Shown piece by piece: positions 1 through 64,000 of a DNA stretch of 64,000 nucleotides. Source of the stretch: a virus. Taxonomy: Duplodnaviria; Caudoviricetes. Each line of letters opens with the position of its first letter. The stretch's first letter is position 1. The notes under the pieces were generated by a model. The model ran no database searches. It was not told the DNA's origin and worked only from the letters and a program-made list of their open reading frames with translations. Where the stretch lies: positions 4,310 to 68,309 of IMG/VR virus record IMGVR_UViG_3300047539_000052. The stretch is one strand, 5' to 3'. The position numbers and the translations under genes are program-made.

Positions 1-47
1 GCTGGGTTGAGTTGGGAGTTTTTTCCCTCTCGAAAGGATTCTTCCCC

Positions 48-1025
48 ATGAAGAAATTCCGGAAGCTATTCGCCATTTCCCTGTTTGCGCTGCTTTGTGC
101 GCTGCTTTATGCAGTCGGAGCCTCGGCGCAGATTATCGGAAGCGAAGGACATCTGCAGCAAACCGCAGGCATGCCCTGGCAGTTAGGCGGAGATTGGAAG
201 TTCAATTCTTCCTCGACGGCCACGCCGGGTTTTGACGTCCGCGGACTCAGCTATTACCGCCTGACCTGGGTTCCAGTGGGCACGGTCAGCGCCTGCACGC
301 TCTCGATTGATTCGGCGACCAGCGTCGTAGCCGGCACCGGTGCCCTCTCTTCTCCATCCATCGGCGGCATTTTGAGCGCGGCGACCATTGGCTCCTGCGC
401 CACGGCGGGATCGTATGTCACGTCAACGACTGCAGGAATTTCGGCTTACGGGCAGATCACGCCGACCATTACCGGAACCGGTTCGGTCATCGTTGTGTTG
501 TACGGCTATACCGATAGCAAGGCGGCGGGAGCGGGAAGCTCAGTCACAGTTACCTCGCCGGTCGATGGCAGCAATTACGTCGAAGTGAACTGCAAAACGG
601 GATGCAGTGCGGGAAACGCCAATGGTCAAGCGACAATGGCGAACTCCTCTCCGTTTGTCATGGCCAGCGATCAATCAGCGATTCCGGTGACCGGCACTTT
701 CTACCAGGCCACGCAGCCGGTCAGTATCGCGACGGCACCGACTACTCCCACTCAGCCATCCGGATTTAGTTCGTCACCGCTTTCCGGCCAAGTAGCCGCC
801 ACAGCCTCAGCGGTCGCATTAGCCTCCAATTCGACGCATCAAGTCTGCATTACCGCACTCTCGGCTAACACAATTCCCGTCTATGTGGGCGCAACCGGGA
901 TTACAACCTCAACCGGATTTCCCCTGAACGCGGGTGATTTCTACTGCTGGCAAGTGAATAACTCCAACCTTCTTTACCTGATCGCTTCGACTACCGGGGC
1001 ATCCATCGCATGGACGGCGCAATGA
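48..1025 (+). CDS. Ser/Thr/Gly-rich hypothetical protein with N-terminal signal peptide
   Basis: ATG at 48 in ORF 12..1025; MKKFRKLFAISLFALLCALLYAVGASA-Q fits a Sec signal; ATGA overlap with next gene. Confidence 0.7.
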   Translation: MKKFRKLFAISLFALLCALLYAVGASAQIIGSEGHLQQTAGMPWQLGGDWKFNSSSTATPGFDVRGLSYYRLTWVPVGTVSACTLSIDSATSVVAGTGALSSPSIGGILSAATIGSCATAGSYVTSTTAGISAYGQITPTITGTGSVIVVLYGYTDSKAAGAGSSVTVTSPVDGSNYVEVNCKTGCSAGNANGQATMANSSPFVMASDQSAIPVTGTFYQATQPVSIATAPTTPTQPSGFSSSPLSGQVAATASAVALASNSTHQVCITALSANTIPVYVGATGITTSTGFPLNAGDFYCWQVNNSNLLYLIASTTGASIAWTAQ

Positions 1026-2689
1026 AAAAACTGTCGGCGGTTCTCGCTCTCCTATTCGTGAGCGTCTGCGGCCATGCCCAAATCTCGGGCTCATCCAGCC
1101 GACCGCTGACGGTGCAGAATAATGGCACATCTGCGGGTACGGTGACCGGCCAGCGGGTGCTGAATTTTGTATCAGGCTGCACGGCGACATTGACCAGCGG
1201 AGTTTTCAATATTACCTGCAGCTCGGGCGGAGTGACGGTCAACGGGGGATCCAATATTGCCGTTCCAAACTTCCAGAATGGCACTGGCGGAAACATCATC
1301 AACTTCGTGGCCGCCGGTTCGAACATCCAGGCGAGCATTCCGACCGATACCGTTACCAATTCGATGCTGCAGAATAACGGCACAACGGTAGGCGGGGCAA
1401 ACTGCGTATTGGGAGCAAGCTGCACGCCAACCCTCGACGCCATCGGTTCGCCGCAGACCAACACTAACGTTTCTTTTACCGCATCAGCGGGGTACGGCTA
1501 TACCTTCCTGGGCACGGCTCCGGCTTCTACTTCTTCCGGGACGGGCACAGCACCTGGAACTTTATTCAACGCCATGGCGCCGACTGGAGGAGCAACAACG
1601 GGATCAGCCACAACGGCGGGAGCAGGCGGAAATATTTCCTACACGGCGGGCGCAGGCGGATCAGGATCGGGCGGCACAAACGCCAGCGGCGGAGCAGGCG
1701 GAAGTATCAATCTTATCCCCGGAGTAGGCGGAGCGAAGTCTGGCTCTGGAACGGCGGGCGTGAATGGGCAGGTAAATATCGGTCTGGCAGGCACGATCGG
1801 CGGCATCCTGGGCTTTGCCGGGCTGACCAGCGGCACCGCGACTTGCACGGCGCCGGCAGTGGCAGGAACGGCGACAAACGCTGTCGTGTGTAGCAACGGC
1901 TTCAATGTGCCGCAAAACAGCGGGACAGCGGTCAACGGCGGCTCAACTCCGTACTATGCCTTTACGGGAGATACAAAAACTGGCATGGGAGCAGTGGGCA
2001 CCTCAACGTCAGAGGCTGGCCTTTATTCGAACGGAAATCTGATTGCCTATTTCGGCGCCCTCGCCACTGGAATGACGCTCTACAGTACCAGTCCCATTCG
2101 CTGGTCCGATTTCTCCACGTTCAATGACACCTATCTCTGCCGCGCCAGTGCTAGCGTCTTCGAAGTGGGCACGACTTCCTGCAACGCCTTGGGCACGCTG
2201 AACACTGGAGTCATCAACACAGGGACTTCGGTAGCAGCCGGCGGCTTTACAGCGGTCAGCATTGGCACGCCGACGCAGATTTACAATACCGCGACGACTT
2301 CCTCCTCGGCCTCGATCTCGGCAACTACGATGATTGCCAATGGAGCGGCGGACCGGAATTATCGCTTCAATGCCTATGTCGGCCAACTGGCGGCGGGAGC
2401 CACCTGCTCCGTCGCAGGTTCCATAGCCATCAACATCGTTTACACCGATCCCATCACTGGAACCGCCTATACCTATGTCGTGCCCGTTCTCCTGAGCGGC
2501 GGTACCGCAATGGGCGCGAACGTTCCGCTCTCCACTTCTACGCCGACGGTTGCGAACGTAGGCAACGCGACGATCCAATTCCGCGCGAAGGCGTCCACCA
2601 ATGTGCAGTTCTCGACGACCTACGCGCAGGGTACGTGTAGCTCTGGATCACCCACTTACAGCATTTACCCGGATTTGGAGGCGCTTTGA
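1022..2689 (+). CDS. Gly/Thr-rich fibre/adhesin-like protein with signal peptide
   Basis: ATG 1022; MKKLSAVLALLFVSVCGHA-Q; glycine-rich GGAGG-type repeats. Confidence 0.65.
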   Translation: MKKLSAVLALLFVSVCGHAQISGSSSRPLTVQNNGTSAGTVTGQRVLNFVSGCTATLTSGVFNITCSSGGVTVNGGSNIAVPNFQNGTGGNIINFVAAGSNIQASIPTDTVTNSMLQNNGTTVGGANCVLGASCTPTLDAIGSPQTNTNVSFTASAGYGYTFLGTAPASTSSGTGTAPGTLFNAMAPTGGATTGSATTAGAGGNISYTAGAGGSGSGGTNASGGAGGSINLIPGVGGAKSGSGTAGVNGQVNIGLAGTIGGILGFAGLTSGTATCTAPAVAGTATNAVVCSNGFNVPQNSGTAVNGGSTPYYAFTGDTKTGMGAVGTSTSEAGLYSNGNLIAYFGALATGMTLYSTSPIRWSDFSTFNDTYLCRASASVFEVGTTSCNALGTLNTGVINTGTSVAAGGFTAVSIGTPTQIYNTATTSSSASISATTMIANGAADRNYRFNAYVGQLAAGATCSVAGSIAINIVYTDPITGTAYTYVVPVLLSGGTAMGANVPLSTSTPTVANVGNATIQFRAKASTNVQFSTTYAQGTCSSGSPTYSIYPDLEAL

Positions 2690-2708
2690 TGGGCCGGATT
2701 CGACGAAT

Positions 2709-3287
2709 GTGGGGGCTAGTGTCTATGACGGTGACTCAATCACGGTAGGTTCATTCGCCACTCCCTATCCTGATTTCCTGAGCGTGTTCGCGGGAGGATG
2801 GAAATCCTACAACGTCGCAGCGCCCGGACGCACGACGGCACAGATTCTATCGGGGTTTTCGTCCAGCGTTGCACCCTTGGCGAGTTCCGGCCTCAACATC
2901 TATACCGTCCTCGGTGGAACAAATGACTGTTTGCAAAGCGTATCGGCATCAACGGCATGGAGCAATCTAGCCAGCATCGCAGCGGCTGCACACAGCGCAG
3001 GGTTCAAGGCTATCGTGATGACCCTGCCGAGCCTAAATGGCTATAACACTTGTCGCGATGCGCTGAACACACTGATCTATGCGAACTGGTCCGGAACCTT
3101 TGACGGGCTTGCGGATATCGCAGGGAACGCCAATCTGGGAGCGGATGGGGCGTACAGCAATGCAACGTATTTCAACGCCGATGGCATTCATCCCACAACC
3201 TATTCCGAGCAAACCATTATGGCCCCGCTCGAACAGACGCAGATCAATGCGCTGGTTTCTGCACACTACGGCGGAGCTGGGCACTAA
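2709..3287 (+). CDS. SGNH/GDSL hydrolase (esterase) domain
   Basis: Blocks DGDSIT, LGGTND, DGIHP; only a GTG at 2709 precedes the catalytic block, so it may be a frameshifted C-terminal domain of 1022..2689. Confidence 0.75.
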   Translation: MGASVYDGDSITVGSFATPYPDFLSVFAGGWKSYNVAAPGRTTAQILSGFSSSVAPLASSGLNIYTVLGGTNDCLQSVSASTAWSNLASIAAAAHSAGFKAIVMTLPSLNGYNTCRDALNTLIYANWSGTFDGLADIAGNANLGADGAYSNATYFNADGIHPTTYSEQTIMAPLEQTQINALVSAHYGGAGH

Positions 3288-3304
3288 GGAAGGAATTTCC
3301 CTCG

Positions 3305-3601
3305 ATGACCTACATCCGTATGACCGATGGCCGGGATAAAGGCCAGATCAAAGATGTTCCCTTTGTCACGGCAATGGAATTGATTAAGTTCGCGAAAGCG
3401 TTGCCCATCGACTTTAACGGGCCGAATCCGCTGGCGGTGCGCGAAGTACCAAAGGCCGCAAGCGTCTGTTGCCTACTGTTGCCCCTGTGCGTCTGTACCT
3501 GTGGGAAATGTCGATCTACGCGCGGCGGCTCCGAGAATATGTCGCGCCTGAATCAAGTGACTCGCGCCGCGCCTCCGGTCGTCCGCAAAAAGTCCCGGTA
3601 A
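3305..3601 (+). CDS. small hypothetical protein
   Basis: ATG 3305 after AGGA-rich upstream sequence; 3' half may be frameshifted. Confidence 0.4.
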   Translation: MTYIRMTDGRDKGQIKDVPFVTAMELIKFAKALPIDFNGPNPLAVREVPKAASVCCLLLPLCVCTCGKCRSTRGGSENMSRLNQVTRAAPPVVRKKSR

Positions 3602-3778
3602 TGCTTTTGTGGTTCCAAAACAACTTGAACTCTTTCCGGTCATGGAAAAATCCTCTTCCAATCCGCCGCGGAAGCAGTGCGAATTGCCTGCCGATTCCTC
3701 ATTTCCATCGCTCGCGGAAGTGATCTGTCCCATGACCGACGATGAGCTGCTCGCCGATTTTGAGAAGAAGTTCCCGCT

Positions 3779-5025
3779 ATGAATTCCCTGGTCCGCACCA
3801 ACACGATCGCGGCAACGGAAGAGCCGGTCACGCTCGCAGCCATGAAAAATTGGCTGAAAGTTCCGGCCTCAGTGGTCAATGACGATGCGGACATTACCGA
3901 CCTGATCTCGGAAGCACGCATGCAGGCGGAACTGCTCTCGAACTGCGCTCTGGTGCGATCGACCTTCGTGCAATATCTGGATCACTTTCCGGCATGGGGC
4001 GGACGGGAATTCGACTACTACGGGTCGAATCCGGGCGGAGGCTCAGGCAGCGGAGGCTACGGCGGGATCGGTTATGACCGGCATCAGAAATGGCATGGCG
4101 AAATCACGGTTAAACGTCCGCCATTGGTTTCAGTCAAGGGCATCGTCTTTATCGGCACAGATGGCAGGCCCTATACCCTCAATCCGGGCCAGGACTTCGT
4201 TGTCGACATCGCAAGCAAGCCGGGCCGAATTCGTCCGGTTCCCTACACCATCTGGCCTTTAACGCTTCACGTTCCGGCGGCAATCGCTATTTCTTTCACG
4301 GCAGGCTATGCGCCGAACTCCGACAGCGTCTCCGGAGCCACAACCGCGGAGCCGGAAACGGAAACCGAATCGATCAATCCCAGTTGGCAGCCCAGCATCG
4401 CAACCAAACAATACAGCTACCTGATCGACCCGAATTCGAATGTCGAAGTGCAGATGAATGCGGGAACGCCTTCTACCGCCTCGGGAGACAATCCGCCGGC
4501 ATGGCCAACCGCAATCGGGGGAACGGTATCAGATGGCGGCTGTCTCTGGCAGAACTGTGGACCGATCCGCGGCTTCTGGGCGCCCGGCGTGCCCTACGCG
4601 GGCAAAATGCCTACGTCATCAACGATTTCAATTCGAACCTGCAATTGCTCAACGTGGCCTCGCTGATCAGCCAAAATATCGTTCCCTACTCCTCGCAGGT
4701 AGTCGGCATGGAGCCTTTACCCTGGTCGCAGACCGTGGGCGGCCTGACCACGGATAACGGGCTCATGGGTGCGTGGAGGTGTTTGGGAGCCTACAACGCG
4801 CTGGGCGATACCGGACTGGCGCTGCCGAACTCCCCGGAACAGCAAGCCGCGGTCACCATTGATCTGACATTGCCGAAAACCGTGAATCGCTTTGTAAAAG
4901 CCCTGGTCACGCACTGGTATTACAACCGCGAGCCCGTCGTAGGCGGATCGGTCAATAAAGTTCCCCAGCATCTTGAAGAAATGCTCGGCGAAGTCACCAT
5001 CTACGATTACTGCCCGACACCGTAA
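3779..5025 (+). CDS. head-tail connector (HK97 gp6-like) with a large internal insert; one frameshift near 4605
   Basis: N-term EPVTLAAMKNWLKV..DDADITDLISEAR and C-term LVTHWYYNREPV..VPQHLEEML lie in two frames (3779..4666, 4384..5025) joined by a 1-nt indel. Confidence 0.75.
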
Positions 5026-5086
5026 AGAAGTTCCGAAAAGTTTGCCAAAAGTTTCACCCAAACCATAAATCCAGGAGAAATCACTC

Positions 5087-5461
5087 ATGTCTCAGACCGT
5101 GCTTACCCCGATTACGCTGAAAGAAAACAATTACGCCGTCACCGCCGGCGACCTTAACATCACCCTCACCGCGATGGACGCCTCCAATGGCAATTCCTTT
5201 GCTGCCACCGGACAGGAAATTCTGCTGTTCGCGAATACCGACACAGCCACGCACACGGTCACCATCACCTCCACGGGAGATACGATCGGCCGCACCGATT
5301 CCTCGCTCACAAGCTATACCGTTCCCGTCGCGAGCGGCGGCACTAGCGGTATTTCCGCCGTTCAAATGAAACTTCTCACGGGCTGGATTCAGGCTGGAAG
5401 CGTGGTGTACTTGGCTACCAGTTCTGCGCTGGTGAAAGTGGCCGTCCTCCGCTACCAGTAG
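5087..5461 (+). CDS. hypothetical protein (probable virion component)
   Basis: RBS CAGGAG; position within head-tail cluster. Confidence 0.6.
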   Translation: MSQTVLTPITLKENNYAVTAGDLNITLTAMDASNGNSFAATGQEILLFANTDTATHTVTITSTGDTIGRTDSSLTSYTVPVASGGTSGISAVQMKLLTGWIQAGSVVYLATSSALVKVAVLRYQ

Positions 5462-5581
5462 GCGGCTTGCAGTAAACGTGTCTCGGCTCTCCGGGGCGGC
5501 GGGATGGCGGCTAACCGGCCGTTGGCATCCTAGCCGCCGGGAGCCGCGGCGCGGACATTCCAGCGAATCGACGTAACCCAA

Positions 5582-5944
5582 ATGGTCCTTCGCAGGCTCA
5601 GTTCGGCGCGCCGGACGATTGGCGGAATGTCGCGCCAGGTCACGCTCTACACCCTGGGTTCGCGGGCTGCGGATGGGGGAAACATCCCACCCAGCCCGTG
5701 GATTACCTCCTGGGCGGATATTCGCTCACTCAAGGGCGAAGAACTCGACAAGGCGGACCAGATCGCGCAGGCCGTCGAACTGATTGTCACCATTCCTTAC
5801 CAGACCGGAGTTGAACTCAATATGCAGGTCAGCTTCGAGCAGGAAATGTGGCAGATCAACTACATCGAGGATGAAGACCGGCGGCACGTCTTTCTGGATC
5901 TCTATTGCGCTGAAATTGGCCAGAACGCAGGGGAAAACTCATGA
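5582..5944 (+). CDS. head-closure / head-tail adaptor (SPP1 gp16-like)
   Basis: WADIRSLKGEE..IVTIPY...NMQV....WQINYI pattern; size and position. Confidence 0.75.
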   Translation: MVLRRLSSARRTIGGMSRQVTLYTLGSRAADGGNIPPSPWITSWADIRSLKGEELDKADQIAQAVELIVTIPYQTGVELNMQVSFEQEMWQINYIEDEDRRHVFLDLYCAEIGQNAGENS

Positions 5945-6360
5945 GAGCTTGGCACAGTTCCTTGTCCACGAAGCCAGCCGCTACTTCTGCTTCTGGCATC
6001 ATCGGCTCTCAGCAGTGGAATGATATTCAGCCGGTGGGCTATGTGACGTCAAACTATTCCGCGAGTGGAACCGTTCCCACAACGGTTGACCTCATCCGAG
6101 CGATCGGCGGAAGTGGCGGCATCGCGTTGCTACTCACTCCTAAACTCAGTTCGATAAGCGGGGCCAGCGGGACGTTCTATGTCGGCCAAGTCTATAAGGC
6201 AATCAAAGCCGATGCCGCCGCCGGAGCCGTGAACTTCGCTGATCTGAATGGCGCACTCATTGGTGGCGCCTCTTCCTATTCGCTTACCCAGCAGGGACAG
6301 TGGGCCGAGTTTTCCTGGAATGGTACTTCTTGGGACGCATTTGGAGGACAGGCCGCTTGA
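5941..6360 (+). CDS. hypothetical protein
   Basis: ATGA overlap with upstream gene, 139 aa. Confidence 0.55.
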   Translation: MRAWHSSLSTKPAATSASGIIGSQQWNDIQPVGYVTSNYSASGTVPTTVDLIRAIGGSGGIALLLTPKLSSISGASGTFYVGQVYKAIKADAAAGAVNFADLNGALIGGASSYSLTQQGQWAEFSWNGTSWDAFGGQAA

Positions 6361-6481
6361 GAATGTCCACGCTTCAACTCATCCGAGCCGGACTCGTCTG
6401 CCAGAAGAGGCGAATGCGCTATTTTCGGAAGACTGCAATGGCCGCCGCGAGACAAAGACACAGAGGATAGCACACACCCAA

Positions 6482-8093
6482 ATGAAACCCACATTCATCG
6501 CATCGGTCGCGTTCATATTGGCGTTGGCATTCTCTGCGTCTTTGTGTCTCGGCGGAGCGGCTTTCGGACAGACTCCGGGCCTCGCGACACGGATTGCGCA
6601 TGGCTCAACGCTTCCCTCGGGTGCGGAGCAATTCAGCGAGTTCGAACTGACGTCCGGGACGCCGACTCTTTATATCTGCAATGCGAATCCCTGCACCAAT
6701 TCCGGGCAGTGGGTGACCTCGACCGGAAGCGCCGGCTACGTCAATGTGGCGCTCTCGAATTTGTCCGGCGTGGCCATCAATACGGCGCTCTACTCCGCAA
6801 CCGGCGTGAACATGACCATCTCGGGATTTCCCGGAACTAGCGGGAATTCGCCGACCAGCAGCTATGTTCTTGGCGGAAATGCCTATACGAGCACCTCGCA
6901 GACCCCGGGATCGATTTATGTCCAACCCGGCTCAACTTCCGCGGTCGGCGCTACTCCAGGCAATATCAACCTGATCGGACAGGCGGGATACGGGACTACG
7001 GGCTCCGGCTCGAATATCTACGTGCAAGCGGGCGCCGGCGGATCCACTTCGCCGCGAGCCGCCGGGTTAATCAGTTTCGGCGGCGGCGGCGCCTCGGCCG
7101 TCAGTTCCGAAAGCTCTCCACTCACCGGCAGTTATGTGCCGTCGCTTTATGTCAACGCGGGCGCGAGCACCTTTGGCGGGGAAGTGGATTTCGTGAATGT
7201 GGGCAGTTCGAACGGCGTGATCCGGGTGACCGGGATGCCCTTCGCATTTTATGCGGACAATACCTATGACTTCGATCTGGCCGCCTATCGTCCGAAGAAT
7301 GTTTACATCGGGACGGGCCTTTATCTGGGCTCGACAACGGTTGGATTCACCGGGATTACGAGTGCCATCTCGGGCAACCTGATGGCGGCTGGAACGGTGG
7401 CAGGATCTTCGATTCCACTCTGCACGGATGCCTTCGGGAGATTTGACGATTACGACCGTGAGCTGCCCGAGCTTTCCGACTACAGGCACGTTGACCAATG
7501 GCAATTATGTGAGTGCGAGCGGAACGGCGGCGGAGCAGGATTCCGGCGTGCTGGCCGGACCCTACACAACCCTTCCCTGGGAGACGGCGCCGAATTGCTC
7601 GGGCGGAAGTCTCGGCACCATTACAAGCGCAAACAAGAGCTACGTCTTCGGTATCACGCTCGAATTTCCACTCAGCACCTCGAAGATCTTTTACGACGTC
7701 ACCAACTCGGACAATACCGGCAACGAATACGATCTGGCAGTTTATCAGGGCGCGCCGAGCGGGACTGAAAACCGATTACTGCATACCGGATCGAGCGCCT
7801 CGACGGGACAGCCGGGAACCACCTTCGCGCCGGCGAATGGCTGGCAGCATTTGAACTGGTACGAGGGAACAACCGTACTCCAGCCGGGGCGCTATTACGT
7901 GATGTTCACCTCAAGCTGCACTTCGGGCGGAGCGTACTGCGCGGAGATTGCGTCGAACGCATCGAGCGAAATGTTTTACTGGCCAGGGAGCGGGGGAGTA
8001 AGTATTTCTTCCGGAGGCAATTCGCCCACAACGTACTCCAGTTCCGCCGATTCTCCGGGCTCGAACACCGTGCCCTGCCTGCTGGTGGAGTAA
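6482..8093 (+). CDS. Ser/Gly-rich fibre-like protein with signal peptide; one frameshift near 7433
   Basis: MKPTFIASVAFILALAFSASLCLGGAAFG-Q at 6482; CTDA|SGDLTIT restored by removing one base. Confidence 0.6.
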
Positions 8094-8097
8094 GCGG

Positions 8098-8592
8098 ATG
8101 ATCGAAAGCGGACTTTACACCTGGGCGATTACAAACGCTGCGATTCAGCCGTTGCTTGGACAAAGCGCTCAAGAAAAGACGGCCAAAACTTATAGCGCCT
8201 TTTATTTTTCGTTTCTGCCGAAAACACCGACCCTACCGGGAATTATTCTCGATCGCTTGAAGGGCATGGATGAAGTGGACTCGTTTGATCCGCGGACTGC
8301 ACAGCCGGGAGTCTTGCAGTGGGCGCGCTTCCAGTTCGGGGCGGTCGCGCAAGACAGTTCGGCGAATCCGGCGAATCCCTCCGGCTATCTGAGCGCGGCG
8401 CGGCTCTCGAAAGAATTGCGCTTGCAGATCATGGGACTCTGCACCGGGAATGCTGCACTTCCGGATGGCACGCTGATAAAAGACCTTCGCATCGATGACG
8501 AATACGATGCGCACTTTGAGGTGGGCGGCGAAGGTTACGTCTATCGAAGAATGCTGCTGTTTACCATCTGGTTTGAAGACCTTTCTTCCTAA
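8098..8592 (+). CDS. putative tail terminator/completion protein (DUF3168-like)
   Basis: MIESGLYTWAITNAAIQPLLG N-terminus, ~165 aa, immediately before tail tube genes. Confidence 0.55.
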   Translation: MIESGLYTWAITNAAIQPLLGQSAQEKTAKTYSAFYFSFLPKTPTLPGIILDRLKGMDEVDSFDPRTAQPGVLQWARFQFGAVAQDSSANPANPSGYLSAARLSKELRLQIMGLCTGNAALPDGTLIKDLRIDDEYDAHFEVGGEGYVYRRMLLFTIWFEDLSS

Positions 8593-8595
8593 ATC

Positions 8596-9072
8596 ATGGC
8601 CCCTCCTCTCACCGTTGGATACGCCGGCCGAGGCACATTGCTGGAATATTCGCTCGACAATGTAACGTTTACGGTTCTTGCACAACTGCAGCAGTTTGAA
8701 CCCTCGGGATCGAAGCAGACGATTATCGAGCAAACGAATCTTTCTTCGCCCGGCAACTTCGCGCAATTTCTTGCGGTGCAGATCGATGCGGGAGAAATCT
8801 CATTTTCGGGCGTGCTCAATCCCGAAGATCTGTCTTACCTGACCTTGCTGCAGCTTCACGGCAATATGACGCTCGTCTACTGGTGGGCTTCGCTGATTGA
8901 CGGCAGCAGTTTTTACTTTCAGGCATTTGTAAGCGAGATCGTGGCCTTCGTCGCCAAGTGGAATAAGGCTTATACGTTCAGCGGCAAGTTGCGCTTGACC
9001 GGCGGCATGACAAGTCCGCTCGGAACCTTCGACGCGGCCACGTTTGATCCGCTGGTCTTCGGCGCGTTTTAA
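8596..9072 (+). CDS. tail tube protein paralog 1 (lambda gpV/TP901-1-like)
   Basis: GRGTLLEY...TNLSSPG....IDAGEISFSG...DGSSFYFQAFV pattern. Confidence 0.65.
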   Translation: MAPPLTVGYAGRGTLLEYSLDNVTFTVLAQLQQFEPSGSKQTIIEQTNLSSPGNFAQFLAVQIDAGEISFSGVLNPEDLSYLTLLQLHGNMTLVYWWASLIDGSSFYFQAFVSEIVAFVAKWNKAYTFSGKLRLTGGMTSPLGTFDAATFDPLVFGAF

Positions 9073-9144
9073 CTCTCGCTTTTAGTTCCATCCGATTTTT
9101 TCTGTAGCACCCATCAATACAAAATACAAAAGGAGAAACACCCA

Positions 9145-9597
9145 ATGGCAAATCCAGTTGGATATCAGGGGCGCGGAACCACGATTGGCTTCAATCTCAC
9201 GCCTTTCACCGGCGCCTACACACTGCTTCCTCAACTCGAAAAATTCGAGAAGACGAACGCAAAAGTGGACTTCGATGACATCACCTGTCTCGACAGTCCG
9301 GGCGTGAACAAATTCCCCTTGCCGATCGTAGTCGATAACGGTAAGTGGAGCGGAGAAGGCGTCTACGATCCGCAGAACGCGGGCATCACCGCGCTTCAGG
9401 GCTACATGCAGGCGCTCACGCAGTTGGGCTTCAAGGTGACCTTGGTCGATGGATCGACATTCACCGGACTCTGCTATGTGGAAGAGTTCTCCGCAGCGAA
9501 GGTCGATCGCTACAAGGCCAACATGTTTGGCTTTGGCATTATGGTTTACGGAGTTGAGACCCTGACTCCACTTGGCGGCGGGGCAGTTTCCGAGTAG
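9145..9597 (+). CDS. tail tube protein paralog 2
   Basis: GRGTTIGF...TCLDSPG....VDNGKWSGEG...DGSTFTGLCYV; RBS AAGGAG. Confidence 0.7.
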   Translation: MANPVGYQGRGTTIGFNLTPFTGAYTLLPQLEKFEKTNAKVDFDDITCLDSPGVNKFPLPIVVDNGKWSGEGVYDPQNAGITALQGYMQALTQLGFKVTLVDGSTFTGLCYVEEFSAAKVDRYKANMFGFGIMVYGVETLTPLGGGAVSE

Positions 9598-9669
9598 TTT
9601 TCGGCGGTTGTCTTTGGGTGGGGCGGACCACAGATACAGGTCCGCCCATCTCCTGCTAAGATTCGTTCC

Positions 9670-9996
9670 ATGCGAACCTTTCTGCGAGCCTTTTTGTTCT
9701 CGTGCCTTTTTTATTTTCTTGCCATCGTGGTTCTCTTCAGACTTGGCGCATTTAGCCAAACGAAGCCGGAACAGCCTTCCTACGAACTCACCGAACTGCA
9801 GAAGGCTCACCTCGATGCAACTCGGCAGGAAGTCTTTCGCTGGCAGGACAAACTGAATGAAGCGCTGGGAAAATTCAGCGCACAATGTACGCAAGCGCAA
9901 AAAGAAAATAAATGGCCAAACGTGCAATGCAGTCTTGAAGATCTCAGCGTGAAGCCACAAACTACGCCTGAGCCCGCAGCAGCGCCCAAGAAGTGA
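9670..9996 (+). CDS. small coiled-coil protein with signal peptide/TM anchor
   Basis: Hydrophobic N-terminus ending GAFS-Q; helical remainder with two Cys. Confidence 0.55.
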   Translation: MRTFLRAFLFSCLFYFLAIVVLFRLGAFSQTKPEQPSYELTELQKAHLDATRQEVFRWQDKLNEALGKFSAQCTQAQKENKWPNVQCSLEDLSVKPQTTPEPAAAPKK

Positions 9997-10000
9997 CCCT

Positions 10001-10650
10001 ATGAATCAAGCTCTGATCGAAGCCATCACCGGCGAACCAGTCACGGTAAAGCTTGGCAAGCCGGGGAAGCAGAAAGAGTATCCGCTCGCTACCCCATGCA
10101 GGCGGTGATTCTCTACCAGAAGCAAACGGCGATACTCGATCGGGAGCGCGCCAAGAATCGCCCAGCCCTAACGACCGAAGAAAGACGGTCCAAGAAATCC
10201 CTCTGGCAGAAGCTGATGCTCGAAGCGGATCAAATGCGTCCGCCAAAAGGCGAGGCGTGGGACCAGGGAAAATTTCTCGAATTCGACACACTGCTCGACG
10301 AGGCCGCCGAACTCAAGATTACACTCGATGAAGATGCCGGACGGGGCGACAGTTTGTATGACCGCTACAACTGGCGAAAGATGTCGAGCGAGCGCGATCC
10401 CGAAAGACTCTTACTGGCGCTCTGGGTCGGACTGCATACCTTCACGGAGGAAAACGGGAAGCAGTTCTATAAAGAAGCAGTCACGCGGCACGAACTCGGT
10501 CGACTGGTCGATCTGCAAAACGCCGACGTGGTAACCGTTGCCATCGCCAAAGCCTTGCAAGGCCATCTGATCGCACCTCCGGAATTTGAAGCGTCCGAGA
10601 TGGAAGGTGCGGACCCAAACGCCCAGACGCCGGCAACTCCGGCGGCCTAA
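10001..10650 (+). CDS. tail assembly chaperone (gpG-like); probable 1-nt indel near 10090
   Basis: ATG 10001 MNQALIEAITGEPV joins the 10096..10650 frame as YPLAYPMQAV; ends shortly after a slippery site. Confidence 0.65.
10614..10620 (+). promoter_or_regulatory. programmed -1 ribosomal frameshift site C CCA AAC (gpG/gpGT)
   Basis: XXXYYYZ heptamer in the gpG zero frame (codons D-P-N); the -1 frame is open from 10614 to 11027. Confidence 0.8.
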
Positions 10651-11027
10651 AGCTACCCTCTGAAATCAGTATCGGGAAACTGTGGGCCATCGCTCGAACC
10701 GATTTAGGTTTGGGCGATGATGAGTTTCTGAGCGTGATTCCAGCGGCACTCGAACTCCTGATGCGGCGGCTTCAGGTGCATGACAGAAAAGCATTACATG
10801 GGCCAGCAATGGTCTGCGCGGAGGTTTGGAATGCGGCAGGAATGCACCTCGACCGGGATAAACTTCCCGAAGGATTAGTCCCGAAAGACTTCCTCCCTGA
10901 GCTTCCGGAAGAACGAATGCAGCGATTGGTGGAGGAAGAAGAAGAAAGAAACTATGTGCCTACCGCAGAAGAGCTGGCGGCGTTTAAGGAACGGTTGATG
11001 AAGGCGCCGAAGAGTTTTAAGCACTAA
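10614..11027 (+). CDS. tail assembly chaperone frameshift extension (gpT-like)
   Basis: -1 frame reads ..KLWAIARTDLGLGDDEFLSVIP..; no own ATG. Confidence 0.7.
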   Translation, partial: PKRPDAGNSGGLKLPSEISIGKLWAIARTDLGLGDDEFLSVIPAALELLMRRLQVHDRKALHGPAMVCAEVWNAAGMHLDRDKLPEGLVPKDFLPELPEERMQRLVEEEEERNYVPTAEELAAFKERLMKAPKSFKH

Positions 11028-11029
11028 CC

Positions 11030-11428
11030 CTACCAATTTGCTTTTGCGCGGGCATCCGCTTTGGCGTCCGCTTCATGGGCGCGTTTGACGCGAGCCATTA
11101 GGTTTTGGCATCGCTCCTGATTTGCCTTATGGGTTGGGGGCGGTTCATTGGTGCATTTATAGAAGAGATCGCCTTCGGAATCGCTAAACTTCGCGTTTAC
11201 GTATCTGATTTCTAGTTCCCGCATTACACGCTGATGTTCGAAATTTTGGTTGTCGATGACTTCCTGCATGTGCCGCTGCGCTTCAACGAAGGCAGGATTG
11301 GCGTTTGGATTGGGCTCCTGACCTGCGGCTATTAACATGACCACGACGAAAATAGCCACAATGCCAGCGATAACAACAGAAACGTTTCGAACAGTCTTCG
11401 TCATAAACTGATGCTCCTTCGCTGCCAT
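11030..11428 (-). CDS. antisense moron, membrane-anchored hypothetical protein
   Basis: TM segment VSVVIAGIVAIFVVVMLIAAG; own promoter upstream. Confidence 0.6.
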   Translation of the reverse strand: MAAKEHQFMTKTVRNVSVVIAGIVAIFVVVMLIAAGQEPNPNANPAFVEAQRHMQEVIDNQNFEHQRVMRELEIRYVNAKFSDSEGDLFYKCTNEPPPTHKANQERCQNLMARVKRAHEADAKADARAKANW

Positions 11429-11437
11429 TTGGACGAA

Positions 11438-11466
11438 ACTATCCTCTATTTCTGAGGCCTAGTCAA
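11438..11466 (-). promoter_or_regulatory. sigma70-like promoter of the 11030..11428 moron
   Basis: TTGACT-17 bp-GATAGT on the minus strand, 9 nt before the ATG. Confidence 0.5.
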
Positions 11467-11505
11467 CGATTTTCAAAACTCTAGGGTCTAAAGTCCTCAT
11501 CCCTT

Positions 11506-12165
11506 ATGAATGCAGTTTTCTCCATGAACGGGCTGCCCACGCTGAATGCGCGGCTGGACAAGATCGCGATGGCGGTGGCTAATCCCATCACGCGCGAAGC
11601 GCTGGAGGCTGGCGGGAAGGTGATCCAGAAGCGCGCTGAAGCTGAAGTCCATCGCTTAACCGGGATGCTGGCGGGCGATATTGTGGTAGTTACCCGAATC
11701 AAGCAAGCTTCCGCGCCAGTGGGCCAAGGTCATTTCAATGCCGGCGAGAAGTATGTCTTAATCGGGCCGGGCTGGAATCCAGACTTAACCCGACACTCTG
11801 GCTTATCCGGACAACCTTACGCTTCGAAGACCGGACCAATCGGAAATCGTCAAGCTTCGAATCGTGAAGTAAAAGCGGCGGACCAAACGACGAACCCTGG
11901 AGTGTATGGCTACTTCCTAGAAGTTGGACACCGTGCGCCGGGACAAGGACTAACCCACAATCAGGACTATCGCCGTGCTGCGGCCGCTCTGCGCAAACAA
12001 GGCAAGAAGCTGAATACATATACGACGCCATCCTCCCGCGACTACGGACATCTCAGCACTCCGCCCTATCCGTGGCTGAAACCCGCATTCGATAGCAGCA
12101 AAGATGAAGCGGTAAGCAAAATGGCGGAAGTGATCGAAAGCAGACTCGACGGACTCGGACTGTGA
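11506..12165 (+). CDS. HK97 gp10-like putative tail/neck component
   Basis: REALEAGGKVI...TGMLAGDI...YGYFLEVG...PYPWLKPAFD motifs. Confidence 0.75.
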   Translation: MNAVFSMNGLPTLNARLDKIAMAVANPITREALEAGGKVIQKRAEAEVHRLTGMLAGDIVVVTRIKQASAPVGQGHFNAGEKYVLIGPGWNPDLTRHSGLSGQPYASKTGPIGNRQASNREVKAADQTTNPGVYGYFLEVGHRAPGQGLTHNQDYRRAAAALRKQGKKLNTYTTPSSRDYGHLSTPPYPWLKPAFDSSKDEAVSKMAEVIESRLDGLGL

Positions 12166-12178
12166 AACGGTAGCGAAA

Positions 12179-12457
12179 CTAAATCCCGAAAACGTGCCGA
12201 TTCAATTCTCTATTGGCTGCTTGTCTTTGATCGGATATTCGCTGATAGTGGCTCTGCGCTTCCCGTTCGATGGTGATAGCGCGATCCAATGCCTCTCTAG
12301 CGATGGTCAGCTCCGTATCAATTTCTCGACATTTGGCCACGATAGCGAGAACCTCAACTTCCTCGATGGAGTGCCTGCTCGGAACGTATTGGCCTTTGAC
12401 TTCATTGCAGGTATCGCGCGAAGAACTTTCGAATGTCTCTCTCGTTTTTCTCATCAC
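12179..12457 (-). CDS. antisense hypothetical protein carrying a tail-tip-like peptide
   Basis: Coiled-coil ORF; TTGCCA-16-TAAAAT promoter-like sequence upstream. Confidence 0.5.
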   Translation of the reverse strand: MMRKTRETFESSSRDTCNEVKGQYVPSRHSIEEVEVLAIVAKCREIDTELTIAREALDRAITIEREAQSHYQRISDQRQAANRELNRHVFGI

Positions 12458-12481
12458 CCAATTTTAGCTAGAAACTAATTT

Positions 12482-15400
12482 ATGGCAACTCTCAATGTAG
12501 GCGCGATGGCCGCTCGGCTGGGACTAGATCCCAGCGAGTTCATGGACAAAATGAAAGGTGTCCAAGGATTCAACGGCTTTGTCTCGTCCGAAATGGCGCG
12601 CCAGTGGAAGAAGACAGGAAGAGACGGACAGGAAGGACTTCGCCTCATAGACGAAGCTCTAGGAATCCATGTAGCCCGCCCGGTCGCACGCATCGTAAGC
12701 GAAACCTTTCCCGCGCTTGGTAAAGCTCTGGGTGGCATTCTTCCAGGGATTGCTTTCAGCGCTCTGGGATATGCGATTGTCGAATTCGGGGAACACATCA
12801 GCCAGAAGATGGCAGAGGCCAAAAAGAAGCAGGAAGAGTACAACGAAGCGGTTCGGACAGGGCAGCGAATTAACGAAGAGGCCGATGCTTCCCACGAAAG
12901 AACGATGGATGGGCTGCGAGCCAAGATGGCTCAATTGCAGGGCGATACGAAAGGCGCAGCATTCTTCAAAGGACGCCAAGCCGATTCGGAGGCGATCGAG
13001 AAACTCGCAAAGCAGGTAGATGACGTCACGCAGGCGCTGCATCGCCAACAAGTTGCGGCCGCCGCGCTGATGCCTTGGTGGGAAGCGCTCGGGAAGGCTT
13101 GGCATTCGATTTCCACGGGCGACGCTACGGCTGCAATCGAGACAATTGACAGCGAGACAGAGAGCTTCCGGGAAAAGGCGTCATCGATGGCGCGAAAAGA
13201 CGAAGCGGATCATACCCATGAGGCCGCTAAATTCATCGAAGAGGAGCGCCGAAAGGCTCAAGCTGCTTACGATACGGCGAAGGCCGCACGAGCTGCTGCC
13301 GACGTCGGATGGAGCCTTACCGCTCCCGGGCCGACCGTTCCGCCCTCACGCTATTTGACGGGCAATGAAGCGCTGAAGGCTGGCGCGAATGCGGCCCAAG
13401 ATGACCCCAAAGTCCTAGAGGCGGCCAAGCGCAGATTGGACGCGGCGAATCAGATTGCAAAAGATGCGCAGCATGATGCGGACGAAGCGAAAGCTAAAGC
13501 GCAAGTGGATGCTATCGAGCTTGGAAAAAAGCACGCCGATCAGCTTCGCGCTGAGATTGAAGGCATCAATCGCCTGGTCGGATCTTCTCAAGCTCTAGCT
13601 GCCGCCGCCGAACTTTCCGCTGCCGCTACAGGCAAAGGAACTGCGCAGACGATTCTGGCCACGGCTGCAGGCGAAGCGCAAAAACGAATTCAAGACTTCA
13701 TTGCCGAAGAGGATACGAAGTATTTCGAGAACATGAATGATAAGGTTGCGGCCAATAAGAAATTCATCGCCGCCCTTGATGCCGGTATTCCCAAAATCCG
13801 CGCCGCAGCCCTAGCCGAACAAACCTTCAAAGCGGTTGCTGAAGCCAGCAAGAGCGTAGAGGAATACAACAAGACCATCAAAGAAAGAATTGCGGCACTG
13901 AATGAAGAGGCGGCTGGACATGGCAAAGTAGCCGCCGAAATGGCGAAGATGGATGCGGCATATGATCAGCTCAAGCAGAAGTCTGAAGCTGCTCAAAATG
14001 CGCGAGCCAATCTGGGGCGAATCTCGGGCGCGGAGACGAATCTTGAAGCCTTGATGCCTACCGTTCATACCGCAGGAGCGAAGCAGGCCATCACCGAACT
14101 CTTGGGCCAGATTCACTCCCTGAACGGCGATGTCACCTTTGACCAGATGGACGCGGAAGTTCTACGACTTTCGTCACATCTGAAACTCACTCCGGCGGAC
14201 GTGGCGAAACTGCGCGAAGCTCTCTTACCCTTACAGGGCCTCAAGATTGTCCCGCAGATTGTCGCACCTTCCCTCGCTCCGCTCGCGCTTGCCACGGCGG
14301 TATTACAGAATCTGAAGCACCAGCAGATCCGGCCCACTGTTCAAATGGACCCGCTGGCCGCTGCGTTCAATCGAATCGATGCTGCCATCAAAGAAATGGG
14401 CGGTAACGTCACCCCGGCGAAACTCGATGCCGCGATTACCAAAGTAACGGAGGATCTGAAACTCGCGCCTCCGGAAATCGCCAAGATTCGCGAAGCCTTC
14501 GCGCCGCTCGCGAATAAAGTCTATGCGCCGGTGGTTGCCCCATCCCTTGCGGCCTTGCCCGCGGTCAAAGCCAACCTCCTAGAACTCGAAAAGCAAATCA
14601 CTCCCAGCCTAAATACAAGCGGCATGATGGCGGCGGTTGCGCAATTACTGCGGCAAATCGACACGCTGGGTACGGCTTTTACTTTGGACAAGATGGATGC
14701 GGAAGTCGTAAAGCTCACCGACCATCTGAAACTGGCCCCGGCTGAAGCCGAAAAACTCCATCAAGCCATCGCGCCCATGCAGGGCATAACTTTAGCGCCC
14801 AAGCTCATTCCGCCCTCGGTCGAGGTACTTGCCGGCGTGCATGCGGAATTCGAAAAGATCAGTCACGCGCGGCTCACTCCTACCCTGGTCGCTCCCACGC
14901 TACAAACCGGCGCAATTATTGCGGCGGTCGATCAAATTGAAGCTGCCATCAAATCGATGGGCGGCGATGTAACCTGGGCCAAAGTGGACGCGGCGGTAAC
15001 CAAGGTAACCAGCGACCTGAAACTGATGCCGGCGGAAATCTCCACCATCCGGGCGATTCTCGCGCCGCTGGAGAATCAGAAGATCTCTCCGGTGATCGCT
15101 CCGTCAACTGCGTCGCTTCAGGCAGTTTATGCCAACCTCGAAACCCTAGACCATAAACAGGTTTCCCCTAGCATTGAGACTTCGCAGATGAGGGAAGCTA
15201 TCGCCCGACTGCACAGTCAACTCGATGGACTTGGGTCCGGTTTCGACTGGACCAAGAATGTCTCGTTCTCGGAAATCGATGGCGGCCTGAAGAAAATTTC
15301 AGAAGATTTGAAACTGGCCCCACAGCAAGTGGCGGCTCTTGAGGAATCTCTAAAACCTTTACAGAACTTCACCGCTGCGGCGACGGTATCGCTTTCCATT

Positions 15401-18400
15401 CCGAACTTGCCCGCAGTCTATAGCGCACTTGAGGAAGTAAAGAAGCAGCAGATCAGGCCCACGCGTGCAGACCGATGGGATGACGCGGGCGGTTGCCGAA
15501 CTGCTCGGCGATCTGGACAGGCTCGGAGGGAATGCAACTTGGGTCAAGATGGACGCCGAGATTACCCGGCTCACGGAACACCTGAAGCTCGCGCCCTCGG
15601 AGGCCGCGGAACTCCGCCGCATCATCGAGCCGATGGGGAGCCAGAAGATCGTCCCGACGGTTGCGCCCACGGTCGAACTCTCGGACGTTTACGCGAGACT
15701 CAATACCATTCGGCAGACGCAGGTTCGCCCGCAGATTCAGACTTCGCCGATGTTGCAGGCGATTGCGAAGGTGCATTCCGACCTTGGTGATCTGGGAAAT
15801 ATCACCCTCGATAGACTGGATGCGGAGATTCGCAAGGTAGGACAAGACTTCAAACTGCTGCCTTCCGAAGTAGAGGAGATTAAGCAGGTTCTCAACGGCC
15901 TGAATGTCACGGTCGCGCCTGCCGTGGCTTCGCCTGAACTTCGAAAGAAAGTGGACGGAGACCTCGAATCTTTGGTGAACAAGCAATTTAACCCAAAGAT
16001 TACGCCGACGATTGAAACCGAACACGCCGCGGCAGCGGTCAACCAGATTCGCGCCTACATGAAGAGCATGGGTGACGACCTCACCTGGCCGAAGCTCGAT
16101 GCGCAGGTCAATCAATTTAGCGGCGATCTGAAACTCCTGCCGGCGCAGATCTCAGCCATCCGCGATGTGCTGGCCCCCTTGCAAAATGTGAGCATTGCAC
16201 AAACCGCGAGCGCGTCCGAGGGGATTTCCAAAGTGAAGGCCAACCTCTTAGGCATTCAGACGCAGCTCACGCCAACCATTCAGACCGACGGCATGAAACA
16301 GGCCATCGCCGAATTGCATGCCGAACTGCACACGCTGGACGGAAATACTGCATTGCCCATCATGGATGCGGCGGTAAAGAAACTGACGGATGATCTGAAG
16401 CTGGCGCCCGCTGAAGTCGCGAAGATTCACCAAGCGTTGTTGCCTCTCAAGGACGCCGCTCTCGCGCCGGTGGTGGCTCCATCCGTGCATCTGGCCGATG
16501 TCAACGCCGCGCTCAGTACGGTAGAGCACCAAAAATTCACTCCACAGATTCAGATCGGCCCATTGATGCAGGTTATCGCCAACCTGCGAAAAGAACTTGG
16601 ATCGGTGGGCGATATCAGTCTGGCGAAGCTCAATGCGGAAGTGGTCAAACTCGGGGCTGATTTCAAACTGCTGCCCGCGGACGTGGACCGGATCCAGCAG
16701 GCGATCAATCACCTAACGCCGGTTGACGTGGCGGTGCGGACGGCGGCGATTGAAAAGGCAGACGCCAATATCCTAGCCCTGGGACAAAAGCAGCCGGCTC
16801 CGACGATTCAGACCAGTGGCCTGAGTGAAGCCATCAGACAGATCCTTTCCCAAATCGATAGCCTTGGCGGCATCGTAACCTGGGAAAAACTGGACGCGCA
16901 GATCATCGCGCTTACCGACCATTTGCATCTGGTTCCCGAGCAGGTAGCCGAACTCCGCCGCATCATCGAGCCGATGCAGTCCATCAAATTCACGGCTACG
17001 ATTCCGCCCGAGATGGTTGCGGAAGCGGAGGCGAAGCTCCGGAAGTTGGCGGCGCCGCTAGTTCCCACCGTCCAGACCGGGAACCTGGATCGTGCCATCT
17101 CTGTATTGTCATCCGAACTGAAGCGCATGGATGGGCCGACCGCGTTTCCGAGGATGGATGCGGAAGTCGTGAGGCTCACCAAGGATCTAAAGCTTGCGCC
17201 GGAAGAGGCTGCGAAGCTTCATCAAGCTCTGCTGGGCCTGCAAGATATCAAGGCTGAACCGAAAGTAGTTCCCACGCTGCATCTGGCGGATGTGAATGCC
17301 GCTCTTGAAACCATAGCGCATAAACAGTTTGCACCTCAGATTCAGACGTTCGCATTAACGCAAGCGATTGCCACTCTGAAAAGAGACCTAGGGACGGTCG
17401 GGAATATCAGCCTGTCCAAGCTTGATGCCGAGATTGCAAAACTGGCGAGCGACTTCAAGTTGATGCCTCCCGATGTCGAAGAGCTTCGGAAGGCCCTGGC
17501 GAATGTGAAACTCAACGTTACGCCCATCGTTGCCAGCGCTGCCAAAGAACAGGCGCTTGCGCAACTCGCGGAACTTCGAAAGACAATCGCTCCCCGAGTG
17601 GAAATTGCGTCCAGTTCGCCCGAAGCCATATCCATTCCCGCGCCGACTGTCGGAACGCCGGAAGCCCCGAATGTCCCGAACCTCGCTGCTCCATCGGTTG
17701 AAACTCCCAAGATTCCACTCGCTGCCGCTCCAACACTTCCGAAGGTTCCCGCTCCGACCATTGAAGATTTGACTACTCCTCCTATTACGTTCTCAGCGCC
17801 TTTAAACATTCCCGCGCCCACGGTCGGCACGGCGCAAACTCCCACTCCTACGCAAGCCACGGCTCCCGAGATTGCTGCGCCCAAAATCGCCCTACCCACT
17901 CTGCCGCCTGAAGCAACTGCACAACTAGAGGCCTTTCTCGACAAAACTAAAGAGGAAGGCGGCACGCTTACCTATTCGAAGATGGATGCGGAGATTGTAA
18001 AACTGGGAGCCGACTTCAAACTCCTGCCGGGAGACGTGGCCGCGTTGCGCGATGCCTTCTCCTTCCTTCTCAAACCCGCGCAGCAGATCGACATGGTGCT
18101 GGAATCCCTGCTCACGAAAAATATCAGCCCCAAACTCAAAGCAGTCGCCAAAGAACTCCAGCATTACATCGCGACCACGGGAGACGTCTCCTCATCAGGT
18201 ATCAACTATGAAATTGACAAGCTCACACAGGAGCACGGAGTCGAAGCCCAGGCATCCGTCATTAGGCAGCCCGTACAGGTTGTGGAGCAAAGGATTGAAG
18301 CGCAACAGGAATTGGATAAACCACAAGACCCAGCAGAGGCGAAGCGACTTATGCACGCCCAGCAGTATGCAGAAGAGCTGCACAAGATCACGGATGAAAT

Positions 18401-19967
18401 ACTATCGCAAAACGCGGCACAGCTTTCTGGTTCCGCCAGGTATGAGGCAGAACTGCAAAAGATCCTCCCCTATCTGGAAGCGTCGGCGAAACTAGCCGGC
18501 ATTTCTCCAGAGAACTTCAGTAAGGAAATCGACAATCTTCGCAAAGCTTACAGCGATCTGCAAAACGCGAAGATCGGAGGCGAGTTTGAGAAGCTTGTCC
18601 ATCAAATCCAGCTTGCCAGCATCGAAGCCTCAGCCTTTGCAACAGCCGATCCCTCCGCCAGACAAGAAGCGGAAGCACAGAAACTCGGTTTCGAATACCA
18701 CGCGAATGCGAAGCAGATTGCACTCGTCAAGAATGGCTTGATCGATCTCCAGCGAATTGAGAATGTGGGCAAAGCCTGGCTTAACGTAGATGCGCTGAAT
18801 GCGGCCGGGGCGAAGATGCAGGAACTCCAGCAGCAGATGGCCTATCTGAATCAGGCTGCAAAATCCGGGCAGACCATCACCGATAAAGGCGAAATTATCC
18901 AACTCTCCCCGCAAGCTCTCGCTGCCGTCAAATTGGAGATGCTCGATATTCAGAGCGAAGAAGACAAGATCGCACTAAAAACCGGAGACGTTAACGCCGG
19001 ATTCCAAGCTTGGATTACGCAATTACAGCATGTCCAAAGCGCCGGAGAGCTAACCCTTGAAGGCCTCGATCAGACCATGAAAGGGTTTGAAGATACCGCC
19101 ATCAATTCCCTGATGGCGGTGATGACCGCGCAGCGCGGCGAGCACCTAAAGCTGATCCGCGAACTGGATAAGATGTGGTCCCAATATTTCGATGGCCTCG
19201 CCAAAATGGCCATGAAGCAGGGGATGAACCAGCTATTAGCTCCGCTACTGAAACCCTTCCAGAAACAGCCGCCGGGGCAGGAAGATCCATTCGCTCCTAC
19301 GGCAAAGGGCGCCCTTACGGGTCTGGGATCATTTCCGAAGGCCGGAGGCGCGGCTGGTCTCACGCAAGCGGGTGGCTTGCTATCGGCGGCCGCACGAGAA
19401 CTTAGCGCGGCAGCAGCAGCCTTGCGAGGTGGCGCGGTGGGCGCCCCTACTACTTCTAGCGGAATTCCTTTCTTAGGGGGAATGGGCGGCGGCGGAGGCG
19501 CGGATGCTGGCGGTTCTCTCGGAGCCGGAGGAGACTTCGCTGGTTTCTTTGCCGAGGGCGGCGACGTCACTCCTGGAAGCAGTTTTGTCTCTGGCGAAGC
19601 CGGAGCGGAACAAGTGGACCTCGATCGCAGCGGGGGCGCCCACATTACGCCATTAGGATTCAGCGCTTCGGGCGGTGGAGATACGCATCAACACTTCGAC
19701 ATGAGGGGCGCAGTCGTAACCGATGATCTGATGCGACGAGCGGAAGCGGCAGCCTTAGTCCATGCCAGCCAAAAGCAGATGATGGGTGCCATGCCTGCAC
19801 AGCAGAGAGAAATCAATTTGAGGAAGCGGGAGTTTGAAAACCTCGAATTCTCGGTGAGTCGGCTTTCTCCAGGGGATGTTTTCATTGAATTTGTAGGTAA
19901 AGCGGAAGGATGGATCGGTACGGAACGGAAATGCTCCCACCGCAGCGCTAACTGCGAGACAAACTAG
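12482..19967 (+). CDS. tape measure protein (~2,490 aa); one frameshift near 15464
   Basis: N-term MATLNVGAMAARLGLDPSEF, helical Ala-rich body, internal repeats, C-term FFAEGGDV..GEAGAE; ORFs 12482..15790 and 15465..19967 join as RPT|VQTDG by removing one base. Confidence 0.85.
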
Positions 19968-19994
19968 ACGCGATAGGAATTGTCTTCGATCCAT
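19755..19994 (-). CDS. small protein with twin-arginine-like N-terminus, overlapping TMP 3' end
   Basis: MDRRQFLSRLVCLAVSAAVGA. Confidence 0.4.
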   Translation of the reverse strand: MDRRQFLSRLVCLAVSAAVGAFPFRTDPSFRFTYKFNENIPWRKPTHREFEVFKLPLPQIDFSLLCRHGTHHLLLAGMD

Positions 19995-20204
19995 GCGTTC
20001 AACAAGAGAGGCGCTTAGTCTCCGCCTCTAGCAGTTTCGCCGTCAATCGTACCAACCAAGCCAAATCTTTAAGAGTAATTCCATAGCCGCACATGGCCTC
20101 GCGCTTGATTCTCGCGAAACGTTCCACATCATCTTTGCCTAGCTTGTGCGCCATTTTCTGAGAGTCTTTTTCTGAGAGTCTAGTCCTCCGCCCCTGAAAC
20201 CTCT

Positions 20205-21671
20205 ATGCCTGCTTCCCTTGTCCAAAGTGCCACGTCAACTCTGAGCGGTGGCACAACTACGACCGCGACCTTTACGAATCCCGCGAAAGTTGGAAACTTT
20301 GTTATCGTCTCCTTCTGGTTCGCCCTGCCATCGGCAGACTCCGGCCCTCCGGTCATTACGGATACCTACAACAATTCCTTTATCATGGCCACTCTCGGGA
20401 ATGTCTTCGTTCCGGGAAGCGAGAGCACCACGCCGGTTTATCTCTATGCAGGCGTCGCTTATGCCGTAACGACTACCAGTGGCCCGGGGCAGGCGGTCAC
20501 CATCGTCTGGGATACGGCAGAAGTAAACTTTGTCACCATCTCAGAATGGAACAATTTGGAAGGACTCGAGGATGCAGTTTTTGCCGGCGTAAATGTGGCC
20601 GCAGGAACGCCCACCGCCGCGCCGACCGTAGGGCCAGTCACTCCGCCCTCGGATGGAGAGCTGGTTTATTGCATGTTCGTCTCCGACGGTCTGAATTACA
20701 GCGGGAATCCAGCTGCTGGAGCCGGCTTTAATCTTATCCAATCGGTTTACTATCCGAATTTCGCGTGGGGCGATGAGTACGTAATTCAAAGTGCCGAGGC
20801 TCCCGTCACCGGCACTTTCGAGGCAGGCGGCGTTTTCGCATCTCCCACCGGCTACGTTGCGGTTATCGTTACCTTCACCTCAAACGGCCCTCCGGCCTCC
20901 GGCACGTTAATGGAGAGAAGCTTTGCCTGCAATGGCTGCTTTGAATCTACGAGCGCTTATGGAGACGTGCTAAAGAGTTTGGCCCTCAGCATGGCCGGGT
21001 TTGTTGTTCCCCCAGGTGATTGCTGGCGAGTCTACGCAGGAAGCTACGTCCCTCCGACCGTAACGCTACAAGATATCGATTGTCGCGCGGCCATCAAGGG
21101 AGATTTCCGCCTATCAAGTCGTGATACTTGCAACGGAGTAAAAGGCCAGTACATCCCCGGATTTCTTCCCATCAATCCTTTAGGGCCACTTTCTTCCTCT
21201 CCGGCAAGTTCGGCGTGGAAGAAAACCGACTTCCCTCCGGTCCAGCGCGCGAACTACATCGAGGAAGATGATGGAATCATCCTCTGGAAAGATATCCAAC
21301 TGGATTTCACAATCAGTCTTTGGATGGCGCAGCGCATTGCGCGGATCGTGCTGGAACGATTAAGACGGCAGGTTACGGTTTCGCTTCCGGCCAAGCTTAC
21401 CGGCCTCGCTCTGCTCGCAGCCGACACGGTTGAATTTCTGCACGCGCGTTGGAATACGGCAGTTCCGCCTCCGCCCACTACCTTTCAGATTTCTCACACG
21501 GCTTTAAGGATGGAATCTCAGGCGGATGGAGTACCGGGGTTTGGCGTGGATTTAGTGCTGCGGCAGACCGATGCGGAAGTGTATGAGTTCGATCCGCCAA
21601 CCTCGCCGACGAATTGGGGATCGTACTCTGGATATGGTCAAACTGGAATTGGGGAAGGCAACGTAGAGTGA
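20205..21671 (+). CDS. tail-tip/host-specificity protein, C-terminal half, with an extra N-terminal beta-rich domain
   Basis: ERSFACNG..DVLKSLALSMAG....WRVYAGSY..P; NGVKGQY; WKDIQLDFT...AQRIARIVLERLRRQVTVSLP motifs of J-like tip proteins. Confidence 0.7.
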   Translation: MPASLVQSATSTLSGGTTTTATFTNPAKVGNFVIVSFWFALPSADSGPPVITDTYNNSFIMATLGNVFVPGSESTTPVYLYAGVAYAVTTTSGPGQAVTIVWDTAEVNFVTISEWNNLEGLEDAVFAGVNVAAGTPTAAPTVGPVTPPSDGELVYCMFVSDGLNYSGNPAAGAGFNLIQSVYYPNFAWGDEYVIQSAEAPVTGTFEAGGVFASPTGYVAVIVTFTSNGPPASGTLMERSFACNGCFESTSAYGDVLKSLALSMAGFVVPPGDCWRVYAGSYVPPTVTLQDIDCRAAIKGDFRLSSRDTCNGVKGQYIPGFLPINPLGPLSSSPASSAWKKTDFPPVQRANYIEEDDGIILWKDIQLDFTISLWMAQRIARIVLERLRRQVTVSLPAKLTGLALLAADTVEFLHARWNTAVPPPPTTFQISHTALRMESQADGVPGFGVDLVLRQTDAEVYEFDPPTSPTNWGSYSGYGQTGIGEGNVE

Positions 21672-21955
21672 GAATGCGGAAAGCTAAAGCCCGCTGCTGT
21701 CGTGTAAGCGGGCTCTAGGTGCTGCTCTTTTGGCGCTCAGCCCATCCTCTGAAGAACCGTCTGAGACTTGAACTCCCGTTTCGCCGGTCCTCTGCGACAG
21801 CCCAGTAGCAGGATCACGTGTCGGTCCCCTTTACTCTCAGCCGCCTCGGGGACGAGATCTCCGTCAGTTTCTTCTCAGTCTTGCGGGCCTTGCTGTTTGT
21901 GGAATGTCTCGCGACGTTCGCTCGAAAAATCCTATCACGCGGCCTTGGAGTTTGC

Positions 21956-22534
21956 ATGAAACTGAAACTTTTATCTGTGATAATCGCGGCTCTAATTCTG
22001 AGTTCCGCGGCCTTTGCCCAACTGCCCTGTTTTGGCACAGCACCAGTCACGCCAAACCTGGGCTTCTCAATTCCGGTCTACAACTTCAACAACTGGAATG
22101 TGAACATCAATGACGATTTCTCCTGCCTGGATAATTACTTATCGGGAGCAACCGCCATTCCAGCAATCAAGATTACAGGAGCGCCTTCTGGCAGCGTTGT
22201 CGCGGCAGATGGAACGGGATATGTAACCCCGCTGCTCTCGGTCGCAAGCGGCACAGTTACCTTTCCCACAGCGACCTATTCGTCTGGTGCGTGTGGAACG
22301 GTGCAGAGCCTGACGGCAACGGGTGCGCTTTCGACAGACCGGATCAGTACCACTCCTAACGCTAACTGGGCCACGATTTCCGGCGGCGGATTCGTTCCTG
22401 GCGTCTCTGGAAATCCGCTGACGGTAGTGCCCTTTATCAGTTCCGGTCAAGCCAACTTCCAACTCTGTAACTACTCCTCATCGAGCGTTACAACGACGGC
22501 CTCCACTACGGCCAATTGGGGAGTGACGCGGTGA
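21956..22534 (+). CDS. fibre-like protein with signal peptide
   Basis: MKLKLLSVIIAALILSSAAFA-Q; TPNLGFSIP...WNVNINDDFSCLD resembles tail-fibre N-termini. Confidence 0.6.
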   Translation: MKLKLLSVIIAALILSSAAFAQLPCFGTAPVTPNLGFSIPVYNFNNWNVNINDDFSCLDNYLSGATAIPAIKITGAPSGSVVAADGTGYVTPLLSVASGTVTFPTATYSSGACGTVQSLTATGALSTDRISTTPNANWATISGGGFVPGVSGNPLTVVPFISSGQANFQLCNYSSSSVTTTASTTANWGVTR

Positions 22535-25161
22535 GGAGAGCGCTCCTTATAGTTCTCGGGCTCCTGGTAGTCTCGGGCTCGGCATGGGCGACGGAATATT
22601 ATATTTCGCCCACGGCCTCGGGCTCGAATAACGGTACCTCCTGCGCAAACGCATGGGCCTACACCAACAGCTTAGTTGGCAGCTCCCAGGCCGCCAACGT
22701 TACCATTCACTTTTGCTCGGGCACTTACACGGCCAGCGCCGACGGCACGATCGTCACTTTCACGGCCAGCGGAACCAGCGGCAATCCCGTGACCATGATC
22801 GCGGACCAGGGAGCGGTCATCTTTCAGGCACCCTACTTCAATGGTTCCAGCGGGGCGATTTCGAATAGCGGCTCGACCTCTTACGACGTGCTGAATGGCG
22901 ACGGCAACCTGACCATTCAGAATACAGCCAATGGAAGCTCGCTAGCCAATCAGCAGCAGAGCGTTGGCATGGGGTTTACCAATTGCACCCACTGCACCAT
23001 CGAAAATACCACGGTTAAAAACATATACGTCAACGCTGGCAGCTCCTCGAGCGCCACAAATACCAGTGGGGGAAATACCGCCTGCATCGTCATCAACGGA
23101 TCGTCGACCAGTTCCGTGATCAGCGGCAACACGGTCTCGCAATGCAAAACCGGGATCCAGCTGGGAACCGATTCCGGGGGTGATGCTTCGAATGCGCAGA
23201 TCACGGGGAACACAATTTCCGATATGGATTGGGGGATCAATGTCGGCGGCGGCGACTCCGGCGATACCATCAACAATCTTGAAATCGACCATAACAGCAT
23301 TACCAACTGGACCAACTGGCAGTATCCGACCGGCGCCTATCACCAGGACGGAATCATACTTTTCAATGTGGGCAATCCGAGTGCCGGCCTGAGCGCGATC
23401 ATCCACGACAATCACATTTTTGGAAATCTCGGCACAGGTTCGCCCACCGGCTTTATTTACTGCGCCGATTTCACGACCTGCACCATTTACAACAATCTGC
23501 TGGATAACACCGGGAACATCATTTACGGGATTATGTGGCTTGGCCAAAGCTCCGACCTTGGCAAGAACATGAGCGTGTACAACAACACGATCATCGGCGC
23601 CACTGCCTCCGACGTTTGCATCATGCTGAACATCACCGGGACCGCCTCAATAGAAAACAACGTCTGCACCGGACCCGCCGGCATGTTCATTTACAGTACC
23701 TATCTCAGCACGCTTGCTGATTTTCTGGGAGTGATCTCGGTATCGAATCACAACGTCTGGAACGTTGGCGCGGGCAATGCCTGGGGATCACAGGCCAGCG
23801 GCAATACCGCAAGTTATGCGACCTGGCAGGGCGATGGGAAAGATGCGAACAGCTCGCAGGCCACGCCGAACCTGAATAGCGGTTTCATCCCACAGCCGAC
23901 TTCTTCCGCCATTGGAGAAGGCGCGAATCTCTACAGCACGCTTTCGGGCGATGTGCTGAATACGGATTATGCGGGCAACTCCCGCGGCGGGTCTTCCTGC
24001 ACGCCGGTAGCGGGCACTGCGGGATGCTGGGATGCGGGTGCGCTCATGTATATGGGCGGCGGAGGCGGCGGAGGCGGACTCGCCACGCCAACCTGTAGTC
24101 CAGGCACGGAGACCACGAACAATACCATAAGCGTATCTTGCACGGTTGTCTCGGGAGCAACTGGTTGCTATACCCTGAGCGGCACAGCTCCGACGGCTCC
24201 GACGCCTGGAACCTGCGGCGGCGGATCGACTACTTATTCAGCGGCAATCAGCGTCACCTCAAACTCCGCCCACAATCTTCAGATTCTCGCGACCGAATCC
24301 GCGCAGACCAATAGCAGCGTGCAGAGCTATACCTACACCTTCACTGTGGGTCCGATCAGTTGCGTTCCTGCCACGGAGACATTTACCACGTCGGTCACGA
24401 CAAGCTGCAATAACCCAACCGTTGGGGCGCTCGAGTATTACACAACGGATGGATCTACGCCCATCTGCGCCTCCTCACCTGCTCTGACTGGCCTTGTGAC
24501 TTTCACGACGACGACAACCATGAAGGTCATCGCCTGCCAAACCGGCTATAACAGTTCCACCGTTACCAATGTCTATACCCTTAGCGGCGGTGGCGGCGGC
24601 ACTTTGGCAACGCCAACCTGCTCGCCAGGTACGGAGACGGCGAACAACAGCGTAAGCGCAGCCTGCGTGTTTACCTCGGGAGAAACAGGCTGCTATCGAC
24701 TGGACGGAACGGCACCGACTGCGCCGACTCCAGGAACTTGTGGCAGCGGATCGACTGCTTATTCGGCGCCAATCAGCATCACTTCGAATGCAGCGAACAA
24801 TCTCCAGATCCTGGCAACTGAATCCGGGTTCACCAACAGCGCGGTGCAAAGCTATTCCTACACTTTCACGGTGGCCACTCCGGTTCCTTCACCACCAGCG
24901 GGAACTTACACCAGCACCCGCAGTGTGACCTTAAGCACGGGCACAACCGGCGCGGCCATTCATTATGCCATCGGCTCAACGCCAAACTGCTCCTCCACTC
25001 TCTATTCAACGGCAATTTCGGTTTCTTCTTCCGAGACTGTGGAATCGATTGGCTGCCTCTCCGGCTATAACAATAGCGCCGTAGATAGTGCTGCCTATGT
25101 GATCGGTGGTGGTGGATCACCCTCGCCTGCCGGATTAAGCCTCGTCGTGGGAGGGCCATAA
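22531..25161 (+). CDS. parallel beta-helix (pectate-lyase-like) protein with chitobiase/Fn3-like C-terminal repeats and signal peptide
   Basis: GTG start overlapping upstream TGA; RRALLIVLGLLVVSGSAWA-T; I.I.NN-type repeats, YHQDGIIL; repeated ATPTCSPG/ATPVPSPPAGTY modules. Confidence 0.75.
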   Translation: MRRALLIVLGLLVVSGSAWATEYYISPTASGSNNGTSCANAWAYTNSLVGSSQAANVTIHFCSGTYTASADGTIVTFTASGTSGNPVTMIADQGAVIFQAPYFNGSSGAISNSGSTSYDVLNGDGNLTIQNTANGSSLANQQQSVGMGFTNCTHCTIENTTVKNIYVNAGSSSSATNTSGGNTACIVINGSSTSSVISGNTVSQCKTGIQLGTDSGGDASNAQITGNTISDMDWGINVGGGDSGDTINNLEIDHNSITNWTNWQYPTGAYHQDGIILFNVGNPSAGLSAIIHDNHIFGNLGTGSPTGFIYCADFTTCTIYNNLLDNTGNIIYGIMWLGQSSDLGKNMSVYNNTIIGATASDVCIMLNITGTASIENNVCTGPAGMFIYSTYLSTLADFLGVISVSNHNVWNVGAGNAWGSQASGNTASYATWQGDGKDANSSQATPNLNSGFIPQPTSSAIGEGANLYSTLSGDVLNTDYAGNSRGGSSCTPVAGTAGCWDAGALMYMGGGGGGGGLATPTCSPGTETTNNTISVSCTVVSGATGCYTLSGTAPTAPTPGTCGGGSTTYSAAISVTSNSAHNLQILATESAQTNSSVQSYTYTFTVGPISCVPATETFTTSVTTSCNNPTVGALEYYTTDGSTPICASSPALTGLVTFTTTTTMKVIACQTGYNSSTVTNVYTLSGGGGGTLATPTCSPGTETANNSVSAACVFTSGETGCYRLDGTAPTAPTPGTCGSGSTAYSAPISITSNAANNLQILATESGFTNSAVQSYSYTFTVATPVPSPPAGTYTSTRSVTLSTGTTGAAIHYAIGSTPNCSSTLYSTAISVSSSETVESIGCLSGYNNSAVDSAAYVIGGGGSPSPAGLSLVVGGP

Positions 25162-25165
25162 CTTT

Positions 25166-25978
25166 ATGTCAACTCCTCCAGTGGTTAACTATGGAGTCGG
25201 CGGATACGGAGTCGTCAGCACTAGCGGTGGTGGTGGCGGCGGGGGCGGCGGCGGGGGCTCGCCTTATATTCCCGTGGGCGGGCAGAACCTGGCCATTCCG
25301 GGGCTAATCTACCCCTCGGAAGCCGACCTGAAACAATTCGATGGCGTTGCCGAATTTATTTCGCCCTTCACCGGACAGGAAGAAGAGCAGAGTTTTCTTG
25401 ATCAGCACTGGGAGCTTGATCTTACCTGGCCGGAAATGACCTGGGAGCAGTTCGCTCCTCTGCAGGCTTGGACGGGCGCCCTGCATGGCAAGTCGGGAAC
25501 CTTTGTATGGGGCCCGCCGCTCGCTACCAGTCCGCGGGGCCTCGGAACCGCCGCGGGCGCACCAACCTGCGTCGGCACAGACCTGGTGGGCAGCAATGTC
25601 CTAACCCTGCAGGGCTGGACTCCGAGTACCACCGGAGTTCTCCTGCCGGGAGATTTCCTGTCGCTCTACAACGCGGAAACCGGCTATCGTCTCTATCAAT
25701 ACGTTGGAATACTTCCGTTATCCTCAAATGGCGGCGGCAACGCTTCGGCAGCGATCTTTCCCTCTCTTCGGGACGTACCGGCGGCGGGGCAGGCCGTAAT
25801 CCTGACCAATCCGCTCGGCACATTCCGCCTGGCGGAGAATCGCCGCTCTGCGCCGGCAAAAAAGACGAAGACGTTTACTTTGAGTCTGAAATGTCGGGAG
25901 GGCCGCCGAACGCGCCTACTCTGCTTTTGTCGAAGCGGTTCGCGAATTCTCTCCTCCAGTTGTGCAGACGTGGAATGA
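25166..25978 (+). CDS. distal tail / minor tail protein
   Basis: SPFTGQEEEQ...WELDLTWPEM...ALHGKSGTFVWG; LLPGDFLS; AIFPSLR; natural end probably near 25900. Confidence 0.65.
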   Translation: MSTPPVVNYGVGGYGVVSTSGGGGGGGGGGGSPYIPVGGQNLAIPGLIYPSEADLKQFDGVAEFISPFTGQEEEQSFLDQHWELDLTWPEMTWEQFAPLQAWTGALHGKSGTFVWGPPLATSPRGLGTAAGAPTCVGTDLVGSNVLTLQGWTPSTTGVLLPGDFLSLYNAETGYRLYQYVGILPLSSNGGGNASAAIFPSLRDVPAAGQAVILTNPLGTFRLAENRRSAPAKKTKTFTLSLKCREGRRTRLLCFCRSGSRILSSSCADVE

Positions 25979-26269
25979 ACTTCATCCACGAGTCAAAGCA
26001 GGATGGATTGCGGCGGCTGAAGCAGCACGAAGGTAAATTGTGTCCATCCCTCAAGTCCATATTACCCGGGCGGCTTATCGAATGATTGAAGGCACAACGC
26101 CCGCGCCTGAAACGCAAACCGTTATTGTCGCCGGCCCAAACGGAGCCGTTGTCTTTGAGTACGTTTTTGTGGATGAGATCCCTTCGCCGCCGGTGCAAAG
26201 CCAGATCGAACAACTGGAAAAACTCTACAAGCTCGATTCCTAGTCTCCCATACTCTCCCACATTCTCCC

Positions 26270-27281
26270 ATGCCCCGAAATCTCTCTCCTTCTGTACTGG
26301 CCGCACTGGCTTCGCCGCAGAAGTCGATGGCCCTATTTCTTGAAATCGTCTTCGAGAATGAAACGGTCTATTTGTGGAGTGGGTTGGGAACTTTCACAAA
26401 TGCAGGGCCAGCCTGGGATCCAGCCGCAACCTTTCCCTATGGCACAACTTTCACCGGATTGGGCTGGATGGGACGCATCGAGAGTGTGCCGCAGAATTCT
26501 GAACTTACCGCGGAAAACATGACGCTGATGTTGAGCGGAATTCCCGGGGAACTGCTGGGCGACGTCATCAATAACGTTCGGCTGGGCGGCTCGGCACAAC
26601 TCTGGCTCGGCTTCTTTTCCGGCGGCTCAGTGCTGGCGGATCCACTGCAACTCTGGCTCGGCGAATTGGATGTGCCAACAGTCAGCGATGGTGGGGATAC
26701 CTGCACCATCTCGATCACGGTAGAAAATTCTCTGCTGGCCTTAAACCTCGCATCCAATCGCCGCTTCACCACCCTCGATCAGCAACTCGATTTCCCTGGC
26801 GACTCGGGATTCGATTACGTCTGCGCCATGCAGGATCTGTATTTGAATTATCCCTGCGGGATCCTCGCCGGAACAAGCATCCTTCCGGGCAACCTGAACG
26901 CAGCTCCTTCGGTAGCCAACGCGCTCACTATTACGATCTATGCGGGTGGGGCGATCGGGCCGGTTGGTACTCAGGTCATCGCGATCGGACAGGTGATTTC
27001 GGTTGTGGGCACGGCCTATTTTGTCAGCGGCCCCTTCGCCTCTACCAATCCCGATGCCTCGACGCGAGTCGTGACATCGGTTGGGCTCTGGAGTTCGAGC
27101 GATACCAGCGTGGCCACGGTGACGAATGGAAGCGGGGCAATCTTGAGCGATGGCGGATGGCAATTTTGGTACGGGCGGCGGCGTCGTCACCGGCATCGGC
27201 CCGGGTAACTGCACGATTACTTTTTTTTTGGGCACGGTCTCCTGCTCGCTTACCGTCTCGGTTCCCGGGGTAGCGGAATGA
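26270..27281 (+). CDS. minor tail (hub) protein with C-terminal Ig-like domain; frameshift near 27161
   Basis: ALFLEIVF....YLWSG...FTGLGWMGRI; RRFTTLDQQLDFPGDSGFDYV; WSSSDTSVATV Ig-like motif continues in the shifted frame to TGA 27281. Confidence 0.7.
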
Positions 27282-27736
27282 CGGGCAACGGAATGACCAA
27301 GGCGCCGGAGCTGAAACGCCGTCGACACTGGGAGCGCCATCTGGCCGCGCAATTCAAGGCGGCGGCGAAACGCAGCTTCTCCTGGGGAACTTTTGACTGC
27401 GCGCTATTCGCGTGCGATTCGATCGCCATTCAGACCGGAATTGATCCGGGCGCGAGCTATCGAAATCGGTACAAGACGCGAGCCGAAGCCGAAGCCATTC
27501 TCGGAGCGGGGAAAGACGCGCTGGCGCAAACTGCCGAGAAAATTACCAAGCAGTTCGGCATGAAAGAAGTCGGCGTACACCACGCGCGGCGGGGAGATCT
27601 GGTCTTCCTCAATAACGGCACGCCCCAAGGTGCGCTCGCAATCATCGATTTCACCGGAACCTTCGCCCTGTGTCCGGGAAGTAAGGGCCTCATGCAAGTG
27701 AAGCGGCATCGCTGGCGCCGCGCCTGGAGAGTCTGA
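27278..27736 (+). CDS. NlpC/P60-like tail-associated protein
   Basis: FSWGTFDCALFA...TGIDP...Y.T..EA...ARRGDLV. Confidence 0.7.
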   Translation: MTGNGMTKAPELKRRRHWERHLAAQFKAAAKRSFSWGTFDCALFACDSIAIQTGIDPGASYRNRYKTRAEAEAILGAGKDALAQTAEKITKQFGMKEVGVHHARRGDLVFLNNGTPQGALAIIDFTGTFALCPGSKGLMQVKRHRWRRAWRV

Positions 27737-27737
27737 C

Positions 27738-29549
27738 GTGTCGAGAACTGCTACAGAAATCGGGATGATCGCGGGCGGCGTCGCCCTCGCGGCGGCTGCC
27801 TTTTATCTTGGTCCGGGCGCGCTCGCCATCTTTTCAAATACCGCCATCCTGAATACCCTGATGGGCATTGGGATCTCCGACGGCCCTGAGTGGCACGGCG
27901 GGACTCCTGAATACCCCGGCCGACCCTTCGAATATCGGCCCCCAAGGCCAGCTTCCGGTTGAGACTCCGAATCCTCTGTGGAGGATTGTCTATGGGATCT
28001 TCCAGTTCGCCGGCACCGTGACCTTTGTGGATGGACCTTTCCTGGGCTGGGCTGGGACGGGAAGCGGAACCCGAGTGCAACAACCAATACATCCAGCGGG
28101 TCCACACCCTTACCGCCCATCAGATTGCCGGATTTATCGCAGTGGTCATCGACGGGCAAACCTACAATTTTGGCACCGATCTGTGCATGCTGACGACGGA
28201 GAATAATGGCGGCGCAGAAGACGTCAATGCAATCGGTCCAGTCGGGGCATGTGGGGATTCATCAATAACTCGAATCCCTGGCTGGGCGCGATTTGTTTCG
28301 CCTTCGACTGTGGGCGATCCCGGCAATAGCACGCAGCCCTTTTCCTACTCTGGTAACCGGGGCGCAGATTACCGGGCGAAGAATGGACCGCAACCATCAT
28401 CGGCTCGACTCGCTGGCCTGCCGGCGCCCTGCAGCGCGGCCGAGCCAAGGTGCATGTCCTGCTTATCAAATTCGTCCGTCGAATAATAATCTGCTCCCCG
28501 GTCCCTACGGTGGCGCTCCTCAGCCTTACGTACTTTCGACCGGCCGTATTCCCGACCATTGAATTCAAGATCATGGGAAGGATCATCAAGGATTATCGCG
28601 TGGTCACGGCATGGCAGGCGGACACTACTTACCCCGCCTACGGTTACGTCTTGGCCACGGGCGGCGGTAGTGGAAGCGGCAGCGCTGGCATCCCGATCGT
28701 CAGCTCTGGCCTCGTCGGCTCTACGATTTCTGCGATCAGCGAGGCCGGCAACGTGGTCTCGGTCACCGCCTCGGGGAATGTCTTCACGACGCTGGGTTCC
28801 GGCAGCGGCGACGTTTTTGTAACCATTTGTCCTTATACCAGCCTGCCGGGCGGTGGAACGAGCGGCGCGACCATTCCTAATTTTGCGGGCGTCAACGGTG
28901 CGGCATTCCCCGGGAGGCACAGGCCATCACCGATGGAAGCGTGACCTGGTCACTGAATGTGGGAGGCGCCATCGACCATCTATTCTACCATTGGCGGTGG
29001 AACGAGCGGGCAGCGGGCAGACCGGGCTGAATGCTCAAACCTCCATCAAACTGGGCGGCCCCGGTGCAAATATCGCCGCCCTCAATGGCGGAACTGGCAC
29101 TTACTTGGTCGCGGATGCCTGGCAGGGATCTACTGCGTATGCAGCGAATGCCGTAATCGAAGCGCCGATCGGCGTATTGCAAATGGCGCAGTCGGCTTTT
29201 ACTTCGGGAGTGACTCGGCCGCCCTTCGCAGCCGAATGGCGTCCCGGCTCTCGATTCCTGAACGTTAATTTAGTCGGACAGGTAGTAGCAGAGACGAACC
29301 GGCGGCGGAAGCTGGGTCTGCCTGGGACGATCGATGTATGCCACTTGCATGCCAGATGATGACAACACAACGAATCAAGGCGGCTTCTCGAATCCCGCGT
29401 TAGTCGTAGCCGATTACCTCCAGACACCGAAGAATCAATTTGGCTTAGGCACAACCCTTACCGGAGATTCGATTGATACGATTATCGCGGCCGCCAACAT
29501 CTGCGACGAGCCCGTGGTTATCGAGGTCTTCCCGCCGCCCGCTGGTTAA
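27738..29549 (+). pseudogene. tail-tip/host-specificity protein, N-terminal half, multiply frameshifted
   Basis: Pieces WRIVYG, HQIAGF, TIEFKIMGRIIKD and FSNPALVVADYL...AAANICDE lie in successive frames; at least 5 indels. Confidence 0.6.
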
Positions 29550-29563
29550 TCCGGAGAATTCAA

Positions 29564-30010
29564 ATGGATCTTTCTACGCTTTCAGACCGCAAAGCGCTGG
29601 CGGCGAAGTATGCCGCAAAACATAATCTCGATACCGTTCTGGTCTGCGCCGTCTGCGAACAGGAAAGTTCCTGGGACACTTTCGCCATTCGCTTTGAACC
29701 AGCATTCGAAACTCGCTATATTCATCCCGCCCTGCCGGCGGCGCCATCCACGCTGGAGCTTACGAAAGCCATATCATTTGGACTCATGCAATTGATGGGC
29801 GAGACGGCAATCGAATTCGGATGGCACGGCACATTTCTGACAGAGCTCTGCGATCCCGATATCGGTGTGGATTTCGGCTGCGCCAAACTGCGGCATTGTC
29901 TGGACATTCGCGCGGCCGGAGGCGAAACCCAAGCTCTATTGGCCTATAACGGTGGATCGAATCCGCTCTACCCGTCTCAGGTTCTGGCGCGAAAACCGCA
30001 CTACGAATAG
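29564..30010 (+). CDS. lytic transglycosylase (SLT-family) endolysin
   Basis: AVCEQESS (catalytic Glu), SFGLMQL, DPDIGVDFG, ALLAYNGG; RBS GGAG. Confidence 0.85.
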   Translation: MDLSTLSDRKALAAKYAAKHNLDTVLVCAVCEQESSWDTFAIRFEPAFETRYIHPALPAAPSTLELTKAISFGLMQLMGETAIEFGWHGTFLTELCDPDIGVDFGCAKLRHCLDIRAAGGETQALLAYNGGSNPLYPSQVLARKPHYE

Positions 30011-30071
30011 ACCCTCTTAACCCTGTCTCCAAGTTCCTGTGGTGGGAACTATTTTTCAGGGGGAAACAAAA

Positions 30072-30293
30072 TTGAATAAACTACAAGCCTACTGGAACTC
30101 TCTGCCCCATGAAGTGCAAGCAGCGATCATGTTGTTTGGGGGCGCGGCGGTGGCAATCCTGAAACACAATTTCGCGGATGCGCATGGCTGCCTAACCTCA
30201 ATCTGCTTAAAGGGCTATCTCTGGGCAGCGCTGCACGGCGGACTGGCAGCAGTCGTGGCCCTCTACATTCCGTCCAGTTTAGGAAAGCACTGA
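30072..30293 (+). CDS. putative holin
   Basis: Two hydrophobic segments, follows endolysin; TTG start. Confidence 0.5.
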   Translation: MNKLQAYWNSLPHEVQAAIMLFGGAAVAILKHNFADAHGCLTSICLKGYLWAALHGGLAAVVALYIPSSLGKH

Positions 30294-30664
30294 TGAATCC
30301 GTTTGACGCCTTAGCAACCTTCATCCTCGGCAGACTGAAAGAGTCTGCCGAGATGCAGATCGCCAGATTTCTCTTTGGACTGCTCTTTTCCGCCGTGGTG
30401 TCGTTCCTGTATGGCTTCAGTGCGGCGGTCGCGCTTTGCGGGGTTGCAATTCTGGCCGGAGCGCCAACGGATCTCACTCCGGCATGGACATTCGTTCTTG
30501 CGCTGGGAAGCGGAGCGGGCTGGGCCGCCATCTCAGCTACGAAGGCGTTCCGGGCGGCTCCGGACAAACTGATGAAAGGCGTCCAGGTCGTGCTTCCGGA
30601 GGCAGAGGCGGCAGAGGAATTCGCCCAAAAGTTTCAGACGCAGACTCTCACCAAGCCGAAGTAG
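30293..30664 (+). CDS. membrane protein (lysis cassette)
   Basis: Two long hydrophobic helices. Confidence 0.5.
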   Translation: MNPFDALATFILGRLKESAEMQIARFLFGLLFSAVVSFLYGFSAAVALCGVAILAGAPTDLTPAWTFVLALGSGAGWAAISATKAFRAAPDKLMKGVQVVLPEAEAAEEFAQKFQTQTLTKPK

Positions 30665-30699
30665 GGGGGGGTCAGGGGGAAACAGGGGGAAACAGGGGG
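30664..30699 (+). repeat. G-tract tandem repeat with G-quadruplex potential
   Basis: G8-TCA-G5-AAACA-G5-AAACA-G5 between convergent stop codons. Confidence 0.7.
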
Positions 30700-30709
30700 A
30701 ATATGGCGA

Positions 30710-31045
30710 TTAGGCAGATCGCGCCCTGATTTCCGGAGAGCGAATCATCGGCAATTCCTCAACTGCCGAGTGAACATTAACCACTGCGGCCCGGATGTCG
30801 ATCGTCTTCGCTTCGACCCGGATGCCGTCGATGGCGTCCAGCCCCACAAGTTGAACTTTCGCGAGATCTGACAGGTGAATGGCCAGGGTTTTCACTTCCC
30901 TAATGGTCTCGTGGAGAGAGGCGAGCGCCTTGTCGTAGTCCGCTTGAGCGCCTTGTTCGTCAGTTTCCGACTGGCCAAGCTGCAAGTAGCCGAGAACTGC
31001 CTGGAGATGGTTGGTAATGCGGAACACACTTTCTCTTTCCTTCAT
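30710..31045 (-). CDS. antisense hypothetical protein
   Basis: RBS AGGAG and TATACT -10-like element upstream. Confidence 0.55.
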   Translation of the reverse strand: MKERESVFRITNHLQAVLGYLQLGQSETDEQGAQADYDKALASLHETIREVKTLAIHLSDLAKVQLVGLDAIDGIRVEAKTIDIRAAVVNVHSAVEELPMIRSPEIRARSA

Positions 31046-31128
31046 AAAAACTCCTAAGAAGCCAGTATAAAAATCGGCCGAAAGAAAGAGTGTGCGCTAT
31101 CGCTCACATTCTAAAAGAGGTTATTAGC

Positions 31129-31479
31129 ATGCTACGCTTCCTGCCCGCATTAGCAATCTCGGCAATCATTATCGCCATCTGCATCCTGGCCCCAGCCATC
31201 ACAATCCCGGTCGAAATCTCGTGGCATTCGACCTGTACAGAGTGCAGGTTTGAACTCTTTAGGGGATCTCATGGCGCGGAGGCCTGCGTCGGCGTGAAGC
31301 ATCCTGTCCCGTATGTCGTTGGAATTACAGGTACAAGCTACGTCGACAATACCGGAATCGAGGGAGACGGGCCCTATTCCTACAACGTGCGGGCGGTCGA
31401 TCCAGATGGGCGAGTGAGCGGCTGCGCGCCGGAAGATGTCATGTGCGAATTGGGCGCGAAACACTGCGCAATCAAATAA
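31129..31479 (+). CDS. Fn3-like domain protein with signal peptide
   Basis: Hydrophobic N-terminus; ISW...FELFRG...YVD...YSYNVRAVD Fn3 pattern. Confidence 0.6.
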   Translation: MLRFLPALAISAIIIAICILAPAITIPVEISWHSTCTECRFELFRGSHGAEACVGVKHPVPYVVGITGTSYVDNTGIEGDGPYSYNVRAVDPDGRVSGCAPEDVMCELGAKHCAIK

Positions 31480-31517
31480 ATAACTTTCCAAAACTCAAAA
31501 ACGGAGAAATCTTTCAA

Positions 31518-31835
31518 ATGGCAATCGCAAAGCTCGAAACAGAACTTCTGAATATCGCCAAAGATGTTAAGGCAGGCCTCGAAGCGGCCGGCGAAGACGC
31601 TATCAAACTGGCTTCCTTCCTTGAGGCCAATTCCTCAAAAATTACCGCCCTGGCAAGTCTGGCAGGCCCGCAGGCAGCGGCCGTTACGACCACCGGAATC
31701 AGCCTGGTCAATCTGGCCATCACCGCCGTTAAAGATGCGGGAGCTTCGGCGGCAGCGAACGGGGTCAATGTGAAACTAGACTCTGCGGCTGTGGCGGACG
31801 TGAAGGCCGTTATTGCAGCCATCGAGAAAATCTAG
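31518..31835 (+). CDS. Ala-rich hypothetical protein
   Basis: RBS GGAG, ATG 31518. Confidence 0.55.
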   Translation: MAIAKLETELLNIAKDVKAGLEAAGEDAIKLASFLEANSSKITALASLAGPQAAAVTTTGISLVNLAITAVKDAGASAAANGVNVKLDSAAVADVKAVIAAIEKI

Positions 31836-32103
31836 CGGCGTATCATTTCAGGCATGGATCGGAGAAGCCGTGAGCAGCCAATGGGTTCATTCGATCTGTA
31901 TGGCCTGTTGCGATGAGAAACTAGCGAACCGAATTCATCTTGTCTATCATCCAGTGAAGCGGCAAGATGATGGAGAACCCGTGCCGGAGGCGTGCTGCTT
32001 CTGCGGAACTATGCACGTCTCCGGCCTCTATATAAGAAATGATCCGAGAGTCTTACGATGCAATGGGAAGCATGAACGATGAGCACTGGAGGCGACAGTC
32101 AGA

Positions 32104-32310
32104 ATGCGTGCCGACCTGAACTATAACCGAGAGAACGGAAATATTGAAGTGCGCCTATATGCCGAGGGAAGTGCTGAAGAAGTGCTCTTTTGGGCGCTGC
32201 AAGATCGCAACGTCCAGCCTGTGCGAGTTGAATACAATCACTTCCGCGGCATAAAGTTTACTCTCGAACTCCCCAAGCGCCCGAAGAAACCGACCGCTAA
32301 AACTGCATGA
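32104..32310 (+). CDS. hypothetical protein
   Basis: RBS GGAGG; ATGA overlap with next gene. Confidence 0.45.
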   Translation: MRADLNYNRENGNIEVRLYAEGSAEEVLFWALQDRNVQPVRVEYNHFRGIKFTLELPKRPKKPTAKTA

Positions 32311-32828
32311 CCTCTCTCCCTAAACCTGAACCTCTCACCGCTTCTCAAGTAGAAGAGCTGGGCGAAGAATACCTCCAGCTTGAAAGCGACATCGGCGAGA
32401 TCAAGAAGAAAGCCACAGAGGAAATCACTTCTTTGGCCACGCGCTCGGAAGAAATTCGCAACAAGTTAATTGACCAAGTAGGACGTTACGGGGGCGCCCA
32501 CGCGGAGAAATCCAAACTGCTTTATGGCCTGAAATTGGAAGTCATGGGCACGTTTGGCATGAGCAGTACGGTCGACGCCGCGGCGGTAGAGGAATTCCGG
32601 CTGGCTCTGGTGGAAGAGAAGCAGCCTCGCTTGCTGAAAATGTTCTTCGAAAAGACCATACGCTGGACGCTCGCGCCCCAGGCCTCAATCCTGGTACGAG
32701 TGGCACATCAGGCCGGCAAACTCCCCGATAAACTCTTCATGCTCTTCGCAAAATGCACGGTTTCGAAGCCGCAGAGTCCAAGATTGGTTGTCAGGCCACG
32801 AGAGAAGGCGGCTGCGGCGGCAAGCTAA
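32307..32828 (+). CDS. Mu Gam-like host-nuclease inhibitor family protein
   Basis: N-terminal coiled coil, then KSKLLYG.K.EVMGTFG pattern. Confidence 0.45.
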   Translation: MTSLPKPEPLTASQVEELGEEYLQLESDIGEIKKKATEEITSLATRSEEIRNKLIDQVGRYGGAHAEKSKLLYGLKLEVMGTFGMSSTVDAAAVEEFRLALVEEKQPRLLKMFFEKTIRWTLAPQASILVRVAHQAGKLPDKLFMLFAKCTVSKPQSPRLVVRPREKAAAAAS

Positions 32829-33265
32829 AACGACTCCCCGCGGAATGTGGTCCTGGCATCGGCCTCTGTTCCTTGATCCATGATCGTGTACGGATCGCGC
32901 CCCGGTCCATGATTCGGCGCATAGGGGCGATGACCTTCGATCTGGAAAAATTCGCAAGCTTCGTGCTGCTCAACTTGGAGTATCTGCTCAAGCAGCCATC
33001 GGCACCAAGCGCGGTCATCAAACGCAGCAGGCGGAACGATCATATAGTGGAGAACGCGAAACCTGCATTCCGGATGGTAGCTATCTGGAACGTCGATCTC
33101 GATAATCAGCGTCAGGCCGGCGCTGCCTTGCCCTCGATCAATCTCTGACAGCGTGAACTGCCAGCCGGCTTTGTACTTGAGACGGCTAACGAGGGAGGCG
33201 AGTCCCAGCGGGTAGGTTGCTACTTGCGACATTACGCCGGTTGCTGAAGCGAGTGCATTATCCAT
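32825..33265 (-). CDS. hypothetical phage protein
   Basis: 146-aa ORF with natural composition. Confidence 0.55.
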   Translation of the reverse strand: MDNALASATGVMSQVATYPLGLASLVSRLKYKAGWQFTLSEIDRGQGSAGLTLIIEIDVPDSYHPECRFRVLHYMIVPPAAFDDRAWCRWLLEQILQVEQHEACEFFQIEGHRPYAPNHGPGRDPYTIMDQGTEADARTTFRGESF

Positions 33266-33318
33266 TTATCAAAATCTCTCCGCCCGGCTGGCCCTGAAAC
33301 GGTCAACCGGGCCTCTCT

Positions 33319-33543
33319 TCATTTGCGCTGGTCGCGAATCTCCTTCAGGAGAAGATTTGCGATGCCTGCGATGGCACGTATTGTGCCGTTATCGGTGAAA
33401 GCGGTTGGATTGGTACATCGGGAGCCGGCCTCTGTGCAATTGCAGATTTGGCAGTGCTGATGCTCCTTGAATGGAGGGCCGTCCACGAAGACGTAGACTT
33501 TTTCCACTTCGGTTCCGCAACTGCAGCAGCCCTTCAGGCTCAC
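33319..33543 (-). CDS. Cys-rich putative zinc-binding protein
   Basis: CCSC...CQICNC. Confidence 0.45.
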   Translation of the reverse strand: MSLKGCCSCGTEVEKVYVFVDGPPFKEHQHCQICNCTEAGSRCTNPTAFTDNGTIRAIAGIANLLLKEIRDQRK

Positions 33544-33558
33544 CCTTAACCTCCCTTT

Positions 33559-33873
33559 TTACGCGGCTTTCCCCGGCACAATCGCATCCTTTGCTGCCTT
33601 GGCAATCCTAAACTTTACAACCGTCTTGGCCTTGATCTGGATGGGCTGGCCGTTCTGCGGATTTCGCCCCATGCGCGCCTTCCGGTGGGCTTTGACCAAC
33701 CTTCCAATTCCCGGCAGGATGAATACTCCATTCTTCTTGGTTTCCTTCATTGCCAGATCCGCCAAATTCTCCAGGAACACCGTCACCATCTTTCTCGATA
33801 GGGTGAGCTTAATGGCCAGCATGGTTACGAGCTGAGTCTTGGTCAACGGCTTGATCGTCTTGATTGTTGTCAT
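33559..33873 (-). CDS. hup: HU/IHF-family histone-like DNA-binding protein
   Basis: LPGIGRL...RKARMGRNPQNGQPIQIKAKTVVKFR; RBS GGAGG. Confidence 0.9.
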   Translation of the reverse strand: MTTIKTIKPLTKTQLVTMLAIKLTLSRKMVTVFLENLADLAMKETKKNGVFILPGIGRLVKAHRKARMGRNPQNGQPIQIKAKTVVKFRIAKAAKDAIVPGKAA

Positions 33874-33931
33874 CGTTTGAATATCCTCCAGAGCGCATGG
33901 TAGCTGGGTTTTCGGCTGATTTCCACTATTT

Positions 33932-34744
33932 ATGAAGGCTCCCGTCGCGCTTACATCTGAAGAATTGCTGGCTGTGCTCGCCCTGGCGCGGGCGCGGCGG
34001 CTGCGGGACTGGGTAATTCTGCTTACGCTCTATTGGGGCGGTTACCGCGTGAGCGAGGTAGTGCGCAGCTCCACGCATCAAATGGGACTCTTTTTTACTC
34101 GCGAACGGGCGGAGCAGCGCCTGCGGGATAAAGGGGAAGGCGCCAGCATCCGGGAAGTGCAGCGCAAGGTACGCGGCCGGCTGCGAACCTGCTTCCTGGT
34201 TGAATCGGCCCAGTCGGTTATCCGGCCCGGGCTGCGCGAGGATGCGATCGAGGGGCAGGAAATCACGGTCCAGCGGCTGAAGGGATCCCTCGAGACCGTC
34301 CAGTTGCTCCAGGAGCACGAAAACCCGCTTTTGAACGAAAAAGCGGCCTGGGAAGAGTGGCTGGCGGATCGGCATCGCTACGGGAAAAAAGGCGGAGCTA
34401 AAACGGTGCAAAACAACGTTTTGGAGCCTAACGGCCGGAACGACCCGCTATTCAATATCTCGCGAAGCCAACTCTTCCGCCTCTACCGATCCTACGCGCG
34501 CGAGGCCGGCTTACCCCGCCGCAAGCTTCATCCGCATTGCCTGAAGCACACGCTCGGTACCGATCTGGTCGAATCTGGAATGTCGCTCCCAGAGGTGCAG
34601 GTTACGCTGGGGCACAAATCGCTGGCGTCTACGGGGCAGTACACGCTACCAAAAGAAGAGGCGGTTTCTCGAGCGGTGGGGCGGGCGATTCGCGGCAAGG
34701 AAGAATTCAAGCGAGCGAGGCAGGGCGATCTGTTTACTTCCTGA
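33932..34744 (+). CDS. tyrosine recombinase (short, FimB/XerD catalytic-domain type)
   Basis: RDWVIL..GYRVSEV, RLKGS, HPHCLKH, LGHKSLASTGQY. Confidence 0.85.
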   Translation: MKAPVALTSEELLAVLALARARRLRDWVILLTLYWGGYRVSEVVRSSTHQMGLFFTRERAEQRLRDKGEGASIREVQRKVRGRLRTCFLVESAQSVIRPGLREDAIEGQEITVQRLKGSLETVQLLQEHENPLLNEKAAWEEWLADRHRYGKKGGAKTVQNNVLEPNGRNDPLFNISRSQLFRLYRSYAREAGLPRRKLHPHCLKHTLGTDLVESGMSLPEVQVTLGHKSLASTGQYTLPKEEAVSRAVGRAIRGKEEFKRARQGDLFTS

Positions 34745-35042
34745 TCTTGAGCGCTTCATTAATCAGCAGGACGTGCGGCCACACCTTTTTGGCGAACTTC
34801 CGTGTTTGCTCGTTGTACGGGTCGTAGCACGCTTCGGTCCAGACGAGGCCATAAATCTCCCCGAAGGCTTTCAGGCACTCCTCTGGAATGATCGTCGCCT
34901 TCGGCACATACTCCACACCATCTATGATGATTTCTCTCATTTCTTCCAGTCCTGCATAGCTGGCCTTACCAATTCCCGCGAATTGACTCTCCTGCCGCTG
35001 TGATACTGCCTCCAATGTTCCACTTCTGAGGGTAGCGCGCAT
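34734..35042 (-). CDS. hypothetical protein (true start probably MREIIIDG)
   Basis: Convergent overlap with recombinase 3' end. Confidence 0.45.
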   Translation of the reverse strand: MRATLRSGTLEAVSQRQESQFAGIGKASYAGLEEMREIIIDGVEYVPKATIIPEECLKAFGEIYGLVWTEACYDPYNEQTRKFAKKVWPHVLLINEALKIRK

Positions 35043-35190
35043 CGACTGAAGCGAAATGCAGTGCAGCCATCATAGGGCGCAATGCCATGACAGACTCGGC
35101 AGAATGCGTTTAAGCCTGATCCGTGCTGGCTGCGATAGTCCCCGCACTGGCAAAGGTCGCTTCCTATTGGAGTGTCGCTACGCACTCGGC

Positions 35191-35463
35191 TCATTCCTCC
35201 ATCTCCTGCTCCTTACCGGCAACGATGCCATACAGGTATCTTTCCCTTAACAATGGATCCATGCCTTCGTCCTGCAACTTCCGCCAGCATTTATTGCAGC
35301 ATCGAATCTGTAGGTCTTTGGTCGGAATCAGGGTTCCTACCTGAAGCGAGTCCCACATCATCACTGCTTGAGCCTTGACTATCCCTTTCCCACACTTGGC
35401 AAAGTAGGTATGTCCATCGATGAGTGGAGTTTCGGACTCGTAGAGATGGGGATCTGATTTCAT
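35191..35463 (-). CDS. hypothetical protein
   Basis: 90-aa ORF with CxxC. Confidence 0.45.
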   Translation of the reverse strand: MKSDPHLYESETPLIDGHTYFAKCGKGIVKAQAVMMWDSLQVGTLIPTKDLQIRCCNKCWRKLQDEGMDPLLRERYLYGIVAGKEQEMEE

Positions 35464-35482
35464 AGATTATCGAATGCTTCTT

Positions 35483-36100
35483 TTACCATTGCATTGAATT
35501 GTTCCGCATCCCTAGCCCTAGCCGCAGCCCCAGCCGCAGCCCTAGCCGCAGCCCTAGCCGCAGCCCAAGCCCTAGCCCTAGCCGCAGCCCAAGCCGCATG
35601 CCCCTAGCCGCATCCCCAGCCGCAGCCCAAGCCGCATCCCAAGCCGCAGCCCTAGCCGCAGCCCAAGCCGCAGCCCCAGCCGCATCCCAAGCCCTAGCCC
35701 TAGCCGCAGCCCAAGCCGCAGCCCCAGCCGCAGCCCTTATATCTTCCCGCCCCGTTTCCAGATATTCTTTGGTGATAGCCGGACAATCCCAGAGATGAAT
35801 CACGCTTAAGGCCTGTTGTCGCGCGAACAATCGCAATAACGGAGTGGCGTCTATGCTTGCGAGAATCTTCCTGCGTTTCGCCACAATTTTATCGCTCTGG
35901 GTTTCAACTATGCCTTCCAGTTCAACTTGATGGAGCATTTCTCCCGGTGCAAATTGCAGCGCATCAAATGGAGCAGCACTCGCATGTAATCCAGATACAC
36001 ACATTTCAACTTTGCCATCATGTTCCAGCCATTCGCCAACGGCAGGTAAAGGTCTGCCGTCTCGCAGTTTCTGGCCGGTGAAATGGTAATACTTCTTCAC
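35483..36100 (-). CDS. phage protein with AAWAAARAAAWDAA repeats; frameshift inside the repeat
   Basis: C.SGLHAS..PFDALQFA N-terminal pattern; Ala/Trp repeat slips into RLGL repeat. Confidence 0.65.
   Translation of the reverse strand: MKKYYHFTGQKLRDGRPLPAVGEWLEHDGKVEMCVSGLHASAAPFDALQFAPGEMLHQVELEGIVETQSDKIVAKRRKILASIDATPLLRLFARQQALSVIHLWDCPAITKEYLETGREDIRAAAGAAAWAAARARAWDAAGAAAWAAARAAAWDAAWAAAGDAARGMRLGLRLGLGLGLRLGLRLGLRLGLRLGLGMRNNSMQW
35507..35738. repeat. tandem 6/12-nt repeat (GCCGCA/GCCCTA-type units)
   Basis: Directly visible tandem array. Confidence 0.9.
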
Positions 36101-36516
36101 GCGACCCTCCGGCTTCCGTTTTCTTGATTACACGCGGCGTGCGCAAGCGCTAGATTATCCATATGCGAATCGTGGCGCGCCCCGTTCATACCTTTAGGTT
36201 CGATGTGGGCTAGTTCCACGTCTGCATAATCACACTCGCGCAAATCGCCGCCGCAGTAAAAGCATTTCAGTTCTCCACGGGCCATGAGCGCATGTTTCCT
36301 TCGGCGCAATTCTGCATTGGAGCACAGTTCACGGTAACCTCGCGGATGGAACTCGTCTGTAATTCGCCGCACGCCAGCCCCAACGTACACGCGATTCTTC
36401 TTTTCTTTCTTCAGTGGCCGGCCTCGGCCACAACAATAGAAGGATCGATGGAGCAAGCATAATTCACCCTTGCGCAGTCGGTTTTTCACGCTCGCCTCCC
36501 GTACAACTGTTCCCAC
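36097..36516 (-). CDS. HNH/NinG-like endonuclease
   Basis: CFYCG...ELAHIEP....DNLALAHAACNQ. Confidence 0.7.
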   Translation of the reverse strand: MGTVVREASVKNRLRKGELCLLHRSFYCCGRGRPLKKEKKNRVYVGAGVRRITDEFHPRGYRELCSNAELRRRKHALMARGELKCFYCGGDLRECDYADVELAHIEPKGMNGARHDSHMDNLALAHAACNQENGSRRVA

Positions 36517-36800
36517 TCAGCCAACTTCTGCCGCTGCGTCTTAACTCGTTTCTGATTGTTCTCCCACGCTCGTTTGTGTCCAAGTGGCCATTTCTTCCCC
36601 GTCTGCCGCGCAATCTCATCCAGCCAAACTTTGTACGGGTAATACTTCTTTTCTCCGAAGGGGTACGCTTCTCGCAATCTTGCCCGGAAAGCTTTCTCGC
36701 CTTCTGGCGTTGTAATATCCCCGCCTTCGCTCTCGCACAGATCGAGCACACTCGAAATTACTTCGGCGGCCTGCTTGCGCCAATGGGACTCGAATTTCAT
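36486..36800 (-). CDS. hypothetical phage protein
   Basis: LREAYPFGEKKYYPYKVWLDEI. Confidence 0.55.
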   Translation of the reverse strand: MKFESHWRKQAAEVISSVLDLCESEGGDITTPEGEKAFRARLREAYPFGEKKYYPYKVWLDEIARQTGKKWPLGHKRAWENNQKRVKTQRQKLAEWEQLYGRRA

Positions 36801-36989
36801 CTATCAGGCAGATTTCTCCTTGAAAGTTATCGTGATCTCGTCGTCTGGGACAAAGATGTGTTCTCCATCATGGCCACTTAGTTCCATGCAGGTTGTGCCG
36901 ACCTGCTCACACTCGGAATCGTCGCATTGGACGCCATGTGCTTTGCAGATTTTTGGCCCATCTTCCCAGCAGTGAGGGGTTGGCATAAT

Positions 36990-37211
36990 TTAATCTCCGG
37001 CTAGCGGAAGTCGCTCCTGCCCACTGAGAACTTCCCACCTCAGTTTGGACAGTTCCCCCTGAAGCGTTTCCCGTTGTGCTTTGTATTCCGCCCTGAATTG
37101 GGCCAAGCCCTGATCCAGATCGTCAATCGCCTTGAGTAAGAGTGAGAGCTGTAGAAGTCTGTCTGTGTCTGACATCCTCTGCTTGATAGTGGGGATTTCT
37201 TCTTTCGCCAT
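36990..37211 (-). CDS. small coiled-coil hypothetical protein
   Basis: RBS AAGGAG. Confidence 0.5.
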   Translation of the reverse strand: MAKEEIPTIKQRMSDTDRLLQLSLLLKAIDDLDQGLAQFRAEYKAQRETLQGELSKLRWEVLSGQERLPLAGD

Positions 37212-37235
37212 GGACTATTCTCCTTAAAATGGGAA

Positions 37236-38622
37236 CTATATACTTAACTCCCTATCTCCTTGCGTTGCTTCGCTTTGAGCGAACAGCCCAACATGGTGCT
37301 CAATCCGGGCAGGAACCAATTTGCAATACTCTGCGTCTTGGTCAATGCCCACCACCTCGTCCCATCCAGCCTGTAGAGCGCCGATGATCTCCGATCCGCT
37401 GCCTGAAAACGGGACAAGCAGACGGCGCGGCTTGGCCGATTTAGGCGGAAGCAAGAGCGTTGCCAGCCATCGGCACAGGTCTATCGGCTTGACTGTGGGA
37501 TGGTGGTTTCGTGTCGAAGGAGTGACTTCGTTAAAGCTATGACGCTCCGAACTGTCGGCCTTGGATGTGTAGAAGAATCGGGATGCGCCGCCAGTACTAT
37601 GCGTGAATTTGGGCTTTCCACAAGGCGGATATTGGCCCAGAATCCCTTGCGAATCCCGCCGCGTTCCCTCTGGCGGATAGCCACCGCTGCTCAGTTCGCC
37701 GCTCTGTCCGTCAAGAATTGCTGCGCTTTCTTCGTCCAGAGCGACGTTCGCGGGATAGCGCCCCGCATCATGCGCCGTGCTTTTGAACTCGTGTTGCTCC
37801 GGGCTGTCGTTGAACGAGGGCTTACAGGTCGCATTGCTACTGCCCCAAACGCCGTCACCTTGCGGCCCTGCGATTCTTCCTCCGTCCACGTAGAGCGCCC
37901 CACTTCCGAACATCTGCGCCAGTTCTGCATAGCTCTTGCCTTGGCTTGGAGCCCGGAAACATAGCACAGGCTCCCATGCTGGCTTGAGAGCACAGGTCTT
38001 GTGACCGACCCACGGCGCGGATGCCTCAGAACCGGGTGCGGTTTTAACGGGCTGATCTTGTACTGCCCCAAATTTCGTTTGGCGAGTCTCGGCGTACCGC
38101 TGGCCCTCGTATCGGCTGTTATTAGGGCCACTAGAAGTTCCGACGATGTTGCCGCGCGCATTTCCGTTTGCCTTGTCGATCAGCTTCGATATGTCCTGAG
38201 CCTTCGGGGAATCCCTGCCCGTGCAGCCACATGAGCGTATCCCACGGTTGGAAGCCAGCATCCTCAAACCCACAAGCGAGACGATGCCAAGTTCGCGTTC
38301 CGCCGAAGCAAAGCGCCAAAGCGCCCGGATGCAGCACAGAGAGCATCGCTACGGCCTGCTCGTGATACCACGCCTGAATTGCAGCGCCAGCGGAGCCGCC
38401 GTAGCTCGGCGCGGACGAATGGCGCACCTTCGCCCGGTCGAATGGCCCCACGCCGCTCTTGTGGAACGTAGCATCGCCCGGTTGACGGACGTCGAGCCGA
38501 TCCCACTCCTTTCCCATGAACTCAAGGCCGTAAGGTGGATCACAGAGGGCGGCATGGAACTTGCCGTCCAGAGAGGGCGCAACCTCTGCTAGTTTGCCGT
38601 GATGAATAGAATACGGTTTCAT
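37236..38622 (-). CDS. N6-adenine/N4-cytosine DNA methyltransferase (beta class); 1-nt frameshift near 38205
   Basis: DPPYG and GGTRTWHRL in 38131..38622; HPTVKP and VPFSGSGS in 37236..38273; GQGFP|KAQDI restored by removing one C from CCCC. Confidence 0.85.
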
Positions 38623-38763
38623 CTGTCTCCAACAGGGAGTTAACTATATAATTCCCCTTAAAATGGCTCCGCTACTCTGTCCAAGTCTTTGACAACCTGC
38701 TGCGGCCCCTTCTTCCCCTTAACTGCTTTCTTGCTCAATTCGAGCGTCTCCTCTAAATCTCCG

Positions 38764-39427
38764 TTACGGGGTGAGCCATTCCATCGCCACATCAAATTCC
38801 TTTCTGGGCAGGGCTGTAATGAGCGCGGAGGATACTTCTAATCCGTGTGCTGACCGGAAGTACTCTTCAATCTGAGCCTCCGTCTTGCCGGATACCCTCA
38901 TGGCGGAGGTCCAGGCTCGTTCCTGATAGCCAGCTTGCGCGAGGCGGGCTCGGGGGAGATTCGGCGGCTGACGAAGCGCGCGGCGAAACTTCCACTTCTG
39001 GATCGTCCCTATCGCCAAAGATCAGCCCCAGCCTCTTCAGCCAAGCCTTCAGCGCTCCGGTTTGGGCAATGGCTAGGGCGTGGCCGTCTAAATCCCGGCC
39101 TGTTCCATACGAGGAATAGACTTCACTTCTTCGCCCATCGCTTACTGTAAAGACTGTCTTGACTGTGACTTCCGTGTAATCCCGACCGGCGACGTCGGAG
39201 GCGAAGTACCTTTCGTGGCATTCAACGTCTGACGGGATTAAGAGGAGTCCGCGGCTGTGCAACTCCGGGCGGAAGGCTCTCGCTACGTCCGCAATTCTCA
39301 GGTAGGAAAACTCTCCATTATTCCCAAGTTTTAGGATTGGCTCAATGGCTGCGCAAGCTTCGGCTAATCGGGCGCCAATTGAGCGCGGAAGGAAGAAATT
39401 TCTGATTGTTTGATAGACTGTTCCCAT
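38764..39427 (-). CDS. ERF-family single-strand annealing protein; frameshift near 38950
   Basis: FSYLRIADV..AFRPELHSRGL..., ALAIAQTGALKAWLKRL. Confidence 0.55.
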
Positions 39428-39564
39428 ATTGTCTCTCTCCGTTTCAAATGGGGCTGGATTTCTGGGATTATTCTCTTGGAAGAGGCGTACTCCCTGAATC
39501 TGGCCCCGAGCTTTTTTCAGAAGTCTTTAGTTTTTAGCTTTGTGATGAGCCGATGCCCTTTCTT

Positions 39565-39589
39565 GGGTAATAATATACTTGACTGACTA
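39565..39589 (+). repeat. left terminal inverted repeat GGGTAATAATATACTTGACTGACTA
   Basis: Matches reverse complement of 41715..41739. Confidence 0.9.
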
Positions 39590-39607
39590 AGGCTTTTCTG
39601 CTACATT
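39579..39607 (+). promoter_or_regulatory. transposase promoter, probably leaderless mRNA
   Basis: TTGACT-17 bp-TACATT ending 6 nt before ATG 39614; no SD. Confidence 0.55.
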
Positions 39608-39613
39608 TTAAGC

Positions 39614-40579
39614 ATGGAAAGCCCAAAGACACTCCAGCAAGCAATTCAATTCTTCAGCGACTTCGAGAACTGCCGTCACTTCATGATCGCCGTGCGCTGG
39701 CCGGACGGAAAGGTCCGATGTCCTCAGTGTGGCTCCGAAAAAGTCACATACCTGAAGAACGCCCGCGTGTACCGGTGCTATGAACCACACCCACTCCAGA
39801 AGTTCTCCCTCAAGGTCGGTACGGTTTTTGAGGATTCGCCGCTCCCGCTGGAGAAGTGGCTCCCCGCTGTGTGGTTGCTGGTCAATTGCAAGAACGGTAT
39901 CAGCAGTTATGAAATTGGGCGCGACCTCGGCATCACCCAGAAGTCGGCGTGGTTCATGATGCACCGCATCCGCCTCGCAATACAGTCCAAATCCTTCATG
40001 AAAATGGGCGGCCCCGGCTCTGAAGTGGAAGCGGATGAAACCTTCATCGGTGGCAAGGCCCGGAACATGCACATCAGTGAGCGCCAGCGCCGAATCACAG
40101 GCACAGGCGGAAAAGATAAAACCGCCGTCATGGGAATTCTTGAACGTGGCGGAAAGGTCCACGCTACTGTGATTACCAGCCGCAAGAAAAAAGAATTGCA
40201 AGGGGAAGTCCGAAAGCACGTCGAAGCTGGCGCGGCCCTCTATACTGACGCGCTGCTTTCCTACGAAGGACTTGAGGGCGAATACGCGCATAAAGTTGTC
40301 GATCATGCTGTGCAATACGTAGACGGGCGCATCCACACCAACGGCCTCGAAAACTTCTGGAGTCTTCTGAAGCGCGGCATCAATGGCACTTATGTTAGCG
40401 TCGAGCCGTTTCATTTGTTTCGCTACTTGGATGAGCAGACTTTCCGCTACAACAACCGTGCGACAGAAGATAATCCTCTGACTGACGCGGACAGATTCCA
40501 CTTAGCCTTATCGCAGATCGCGGGGAAGCGGTTAACCTTTGCGGAGGTGACTGGCAAGGTGGGAGAAACGGCCTTCTAA
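39614..40579 (+). CDS. IS1595 (ISXO2-like) DDE transposase
   Basis: Zn ribbon WPDG..CPQCGS; EVEADETFIGG; LYTD; HTNGLENFWSLLKR; YLDEQTFRYN. Confidence 0.95.
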   Translation: MESPKTLQQAIQFFSDFENCRHFMIAVRWPDGKVRCPQCGSEKVTYLKNARVYRCYEPHPLQKFSLKVGTVFEDSPLPLEKWLPAVWLLVNCKNGISSYEIGRDLGITQKSAWFMMHRIRLAIQSKSFMKMGGPGSEVEADETFIGGKARNMHISERQRRITGTGGKDKTAVMGILERGGKVHATVITSRKKKELQGEVRKHVEAGAALYTDALLSYEGLEGEYAHKVVDHAVQYVDGRIHTNGLENFWSLLKRGINGTYVSVEPFHLFRYLDEQTFRYNNRATEDNPLTDADRFHLALSQIAGKRLTFAEVTGKVGETAF

Positions 40580-40767
40580 TCCTTTGCGGAAGAAGCGCGG
40601 GAAGCGGCCTTCCGCTTCCGCGTCTTCGCCCGTTTTTCGGCGTCGAGTTTCGCCTTAATTTCAGAATGCGGCACCGCAACGAGTCGCCGCATAAAATTCG
40701 TGAATTGGCCGAAGTCGCCCTCAACATTCTTGGCGGAGTGGGTTGGGCGAGTTGGCTTTTGTGGCAC
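40576..40767 (-). CDS. small basic IS-associated protein
   Basis: FTNFMRRLVAVPHSEIKAK; converges on transposase stop. Confidence 0.5.
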   Translation of the reverse strand: MPQKPTRPTHSAKNVEGDFGQFTNFMRRLVAVPHSEIKAKLDAEKRAKTRKRKAASRASSAKD

Positions 40768-40784
40768 GATAGGAAAAGTGTGCC

Positions 40785-41615
40785 TTGTCGCCCCGCAAAA
40801 GTCAATTCTCCGCGCCTGATGGTTTTTTCTGGCAATTGCTCGATTCTCTGGAGGCCAAGGGAGTGGCTAGCGTGTTGCAAGGCTACTTCGATGAAAGCGA
40901 ACGTGATGGTGGAATTTTCTGCGTTGCTGGATTCACTTTTGCTCCCCGGCAAGCGAAGAAATTCTGCAAAGACTGGTCGCACCTGTTTTCCGGTTATCGT
41001 GGTGGCTTGCATATGCGTGACCTAACAGCACGTCGCCGCGCGTTCAATGGAATCAGCAACGGAGAACGCGAGCGCCTAATAATCGAAGCCATCAGGATTA
41101 TAAAAGTTCGCATGAGTGCAGCCTTTGCTGTTTCCTGCAATGTGGATGAGATATCTGCGACCGCACCAAAGGGGGTCAAGGGTTTCAGTCGTGCCTATCC
41201 GCTTTGCTGCCACCTGTGTATGTCGGCGGTTGGGAAGTTTCTGCGCACATCGAACAGTACGGATCGGGTCGTGTACATCTTTGAAGCGGGACATCCACAC
41301 GAAGGCGAAGCCCGCACCTTCATCAGACAGGTCATGTTGAGTCCAGTGGTGAGAGAAAGCTACCGCCATCACGGGGATGCCTTTCTTCCGAAAGAAGATG
41401 CTGTGCCGCTACAAGCCGCCGATCTTCTCGCATGGGAGTGGGCGAAGTTTCGCGACGAAACCTTAGAAAAGAATCTTCGTCCGATCCGCAAGTCGTTTCT
41501 TGCGCTCGTGCAACGTGATCCAAAACTATTCCGCATGAGGCACGTCACCGGGGAACGGCTTAAGCGATTTATGGGCCACGTCAAGGAGCTCGGATTAATG
41601 CAGTCAGAGGAATAA
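40785..41615 (+). CDS. DUF3800-family passenger protein
   Basis: YFDES...FCVAGF, LHMRD, YIFEAG, PLQAADLLAW. Confidence 0.8.
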   Translation: MSPRKSQFSAPDGFFWQLLDSLEAKGVASVLQGYFDESERDGGIFCVAGFTFAPRQAKKFCKDWSHLFSGYRGGLHMRDLTARRRAFNGISNGERERLIIEAIRIIKVRMSAAFAVSCNVDEISATAPKGVKGFSRAYPLCCHLCMSAVGKFLRTSNSTDRVVYIFEAGHPHEGEARTFIRQVMLSPVVRESYRHHGDAFLPKEDAVPLQAADLLAWEWAKFRDETLEKNLRPIRKSFLALVQRDPKLFRMRHVTGERLKRFMGHVKELGLMQSEE

Positions 41616-41714
41616 GGGTTAATGGCCTAGATGCTGATCTGCTGGAACGTATTTGGAAAGCCATCCGGGGAAAGGTTTGAAAAGCTACCCCCTGTCACGG
41701 CGCTTTCTATTCTA

Positions 41715-41739
41715 TAGTCAGTCATCTATATTAGTACCC
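41715..41739 (-). repeat. right terminal inverted repeat GGGTACTAATATAGATGACTGACTA
   Basis: Matches 39565..39589. Confidence 0.9.
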
Positions 41740-42327
41740 TTTCTTGTCGAATAGCGTCTCCAGGGGCCGCCCCACGAGCCCTTCCGCATCTCGGCTGTTT
41801 ACGATGGCGCACTTTGATTTGAAGCCTCTCCGAACGAACTCCGTAGCCTCTTCGAGCGTCATCTCTCCAAACGATGGGACCACATCAAGGCCCAGCTTCG
41901 CCGCCACATCGCAGACATTTTCGTAATTCAGCCACCATTTGCCGCCGACCAATACGTCGAACACGATGATTTTCTTGAGCGGGGAATAGTCGCCGCCCTT
42001 CTGGATACCAGCACCGTAGCCTTCTCCATAGATCACGGCATCTGCGGACACTCCCTCTTCGTCGGGGAACACGCTCCGCAGTTTGTCTAGGGTGACGTTT
42101 TCGTACAGCCACTTCACGAGGTCAGCGTGAATCTGTGCGTTATCGGTCTTTCCGCCGAAGACAATCTTCCCGTCGCGGTAGATGCAACGAATATTTGTGC
42201 CGTCAACTTTCTCGGTCCAGTGCCACGTTTTCAGAAGGCTGTAGGTGCGATTCTTCAGTTCGCCCACGCGGACCTTGAATGTATTTTCATCGCGCTCGTA
42301 AAGCGTCTCTATTTTGCCGTACTCCAT
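41731..42327 (-). pseudogene. RNA ligase (Rnl2-like nucleotidyltransferase), 3' end interrupted by the IS
   Basis: TEKVDGTN (motif I), GEGYG, FDV, EGLV; missing tail HRLITKLKTKDF* lies beyond the IS at 39517..39564. Confidence 0.8.
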
Positions 42328-42341
42328 CGCCGCCTGCTTTC

Positions 42342-42608
42342 TCAGAACTCTAAATACCCATCCCCATCGCAGTACCAACAGTCCCAGCCTTCTATCGTTA
42401 GGCCACTTCCTAAGCACTTGGGACAGGGGATATCATCGCTAAAATCCTCGTCCTCCAATTCTTCAAAGAGCACGCACTCGCATTCGCAGCCTTGCTCAAC
42501 ACACCGACTGTGACAATTTGCCGCGCACTCTGGACAGACAATCAGACTTCTACCTTTCTTGGCTCCCACCGAGGCTAAGCCAGTTTTAAGTTCTTCGATT
42601 TTGTCCAT
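42342..42608 (-). CDS. Cys-rich hypothetical protein
   Basis: CPEC..., CPKC.GSG...C..CDG. Confidence 0.55.
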   Translation of the reverse strand: MDKIEELKTGLASVGAKKGRSLIVCPECAANCHSRCVEQGCECECVLFEELEDEDFSDDIPCPKCLGSGLTIEGWDCWYCDGDGYLEF

Positions 42609-42693
42609 CACTCACCATCTCCTCTCAGATCGCAGGTAGGTACCTATCCCAAAACTGCCAGTTCGGGCCACTGCTTAGTAGACAATTACCTTT

Positions 42694-42921
42694 TCACATA
42701 TTCTCCGCATACTCCACCGCCCTTTGTCTTCTCCTGACAAAAGTCTGAACATCCTCTAACCTGAACCTTATGGAATGTGCTCCAAAGCTGATGTACTGAA
42801 TCCTTCGAGACTGTCTTAATCTCTTTAAGGTTGCGGCACTGATTCTCAAAAGCTCGCAAACCTCTTTCTGAGTCAATAAGTTAGCTATGGGAGCCTGATC
42901 GAGATGTCTTGAAATTGTCAT
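42694..42921 (-). CDS. excisionase-like HTH DNA-binding protein
   Basis: LLTQKEVCELLRISAATLKRL...IRFRLEDVQTF. Confidence 0.8.
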   Translation of the reverse strand: MTISRHLDQAPIANLLTQKEVCELLRISAATLKRLRQSRRIQYISFGAHSIRFRLEDVQTFVRRRQRAVEYAENM

Positions 42922-44876
42922 TGATTGAGTTCCATGTACGCTCTTATGAACCCTTCAGCTTGCCCGCTTACTAGGGCGTTCCCGTATCCCCTGAGTCGTC
43001 CGACTCTGTTTTTTCCTTTTTGGAGGAGCGGCGAGATGATCGTTGAATCGCCATACCGCATAAGTCCCAGATCAGCGGCAGCCCCATCAGCCAACGCGAG
43101 TGACCCGGATTCAACTGCCCCAACTGGCCGGTACTTTTCGTCGCGGCAGTAGAGCCATTCGGCGCCGGACCAGAAGCCGTTAAGAGTTGATGAACTTCTT
43201 CGTTCAGCGGCTTGCCTCGCGTTTGTTCGCGGTGCTTCTCGTGGTAGTCCTCGGATGCGTCGTTGCTCCGAAAGTCCCGACTTGCAGGTGTGGCCCAGGT
43301 CGCCGTTCGCGTCAGAGAGTTGAATACTCCGCTCGCTCGGGTCGCATTGTTCGCGTTGTCGTCCATTGGCGTCGGCCACGATGCGAGTTTCACAATCCCG
43401 CCCATCAGTTTCTCCTCCTTGCGTTTGCCGCCTCTTGAGGTCTGTCCGCCCTCCATTGCGTTCGGAGTCGGCCAAGCGCTCAGTTCCACTACTTTCCTCG
43501 AGTAGTCCGTATTCCCCGCTTCGTTGTATTCCTCCGTTGCTGGGCTGCCTGCCATCGGAGTCGGCCAAGAGGCTAAACTCGCGTCCTGATTCAGGTCCGC
43601 GCATCCGTGCTTCGTTCCGTGTTTCGCCTTCTGTCCCTTGCCGCGTGCTGTTACGTCGTGCGCTTGCGGAGTCGTCCAAGAGGCCAGTTGTGAAGCTATC
43701 GCCAAGTCTCCCTGTTTCCCGCTCGGGCCTCCGTTCGTCTTCCCTTTGCGATTCTCGTATCCTCGCAATCGACGTGCTTCGTACTGCTCCACTGTCGAGC
43801 CGTCGTGCCCTGCCTTGGGACTGGGCCACCCAATACAGCCTTTGCCTCCTGTGGGGAGCGCCGAAGCCGCAAGCTGGGGTATCAACCGCCCCGACGGTGT
43901 AACCCTGTCCTTCCAAGTCAGACGAAACAAGGTCGAGCCAAGCGAGTCCGTTTGTGAGCGAATCTTCTCCGCTATCCTCGTCGAGAAGTTCTCCGATTGC
44001 TTCCGCCTCGTCACCTGAATTGCGGCCGCAATCTTGATAATCTTGTTCGGCCCCCAGAGGTTCGCCATCACGTTCACGCAATAGAGCACGATCCGCACAT
44101 TCTCCCGCGCATAGCCTTTGGTTGAGTCGATTCGGTCGAGTGAGGGGCTGTCCCAGGTCTTGCCGCCATCGAGATTCAGCGGTAAGCCCGTCACCTGACA
44201 CACGCCCGCATCGATCACAGACTGAATCTCCTCCTCGTACTGATCTAGGGAGTACTCCAATCCCTTCAATGAGGCTCTGTGTTTGGCCAAAGTCAAAAGT
44301 ATCTTGGCTCGGTGGCTCCGGCGGTAGGCCACAAATGTCGCAGAAGTCTTCGTCTTCGATCCCGGCTTCTCCCTCCAGGCCGAAGACCTCGCCTTGTAGC
44401 ATTCTTTGCATTTCGTCCGGTAGCCGCCCCCAATCGATGGCTGATTCTTGTAGAAGTCGGACAAGAGTTTCACGGTGCCACAGCCGGCGCACATCTTCCG
44501 GTCGTCCGCTTCCGCTGGCAACTTGCTCTCCGAAGACAATTCTGGGGCGACATTCGGCAATAAGCCGATTAAACTCTGGCCATAGGTGTCGCTCATCGGA
44601 ACCTCCTTCGCGCTTTCCGGAAACAGAGAACGGTTGGCACGGGCACGATCCCGTCCAGACGCGCTGCGAATCTTCCCATCCTGCACATCTGAGCGCATAG
44701 CTCCAGACTCCAATTCCGGCGAAGAAGTGGCACTGGGTAAAACCTCGCAAATCTTCGGCTCGGACTTGCTGAATATCTCTTCCATCAATTTCCCCCGGTG
44801 CTATGACTTTGGCGGCCATCAAATGTTTCAGCCACTCCACGTTGAACTTGTCGTGTTCGTTGTAGTAGGCAGTCAC
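42918..44876 (-). CDS. C5-cytosine DNA methyltransferase, alpha-type frame
   Basis: GTG 44876 overlapping upstream TGA; FFAGIG (I), GSCPCQPFS (IV), GEQV (VI), PHRRQRLYWVA (VIII), GRLRGYGNA (X). Confidence 0.9.
   Translation of the reverse strand: MTAYYNEHDKFNVEWLKHLMAAKVIAPGEIDGRDIQQVRAEDLRGFTQCHFFAGIGVWSYALRCAGWEDSQRVWTGSCPCQPFSVSGKREGGSDERHLWPEFNRLIAECRPRIVFGEQVASGSGRPEDVRRLWHRETLVRLLQESAIDWGRLPDEMQRMLQGEVFGLEGEAGIEDEDFCDICGLPPEPPSQDTFDFGQTQSLIEGIGVLPRSVRGGDSVCDRCGRVSGDGLTAESRWRQDLGQPLTRPNRLNQRLCAGECADRALLRERDGEPLGAEQDYQDCGRNSGDEAEAIGELLDEDSGEDSLTNGLAWLDLVSSDLEGQGYTVGAVDTPACGFGAPHRRQRLYWVAQSQGRARRLDSGAVRSTSIARIRESQREDERRPERETGRLGDSFTTGLLDDSASARRNSTRQGTEGETRNEARMRGPESGREFSLLADSDGRQPSNGGIQRSGEYGLLEESSGTERLADSERNGGRTDLKRRQTQGGETDGRDCETRIVADANGRQREQCDPSERSIQLSDANGDLGHTCKSGLSEQRRIRGLPREAPRTNARQAAERRSSSTLNGFWSGAEWLYCRDEKYRPVGAVESGSLALADGAAADLGLMRYGDSTIISPLLQKGKNRVGRLRGYGNALVSGQAEGFIRAYMELNQ
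42971..44785 (-). CDS. overlapping alternative-frame ORF (MTase beta-type subunit) containing an HNH-like nuclease domain
   Basis: G-rich SD before ATG 44785; CAGC..CKEC, CQVTG, SLDRIDSTKGY..NVR...N; W(P/T)TP repeats; LNPGHSRWLMGLP (motif IX-like). Confidence 0.8.
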   Translation of the reverse strand: MEEIFSKSEPKICEVLPSATSSPELESGAMRSDVQDGKIRSASGRDRARANRSLFPESAKEVPMSDTYGQSLIGLLPNVAPELSSESKLPAEADDRKMCAGCGTVKLLSDFYKNQPSIGGGYRTKCKECYKARSSAWREKPGSKTKTSATFVAYRRSHRAKILLTLAKHRASLKGLEYSLDQYEEEIQSVIDAGVCQVTGLPLNLDGGKTWDSPSLDRIDSTKGYARENVRIVLYCVNVMANLWGPNKIIKIAAAIQVTRRKQSENFSTRIAEKIRSQTDSLGSTLFRLTWKDRVTPSGRLIPQLAASALPTGGKGCIGWPSPKAGHDGSTVEQYEARRLRGYENRKGKTNGGPSGKQGDLAIASQLASWTTPQAHDVTARGKGQKAKHGTKHGCADLNQDASLASWPTPMAGSPATEEYNEAGNTDYSRKVVELSAWPTPNAMEGGQTSRGGKRKEEKLMGGIVKLASWPTPMDDNANNATRASGVFNSLTRTATWATPASRDFRSNDASEDYHEKHREQTRGKPLNEEVHQLLTASGPAPNGSTAATKSTGQLGQLNPGHSRWLMGLPLIWDLCGMAIQRSSRRSSKKEKTESDDSGDTGTP

Positions 44877-45322
44877 GCAATCCTTTTCCGCACGGGCTCG
44901 GGCGGCGCGTTTCTCCAAGCCCAGGAGACTGACTCCGATTCTTTGCGAAGCGCCTCAACTGAGGGAGCATCGATGATCGAGAAATTCACGATACTTTCTG
45001 CTGGCGAGTCCCTTGTTAGAATGGCAAACGCCTTGTGGAAAGCTGCGCGAAATTCCTCTTCGGTCATGTCGCCTTTGCGGTCGTTGCAGGTGATACAGGC
45101 GGGCACAATATTGTCGATGGTATCGGCGCCGCCCCGCGACCGTGGCGTCTTATGCTCCTTGGTCGCGTCCAGCAAAGTTAGTGGCGCATAGCAGTAGTAG
45201 CAGCGCATTCCGCACTTGAAAAACTTTCCTTCCCACTGGCGCTCGGTGTGTGTACGCAACGTGCAAAACCTCCAACTTTCTGTTAATTCCTGTTGATAAA
45301 GCCCTTTAAGAAATTTCCACAT
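44873..45322 (-). CDS. HNH endonuclease
   Basis: CYYC...TKEHKTPRSRGG.D.IDNIVPACITCNDRKG. Confidence 0.9.
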   Translation of the reverse strand: MWKFLKGLYQQELTESWRFCTLRTHTERQWEGKFFKCGMRCYYCYAPLTLLDATKEHKTPRSRGGADTIDNIVPACITCNDRKGDMTEEEFRAAFHKAFAILTRDSPAESIVNFSIIDAPSVEALRKESESVSWAWRNAPPEPVRKRIA

Positions 45323-45729
45323 GATGAGATTTCCTTGTGCAAACTTCGGATATTTCAAACCAGGGCGGAAGTCTCTTTTAGCAAACCCTGTTCCGCCCCA
45401 GTTTCCTCGTAGTCAGCTTTTCCTTGTTGTTCCGTTCTACTCAACACGGGATATGAAACAGATTTCCCGCGAAGACCGTTGTCATTCAATCCACTTCTTA
45501 GCTCTTTGTATCTAAACGTTTGTGCTCCGAACTTTGGGGCTTCCGGGTCCGCTACCCACCGGCACGCTTGCTGTTGGTCGGTTTCAACCCTTTGCATTTA
45601 CACGCAGCCCTACGCAAACACTCTCCCGCATCATTGTGATAGCCTTCGTGATCGCCGCAAGCGCACATCCGAGGACCGCCTTCGTAACACCAATGCGGCA
45701 CATACGGAGAGTCGTCGCTCGGCCCCGGA

Positions 45730-45987
45730 TTACTTCGGCTGATTTCTCCCGGCATTCTTTCCCTCCACTGGGTGAAACTCCCACGGGTTCCAGCCGAAAG
45801 CCTCGGCATAATGTTTCTTCATTTCCGCCACGACTTCAGGAAGCGCCGATTTCAATTGTCGTACATGAAAATCAGCAGGCATCGCCAATAGGAGCGCGTG
45901 CGCCAGATTGTCGAGTGTGTCAATGTCGCGACCTAACTGATCTTCCTGGTCTTCTGTGATCGCAGTGTTATCGCCACGTTTCGCCAT
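45730..45987 (-). CDS. hypothetical protein
   Basis: RBS GAGGAG within a conserved leader. Confidence 0.55.
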   Translation of the reverse strand: MAKRGDNTAITEDQEDQLGRDIDTLDNLAHALLLAMPADFHVRQLKSALPEVVAEMKKHYAEAFGWNPWEFHPVEGKNAGRNQPK

Positions 45988-46070
45988 CACTCACCATCTC
46001 CTCACTGAGTTGTATGGGCAGTCGGACCCATCCCAAAGCTGCCAGTTCAAGCCACCGCTACGTAGACAAA

Positions 46071-46178
46071 TCATTCAATCCACTTCTTAGCCAGTGCAAC
46101 GTGCAACACAATTGCAATCAGAAGACATCCAAGTCCGAAATCTAGCGGGTTCTCCATGAGCCAATTAAGGATTTCCAT
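46071..46178 (-). CDS. 35-aa membrane peptide
   Basis: MEILNWLMENPLDFGLGCLLIAIVLHVALAKKWIE*, read manually (below ORF-track cutoff). Confidence 0.45.
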   Translation of the reverse strand: MEILNWLMENPLDFGLGCLLIAIVLHVALAKKWIE

Positions 46179-46180
46179 AA

Positions 46181-46939
46181 CTACTCATAAGCCGCAGCTT
46201 CTTCTCTAGTTAGAAAGAAGTGAATCCCTCCGCCGCACTCCGTCCAACGATCTTCATTCCATGTGTCGCAACGCACGATCTGACCGACTCGGTATTCAAT
46301 GTTTCCGTTGTATTGGCTGATTCCAACTTCTGCACCGATTACTTCCAGAACTTTGACGTGGGAGGCGCGGCACTTGCGCCCGGTAGCATGGCTGCGTTTT
46401 GCCGTGTCACCCACCACTAGCTTGACCAGAACTCCATTGCGGCATTTCTTCCAGCCCCAGAGTGGGCCATCAATGGGAAGAATGGCGATACGCGCTAAAA
46501 CCAGAGCCGCATCCTTGAGGTCTTTCAGGTCCGCCCCCCTCAGGTCCGCCCCGCTCAGGTGCGCCCCGCTCAGGTACGCCCTGCTCAGGTCCGCCCCGCT
46601 CAGGTTCGCCCCGCTCAGGTTCGCCCCGCTCAGGTCCGCCCCGCTCAGGTGCGCCCTGCTCAGGTCCGCCCTGCTCAGGTACGCCCTGCTCAGGTCCGCC
46701 CCGCTCAGGTTCGCCCCGCTCAGGTCCGCCCCGCTCAGGTACGCCCCGCTCAGGTCCGCCCCGCTCAGGTTCGCCCCGCTCAGGTTCGCCCCGCTCAGGT
46801 CCGCCCCGCTCAGGTCCGCCCCGCTCAGGTTCGCCCCGCTCAGGTACGCCCCGCTCAGGTGCGCCTTTTTGCCGCCTTCTCGATTGCCTAGCCATGCGGC
46901 ATGGAGTTCTAGGACGTGCTTGATTTCTTCTGGAGTCAT
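46181..46939 (-). CDS. pentapeptide-repeat protein with C-terminal domain (DUF5758-like)
   Basis: ~22 A(N/D/Y/H)LS(G/R) repeats; GWKK...KCRAS..KVLE...GGGIHFF. Confidence 0.9.
46531..46865. repeat. tandem 15-nt repeat (CCGCTCAGGTNCGCC), ~22 units
   Basis: Directly visible; encodes the pentapeptides. Confidence 0.95.
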
Positions 46940-47332
46940 AAGTTCTTACGAATTGGTGAGAGCCGTCAATCGAACGGTGCGTTAGGTTTGCGCTATAAAG
47001 AGCATGCGGTCATCCCACCAAACTTTTAATTTCATTTCTCTTCCTGCTTTTGCACGCGCTCTCGAATCTCTTTCGTAGTGAATGAATGCTTACCTTTCAC
47101 GCGCGTACAGAACCGCGCCCACAGCGTTAACGCAATGACGAATACTCCAGTCACTGCAAAACCGATGATGAAGTAATGAATCATTTGCCTTTTCTTTGTC
47201 TAATTTCCCCCTGCGGGTCTACTCCCTCAGAGCTTCTCCGCAGGGGATTATTTGTACGGCTGTATCTGCCGATTACTGAATAGGCCGCACAAACTTTGCC
47301 CCAGAGCTGGCGTGCCTGGAGCAAACTCTTTA

Positions 47333-47581
47333 CTAAGCTGTCTTCTTTAACTTGGCCCAGCGTGCTTTCTGAGCCAAGGAGATCCGGCGGCGAGCGGAGA
47401 TTGATAAGACGTTTCTGCGAGGCGTCTCTCCGGGCGGGCTGGCGCGGGTCATGCCGGTGCGGGGTTGAATGCCGGTTCCGGTTCCATTCAGAGCGGCTAG
47501 AGCGTGCTTAATCTGCTCTAGTTCCCGCTCGGTTTCGCGGCGGTACTCGGTTAAGTTCTGTACGACGGATTCCATTGACAT
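47333..47581 (-). CDS. small basic nucleoid-associated-like protein
   Basis: Coiled coil plus SISARRRISLAQKARWAKLKK. Confidence 0.55.
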   Translation of the reverse strand: MSMESVVQNLTEYRRETERELEQIKHALAALNGTGTGIQPRTGMTRASPPGETPRRNVLSISARRRISLAQKARWAKLKKTA

Positions 47582-47689
47582 GCTTTGTTTTCCTTTCTGT
47601 TGGGAAGGGCCTGATCTCAGTTTGCGGGGCGGCTAGGGAGGTGACCGATTGCGACGCCGCCCCGCAGTTTGTCGATTCCGCGCAGGTAC

Positions 47690-47974
47690 TCAGGCTGCGA
47701 CGGTTTGCTGTTTACCCGGCGTCATCGCCTCGGGTATCAGGTAGGTGGTTTGCCAGCCGATCGGCATGTTCTGACCGCCCCGGAAGATGAACGTGGTCCC
47801 TCCGAGAGCTTCGTCGCCTCCGGTGACGGTGCGGAATTCCAGGTTGTGTCCCAGACCTCCGACGATTTTCTGCAGATCGACTATCGAGTCTGAGGTGCAG
47901 GTTAAGTTTGTGTTGTTGGGGAGTTGAAGAAACACAGAGTACTGCTTTACGGTTTTAGCGTTGGTTGGCTGCAT
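47690..47974 (-). CDS. hypothetical protein
   Basis: RBS AAGGAGG. Confidence 0.55.
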   Translation of the reverse strand: MQPTNAKTVKQYSVFLQLPNNTNLTCTSDSIVDLQKIVGGLGHNLEFRTVTGGDEALGGTTFIFRGGQNMPIGWQTTYLIPEAMTPGKQQTVAA

Positions 47975-48023
47975 TGTTGGTTTGTTACCTCCTTGAAAAA
48001 CACTTTATTGCTAAACTTTTGGG

Positions 48024-48302
48024 TTAGTCGGCTGCGATGATCTTGTAAAAGTTAAAATTGGCCGGCGGCGGAATCAGCTCGGCTTCAGGTGCGCCGATAA
48101 TTGTCGCCATTCTCCTGAACTGGCGCATGGCATTCTCCCGCGTAGTTTTGCCGATGACTTTAAACGGTATGCCCAGGCCGTATGTATCTGGAATGACTTC
48201 GCCTTCGGAACATTCGCCCAGGCTGCCATAGCTCATATAGCCATCCTCGCGGAGAAGGGTTTCGGCCACGAACCTCCACTCGCTTATCAGTTCAACTTCC
48301 AT
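48024..48302 (-). CDS. hypothetical protein
   Basis: GA-rich RBS. Confidence 0.5.
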   Translation of the reverse strand: MEVELISEWRFVAETLLREDGYMSYGSLGECSEGEVIPDTYGLGIPFKVIGKTTRENAMRQFRRMATIIGAPEAELIPPPANFNFYKIIAAD

Positions 48303-48428
48303 CTCTTCCCTCGCTTTCCCGTCACTTCCACAGGTTGAACGCGATCAGGGCTACGATCGGCGCCATGAATAGAAGCAGTCCGGCAAGAATCGACTTCACC
48401 GGATAACGTTTGCGTTTGATGAGAGGCA

Positions 48429-48677
48429 TCATTTAATTGCCTTCGTTTGCTTCTGGCCGATTTCGCCCACTAAACGATTCCACGCATACTTATCCGTCAG
48501 TGCGGGATTTTGCACCCGAGTCTGGTCGATGTCGAAGTAACAGGTGGGCGCGTACTTGCTGGCAAGCGTTTCGTGATGAGTGCGAATCGCTAGAACCACC
48601 GCGAACACGCCATCGCTCGGCTCGTAATCTACTACGCCATTTAGGCCGCAGCCTTCGCATACCCATGCTTGTCGCAT
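48429..48677 (-). CDS. hypothetical protein
   Basis: Part of tightly packed leftward run. Confidence 0.5.
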   Translation of the reverse strand: MRQAWVCEGCGLNGVVDYEPSDGVFAVVLAIRTHHETLASKYAPTCYFDIDQTRVQNPALTDKYAWNRLVGEIGQKQTKAIK

Positions 48678-48681
48678 TTCT

Positions 48682-48993
48682 TTAGCGTCCTGCCGCAGCT
48701 TGCATAGACCGTTCTGTCTCTTCCATCCTTCGCATTTCAGCCGCTTCTTCCCGAATCATCTGAGCCGCTTCTACCATTCCTAGTTTCATGGCAGACTGCT
48801 TGAGGAAGTCCGGCAAAGCTAGGTATGGAGGGACTGGTTCACTGGCCTTCTCTACGATTCGGAGCGCCAGATCGTATAGGTACTGTCTTAAAGCGGAGTT
48901 GTTTTCAAAGTGCAAATGAGTGAGGCGCGCGTTTTCCTGGGCGCGTTCGACCGCTTCTTCTAGATTTCTAATCATGGTGCCGGAGTAGGTCAT
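48682..48993 (-). CDS. hypothetical protein
   Basis: ATGA overlap with 48990..49298. Confidence 0.5.
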   Translation of the reverse strand: MTYSGTMIRNLEEAVERAQENARLTHLHFENNSALRQYLYDLALRIVEKASEPVPPYLALPDFLKQSAMKLGMVEAAQMIREEAAEMRRMEETERSMQAAAGR

Positions 48994-49298
48994 TGCTTTA
49001 CCTCTTGAGTGATTTCGCGCCAGAAGTTTTCTCCGAAGAGAACGCGGGCGCCTTTAGCATGGAATACGAGGTTATCGCCGCTGTCGCAGATGCGAACTTC
49101 CCGCCCAGCGCGCATGGCAGCGGCGCACTTTACCTTAACCGATATGACGCCTTCTTCTTCATCTGGGTACTTTGGCTTTCCGCTGCAGAACCAGATTCCG
49201 GCGGAGTGGTATTCGCTGTCAGGTTCGAAGATATAAAGCACCCACGGGCCTTTACGGTTCTGGCTGTATTGCAGCTCGGTTAAGGTATGGACTGGCAC
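48990..49298 (-). CDS. hypothetical protein
   Basis: Coupled start/stop overlaps on both sides. Confidence 0.5.
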   Translation of the reverse strand: MPVHTLTELQYSQNRKGPWVLYIFEPDSEYHSAGIWFCSGKPKYPDEEEGVISVKVKCAAAMRAGREVRICDSGDNLVFHAKGARVLFGENFWREITQEVKQ

Positions 49299-49594
49299 TA
49301 GAGTTCTCCCTTCGCAGCCTTGATCGCAGCCCTAACCTGGACAATCACTTCATCGATTCGTGAGTCCACGCCAGTGAGTCCATTTGCCCATGATTCCAAA
49401 GTTGGCAAAGAGACTAGGAGCGCTTCCAGTAATTGGGGCGCAGCGCCACGCAATCTCAGCCAAGGGTCAAGTTCAGCGAGGACTTTGTGATGCTCTGTCG
49501 TGTCGATCCGATCAAGTGTCGCTTGAGTTGGCGCTGAGTTCGCTTGACCAGACGCCAAATAGTAATCGCGGGCCGTCTCGCGGATTCGTGCCAT
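49298..49594 (-). CDS. hypothetical protein
   Basis: AAPQLLEAL..VRAAIKAAKGE phage-type motif; start lies inside the duplicated ATPase fragment. Confidence 0.45.
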   Translation of the reverse strand: MARIRETARDYYLASGQANSAPTQATLDRIDTTEHHKVLAELDPWLRLRGAAPQLLEALLVSLPTLESWANGLTGVDSRIDEVIVQVRAAIKAAKGEL

Positions 49595-49701
49595 CCAGTT
49601 TGCTCAAGAGCGCCAATTGCGCAGCGCTCGACATCTTGTCCGCTTCGTCTACCAGAACAAGGTGCATCTTCAATCCGCTCATGGGCACGTAATGGCACGA
49701 G
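49580..49701 (-). repeat. 122-bp direct copy of the ATPase gene interior (52144..52265)
   Basis: Direct alignment; differences are synonymous in the ATPase frame. Confidence 0.95.
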
Positions 49702-50204
49702 AAATCACTCATTTCGATTTTCGATCCCAGTACGGTGTTTTGCATTTGGCGCAACGAAGTGGTTTTTCTTCGGTCTTCCACTGATGGCCGCAGACCTCGC
49801 ATGTGCATTTAATGATCTCGACCTTGATGGTTTGAGTTGCCATATGCACCAAGGTGTACTCCTTTAAGCAGAATTCTGTCAATAGGGGAATGAAAATAGT
49901 TTTCGGAAATCGTGTGCGAAAGCGGGGCGGAATTGCGGCGGGAACGATAAACTATTCAAATCTGCACAAACTATGAGGCATTCCCATGGCTCGTCCGCCA
50001 ACCGATCCAAGATCCATCCAGCCCGTTAAGCCTGAGACTCCACAGGAAACCTGGGCGCGCGTCCTCACTGTGCCGGGATTCCGCCATTTGCAGACTGAGC
50101 GAAAGCAGCCGATCCGCGCGAAAGACTTCAGTGAAAGCACGTAGGATGGGTCTGCACGTAAATTCGGTACGTTTAGGAGGTCGGCGGAGAAATCTGCCAG
50201 AGCG

Positions 50205-50237
50205 AACAAAAGCCCCGGCTGGTGACACCGAGGCTTT
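50205..50237 (-). terminator. intrinsic terminator ending the leftward cassette transcript
   Basis: AAAGCC.CGG..CCG.GGCTTT hairpin followed by T-run on the minus strand, just after stop 50252. Confidence 0.55.
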
Positions 50238-50251
50238 CCTGACAGTCTTCT

Positions 50252-50566
50252 TTATCCCGGATTGATTGAAATGAGTGTAGCACGATCCGAATTTGGTTTC
50301 GCGGCGGCGAAATTGCTCCGGAGTGAAAACCGGGCGCACTCACTATTTTGCCGCTTCGCTCGGTCATCGCGCAGCCGCTCGTATCTGCACGTGGCAGCGA
50401 GGTAAAATCCGGGCAAGCCTTCAATATGCTTGGGCGGCCTTCCTCCTAATCTGCCATTCCTGGCACTAGCTTTAGCTTTGGCTTTACTGGTCACTCCAGC
50501 ATTTTTAGCTGCAATGCAGGAAGGACAAACTAATTGAGTGTGAGGATGAAGCTTGCAGTTTGGCAT
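50252..50566 (-). CDS. small basic protein
   Basis: SKAKAKASARNGRLGGRP motif; N-terminal Cys/His cluster. Confidence 0.6.
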   Translation of the reverse strand: MPNCKLHPHTQLVCPSCIAAKNAGVTSKAKAKASARNGRLGGRPPKHIEGLPGFYLAATCRYERLRDDRAKRQNSECARFSLRSNFAAAKPNSDRATLISINPG

Positions 50567-50701
50567 AAATGAATTCCCTTCTGAATATTGTGTGCTATGC
50601 TTTTTCGCGCGTCCGGCGTGATTTGCGACGTGTGCTCCTTTTCTGGGTTAGCTGCTTGAAAAAAGCTGTGCCAAAGCAAGATTTCACGCTTGGACGCTAA
50701 A

Positions 50702-50959
50702 TTAGCATTCCAGTTCTGCGGCTTCTTTCAACGTCAGCTCTTCCCCGCTGGAGTTTTCAAATCGGTATTCATCAGCCCTGTCGTGCCATGTGTACTTTGT
50801 TCGCTCCAGTCCGCAGACGGTGCAAGTGTCAGAGATCAGCACGTTGCCATTCCATCCGGGATTCCCCCTGATGTCATCGTTTCCCCATTCGTGATTGTTT
50901 TCAACTACTTCTAAGAGGGTTTCGGTGCGCGTCATCTTGTTGCTTTTCGGCGTTGCCAT
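50702..50959 (-). CDS. cassette gene, hypothetical protein
   Basis: RBS AAGGAG directly after hairpin E1. Confidence 0.65.
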   Translation of the reverse strand: MATPKSNKMTRTETLLEVVENNHEWGNDDIRGNPGWNGNVLISDTCTVCGLERTKYTWHDRADEYRFENSSGEELTLKEAAELEC

Positions 50960-50979
50960 AATGATTCTCCTTTTCGTTT

Positions 50980-51033
50980 TAGCTGCTCAGAACTGCGTCA
51001 AGTTCTAAAACCGGGCGCAGTCCTCAAAAGCTA
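50980..51033 (-). repeat. intergenic hairpin element E1
   Basis: TAGCT TTTGAGG ACTGCGCC-loop-GACGCAGT TCTGAGC AGCTA. Confidence 0.9.
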
Positions 51034-51327
51034 GTCGGTCACCATGTTGCAGCCATCCGGTCCTAGCTTGCTCAAAAGTTCCGACTCCTCGGCATCTATC
51101 GAATAGTAGATTTCCGTCCAGTCCTCCGCGTTTAATGATGCCTGCTCGCCGTCCACGATGGCCTGTTTGATCTCGCGCAAGTGATTGCGCCAGTCTTTCG
51201 ATTCGCGGTCACTGCCAGCGGTCACGGGTGATTTGATCTTGGCCTTGAGTGACGAAACGATCTGCGTCCACTCCAAATTCGTGATGACATCGCATGGCGT
51301 TGGGGCTACCTGCTGCTTGGGTTTCAT
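51031..51327 (-). CDS. cassette gene, hypothetical protein
   Basis: ATG 51327 after E2 and AAGGAG; TAG stop is the first triplet of E1. Confidence 0.65.
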   Translation of the reverse strand: MKPKQQVAPTPCDVITNLEWTQIVSSLKAKIKSPVTAGSDRESKDWRNHLREIKQAIVDGEQASLNAEDWTEIYYSIDAEESELLSKLGPDGCNMVTD

Positions 51328-51351
51328 GGGGCTGATTCTCCTTTTCAGTTT

Positions 51352-51406
51352 TAGCTGCTCAGAAGTGGGCCAAGTGGGAAAACCGGGCGCACTCCTCAAA
51401 AGCCTA
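51352..51406 (-). repeat. intergenic hairpin element E2
   Basis: TAGGCT TTTGAGG AGTGCGCC-loop-GGCCCACT TCTGAGC AGCTA. Confidence 0.9.
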
Positions 51407-51817
51407 ACGTTTCCCTTCCAATTCGCACGCTGTATCGTGTTCTTCGCCATACCATGAGCGATTCGCACAAGTGCAAAGGCTCTCATCCTGCTCATTCGTG
51501 ACCGGCCCCGGCCCTAAATTGATGCGCTCGCAAAGGTTGTTAATCTGCCTGTCGGTCAGCGGCTGCGTACCATCCTCGAAGTGCTCGAAGTCTTTTCGCT
51601 CGCCTTCTAGCGTTCTAGCTTGCCAATAGCGCAGCGCCGCCAAAATGGTTGCAACGTCTTCGTGGGACAGTTCGCCGTCAACGTATAGGCGCAAGTTGTC
51701 TGGGTTATGGCTGTTGCGCAGCGCTTGCGCGAGTGTCGGAGTCGTCGGTCTAAGCACTTCGGCTGCGGCTCCTGATATCTGATCCAGTGTCTGCTGTAAT
51801 CGTTTGCTTTTAGTCAT
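51404..51817 (-). CDS. cassette gene, hypothetical protein
   Basis: ATG 51817 after E3 and GAGGAG; TAG stop begins E2. Confidence 0.65.
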   Translation of the reverse strand: MTKSKRLQQTLDQISGAAAEVLRPTTPTLAQALRNSHNPDNLRLYVDGELSHEDVATILAALRYWQARTLEGERKDFEHFEDGTQPLTDRQINNLCERINLGPGPVTNEQDESLCTCANRSWYGEEHDTACELEGKR

Positions 51818-51838
51818 CTGAATTCTCCTCATTTGAAT

Positions 51839-51892
51839 TAGCTGCTCAGAAGTGGGCCAAGCGCGAATACCGGGCGCACTCCTCAATCGCTA
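51839..51892 (-). repeat. intergenic hairpin element E3
   Basis: TAGCG ATTGAGG AGTGCGCC-loop-GGCCCACT TCTGAGC AGCTA. Confidence 0.9.
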
Positions 51893-52573
51893 GGCTGCAA
51901 GTAGTTCTGTTTCCAAACGCTGCAAAGATTCCCGCACATTGTTATTCGAATCCTTTACGATGCGAGCGAAGTTTGGCGCGGCTGCATCTCCGGGCGCTTC
52001 AGACTTCCAAACGCGGGCTAACAGGTCGGCCGCTTGTGAACCTAATCCATACGTGCTGAATTCCAGCACCTTAGAGCGTGATAGAAAGCGATCCTCTAAG
52101 CCAGCCGTGGTATTGCAAGTAAAAATGAAGACCGTGGCCGGAGGCGGATTCGTGCCATCCAGTTTGCTCAATAGCGCGAGCTGTGCAGCGCTGCTCATCT
52201 TGTCCGCTTCGTCTACCAGAACAAGGTGCATCTTCAATCCGCTCATGGGCACGTAATGGCACGAGTAGCACGCACGATCCAGGTTTGCGATATTACACTC
52301 CTGCGATGGAATGTGATGCAGCTCTGCCGGAATTGCGGCGGCCAGGGCGAGCGCCATTGTAGTTTTGCCCGTACCGGCTGCGCCACAAAACAGGAATGAC
52401 GTGGGATAAGGACTGGCCGCGAACTTGGCCATGATCCTTTTCTGCTTTTCCAGGCCGGCGAAGTCTTCAAACTGGCGCGGCTGATACTTCATGGTTAAGG
52501 ACTGCGGGAAATCGAATCCAGTTTGCAGGATTGCCGCATCTGGCGCGGCCGGAGAACTTAATTGCAATTCCAT
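51890..52573 (-). CDS. AAA+ ATPase, clamp-loader (RFC/DnaX)-like
   Basis: KYQPRQFEDFAG, GAAGTGKT (Walker A), LVDEADKM (Walker B), FIFTCN, RFLSR. Confidence 0.85.
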   Translation of the reverse strand: MELQLSSPAAPDAAILQTGFDFPQSLTMKYQPRQFEDFAGLEKQKRIMAKFAASPYPTSFLFCGAAGTGKTTMALALAAAIPAELHHIPSQECNIANLDRACYSCHYVPMSGLKMHLVLVDEADKMSSAAQLALLSKLDGTNPPPATVFIFTCNTTAGLEDRFLSRSKVLEFSTYGLGSQAADLLARVWKSEAPGDAAAPNFARIVKDSNNNVRESLQRLETELLAA

Positions 52574-52611
52574 GATCGTGCTCCTGATTCAGAGTTAGCT
52601 GCTCTGGTAGT

Positions 52612-52640
52612 AAGCTAGTCCGAATAGGATAAACTGTCAA
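52612..52640 (-). promoter_or_regulatory. leftward sigma70-like promoter PL
   Basis: TTGACA-17 bp-TAGCTT; followed by AGCAGCTAA at 52595..52603. Confidence 0.75.
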
Positions 52641-52876
52641 GAGGAAAATCGAATTTATTTTTCGCGGCGGGAATCTTCAACAAGCCTGAAAACGGGGCGC
52701 ACTCAGAATTACTACCTGTTTCCTTTGCGATCTACTCGGACGGCGAGCGAGCGCCAGGTTTTGGAATCATGGCCAGCACACATATAAAGGATGAGCGCTC
52801 GAAACCTGCGAATTCCCTGCTAGGCAATTCCTACACAGCTCTAAACGAAATAAATAGGACACAATGCAATTAGCTA

Positions 52877-52906
52877 TTGACAGTTTATCCTATTGTACTG
52901 TAGGTT
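52877..52906 (+). promoter_or_regulatory. rightward sigma70-like promoter PR
   Basis: TTGACA-18 bp-TAGGTT; first 18 nt identical to PL; followed by AGCAGCTAA at 52914..52922. Confidence 0.75.
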
Positions 52907-52946
52907 AGTAAGTAGCAGCTAACCTTCGGACTCGGAGAATAAGACA

Positions 52947-54053
52947 ATGGCTCACAATATCTGGCAGCGTAATGGTGTAGCACATATGTTTTGCGTTGGA
53001 AACCGTGAAGCAGCCTGGCACAAACTAGGCCAGCGCACCGATGGCGCAGTGAACTGGATGGAAGCCATGACGTTAGCTGGTCTGGATTGGACCGTGGAAA
53101 AACAACAGCTCTATCTGCCGGTCGGATCAGACTTCGCTGCAATACCGGCATGGGGAATCGTGCGCAGCACAGACAAAGCATACTTGGGCACGGTGGGAGC
53201 ACAGTATCAGACAATCCAGAATGAATACGCTTTTGATTTCGTAGACGCGCTAATTGAGAGCGAGACGGGCGCACATTACGAGAGCGCTGGCGCTTTGGGC
53301 AATGGCGAGCGCATTTGGTGCTTGGCCAAAGTTCCTCAGACGATCATGGTAGCAGGCGAAGACAAGAGCGAAGTGTACTTGCTTTTCACGACTAGCCATG
53401 ATGGCAGCATGGCAGCTACAGCGAAGATGTCCACGGTTCGGGTAGTGTGCCAAAACACGCTAAATATGGCGCTTTCTGCTGGTGGCGCCATGGTGCGAGT
53501 GAAGCACACGCGCGATGCAGAGCGCCGTCTGGATCATGCGAAGCGCTTAATGCAAGGTGTCGGAGCGGATGCCAAAGCGCTCGAAGAGAAGCTAAACCTG
53601 TTAGCCGCGCGCAAGATGACGCGCGAAACAATGGCCAGCATCTTCGACCGTTTGTTCCCTAAGCCAAAGGATACCGAATCCAATACCACGCGCCGTGAAA
53701 ACGTGCTCGCCGATATTCTCCGCCTGTACGAATCGAATGATAAAAATGCTTTTCCCGTCATTCGTGGCAGCGCTTATAACCTTTTGAACGCTGTGACGGA
53801 GTACACCGACCATGAACGATCTGCTCGAATCACAGACGGCCGGAAGGACTATAGCGTAGAGAAAGCACGCGCGGAAAATGCACTTGTGGGAACCGGTGAC
53901 CGGCTGAAGAGTGAAGCGCTCGAAGTGATCCTGCAATCTACGGATGGCGCGCCATTGATGCCAGCACGCGCAATCTATTCGCGGCCGATCGTTCCACAGT
54001 CTGCGCCCGGATCTGGCAGTCTGCTGGATTCCGTTATTTCACAATATAACTAG
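52947..54053 (+). CDS. DUF932 / TIGR03299-family phage-plasmid protein
   Basis: REAAWHKLG, Y..IQN...F.F.D, ESAGALGNGERIW, LLFTTSHDGS, RVVCQNTL, NAVTEY.DH. Confidence 0.9.
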   Translation: MAHNIWQRNGVAHMFCVGNREAAWHKLGQRTDGAVNWMEAMTLAGLDWTVEKQQLYLPVGSDFAAIPAWGIVRSTDKAYLGTVGAQYQTIQNEYAFDFVDALIESETGAHYESAGALGNGERIWCLAKVPQTIMVAGEDKSEVYLLFTTSHDGSMAATAKMSTVRVVCQNTLNMALSAGGAMVRVKHTRDAERRLDHAKRLMQGVGADAKALEEKLNLLAARKMTRETMASIFDRLFPKPKDTESNTTRRENVLADILRLYESNDKNAFPVIRGSAYNLLNAVTEYTDHERSARITDGRKDYSVEKARAENALVGTGDRLKSEALEVILQSTDGAPLMPARAIYSRPIVPQSAPGSGSLLDSVISQYN

Positions 54054-54104
54054 CTTCTGAGGACCGCATCCGAGCTTACGCTTTGGTGCGGTTTTGAGCA
54101 GCTA
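54051..54104 (+). repeat. intergenic hairpin element E4
   Basis: TAGCT TCTGAGG ACCGCAT-loop-GTGCGGT TTTGAGC AGCTA. Confidence 0.9.
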
Positions 54105-54126
54105 ATCCAAATGAGGAGAAATTCAG

Positions 54127-54379
54127 ATGATTACCTATCATGTCGGCGAGTCTCGAAACGGAAGGATTAAATTCACTACGGATGTCGATTGTCTCAGTCC
54201 TGACATCATCCGCTATAGCACGCAAGTCTTCCCAGATCGTAACGCGGGTACTGGATCAAGCTGGAATCCTGGTCACGCGCGGATTCGACGTTTGCATTGA
54301 CGATGAAACGGGATGCGATGAGCTGCGCCCGTACCGTGTAGACGGAAGGATCACGGGCTATGTTTTCGCTGAAAACTAG
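54127..54379 (+). CDS. cassette gene, hypothetical, probably one frameshift near 54240
   Basis: ATG 54127 after GAGGAG; the frame ending at the TAG of E5 is offset by one base. Confidence 0.45.
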
Positions 54380-54432
54380 CTTCTGAGGATTGCGCCCGGA
54401 TTCTCTCATCTTGGCGCAATTTTGAGCAGCTA
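54377..54432 (+). repeat. intergenic hairpin element E5
   Basis: TAGCT TCTGAGG ATTGCGCC-loop-GGCGCAAT TTTGAGC AGCTA. Confidence 0.9.
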
Positions 54433-54452
54433 ACTCAAAACGGAGGCACATT

Positions 54453-54911
54453 ATGACTAGCGCGGACATGGTAACGGATTTCAAACTGAGAAGTGACTTT
54501 TACGAGACGCCCGTGGGCACGTTCGAGTATTATGCGCACGCGGAAGAGGCTTGCAAGCGCTGTGACTTTGCGCCCGAGCTGTGTATCACGCATCGCGTGG
54601 AAATGGCCACAATTCAATCGCTCCTCAAAGCAATCAACGCACATTGCGGGAAAATGGCAGAAGAGTATGACTTTTCTACCTACCGCGTTACGGGTTTCAT
54701 TCCTGAGAAGTATTGGAATCTTGTAGCCTTTGCCGTGGAAGGCGGAAGCGAAGGCTATTACATTCACGTTGGAGCGATCACGCGCCAGGAGCGCCAAGAC
54801 GATGCGCCAGCATACATAGACTTTGGCTGCGCCAAGACGTACAGCTCCGACAGCGCTTATGCAATGGCCAAAGAAGTATCTCGTTTCCTTTCGGCGGCTG
54901 CTTGGAATTAG
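54453..54911 (+). CDS. cassette gene, hypothetical protein
   Basis: RBS GGAGG after E5; ends TAGCT. Confidence 0.7.
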   Translation: MTSADMVTDFKLRSDFYETPVGTFEYYAHAEEACKRCDFAPELCITHRVEMATIQSLLKAINAHCGKMAEEYDFSTYRVTGFIPEKYWNLVAFAVEGGSEGYYIHVGAITRQERQDDAPAYIDFGCAKTYSSDSAYAMAKEVSRFLSAAAWN

Positions 54912-55785
54912 CTTGTTTAGGTTCCCTATCGCGCCAGCGCTTCCCCAAACGCTGGCGCATTTTCTTGCGTGCTAGAATCTTCGGCATGGAAGATAGCTTC
55001 CCGCATCCTATCGCGCCCCGGAATCGTAATTCCCTCACGATGACGCGGCGAGCTGTGCCGATCTCCCACCAGCGCGCCAAAGATGCTGCGATGCGTTTGA
55101 TTCATTCTCACTTCGGACAACCAGACCATGCGCGAATCTCGATTCCGCTCAACCTGGACGATGATGACGTGGTAATCATGGATTACATAGAGCAACAGCT
55201 CATTCGAGAGCTAGACCTGGACAGCGCTCGCCCCAAACTGGCCAGCGATTACATCCCGCCCAAGCGCTCGAGCTGATCTTGGCCAGCGCTTCCCTTTCTG
55301 CCAGCGATTCGCAAGCCATTGGCGCACGATCCGCGCAAGCTCTCAAGGCGAAGGATCAGCGAAGTTTATTCTGTACACATTTGTAAAGACTCCAAGTGGT
55401 ACGCTAACTCGGATGGTACGAAACCCTCCAAATATAGGGCCATGTGACATGCCTTAATGCTGTATTATCAGCGGGATAGGGGTATGGGGTCACATCTCTC
55501 GGGCCAAGGGCGCTGCGACCGGCTTGCAGTTTCGCACGAAAACCCGCACCGAATGAAAAACGCCGAAATGAGGTTTTTGCATGGAATGGCAAGATGAAGC
55601 GATCGCTCATCTCGAAGCCGTCCGCCGGCTGATCGAAGCGCAGAAAGAATCGTATACGTTTGCCGGCTGCGCCATTCAGGAAGTGGAAGCGCTGAAGGTT
55701 TACGTCCTCGAAGTGTTTCCAAGGTCGGGTTCTATCTCCTCAGATTGCTAGGAGTTACGGAGTTACCTCGGTAACAGGAGAATTT

Positions 55786-56439
55786 TTGATGAAACAGGCA
55801 GAATGGTTTGCGACACGGTTCCTTTCTTTCTCGGCGCTCGCCGAATTTTCTCTACTCGTGTCGACATGGTCTGTTCCGGCGACGTCCGGCAACCAAACGC
55901 ATCCCTGGTCGCAGTACTCCGTTCCAAATCCATCCCTATTCATGCTATCCAGTCATCGCTGCAATCGCGATTGCCGCCGCCACGGCTGCCGCTTTCCCGC
56001 GTCCAGCGAAACCGCGTCATGCTTTCTCGTGCCCGTCGAGATCGAATCCATTCCCCTCTATCACTTGAATCAGAATCAGAGTCTTGCCACGCGCTATGAG
56101 GTAACAAAAATCCAGGCTTTCGCTATGCAGGCTGCGGGGCGGGGAAAGTTCATCAATCATAAACGCGCTTTTCAACTTGCGGAACTAGAGCCTCTGCTGC
56201 ACCAGTTTGTGTGCAGTTCCTCGTCCGACTCCAGAGCCAGTATTTCCCTGAGCGAGATTCAGGCAAATGTCGGCATCACGCCAAATAGTGCCAGTCCGAA
56301 CGAACCTCCCCTACGGCACTTGGTATTGAGAGCACAGCAGAAGATCAACGCGATCGGCCGGCGCCTGGAGGGAACGTATGACCCGAAGGCACCGTTAGCG
56401 TTTGGATCGTGGCCACAGGTCGGGGCATCTTTAGCGTGA
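55786..56439 (+). CDS. hypothetical protein
   Basis: 217-aa ORF after CAGGAG; start uncertain. Confidence 0.4.
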   Translation: MMKQAEWFATRFLSFSALAEFSLLVSTWSVPATSGNQTHPWSQYSVPNPSLFMLSSHRCNRDCRRHGCRFPASSETASCFLVPVEIESIPLYHLNQNQSLATRYEVTKIQAFAMQAAGRGKFINHKRAFQLAELEPLLHQFVCSSSSDSRASISLSEIQANVGITPNSASPNEPPLRHLVLRAQQKINAIGRRLEGTYDPKAPLAFGSWPQVGASLA

Positions 56440-56900
56440 TTTATTTTGGTCGTTCCGTCCGATCAGACATTTGACGAAGTCGTTGACCTGATTGACCGCG
56501 TACTGTTGCGGGCTCGACCAGGCGGCGAAACGCTATCGGATGAGATGTGCCAGATCCTAGCCGCCATTGTCTTCGATTCCTATGAACTCTTCCCTGCGAT
56601 CAAGGCCCATCGTGAGCCTGGCCACTCTCGAGCGGGCTAGGAAACTTGGGACGTTGAATAAAGATGACCGCACGCCGCAGTATGATGGGGCGGAGTCCGC
56701 GAAACCGGAGAAACTGCTCGAAGCGGTCAATGTGCAGGGAAATCACATTCGCAAGCTTCAGAAAAGCGCCGGAGAGATCCAGCAGCAGGTCTTCAACTTG
56801 AAACTGCGCAACGCGATTGTGGTAGCGATCATCACGGCGGGGCTGACGCGAGCGCCGGAGATTCTGGGAATTCTGACTCGGTTGTTTCGATAAAGACTTT

Positions 56901-57122
56901 ATGAGCGCATCGGTGGCTGTAATTCATCCCGTTCTAGCGCCAGCCGAAGTGCGGGCCTTGCAACTGGCGGCGGATGGGGAGAGTTGCGGATCGAGCGCGA
57001 GGCTTCTGGGACTGGCTTTGGCCACGCTCAAGAATCAACGGCATTCCGCCTGCTTAAAGCTCGGAGCGGATAATACCTGCCACGCGGTTGCGCAAGCGAT
57101 TCGCCGGGGCTTGATTCAGTGA
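56901..57122 (+). CDS. stand-alone LuxR-type HTH regulator
   Basis: LAPAEVRALQLAADG.S....ARLLGLA..T.K.....KLGA....AVAQAIRRGLI. Confidence 0.8.
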   Translation: MSASVAVIHPVLAPAEVRALQLAADGESCGSSARLLGLALATLKNQRHSACLKLGADNTCHAVAQAIRRGLIQ

Positions 57123-57721
57123 AGAAGCTCTCGTATGGGAAGAAGATCCGCCGAACCCTGCGAACGCCTCTGGGCCGACTGCTTACGCCGGACGGCCTGG
57201 AAGCAGTTTTGAAGCAGGAAGCGGAACGAGTTCGCGTTCGAGCTGCGCTGCTCGATCTTACCTGGCCGGAGCGCCAACGGATCTCACTCCGTCCTCCGCA
57301 GATTTGTCCCGAGTGCGGAAAGATAACCGATGGCTCAAGATTTTGTGAAGCTCATCAGCTTAAAAATCGGTCGTTACGAGATGGCGCTGATCGCAGTCGA
57401 GTCCGACGCGAAGATGGCTTCAAGCGACTTTACGACTCCTGGGCCTGGCGCGGGCGAAGAGGGATCCGGAGACAGGTCTTAGCGCGTGATCCTTTCTGCC
57501 AGATTGGGATATTGTGCGAGGGCCGCGGATTCAGCGTGGACGTGGATCACATCATTCGGGCAGAAGTGTATATCGCACAGCATGGCGGCGATTCCGGAAT
57601 GTTCTTTGATCTGGATAATTTACGAGGATCGTGCCATGAAGACCACGCAAGGAAAACGTCTTTAGAAAATCGCGGACTGTGGGATGAGCGAGAAGTAGTG
57701 AAGGCTTTAGCCAGCATCTAG
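57119..57721 (+). CDS. terminase-associated HNH endonuclease (HK97 gp74-like) with N-terminal extension
   Basis: QVLARDPFCQ..C.....VDHII...DLDNLRGSCHEDHARKT, upstream of terS. Confidence 0.85.
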   Translation: MKKLSYGKKIRRTLRTPLGRLLTPDGLEAVLKQEAERVRVRAALLDLTWPERQRISLRPPQICPECGKITDGSRFCEAHQLKNRSLRDGADRSRVRREDGFKRLYDSWAWRGRRGIRRQVLARDPFCQIGILCEGRGFSVDVDHIIRAEVYIAQHGGDSGMFFDLDNLRGSCHEDHARKTSLENRGLWDEREVVKALASI

Positions 57722-57970
57722 GTCGCCGTCCTGGTTAAACGTGACGATCTCTTCCGGTTCACGACCAAGAACTTCTGATAGTTCTTCTATCGCATCCTGC
57801 CGCGAGAAGCCAATGGCTGTGGTGGCCGGAATCCACACTTTCGATGTTTCCCGCTCTATCACGCCCACGAAGAAATGCTCCTCCGAAAAGACGTGGCGCA
57901 GAGCATCTTTCAGTTCCTCTTCCTCAAGATAAACTGTCTCGAAATATCGATGGACAACAGCGGCGTACAT
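57707..57970 (-). CDS. antisense moron, acidic hypothetical protein
   Basis: TACAAT -10 element 9 nt before ATG. Confidence 0.55.
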   Translation of the reverse strand: MYAAVVHRYFETVYLEEEELKDALRHVFSEEHFFVGVIERETSKVWIPATTAIGFSRQDAIEELSEVLGREPEEIVTFNQDGDLDAG

Positions 57971-58017
57971 AGTGAGCGAATTGTACGCTGTGCATCAGGA
58001 AGCGAGAAAAGCATTTT

Positions 58018-58545
58018 ATGGGCGGCGTTCGAGGTCGATCAGGCGGCAAGAATCGTAAAACGCTGGCGCAGAAGCTGCGGGACGGCAATCCGGGCAAACG
58101 GAAACTGAACCGGAAGGAACGGCAGGCACTCCCCGGCGAGCCGAAGTTGCCGAGCGGCATGACCCGAGAAGCGCAAGCGGTATGGCCGGAGATTGTGGCC
58201 ATCCTGAAAGAGAATAATGCGCTGTTTATCACGGACGGACTAGCCATTGCGGCTTTGTGCTCCAGTTTTGTACTCTTCCGCAAAGCAGAGACGGCAATTG
58301 AAAAGTCTGGGGCTTTTAACGTTACCGTGGATGAAAAAACTGGAATCGGAGAATTAAGAACTTCTCCAGCCGTGCGAGTGCGAAGCGATGCTCTGAAGCA
58401 CATGCGGGCAGGTTGGCAGGCCTTTGGACTGGATCCAGTATCACGATCGGGATTGAGTGTGGGGAAGATCCCGGACAGACAGCCGGAGACGGCACTGGAT
58501 GCGATTTTACGAGCAAAAAGCGCCGGTGATGACGTGGTCAATTAA
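58018..58545 (+). CDS. terS: terminase small subunit (P27 family)
   Basis: GNPGKRKLN..EP, A.AVW..I...L, SPAV, FGLDP.SRSGL. Confidence 0.9.
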   Translation: MGGVRGRSGGKNRKTLAQKLRDGNPGKRKLNRKERQALPGEPKLPSGMTREAQAVWPEIVAILKENNALFITDGLAIAALCSSFVLFRKAETAIEKSGAFNVTVDEKTGIGELRTSPAVRVRSDALKHMRAGWQAFGLDPVSRSGLSVGKIPDRQPETALDAILRAKSAGDDVVN

Positions 58546-58669
58546 GTGGTTGAAATGGCGATTCTGGGATCGAATTAGCTTGGCCACGGCAGTGCGTCAC
58601 GGCGTTCCCTTAGAAGTTTGGGAGAAATGGCAGAGGGAATGGTTGGCGCTGGAATCTAAGAAATCGTGA
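58529..58669 (+). CDS. Trp-rich mini-gene between the two terS 3' copies
   Basis: MTWSIKWLKWRFWDRISL...EWLALESKKS; start uncertain. Confidence 0.35.
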   Translation: MTWSIKWLKWRFWDRISLATAVRHGVPLEVWEKWQREWLALESKKS

Positions 58670-58680
58670 TCCAGCACAAA

Positions 58681-58787
58681 TATCACGATCTGGATTGAGT
58701 GTGGGGAAGATTCCAGACAGACAGCCGGAGACAGCACTGGATGCGATCCTGCGAGCGAAGAGTGCAGGGGATGACGTGGTGAATTAA
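58681..58787 (+). repeat. displaced second copy of the terS 3' end (58439..58545)
   Basis: Same 34 amino acids plus stop; 13 substitutions, all synonymous; no start in frame. Confidence 0.95.
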
Positions 58788-58789
58788 AC

Positions 58790-59002
58790 ATGGCAAATGG
58801 TTGGCCCGATACGTTCCGTATCCGACCCGAAGCTTTGAACGTCCAGGAAATTGAAATGAGCGCTCCCGCCAACTTAATCGAGATCCCGTTGACCACGAAG
58901 ATTCTTCCCTGCGGCAAGTGTGGAAGGAATCTAGTAGTCAGCACGAAGACTGTACTGGTCTATTGTCCGGGATGTTCGCAGGGGCTGGGAGAGAAACGCT
59001 AG
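58790..59002 (+). CDS. small zinc-ribbon protein
   Basis: CGKCG...CPGC. Confidence 0.5.
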   Translation: MANGWPDTFRIRPEALNVQEIEMSAPANLIEIPLTTKILPCGKCGRNLVVSTKTVLVYCPGCSQGLGEKR

Positions 59003-59005
59003 GCC

Positions 59006-59263
59006 ATGATGTTTTGGGTCCGGGACCGGAATGCGGAAATGGCATGGGTCGATCATTGCGGCATCCGATACAAATGCCCCGTTCCCCTATTGCTGCTTTC
59101 CCCTCGTCATGGCGTCCGCATCTTTTGGAGAACGGTTCTTTGGATGCTCGGGCTCGGAAATTCTCCCGGTCCCGTCCCAATCGGCAACGGCCCATTCCTT
59201 TTGAGAGAGTTCCCAACGCTCGCCAGTTACACGTCAGAATCGCGTGATCCAACATTCGAGTAA
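59006..59263 (+). CDS. hypothetical protein
   Basis: Packed between 59002 and terL. Confidence 0.4.
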   Translation: MMFWVRDRNAEMAWVDHCGIRYKCPVPLLLLSPRHGVRIFWRTVLWMLGLGNSPGPVPIGNGPFLLREFPTLASYTSESRDPTFE

Positions 59264-60380
59264 GTGGAAGACATCGGCTGCCGAGAAATTATTAGCCGAG
59301 CACTGCCGCAGAATCCCCACCGTTGCAAGATATTCATTAGACGTTCTGACTGGAAACATTCCAACCGGAAGGCTGATGTTTCTGGCGGTTGAACGGTTTG
59401 TCGATGATCTTCAGAACGGTCCTTCCCGCGGATTACGCTTCGATCAGGGCGCCGCAGTCGCAATCATCAAATTCTTTCGCGACCTGGCTTTCCCTTCAAA
59501 GCCTCCAGTGGGATATGAGCAGTTTGTCTTGGCGAATCTCTTCGGCTGGAAGAAAGCGGATGGATATCGCAGGTTTCAGACGGCCTACATTGAAATCGGT
59601 AAAGGTAACAGAAAAACTCCGCTTGCTTCGGGAGTGGGATTATACGGCATCACCGGAGACGAAGAACCCAGCTCAGAAGTCTATCTAGTCGCCCCGACAA
59701 AAGAGCAGTCCGCGATTGGCTTCAAGGACGCGGCTCTCATGGTCGACGCTTCGCCAGAACTCAGGAAACTGGTCAAGAAGTATGGCTGCTCGAACCGCTA
59801 CACCAGCGGGAATTTAAGCTGTGGCGCGTCTTTCATGCGGCCGATCGCAGCCGACCGAGACAATCTCGACGGTCCCAGACCGCACGTTGTCATCGTTGAC
59901 GAGTTACACGAACATAAAGATTCGCAGATCGTAGACAAGCTGGTCGCAGGATTCAAGCACCGCAGACAGCCGCTAGTCTTTGAAATTACGAATTCTGGCC
60001 ATGACCGGGAAACCATCTGCTGGCAGCATCACGAATACACGAGACAGATCCTTGAGAAGATCTTCACCAACGATTCCTGGTTCGGCTTCATCTGCCACTT
60101 AGACGTATGCGACGATTGCCGATCAAGAGGGAAAGATCAGCCAAATTGCGACAACTGCGATAACTGGCTGGATGAAAGTGTCTGGGTCAAAGCGAATCCC
60201 GGACTCGATGCAATTCTTCCGCGAGACTACCTGCATAAGCAAGTGAAGGCGGCACTGGAGATGCCATCCAGCCGGAATCTGATCCAGCGGCTAAACTTTT
60301 GCATCTGGACGCAGAGCGTAGAGCATTTTATCTCTCCGGAGGCGTGGAGAGCTTGTGCGTGGGAAGAAGTGGCGGTTTAA
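59244..60380 (+). CDS. terL: terminase large subunit, N-terminal ATPase part
   Basis: YIEIGKGNRKT, VIVDELHEH, FEITNSG, WVKANPGL, RLNFCIW. Confidence 0.9.
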   Translation: MIQHSSKWKTSAAEKLLAEHCRRIPTVARYSLDVLTGNIPTGRLMFLAVERFVDDLQNGPSRGLRFDQGAAVAIIKFFRDLAFPSKPPVGYEQFVLANLFGWKKADGYRRFQTAYIEIGKGNRKTPLASGVGLYGITGDEEPSSEVYLVAPTKEQSAIGFKDAALMVDASPELRKLVKKYGCSNRYTSGNLSCGASFMRPIAADRDNLDGPRPHVVIVDELHEHKDSQIVDKLVAGFKHRRQPLVFEITNSGHDRETICWQHHEYTRQILEKIFTNDSWFGFICHLDVCDDCRSRGKDQPNCDNCDNWLDESVWVKANPGLDAILPRDYLHKQVKAALEMPSSRNLIQRLNFCIWTQSVEHFISPEAWRACAWEEVAV

Positions 60381-60592
60381 GGCTCTTTCTGCCAGAAATT
60401 TACGCAGTAGGTTGTGGTTTGATAGGCCCTTCCGTTCCGAGTTAGGCCTTCCTTCTGCACTCTCACTAAGTGGGACTTTCTTCCAAAGCCTGTGACCCTT
60501 CCCCGGAGAGCCGGATTGGTCCGATTCCATTCTTCGGTAGTCACAACCATATCGCCGATCGCGAACAGGTTGCGGTTTCGAAAGCCGAGCAT
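60377..60592 (-). CDS. antisense gene filling the gap between the terL halves
   Basis: MLGFRNRNLFAIGDMV..GRVTGFG..VRVQ (SH3/KOW-like); TACAAT immediately upstream. Confidence 0.55.
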   Translation of the reverse strand: MLGFRNRNLFAIGDMVVTTEEWNRTNPALRGRVTGFGRKSHLVRVQKEGLTRNGRAYQTTTYCVNFWQKEP

Positions 60593-61283
60593 GAGCGAAT
60601 TGTATATCGGTGACCCCGTAGCCTGGCGCCGGCACAAAATAGAATATTTGAAAGGCTGCATCTGCTTTGGCGGATTGGATCTCGGAGCGGTCAACGATTT
60701 CACTTGTTTAGCGCTTTACTTCCCAAAGCAGCCAAAGGTTCTGAAACCTGTATTACTCCTCTGGTCATGGGTTCCAGCCGACGTCGATCAGCACAAAGTC
60801 CTGAAAGAGCGCTACGGATTCGAGCAGTGGGTCGAAGGCGGATTCCTGAAACTTACTTCCGGCGTGCGCACCGACTATGCCGTCTTGCGGGAAGACATCC
60901 TGCAACTGGACCGGGATTACGTGATTGAAGAATTAGCCTACGATCCGCGATTTTCCTTCCAACTCGTTCAAGAATTGATGGCCGAGAGCGTCAACGTCGT
61001 CGAACACCGCCAGGGTCCAATCTCAATGACCGGGCCGATTCAGGAATTTCAGCGGCAGATTTTGGGCAAAGACTTCGTACACGGCATGAATCCCTTACTC
61101 ACATTCAACGTGGACAATCTAGTCGTAGAAGATGACGGGCGCGGCAATTTGATGTGCGCAAAACCGGGGAATCCGAACTCTCCACGGAAGATTGATGGGG
61201 CTGTTGCTTCGATCATGGCAACGGGGCGAGCGGCGGCGAATCCAGACGCTTGCGGATCTAGCGGACAGGTTTACTTCGCATGA
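60591..61283 (+). CDS. terL: terminase large subunit, C-terminal nuclease part
   Basis: GGLDLGAVNDFT, ELAYDP, V.HRQG, KIDGAVASIMA. Confidence 0.9.
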   Translation: MSELYIGDPVAWRRHKIEYLKGCICFGGLDLGAVNDFTCLALYFPKQPKVLKPVLLLWSWVPADVDQHKVLKERYGFEQWVEGGFLKLTSGVRTDYAVLREDILQLDRDYVIEELAYDPRFSFQLVQELMAESVNVVEHRQGPISMTGPIQEFQRQILGKDFVHGMNPLLTFNVDNLVVEDDGRGNLMCAKPGNPNSPRKIDGAVASIMATGRAAANPDACGSSGQVYFA

Positions 61284-61293
61284 GACAGCTTCC

Positions 61294-61446
61294 ATGAGAC
61301 ATCGTGGCCTCTTCTTAATCTGCGGATTCTTCATGCTCATGGGTGGTGTCTTCCATTTCTCCCGAGCTGCGTCCTTGATTGTGGGCGGCCTTGTCCTGCT
61401 CATCGCCGGCTGCATTTCGGCCGCGAACGTCCGGAGTGTTGAATAA
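61294..61446 (+). CDS. small two-TM membrane protein between terL and portal
   Basis: Hydrophobic 50-aa ORF whose stop abuts the portal ATG. Confidence 0.6.
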   Translation: MRHRGLFLICGFFMLMGGVFHFSRAASLIVGGLVLLIAGCISAANVRSVE

Positions 61447-64000
61447 ATGCGCCTGACCAAGCGAATCGGCGGATTTTTCTCTAGTCTGTCCTTTCGCGCC
61501 GATGCTGGGTTAGGAATAATTGGCTCGCCTTCGCCTGATTCAGATTACTGGTATCACGGCCTCGGTCACAGAAGTGCGGCCGGGCCGAATGTTTCTCCGG
61601 GTACGGCCACACGACTAGCTGCGGTCTTTGCCTGCACGCGCGTATGCGCGGAAACCCTGGGCTCGCTTCCCATTGGCATCTATCGAGAGCGCAAAAGCGG
61701 CGGACGTGATGCGGCTACGGATCATCCCGCGCAAGAATTATTCCTCAAGCCGAACCAATGGCAGACAGGAATGGAATTTTTCGAACTGATGCAGGCGCAT
61801 CTTGAACTCCGCGGTAACGCTTATGCAATAAAAGTACCGGGGAACGGGCGGGCGATCGATCAACTCATCCCAGTGCATCCCGATCGGGTCCGAGTTTACT
61901 TACTTCCGAACAGCCGACTGCGCTACGAAGTCACGCAGTATTCCACTGGACAAATTGATCGCTACACTCAGGATGAAATCCTGCACATGCGGGGATGGTC
62001 CTTCGATGGAATTTTAGGAATCTCCACGGTCAGCGCATTGGCCGAAGTGATCGGAGTCGGCCTTGCGCAACAAGAACACCGAGCCCGTTATTTCCGCAAC
62101 AACGCGATTCCGGGCATGGCGATTGAGTCAGCGTTGAAGCAGACTGAGGAAGCGCGCGAGAAGCTGACCAACTCGATCGAGGAAAAATTTACCGGCGAAG
62201 GCGCTTTCAGAGTCATGTCTTTGCCGCCGGGCATGACGGTTAAAATGCTCGGGCTCACGAATAAGGATTCGCAGTTAATCGAAGCGTCAGCGGCATCGCG
62301 AGTCGAAATATGTGGCGCTTGGCGCGTACCTCCGCATAAAATAGGCGACTTGTCCCGCGGCACGTTCTGTTTACCGGGAGACGTTCTAGTCTCGACGGAA
62401 TTCGGCCCAAAGCCCATCCGCGACATCGTGGAAGGTGAACGTGTCTGGAGCATGAACTCGGAGGGCGCATTAGTCCTCAACAAAGTTCTGCGCTCGGCCT
62501 GCACCGGCGAAGATCGCATCCTCACCATCCGCGCGATGAATCGGACGATCCGCTGCAACGCAAAACACAAACTTTTAGTCCGTCGTGAAATTCAGGAAGA
62601 ATACAAAGGCGGCCGCGGAAGATATCACGTAAGAAAAGACGGCTGGAAATATCGCCGCGCATTCGCGAATGATTACGTTCCTGCCGGCGAACTGAAGCCA
62701 GATGACGAACTGGTCGCGGTCAATGCGCTCCCTGAGCAAAACGGAACCGATGCACCCACACGGAAAGCGACAGTTCCCTTCATGGAAGTGCTGGGGCTGC
62801 TGCTTGGTGATGGCTTCTACGCGAGAACGGCCAAGACTGGCAAGGGAACAACTTTTGGAATCTCGCACGCGGAAAATGCGAGCTTCATGCCCTACTATGT
62901 GCGGCAGATTGAGAGTCTATTCCAGCGCCGCACGCTAAATCATTCAAGTTTCAATCGCGTTCTCCGCGCCCATCTTCGCGATAAGAACACGACCATGTTT
63001 TATTCACAGGCCGCCTATGAGGAGCTCGAAGCCTGCGGCCTGGTCGGCACGGCGAAAACAAAAAGCATTCCAGAATGGATTTTCGGCCTCACGAACGAAC
63101 TGAAGTTTGCGTTTTTGCGTGGCTACCTCGACGCGGATGGAACGATTCAAAAAGATGGGCACCACATTAGATATGTGTCCGTCAACCATGACATGCTCGA
63201 CCAAGTGCGTCATTTGTGCGTCAGTGCGGGCATTCATGTCGGCAACCTTTTTGATGCTGAGATAACGAGTGATTTCGGCGGTGATCATGGGGAATACACG
63301 CATATTCTTTGGGGCTTCGTCTGCTCCAACATCGAGGACCTTGAGCGCATCGGAAGCCATACGCCGATGTACCGAGAACGAATCGAGGCGCGGCGTGCGA
63401 ATCGATTTAAGAGAACCTGCCATGTCTATCCGTCCGAAAGAAAATTATTTAGCGACTTCGGTCCGGGCATGCACTCGACTGCGATTCAGAGTATCGATAC
63501 GTCCCAGGATGCCGAACCGGTCTTTGATCTCTCGGTGGATGGGGACCACAACTTTATTGGCGAGTTAGTTATTATCAAAAACAGCAACATTGAGCAGCAG
63601 AACATCGAGTTTGCAACCGATTGCCAGCGGCCCCGAATCGTGCGCCTGGAGCGGCGTTTGGACGCTGACGTTGTTTCTTCATTGCGTGCATTTGAATCCG
63701 CAGCGGGAGATTTCTTCGCAGTTTTCAATATGGATGCGCTCTACCGCGGCGACATGAAATCGCGTTACGAGGCTTATCAGCTCGCGGCGCAGACCTGGAT
63801 GCCGCGTAACGAGATCCGCGCTCTTGAAGGCAGAAATCCAATCCCAGGACTCGATGAGCCGCTGGTGCCGGTCAACATGGAAACAATTTCGCAAGCGCAA
63901 GCTCGCAATACTGCGAACAATGCGAGAGCGAAGGCCAGCGTAAATACGAGTGGCGAAGAAGATGACGCATCCGGGCCGGGCTCCGGTGGGGCGGAGACGC
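61447..64000 (+). CDS. HK97-family portal protein with intein (3' truncated by window edge)
   Basis: AVFACTRVCAETLGSLP, GNAYA, ILHMRG, VPPHKIG..RGTF|SNIEQQ, RGDMKSRY, NEIRALE; frame open to 64000. Confidence 0.95.
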   Translation, partial: MRLTKRIGGFFSSLSFRADAGLGIIGSPSPDSDYWYHGLGHRSAAGPNVSPGTATRLAAVFACTRVCAETLGSLPIGIYRERKSGGRDAATDHPAQELFLKPNQWQTGMEFFELMQAHLELRGNAYAIKVPGNGRAIDQLIPVHPDRVRVYLLPNSRLRYEVTQYSTGQIDRYTQDEILHMRGWSFDGILGISTVSALAEVIGVGLAQQEHRARYFRNNAIPGMAIESALKQTEEAREKLTNSIEEKFTGEGAFRVMSLPPGMTVKMLGLTNKDSQLIEASAASRVEICGAWRVPPHKIGDLSRGTFCLPGDVLVSTEFGPKPIRDIVEGERVWSMNSEGALVLNKVLRSACTGEDRILTIRAMNRTIRCNAKHKLLVRREIQEEYKGGRGRYHVRKDGWKYRRAFANDYVPAGELKPDDELVAVNALPEQNGTDAPTRKATVPFMEVLGLLLGDGFYARTAKTGKGTTFGISHAENASFMPYYVRQIESLFQRRTLNHSSFNRVLRAHLRDKNTTMFYSQAAYEELEACGLVGTAKTKSIPEWIFGLTNELKFAFLRGYLDADGTIQKDGHHIRYVSVNHDMLDQVRHLCVSAGIHVGNLFDAEITSDFGGDHGEYTHILWGFVCSNIEDLERIGSHTPMYRERIEARRANRFKRTCHVYPSERKLFSDFGPGMHSTAIQSIDTSQDAEPVFDLSVDGDHNFIGELVIIKNSNIEQQNIEFATDCQRPRIVRLERRLDADVVSSLRAFESAAGDFFAVFNMDALYRGDMKSRYEAYQLAAQTWMPRNEIRALEGRNPIPGLDEPLVPVNMETISQAQARNTANNARAKASVNTSGEEDDASGPGSGGAET
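62368..63582 (+). mobile_element. intein with LAGLIDADG homing endonuclease (405 aa)
   Basis: Starts CLPGDVLV; CNAKH block B; LGLLLGDG and FLRGYLDADG; VFDLSV..HNF..LVIIKN followed by Ser+1. Confidence 0.93.

Follow-up and report, generated by a model that had tools for sequence, protein, structure and literature searches.

A large terminase encoded by two genes, probably acting as two chains, with a cargo-bearing junction in a clade of uncultured soil and peat phages

Results

The large terminase of the window is encoded in two pieces

The window, which is the whole 64,000-nt stretch of viral DNA that was analysed, carries a packaging module in which the large terminase is encoded by two open reading frames on either side of an antisense gene. 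The features considered below are the following.

33932-34744, plus strand: tyrosine integrase gene (Pfam Phage_integrase, E 1.5e-17).
57119-57721: HNH-like gene adjoining terS, an assignment without Pfam confirmation.
57707-57970, minus strand: second antisense ORF of the packaging module, 87 aa; together with a 13-mer (57973-57985) it extends to 57985.
58018-58545, plus strand: terS, small terminase gene (Pfam Terminase_4, E 3.5e-16).
59244-60380, plus strand: terL-N, ATPase domain and linker of the large terminase, 378 aa, stop codon TAA at 60378-60380.
60377-60592, minus strand: antisense cargo gene (71 aa plus stop), a predicted small beta-barrel, assigned from homologues and a fold model.
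60381-60590, no strand: inter-gene slot of 210 nt, fully taken up by the antisense gene, with four in-frame stops in the terL frame.
60567-60578, plus strand: 12-nt copy of the terL-N 3' end (as read in the related contigs L002 and L003), 13 nt before the terL-C ATG.
60591-61283, plus strand: terL-C, encoding the nuclease domain of the large terminase (230 aa) from a separate ATG at 60591-60593.
60592-60604, minus strand: 13-nt motif running into the antisense ATG, an exact 13-mer that occurs twice in the window.
61447-64000, plus strand: portal gene interrupted by a LAGLIDADG intein and running off the window (Pfam Phage_portal, E 1.8e-82, with Intein_splicing and LAGLIDADG_3).

The tyrosine integrase gene suggests that the phage is probably temperate. 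The ATG of terL-C lies in the same frame as terL-N, 210 nt beyond the terL-N stop codon. The stop of the antisense gene (reverse complement of 60377-60379) overlaps the terL-N stop within the tetranucleotide TTAA, and its ATG (reverse complement of 60590-60592) overlaps the terL-C ATG within CATG. An earlier sequence-only reading of this DNA had described these coordinates, the common frame, the 210-nt gap and the shared TTAA and CATG, all of which were correct to the base on recheck. It had also reported that terL-C has no evident Shine-Dalgarno sequence, and only GAG was found 3-5 nt upstream of its ATG. This is not special to terL-C, since the HNH-like gene and terL-N are also devoid of a clear Shine-Dalgarno sequence and terS and the portal gene show only partial G-rich matches upstream.

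The product of terL-N matches Pfam TerL_ATPase (E 1.4e-28), columns 15-84 of TerL_nuclease and PHROG 9 (E 1.9e-85), and that of terL-C matches TerL_nuclease columns 90-284 (E 4e-17); the break falls between columns 84 and 90, just ahead of the strand bearing the first catalytic Asp. When HK97 TerL (PDB 6Z6D) was used, residues 59-297 aligned to the N piece (phmmer E 4.2e-10) and residues 308-495 to the C piece (phmmer E 5.4e-16). Both approaches place the cut at the ATPase-nuclease linker, as had been proposed from the sequence, and in intact relatives this site is a length-variable loop of the interdomain linker. The Walker A, Walker B and C-motif of terL-N are conserved, together with a CxxC...CxxC (Cys4) insert (8 split-clade members), and the catalytic Asp columns D30, D118 and D202 of terL-C are invariant in an alignment of 11 clade members. 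The module resembles an HK97-type terminase (PDB 6Z6D; PF03354 and PF20441, with a Terminase_4 small subunit) in that both domains and their motifs are present and in the gene order HNH-like, terS, terL, portal. It differs from HK97 in that the sequence match is weak, the ATPase half carries the extra Cys4 insert and the two domains reside on separate polypeptides; among the features expected of an HK97-like TerL, the ATPase motifs and the nuclease are present and the single polypeptide is absent at 16/16 readable clade junctions.

The tails at the break differ in length and sequence among split members and contain no obvious conserved docking peptide. They extend beyond the sequence conserved in the split clade by only 2-10 and about 4-9 residues. 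A split intein acting by trans-splicing was rejected on the basis of these short tails and because no Pfam intein family matched either piece.

The split is shared by a clade of uncultured phages

We surveyed 93 related loci, of which 16 were split, 68 intact and 9 incomplete. In the comparison of split and intact alleles that the sequence-only reading had suggested, all 16 loci with a readable junction and a TerL-N identity of at least 59% were split, at the same linker position, whereas the 68 readable relatives with an identity of at most 46% were all intact. In a quick tree search, the split loci formed one side of a branch with an SH-aLRT value of 100 and were placed within the intact TerLs. 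Of the split loci, 7 have their N and C pieces in a common frame and 9 do not; the stop codon of terL-N is TAA, TAG or TGA depending on the clade member. All relatives keep the start position of terL-C, and stops close the frame a few codons before it.

Three loci are split even though they carry no insert. In L005 and in the MAG contig L095, the two genes overlap by 4 nt in the sequence ATGA and the halves are in different frames; in L083, TAG is followed directly by ATG (0 nt) and the halves are in frame. In clade comparisons, in which synonymous sites are near saturation, dN/dS was 0.08-0.22 for terL-N and 0.03-0.26 for terL-C. The split is conserved in the clade and both TerL halves are under purifying selection. 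About 55 further clusters (at 90% identity) of stand-alone nuclease halves, 54-98% identical to terL-C, were recovered from JGI, ENA, Logan and NCBI assemblies, on contigs of up to 237 kb; they are mostly 226-247 aa long and start at the same place as terL-C. The two-gene architecture is present in independent assemblies from four data sources.

All members of the split clade are uncultured metagenomic or MAG sequences, from soil and peat phages. The closest isolate phages reach 36% identity, and the features under the best matches are annotated as a single terminase large subunit or as a hypothetical protein. The contig of one clade member had been binned with a Candidatus Acidoferrum genome, which suggests that hosts of the clade may be Acidobacteriota. 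We found no paper describing an intron-less TerL encoded by separate ATPase and nuclease genes. The names "ATPase subunit" and "endonuclease subunit" used in P2-like phages presumably refer to the large and small terminase subunits and not to a split TerL.

The junction is a slot for variable cargo

The TerL junction carries variable cargo. Twelve states of slot length were found in relatives (-4, 0, 115, 148, 210, 217, 228, 243, 269, 432, 643 and 989 nt), and the slots hold unrelated small ORFs, antisense or sense, with full genes in gaps of up to 989 nt. Variable presence at a fixed site among close relatives, by which morons are recognized, is thus found here in 12 slot states. Across the 12 slot variants, none of the cargo ORFs scored significantly against a homing endonuclease family (HNH, GIY-YIG or LAGLIDADG); the best such score was a PHROG HNH match (E 0.0055) of a zinc-ribbon ORF in L084. 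The cargo of L089 has homologues located upstream of terL-N in other relatives. The 210-nt insert of the window has no further copy elsewhere in the same viral genome and is therefore not a multi-copy element.

Contigs L002 and L003, whose TerL-N is 100% identical to that of the window, contain two tandem cassettes in the slot, and every cassette brings along one copy of the terL-N end (37-42 nt) and one of the terL-C start (26-28 nt). The junction sequence of the window recurs inside the gap of both contigs, after an extra first cassette, and an indel of this first cassette is the difference between the window and L002, at about 98% DNA identity. When the N-end of L002 was compared with the window gap by blastn, 12/12 matches were obtained (E 0.002). 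Judged from this match, the 12-nt copy at 60567-60578 is the apparent footprint of a flank duplication at cassette insertion. Within this region the 7-mer GCGGTTT, present at 60372-60378, is repeated at 60572-60578.

The sequence-only reading had presented the large terminase as cut by the antisense gene. This order of events was not borne out: the split is clade-wide and the 71-aa ORF was found only in the lineage of the window (in a search of IMG/VR with a profile of its family), which indicates that the ORF is a later cargo in a pre-existing slot.

The antisense ORF is a genuine gene

An antisense frame fully open over the 210-nt gap was obtained in 11% of shuffles of the same composition, and a second antisense frame is likewise open across the gap; an open antisense frame is therefore not significant by itself. 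The second one (60380-60593, minus strand) had no match in Pfam, PHROG or a protein library search. The 71-aa ORF is nonetheless a genuine gene, as indicated by its homologues and not by the open frame itself: four proteins of 74-84 aa (E 1.2e-10 to 3.7e-5) were found in a library of 1.8 billion proteins, and the family has 17 invariant alignment columns. Prediction of its fold, as proposed by the sequence-only reading, gave a confident AlphaFold2 model (pLDDT 87) of a small beta-barrel of the SH3/Tudor/KOW type. Foldseek matches in PDB and BFVD all had E values of 1e-3 or more and were Tudor, Agenet and KOW proteins as well as uncharacterised small proteins of phages, and the sequence has a weak match to PHROG 2251 (E 5.5e-4) and belongs to no Pfam family. 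Across Pfam, a PDB sequence search, Foldseek (PDB and BFVD) and the ESM Atlas, only generic small beta-barrels and unnamed phage proteins were recovered.

The 13-mer at 60592-60604 holds a -10-like TACAAT (reverse complement of 60599-60604) located 6 nt before the antisense ATG; read on the plus strand, it corresponds to codons 1-5 of terL-C. The only other exact copy in the window is at 57973-57985, in front of the 87-aa antisense ORF, which has no Pfam or PHROG match. The 13-mer also precedes the first antisense ORF in L002, making three different antisense ORFs in all. It may be a promoter for a leaderless antisense transcript. A scan for sigma-70 consensus promoters gave none on either strand of the gap and no full one at the 13-mer, and a scan of the gap gave no convincing terminator for the cargo. 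A long-range RNA stem between the terL-N stop and the terL-C start was rejected as a shared coupling device: only L007/L086 had a strong stem (z -5.8), L002 had a marginal one, and the window and six further loci had none.

Alternative explanations of the split

For this gap, the sequence-only reading had left a choice between a two-chain terminase, splicing and translational bypass. Published split terL genes are usually intron cases, such as those of Lelliottia phage phD2B and K1E, in which terL carries a group I intron with a homing endonuclease (PMC4246154), and those of the Jug phages, in which splicing of the interrupted terL was confirmed by metatranscriptomes (PMC12880540); there as here, two or more ORFs jointly make up a full-length protein, and in the window the two pieces share a frame, as expected if a group I or II intron, perhaps a degenerate one, spliced itself out of the mRNA so that one TerL was made. 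However, no Rfam match was obtained (E <= 1 in the window, E <= 0.1 in nine relatives), the stability of the gap RNA is not above that of shuffles (z +0.5), the cargo ORFs encode no homing endonuclease, and the gap content is unrelated between relatives and often coding on the opposite strand. Furthermore, whereas in the published cases exons are rejoined by splicing, the insert-less L005, L095 and L083 retain a stop and a separate ATG, with frames that differ in two of the three. With the frame relation and the stop codon varying among relatives, we consider splicing to be very improbable. Recoding, by a 210-nt translational bypass, stop-codon readthrough or frameshifting, is equally hard to credit. 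In its favour, the last sense codon sits in a GCGGTTT context of which a second copy is found exactly 200 nt further on (60572-60578), and the ORFs of L083 are in frame with only TAG between them. Yet this 7-nt context is the sole repeat available to a bypass, and landing at its GTT would resume translation in the wrong frame and reach a stop at 60611-60613. Among relatives, the pieces share a frame at only 7 loci and not at the other 9, any of the three stop codons may be used and the gaps reach 989 nt with full genes; in L005, the frame of the C piece has a stop two codons upstream of its ATG, which leaves no window for a fusion.

That the gene is simply broken, in a decaying prophage or through an assembly artefact, might be suspected as all members are metagenomic or MAG sequences. 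This is extremely unlikely given the low dN/dS of both halves over saturated synonymous distances, the intact catalytic motifs, the same architecture in independent assemblies from four data sources and the recurrence of the window junction in the gaps of L002 and L003. A non-functional one-off in a defective prophage, which the sequence-only reading had envisaged, is ruled out by the conserved split and the purifying selection on both halves, and as an account of the whole clade a broken gene is already refuted. Somewhat more plausible, though still improbable, is that no stable TerL-like unit exists: terL-N alone would be the motor, like the nuclease-less phi29-type ATPases, and terL-C an unattached accessory nuclease that is brought in just to cleave the ends, perhaps with the HNH-like protein. 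The tails at the break are not conserved and no dedicated docking peptide is evident, and the HNH-like gene at 57119-57721 adjoins terS; cleavage by the HK97 terminase requires the HNH protein gp74. Against this, the HNH assignment is not confirmed by Pfam, the gene order and the overlapping or abutting stop and start codons at three loci suggest co-ordinated expression, and some docking on the ATPase is expected since the isolated nuclease domain of P74-26 TerL is inactive on DNA (PMC5389665). The two-chain terminase is, in contrast, strongly supported by the insert-less relatives that are still split and by purifying selection on both halves.

Discussion

A two-chain terminase with an exchangeable junction

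Combined, these results make it likely that TerL is here a two-gene, two-chain enzyme with a junction that acts as a hot spot for the recombination of cargo genes. The ATPase motor and the linker would be supplied by terL-N and the RNase-H-like nuclease by terL-C, from its own start codon. The break in the variable loop of the interdomain linker would have had a single origin, at the base of the uncultured soil and peat phage clade. On the packaging motor, the two chains probably come together again by non-covalent contacts, given that the nuclease domain of the P74-26 terminase, when isolated, neither binds nor cleaves DNA (PMC5389665). Translational coupling probably serves terL-C at loci with abutting genes (ATGA, or TAG then ATG); with cargo in between, as in the window, terL-C would have to initiate independently. 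Small accessory genes would be gained, lost and swapped in the slot by recombination between related phages, with duplication of the flanking terL ends. The ATG of the 71-aa gene would be supplied by the CATG at the terL-C start, and this gene may be transcribed from the -10-like TACAAT within the first codons of terL-C as a leaderless mRNA. Such antisense expression would most plausibly be timed apart from the late operon, as the phage has an integrase. The head-to-head starts of terL-C and the antisense gene may also interfere with each other, as the sequence-only reading had proposed.

A more elaborate scheme is conceivable, although we regard it as rather doubtful. Motor and nuclease would be permanent subunits throughout the clade, and the first codons of terL-C would constitute a socket for antisense expression (the -10 element and the leaderless ATG in CATG) into which cargo is plugged by flank-duplicating recombination. 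An antisense transcript, made for instance in lysogeny, would then cover the translation start of the nuclease and keep the nuclease off.

Comparison with known systems

The nrdA gene of Aeromonas phage Aeh1 is split by the free-standing endonuclease gene mobE and has been described as "genes in pieces" (PMC3045599). In both cases an essential phage enzyme gene (that of TerL here, of RNR in Aeh1) consists of two retained ORFs, each with its own stop or start, with foreign DNA between them and new terminal tails at the break. The Aeh1 enzyme regains its function through its protein pieces, with neither RNA nor protein splicing, and by analogy we propose that the same may apply to terL. In contrast to nrdA, none of the 12 terL slot variants contains a homing endonuclease, some members have no insert at all, and the split is ancient and clade-wide and not confined to one phage; the tails, which in Aeh1 NrdA are essential interaction domains, are variable in the split terL.

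Phage morons are accessory genes inserted between late genes. The cargo genes resemble them in being small and variably present and in separating two essential late genes, in some cases in antisense orientation, and the phage of the window has an integrase. Unlike morons, they occupy a slot within what is elsewhere a single gene, their cassettes have duplicated flanking coding ends, and the antisense ones reuse a start codon and a leader embedded in terL-C. As for the promoter and terminator that a moron carries, the shared TACAAT 13-mer is a candidate promoter element, but no full consensus promoter and no convincing terminator were found.

Significance

To our knowledge, the ATPase and the nuclease are always on one chain in the TerL proteins studied so far, and models of how DNA is translocated and of how packaging gives way to cutting disagree on the importance of this covalent link. 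A natural clade in which the link has long been absent under purifying selection is a ready-made test of it. The clade also means that a split terL in a metagenome is not automatically an intron or a pseudogene, and it reveals an unusual place where accessory genes come and go, in the middle of a sequence that forms one essential gene elsewhere. As a pure speculation, separate chains might change recognition by host sensors that bind the whole TerL. Packaging and cutting of DNA by the two chains would mean that the linker is dispensable and that the docking surfaces between motor and nuclease can be mapped.

The large terminase is encoded as two genes

The packaging module lies at the right end of the window (bases 4310-68309 of a 68.3-kb IMG/VR viral contig) and consists of an HNH-like ORF, terS, two TerL ORFs and the portal gene.

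Features of the window
33932-34744, tyrosine integrase
57119-57721, HNH-like ORF of the packaging module
58018-58545, terS (Pfam Terminase_4)
59244-60380, terL-N, 378 aa, TerL ATPase domain and first 84 columns of the Pfam nuclease-domain model
60377-60592, minus strand, 71-aa antisense ORF
60591 (ATG) to 61283, terL-C, 230 aa, columns 90-284 of the Pfam nuclease-domain model
61447 onward (61447-64000), portal gene with LAGLIDADG intein (Pfam Intein_splicing, LAGLIDADG_3, Hint)

The sequence-only reading had described two TerL halves separated by a 210-nt gap, with the antisense ORF sharing TTAA and CATG with their ends; its coordinates, both overlaps and the gap length were all exact on re-check. 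Residues 59-297 of HK97 TerL (PDB 6Z6D) align with the N piece and residues 308-495 with the C piece, and together with the Pfam columns these alignments place the break in the interdomain linker, immediately ahead of the first catalytic-Asp strand. The ATPase half also carries a CxxC...CxxC insert (60096-60170, terL-N residues ~285-309), probably a zinc ribbon, in a region ~20 residues longer than its HK97 counterpart; it is kept in every member of the split clade examined. The portal intein is complete and carries a LAGLIDADG endonuclease, so that one packaging module holds both a protein-splicing element and a split TerL that is probably not spliced. Given the tyrosine integrase, the phage is probably temperate.

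The split is conserved in a clade of related phages

Scans of IMG/VR, JGI metagenomes and GTDB genomes yielded 93 related loci (L numbers). TerL was split in all 16 loci with a readable junction at ≥59% identity to terL-N, where a stop codon follows the conserved end of the ATPase half and the nuclease half has a start of its own, and it was a single continuous ORF in 68 of 68 readable loci at ≤46% identity. In a maximum-likelihood tree of the ATPase half (quick search), a branch with SH-aLRT 100 sets the split sequences apart from the rest, and the group is nested within intact TerLs. Three split loci have no insert between the halves: in L005 and L095, the latter on a contig of a Candidatus Acidoferrum MAG, the terL-N TGA overlaps the terL-C ATG as ATGA and the halves are in different frames, and in L083 a TAG is directly followed by ATG. 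Pairwise dN/dS was 0.08-0.22 for terL-N and 0.03-0.26 for terL-C, with synonymous sites near saturation; conservation extends to Walker A, Walker B, the C-motif, the nuclease Asp columns and a Cys4 insert found throughout the clade. Among 5.8 billion proteins searched with a word index, there were ~55 clusters of stand-alone nuclease-only proteins. They share 54-98% identity with terL-C, are mostly 226-247 aa long, derive from four data sources and lie on contigs that reach 237 kb.

Combined, the clade-wide split, the low dN/dS, the retained motifs and the ~55 clusters exclude a one-off defect or an assembly artefact, and these comparisons indicate that the split is old and conserved. Two loci have other arrangements. 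In L082 (1-2504), terL-C is 73% identical and no terL-N is present within 2.5 kb upstream; immediately ahead of it is a hydrophobic ORF of 81 aa with a stop that overlaps the terL-C ATG (ATGA), and further upstream are a 604-aa protein, secreted by appearance, and the C-terminal end of what we take to be a DegT-type aminotransferase. A larger insertion, a rearrangement or a chimeric contig could each account for this layout. In L088 (1-720), terL-N pieces lie on both strands, residues 89-255 being inverted beside residues 317-377, which suggests a rearrangement or misassembly.

Splicing or bypass is unlikely to join the two halves

Three options had been raised from the sequence, namely a two-chain terminase, splicing and translational bypass, and only the first withstood the analysis, as the split is conserved and both halves are selected. 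Intron splicing is very unlikely: Rfam gave no match in the window (E ≤ 1) or in nine relatives (E ≤ 0.1), shuffles fold at least as stably as the gap RNA (z +0.5) and gap content is unrelated from relative to relative. The last point also speaks against fusion by bypass or readthrough, as do the relative frame of the halves (the same in 7 loci, different in 9) and the terL-N stop, which is TAA, TAG or TGA depending on the member. The take-off codon lies in the 7-mer GCGGTTT, which has a second copy exactly 200 nt downstream; after landing at this copy, the resumed frame would stop at 60611-60613. A split intein was discarded as well, since the piece ends reach only a few residues past the sequence conserved across the split clade and leave no room for intein halves.

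Most published split terL genes are interrupted by an intron (PMC4246154, PMC12880540) and represent a different phenomenon. The nearest parallel is nrdA of phage Aeh1, a split gene in which the cut was made by a mobile endonuclease and the new tails are essential (PMC3045599); in the two-gene TerL, by contrast, no endonuclease remains and the tails at the break are variable. No description of an intron-less, clade-wide two-gene TerL was found in the literature, the library searched being incomplete.

The junction is a slot for variable cargo

The terL-N/terL-C junction serves as a slot for cargo. Across the clade the gap measures -4, 0, 115, 148, 210, 217, 228, 243, 269, 432, 643 and 989 nt, and none of the ORFs in the slot is a recognisable homing endonuclease.

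Cargo ORFs between terL-N and terL-C
Window, antisense, 71 aa
L007/L086, antisense, ~60 aa
L084/L085, antisense, 65 aa, zinc-ribbon-like
L002/L003, antisense, 65 aa
L088, sense, 74 aa, hydrophobic protein
L089 (489-872), sense, 128 aa
L091, sense, 127 aa (hydrophobic N-terminus, possibly a signal peptide) and 166 aa

Homologues of the L089 cargo (36-58% identical) are located upstream of terL-N in L003, L004, L005, L007, L087 and L095; judged from these positions, accessory genes move between slots of the packaging module. L002 and L003 encode a TerL-N 100% identical to that of the window, yet carry two tandem cassettes, each flanked by separate copies of the end of terL-N (37-42 nt) and the start of terL-C (26-28 nt). 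The terL-N-end copies are ~93-95% identical and both encode one same peptide tail. The window corresponds to this arrangement without the first cassette, and a 12-nt copy of the L002-type terL-N end is present at 60567-60578, 13 nt ahead of the terL-C ATG. These footprints point to gain and loss of cargo through recombination between related phages with different cargo.

The 3' end of terS is likewise doubled, as diverged copies of ~107 nt each (58439-58545 and 58681-58787) that flank a Trp-rich mini-ORF of ~46 aa (from ATG 58529), a pattern matching the terL slot of L002. In L007 (4059-4310; L086 is identical), a ~21-bp stem pairs the last terL-N codons and TAG with the terL-C ATG region and encloses the entire 228-nt cassette (fold z -3.0, end-to-end duplex z -5.8). 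Its arms contain TAGCT/AGCTA, like hairpin elements at 50.6-54.9 kb of the window; no such stem was detected in the window or most relatives.

The 71-aa antisense ORF is a passenger gene

The antisense gene had been held to cut TerL; this was not borne out, and the gene is a passenger. In shuffled sequence, an antisense frame stays open across the gap 11% of the time, and two such frames are open here. Despite this chance-compatible frame, the 71-aa ORF is a real gene on the basis of four homologues of 74-84 aa (E 1.2e-10 to 3.7e-5, exhaustive HMMER search), 17 invariant columns in the family alignment and a confident AlphaFold2 model (pLDDT 87). The protein is modelled as a small barrel with five strands, of the SH3/Tudor/KOW type, resembling many unnamed small phage proteins with no match below E 1e-3. 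Pfam has no family for this protein, and PHROG 2251 (unknown function) matches it weakly. The other frame (60291-60635, minus strand, 114 aa) has no homologue or family match and is therefore probably not a gene.

A 13-mer containing TACAAT directly precedes the ATG of the 71-aa ORF on the minus strand; exact copies also lie ahead of a second antisense ORF (57707-57970) and of the unrelated first-cassette ORF of L002. Its recurrence ahead of three antisense ORFs suggests a common promoter and a leaderless start within the first terL-C codons; a consensus promoter scan gave no confirmation of a promoter at this site. As the conserved core of the family starts at about residue 10, the first ~8 residues may derive from local flanking sequence.

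A probable two-chain terminase

The sequences show two TerL genes, each of them under selection, and variable cargo at the junction. The isolated TerL nuclease domain of P74-26 neither binds nor cuts DNA, and the grip on DNA is supplied by the ATPase domain (PMC5389665); we therefore infer that the terL-N and terL-C chains would reassemble non-covalently on the packaging motor. Where the two genes abut, translational coupling is likely. In the window, terL-C would have to start translation independently, and no clear SD is present ahead of it. The antisense cargo is probably expressed at another time than the late operon; if both were made together, the 5' end of the cargo would be complementary to the terL-C start region.
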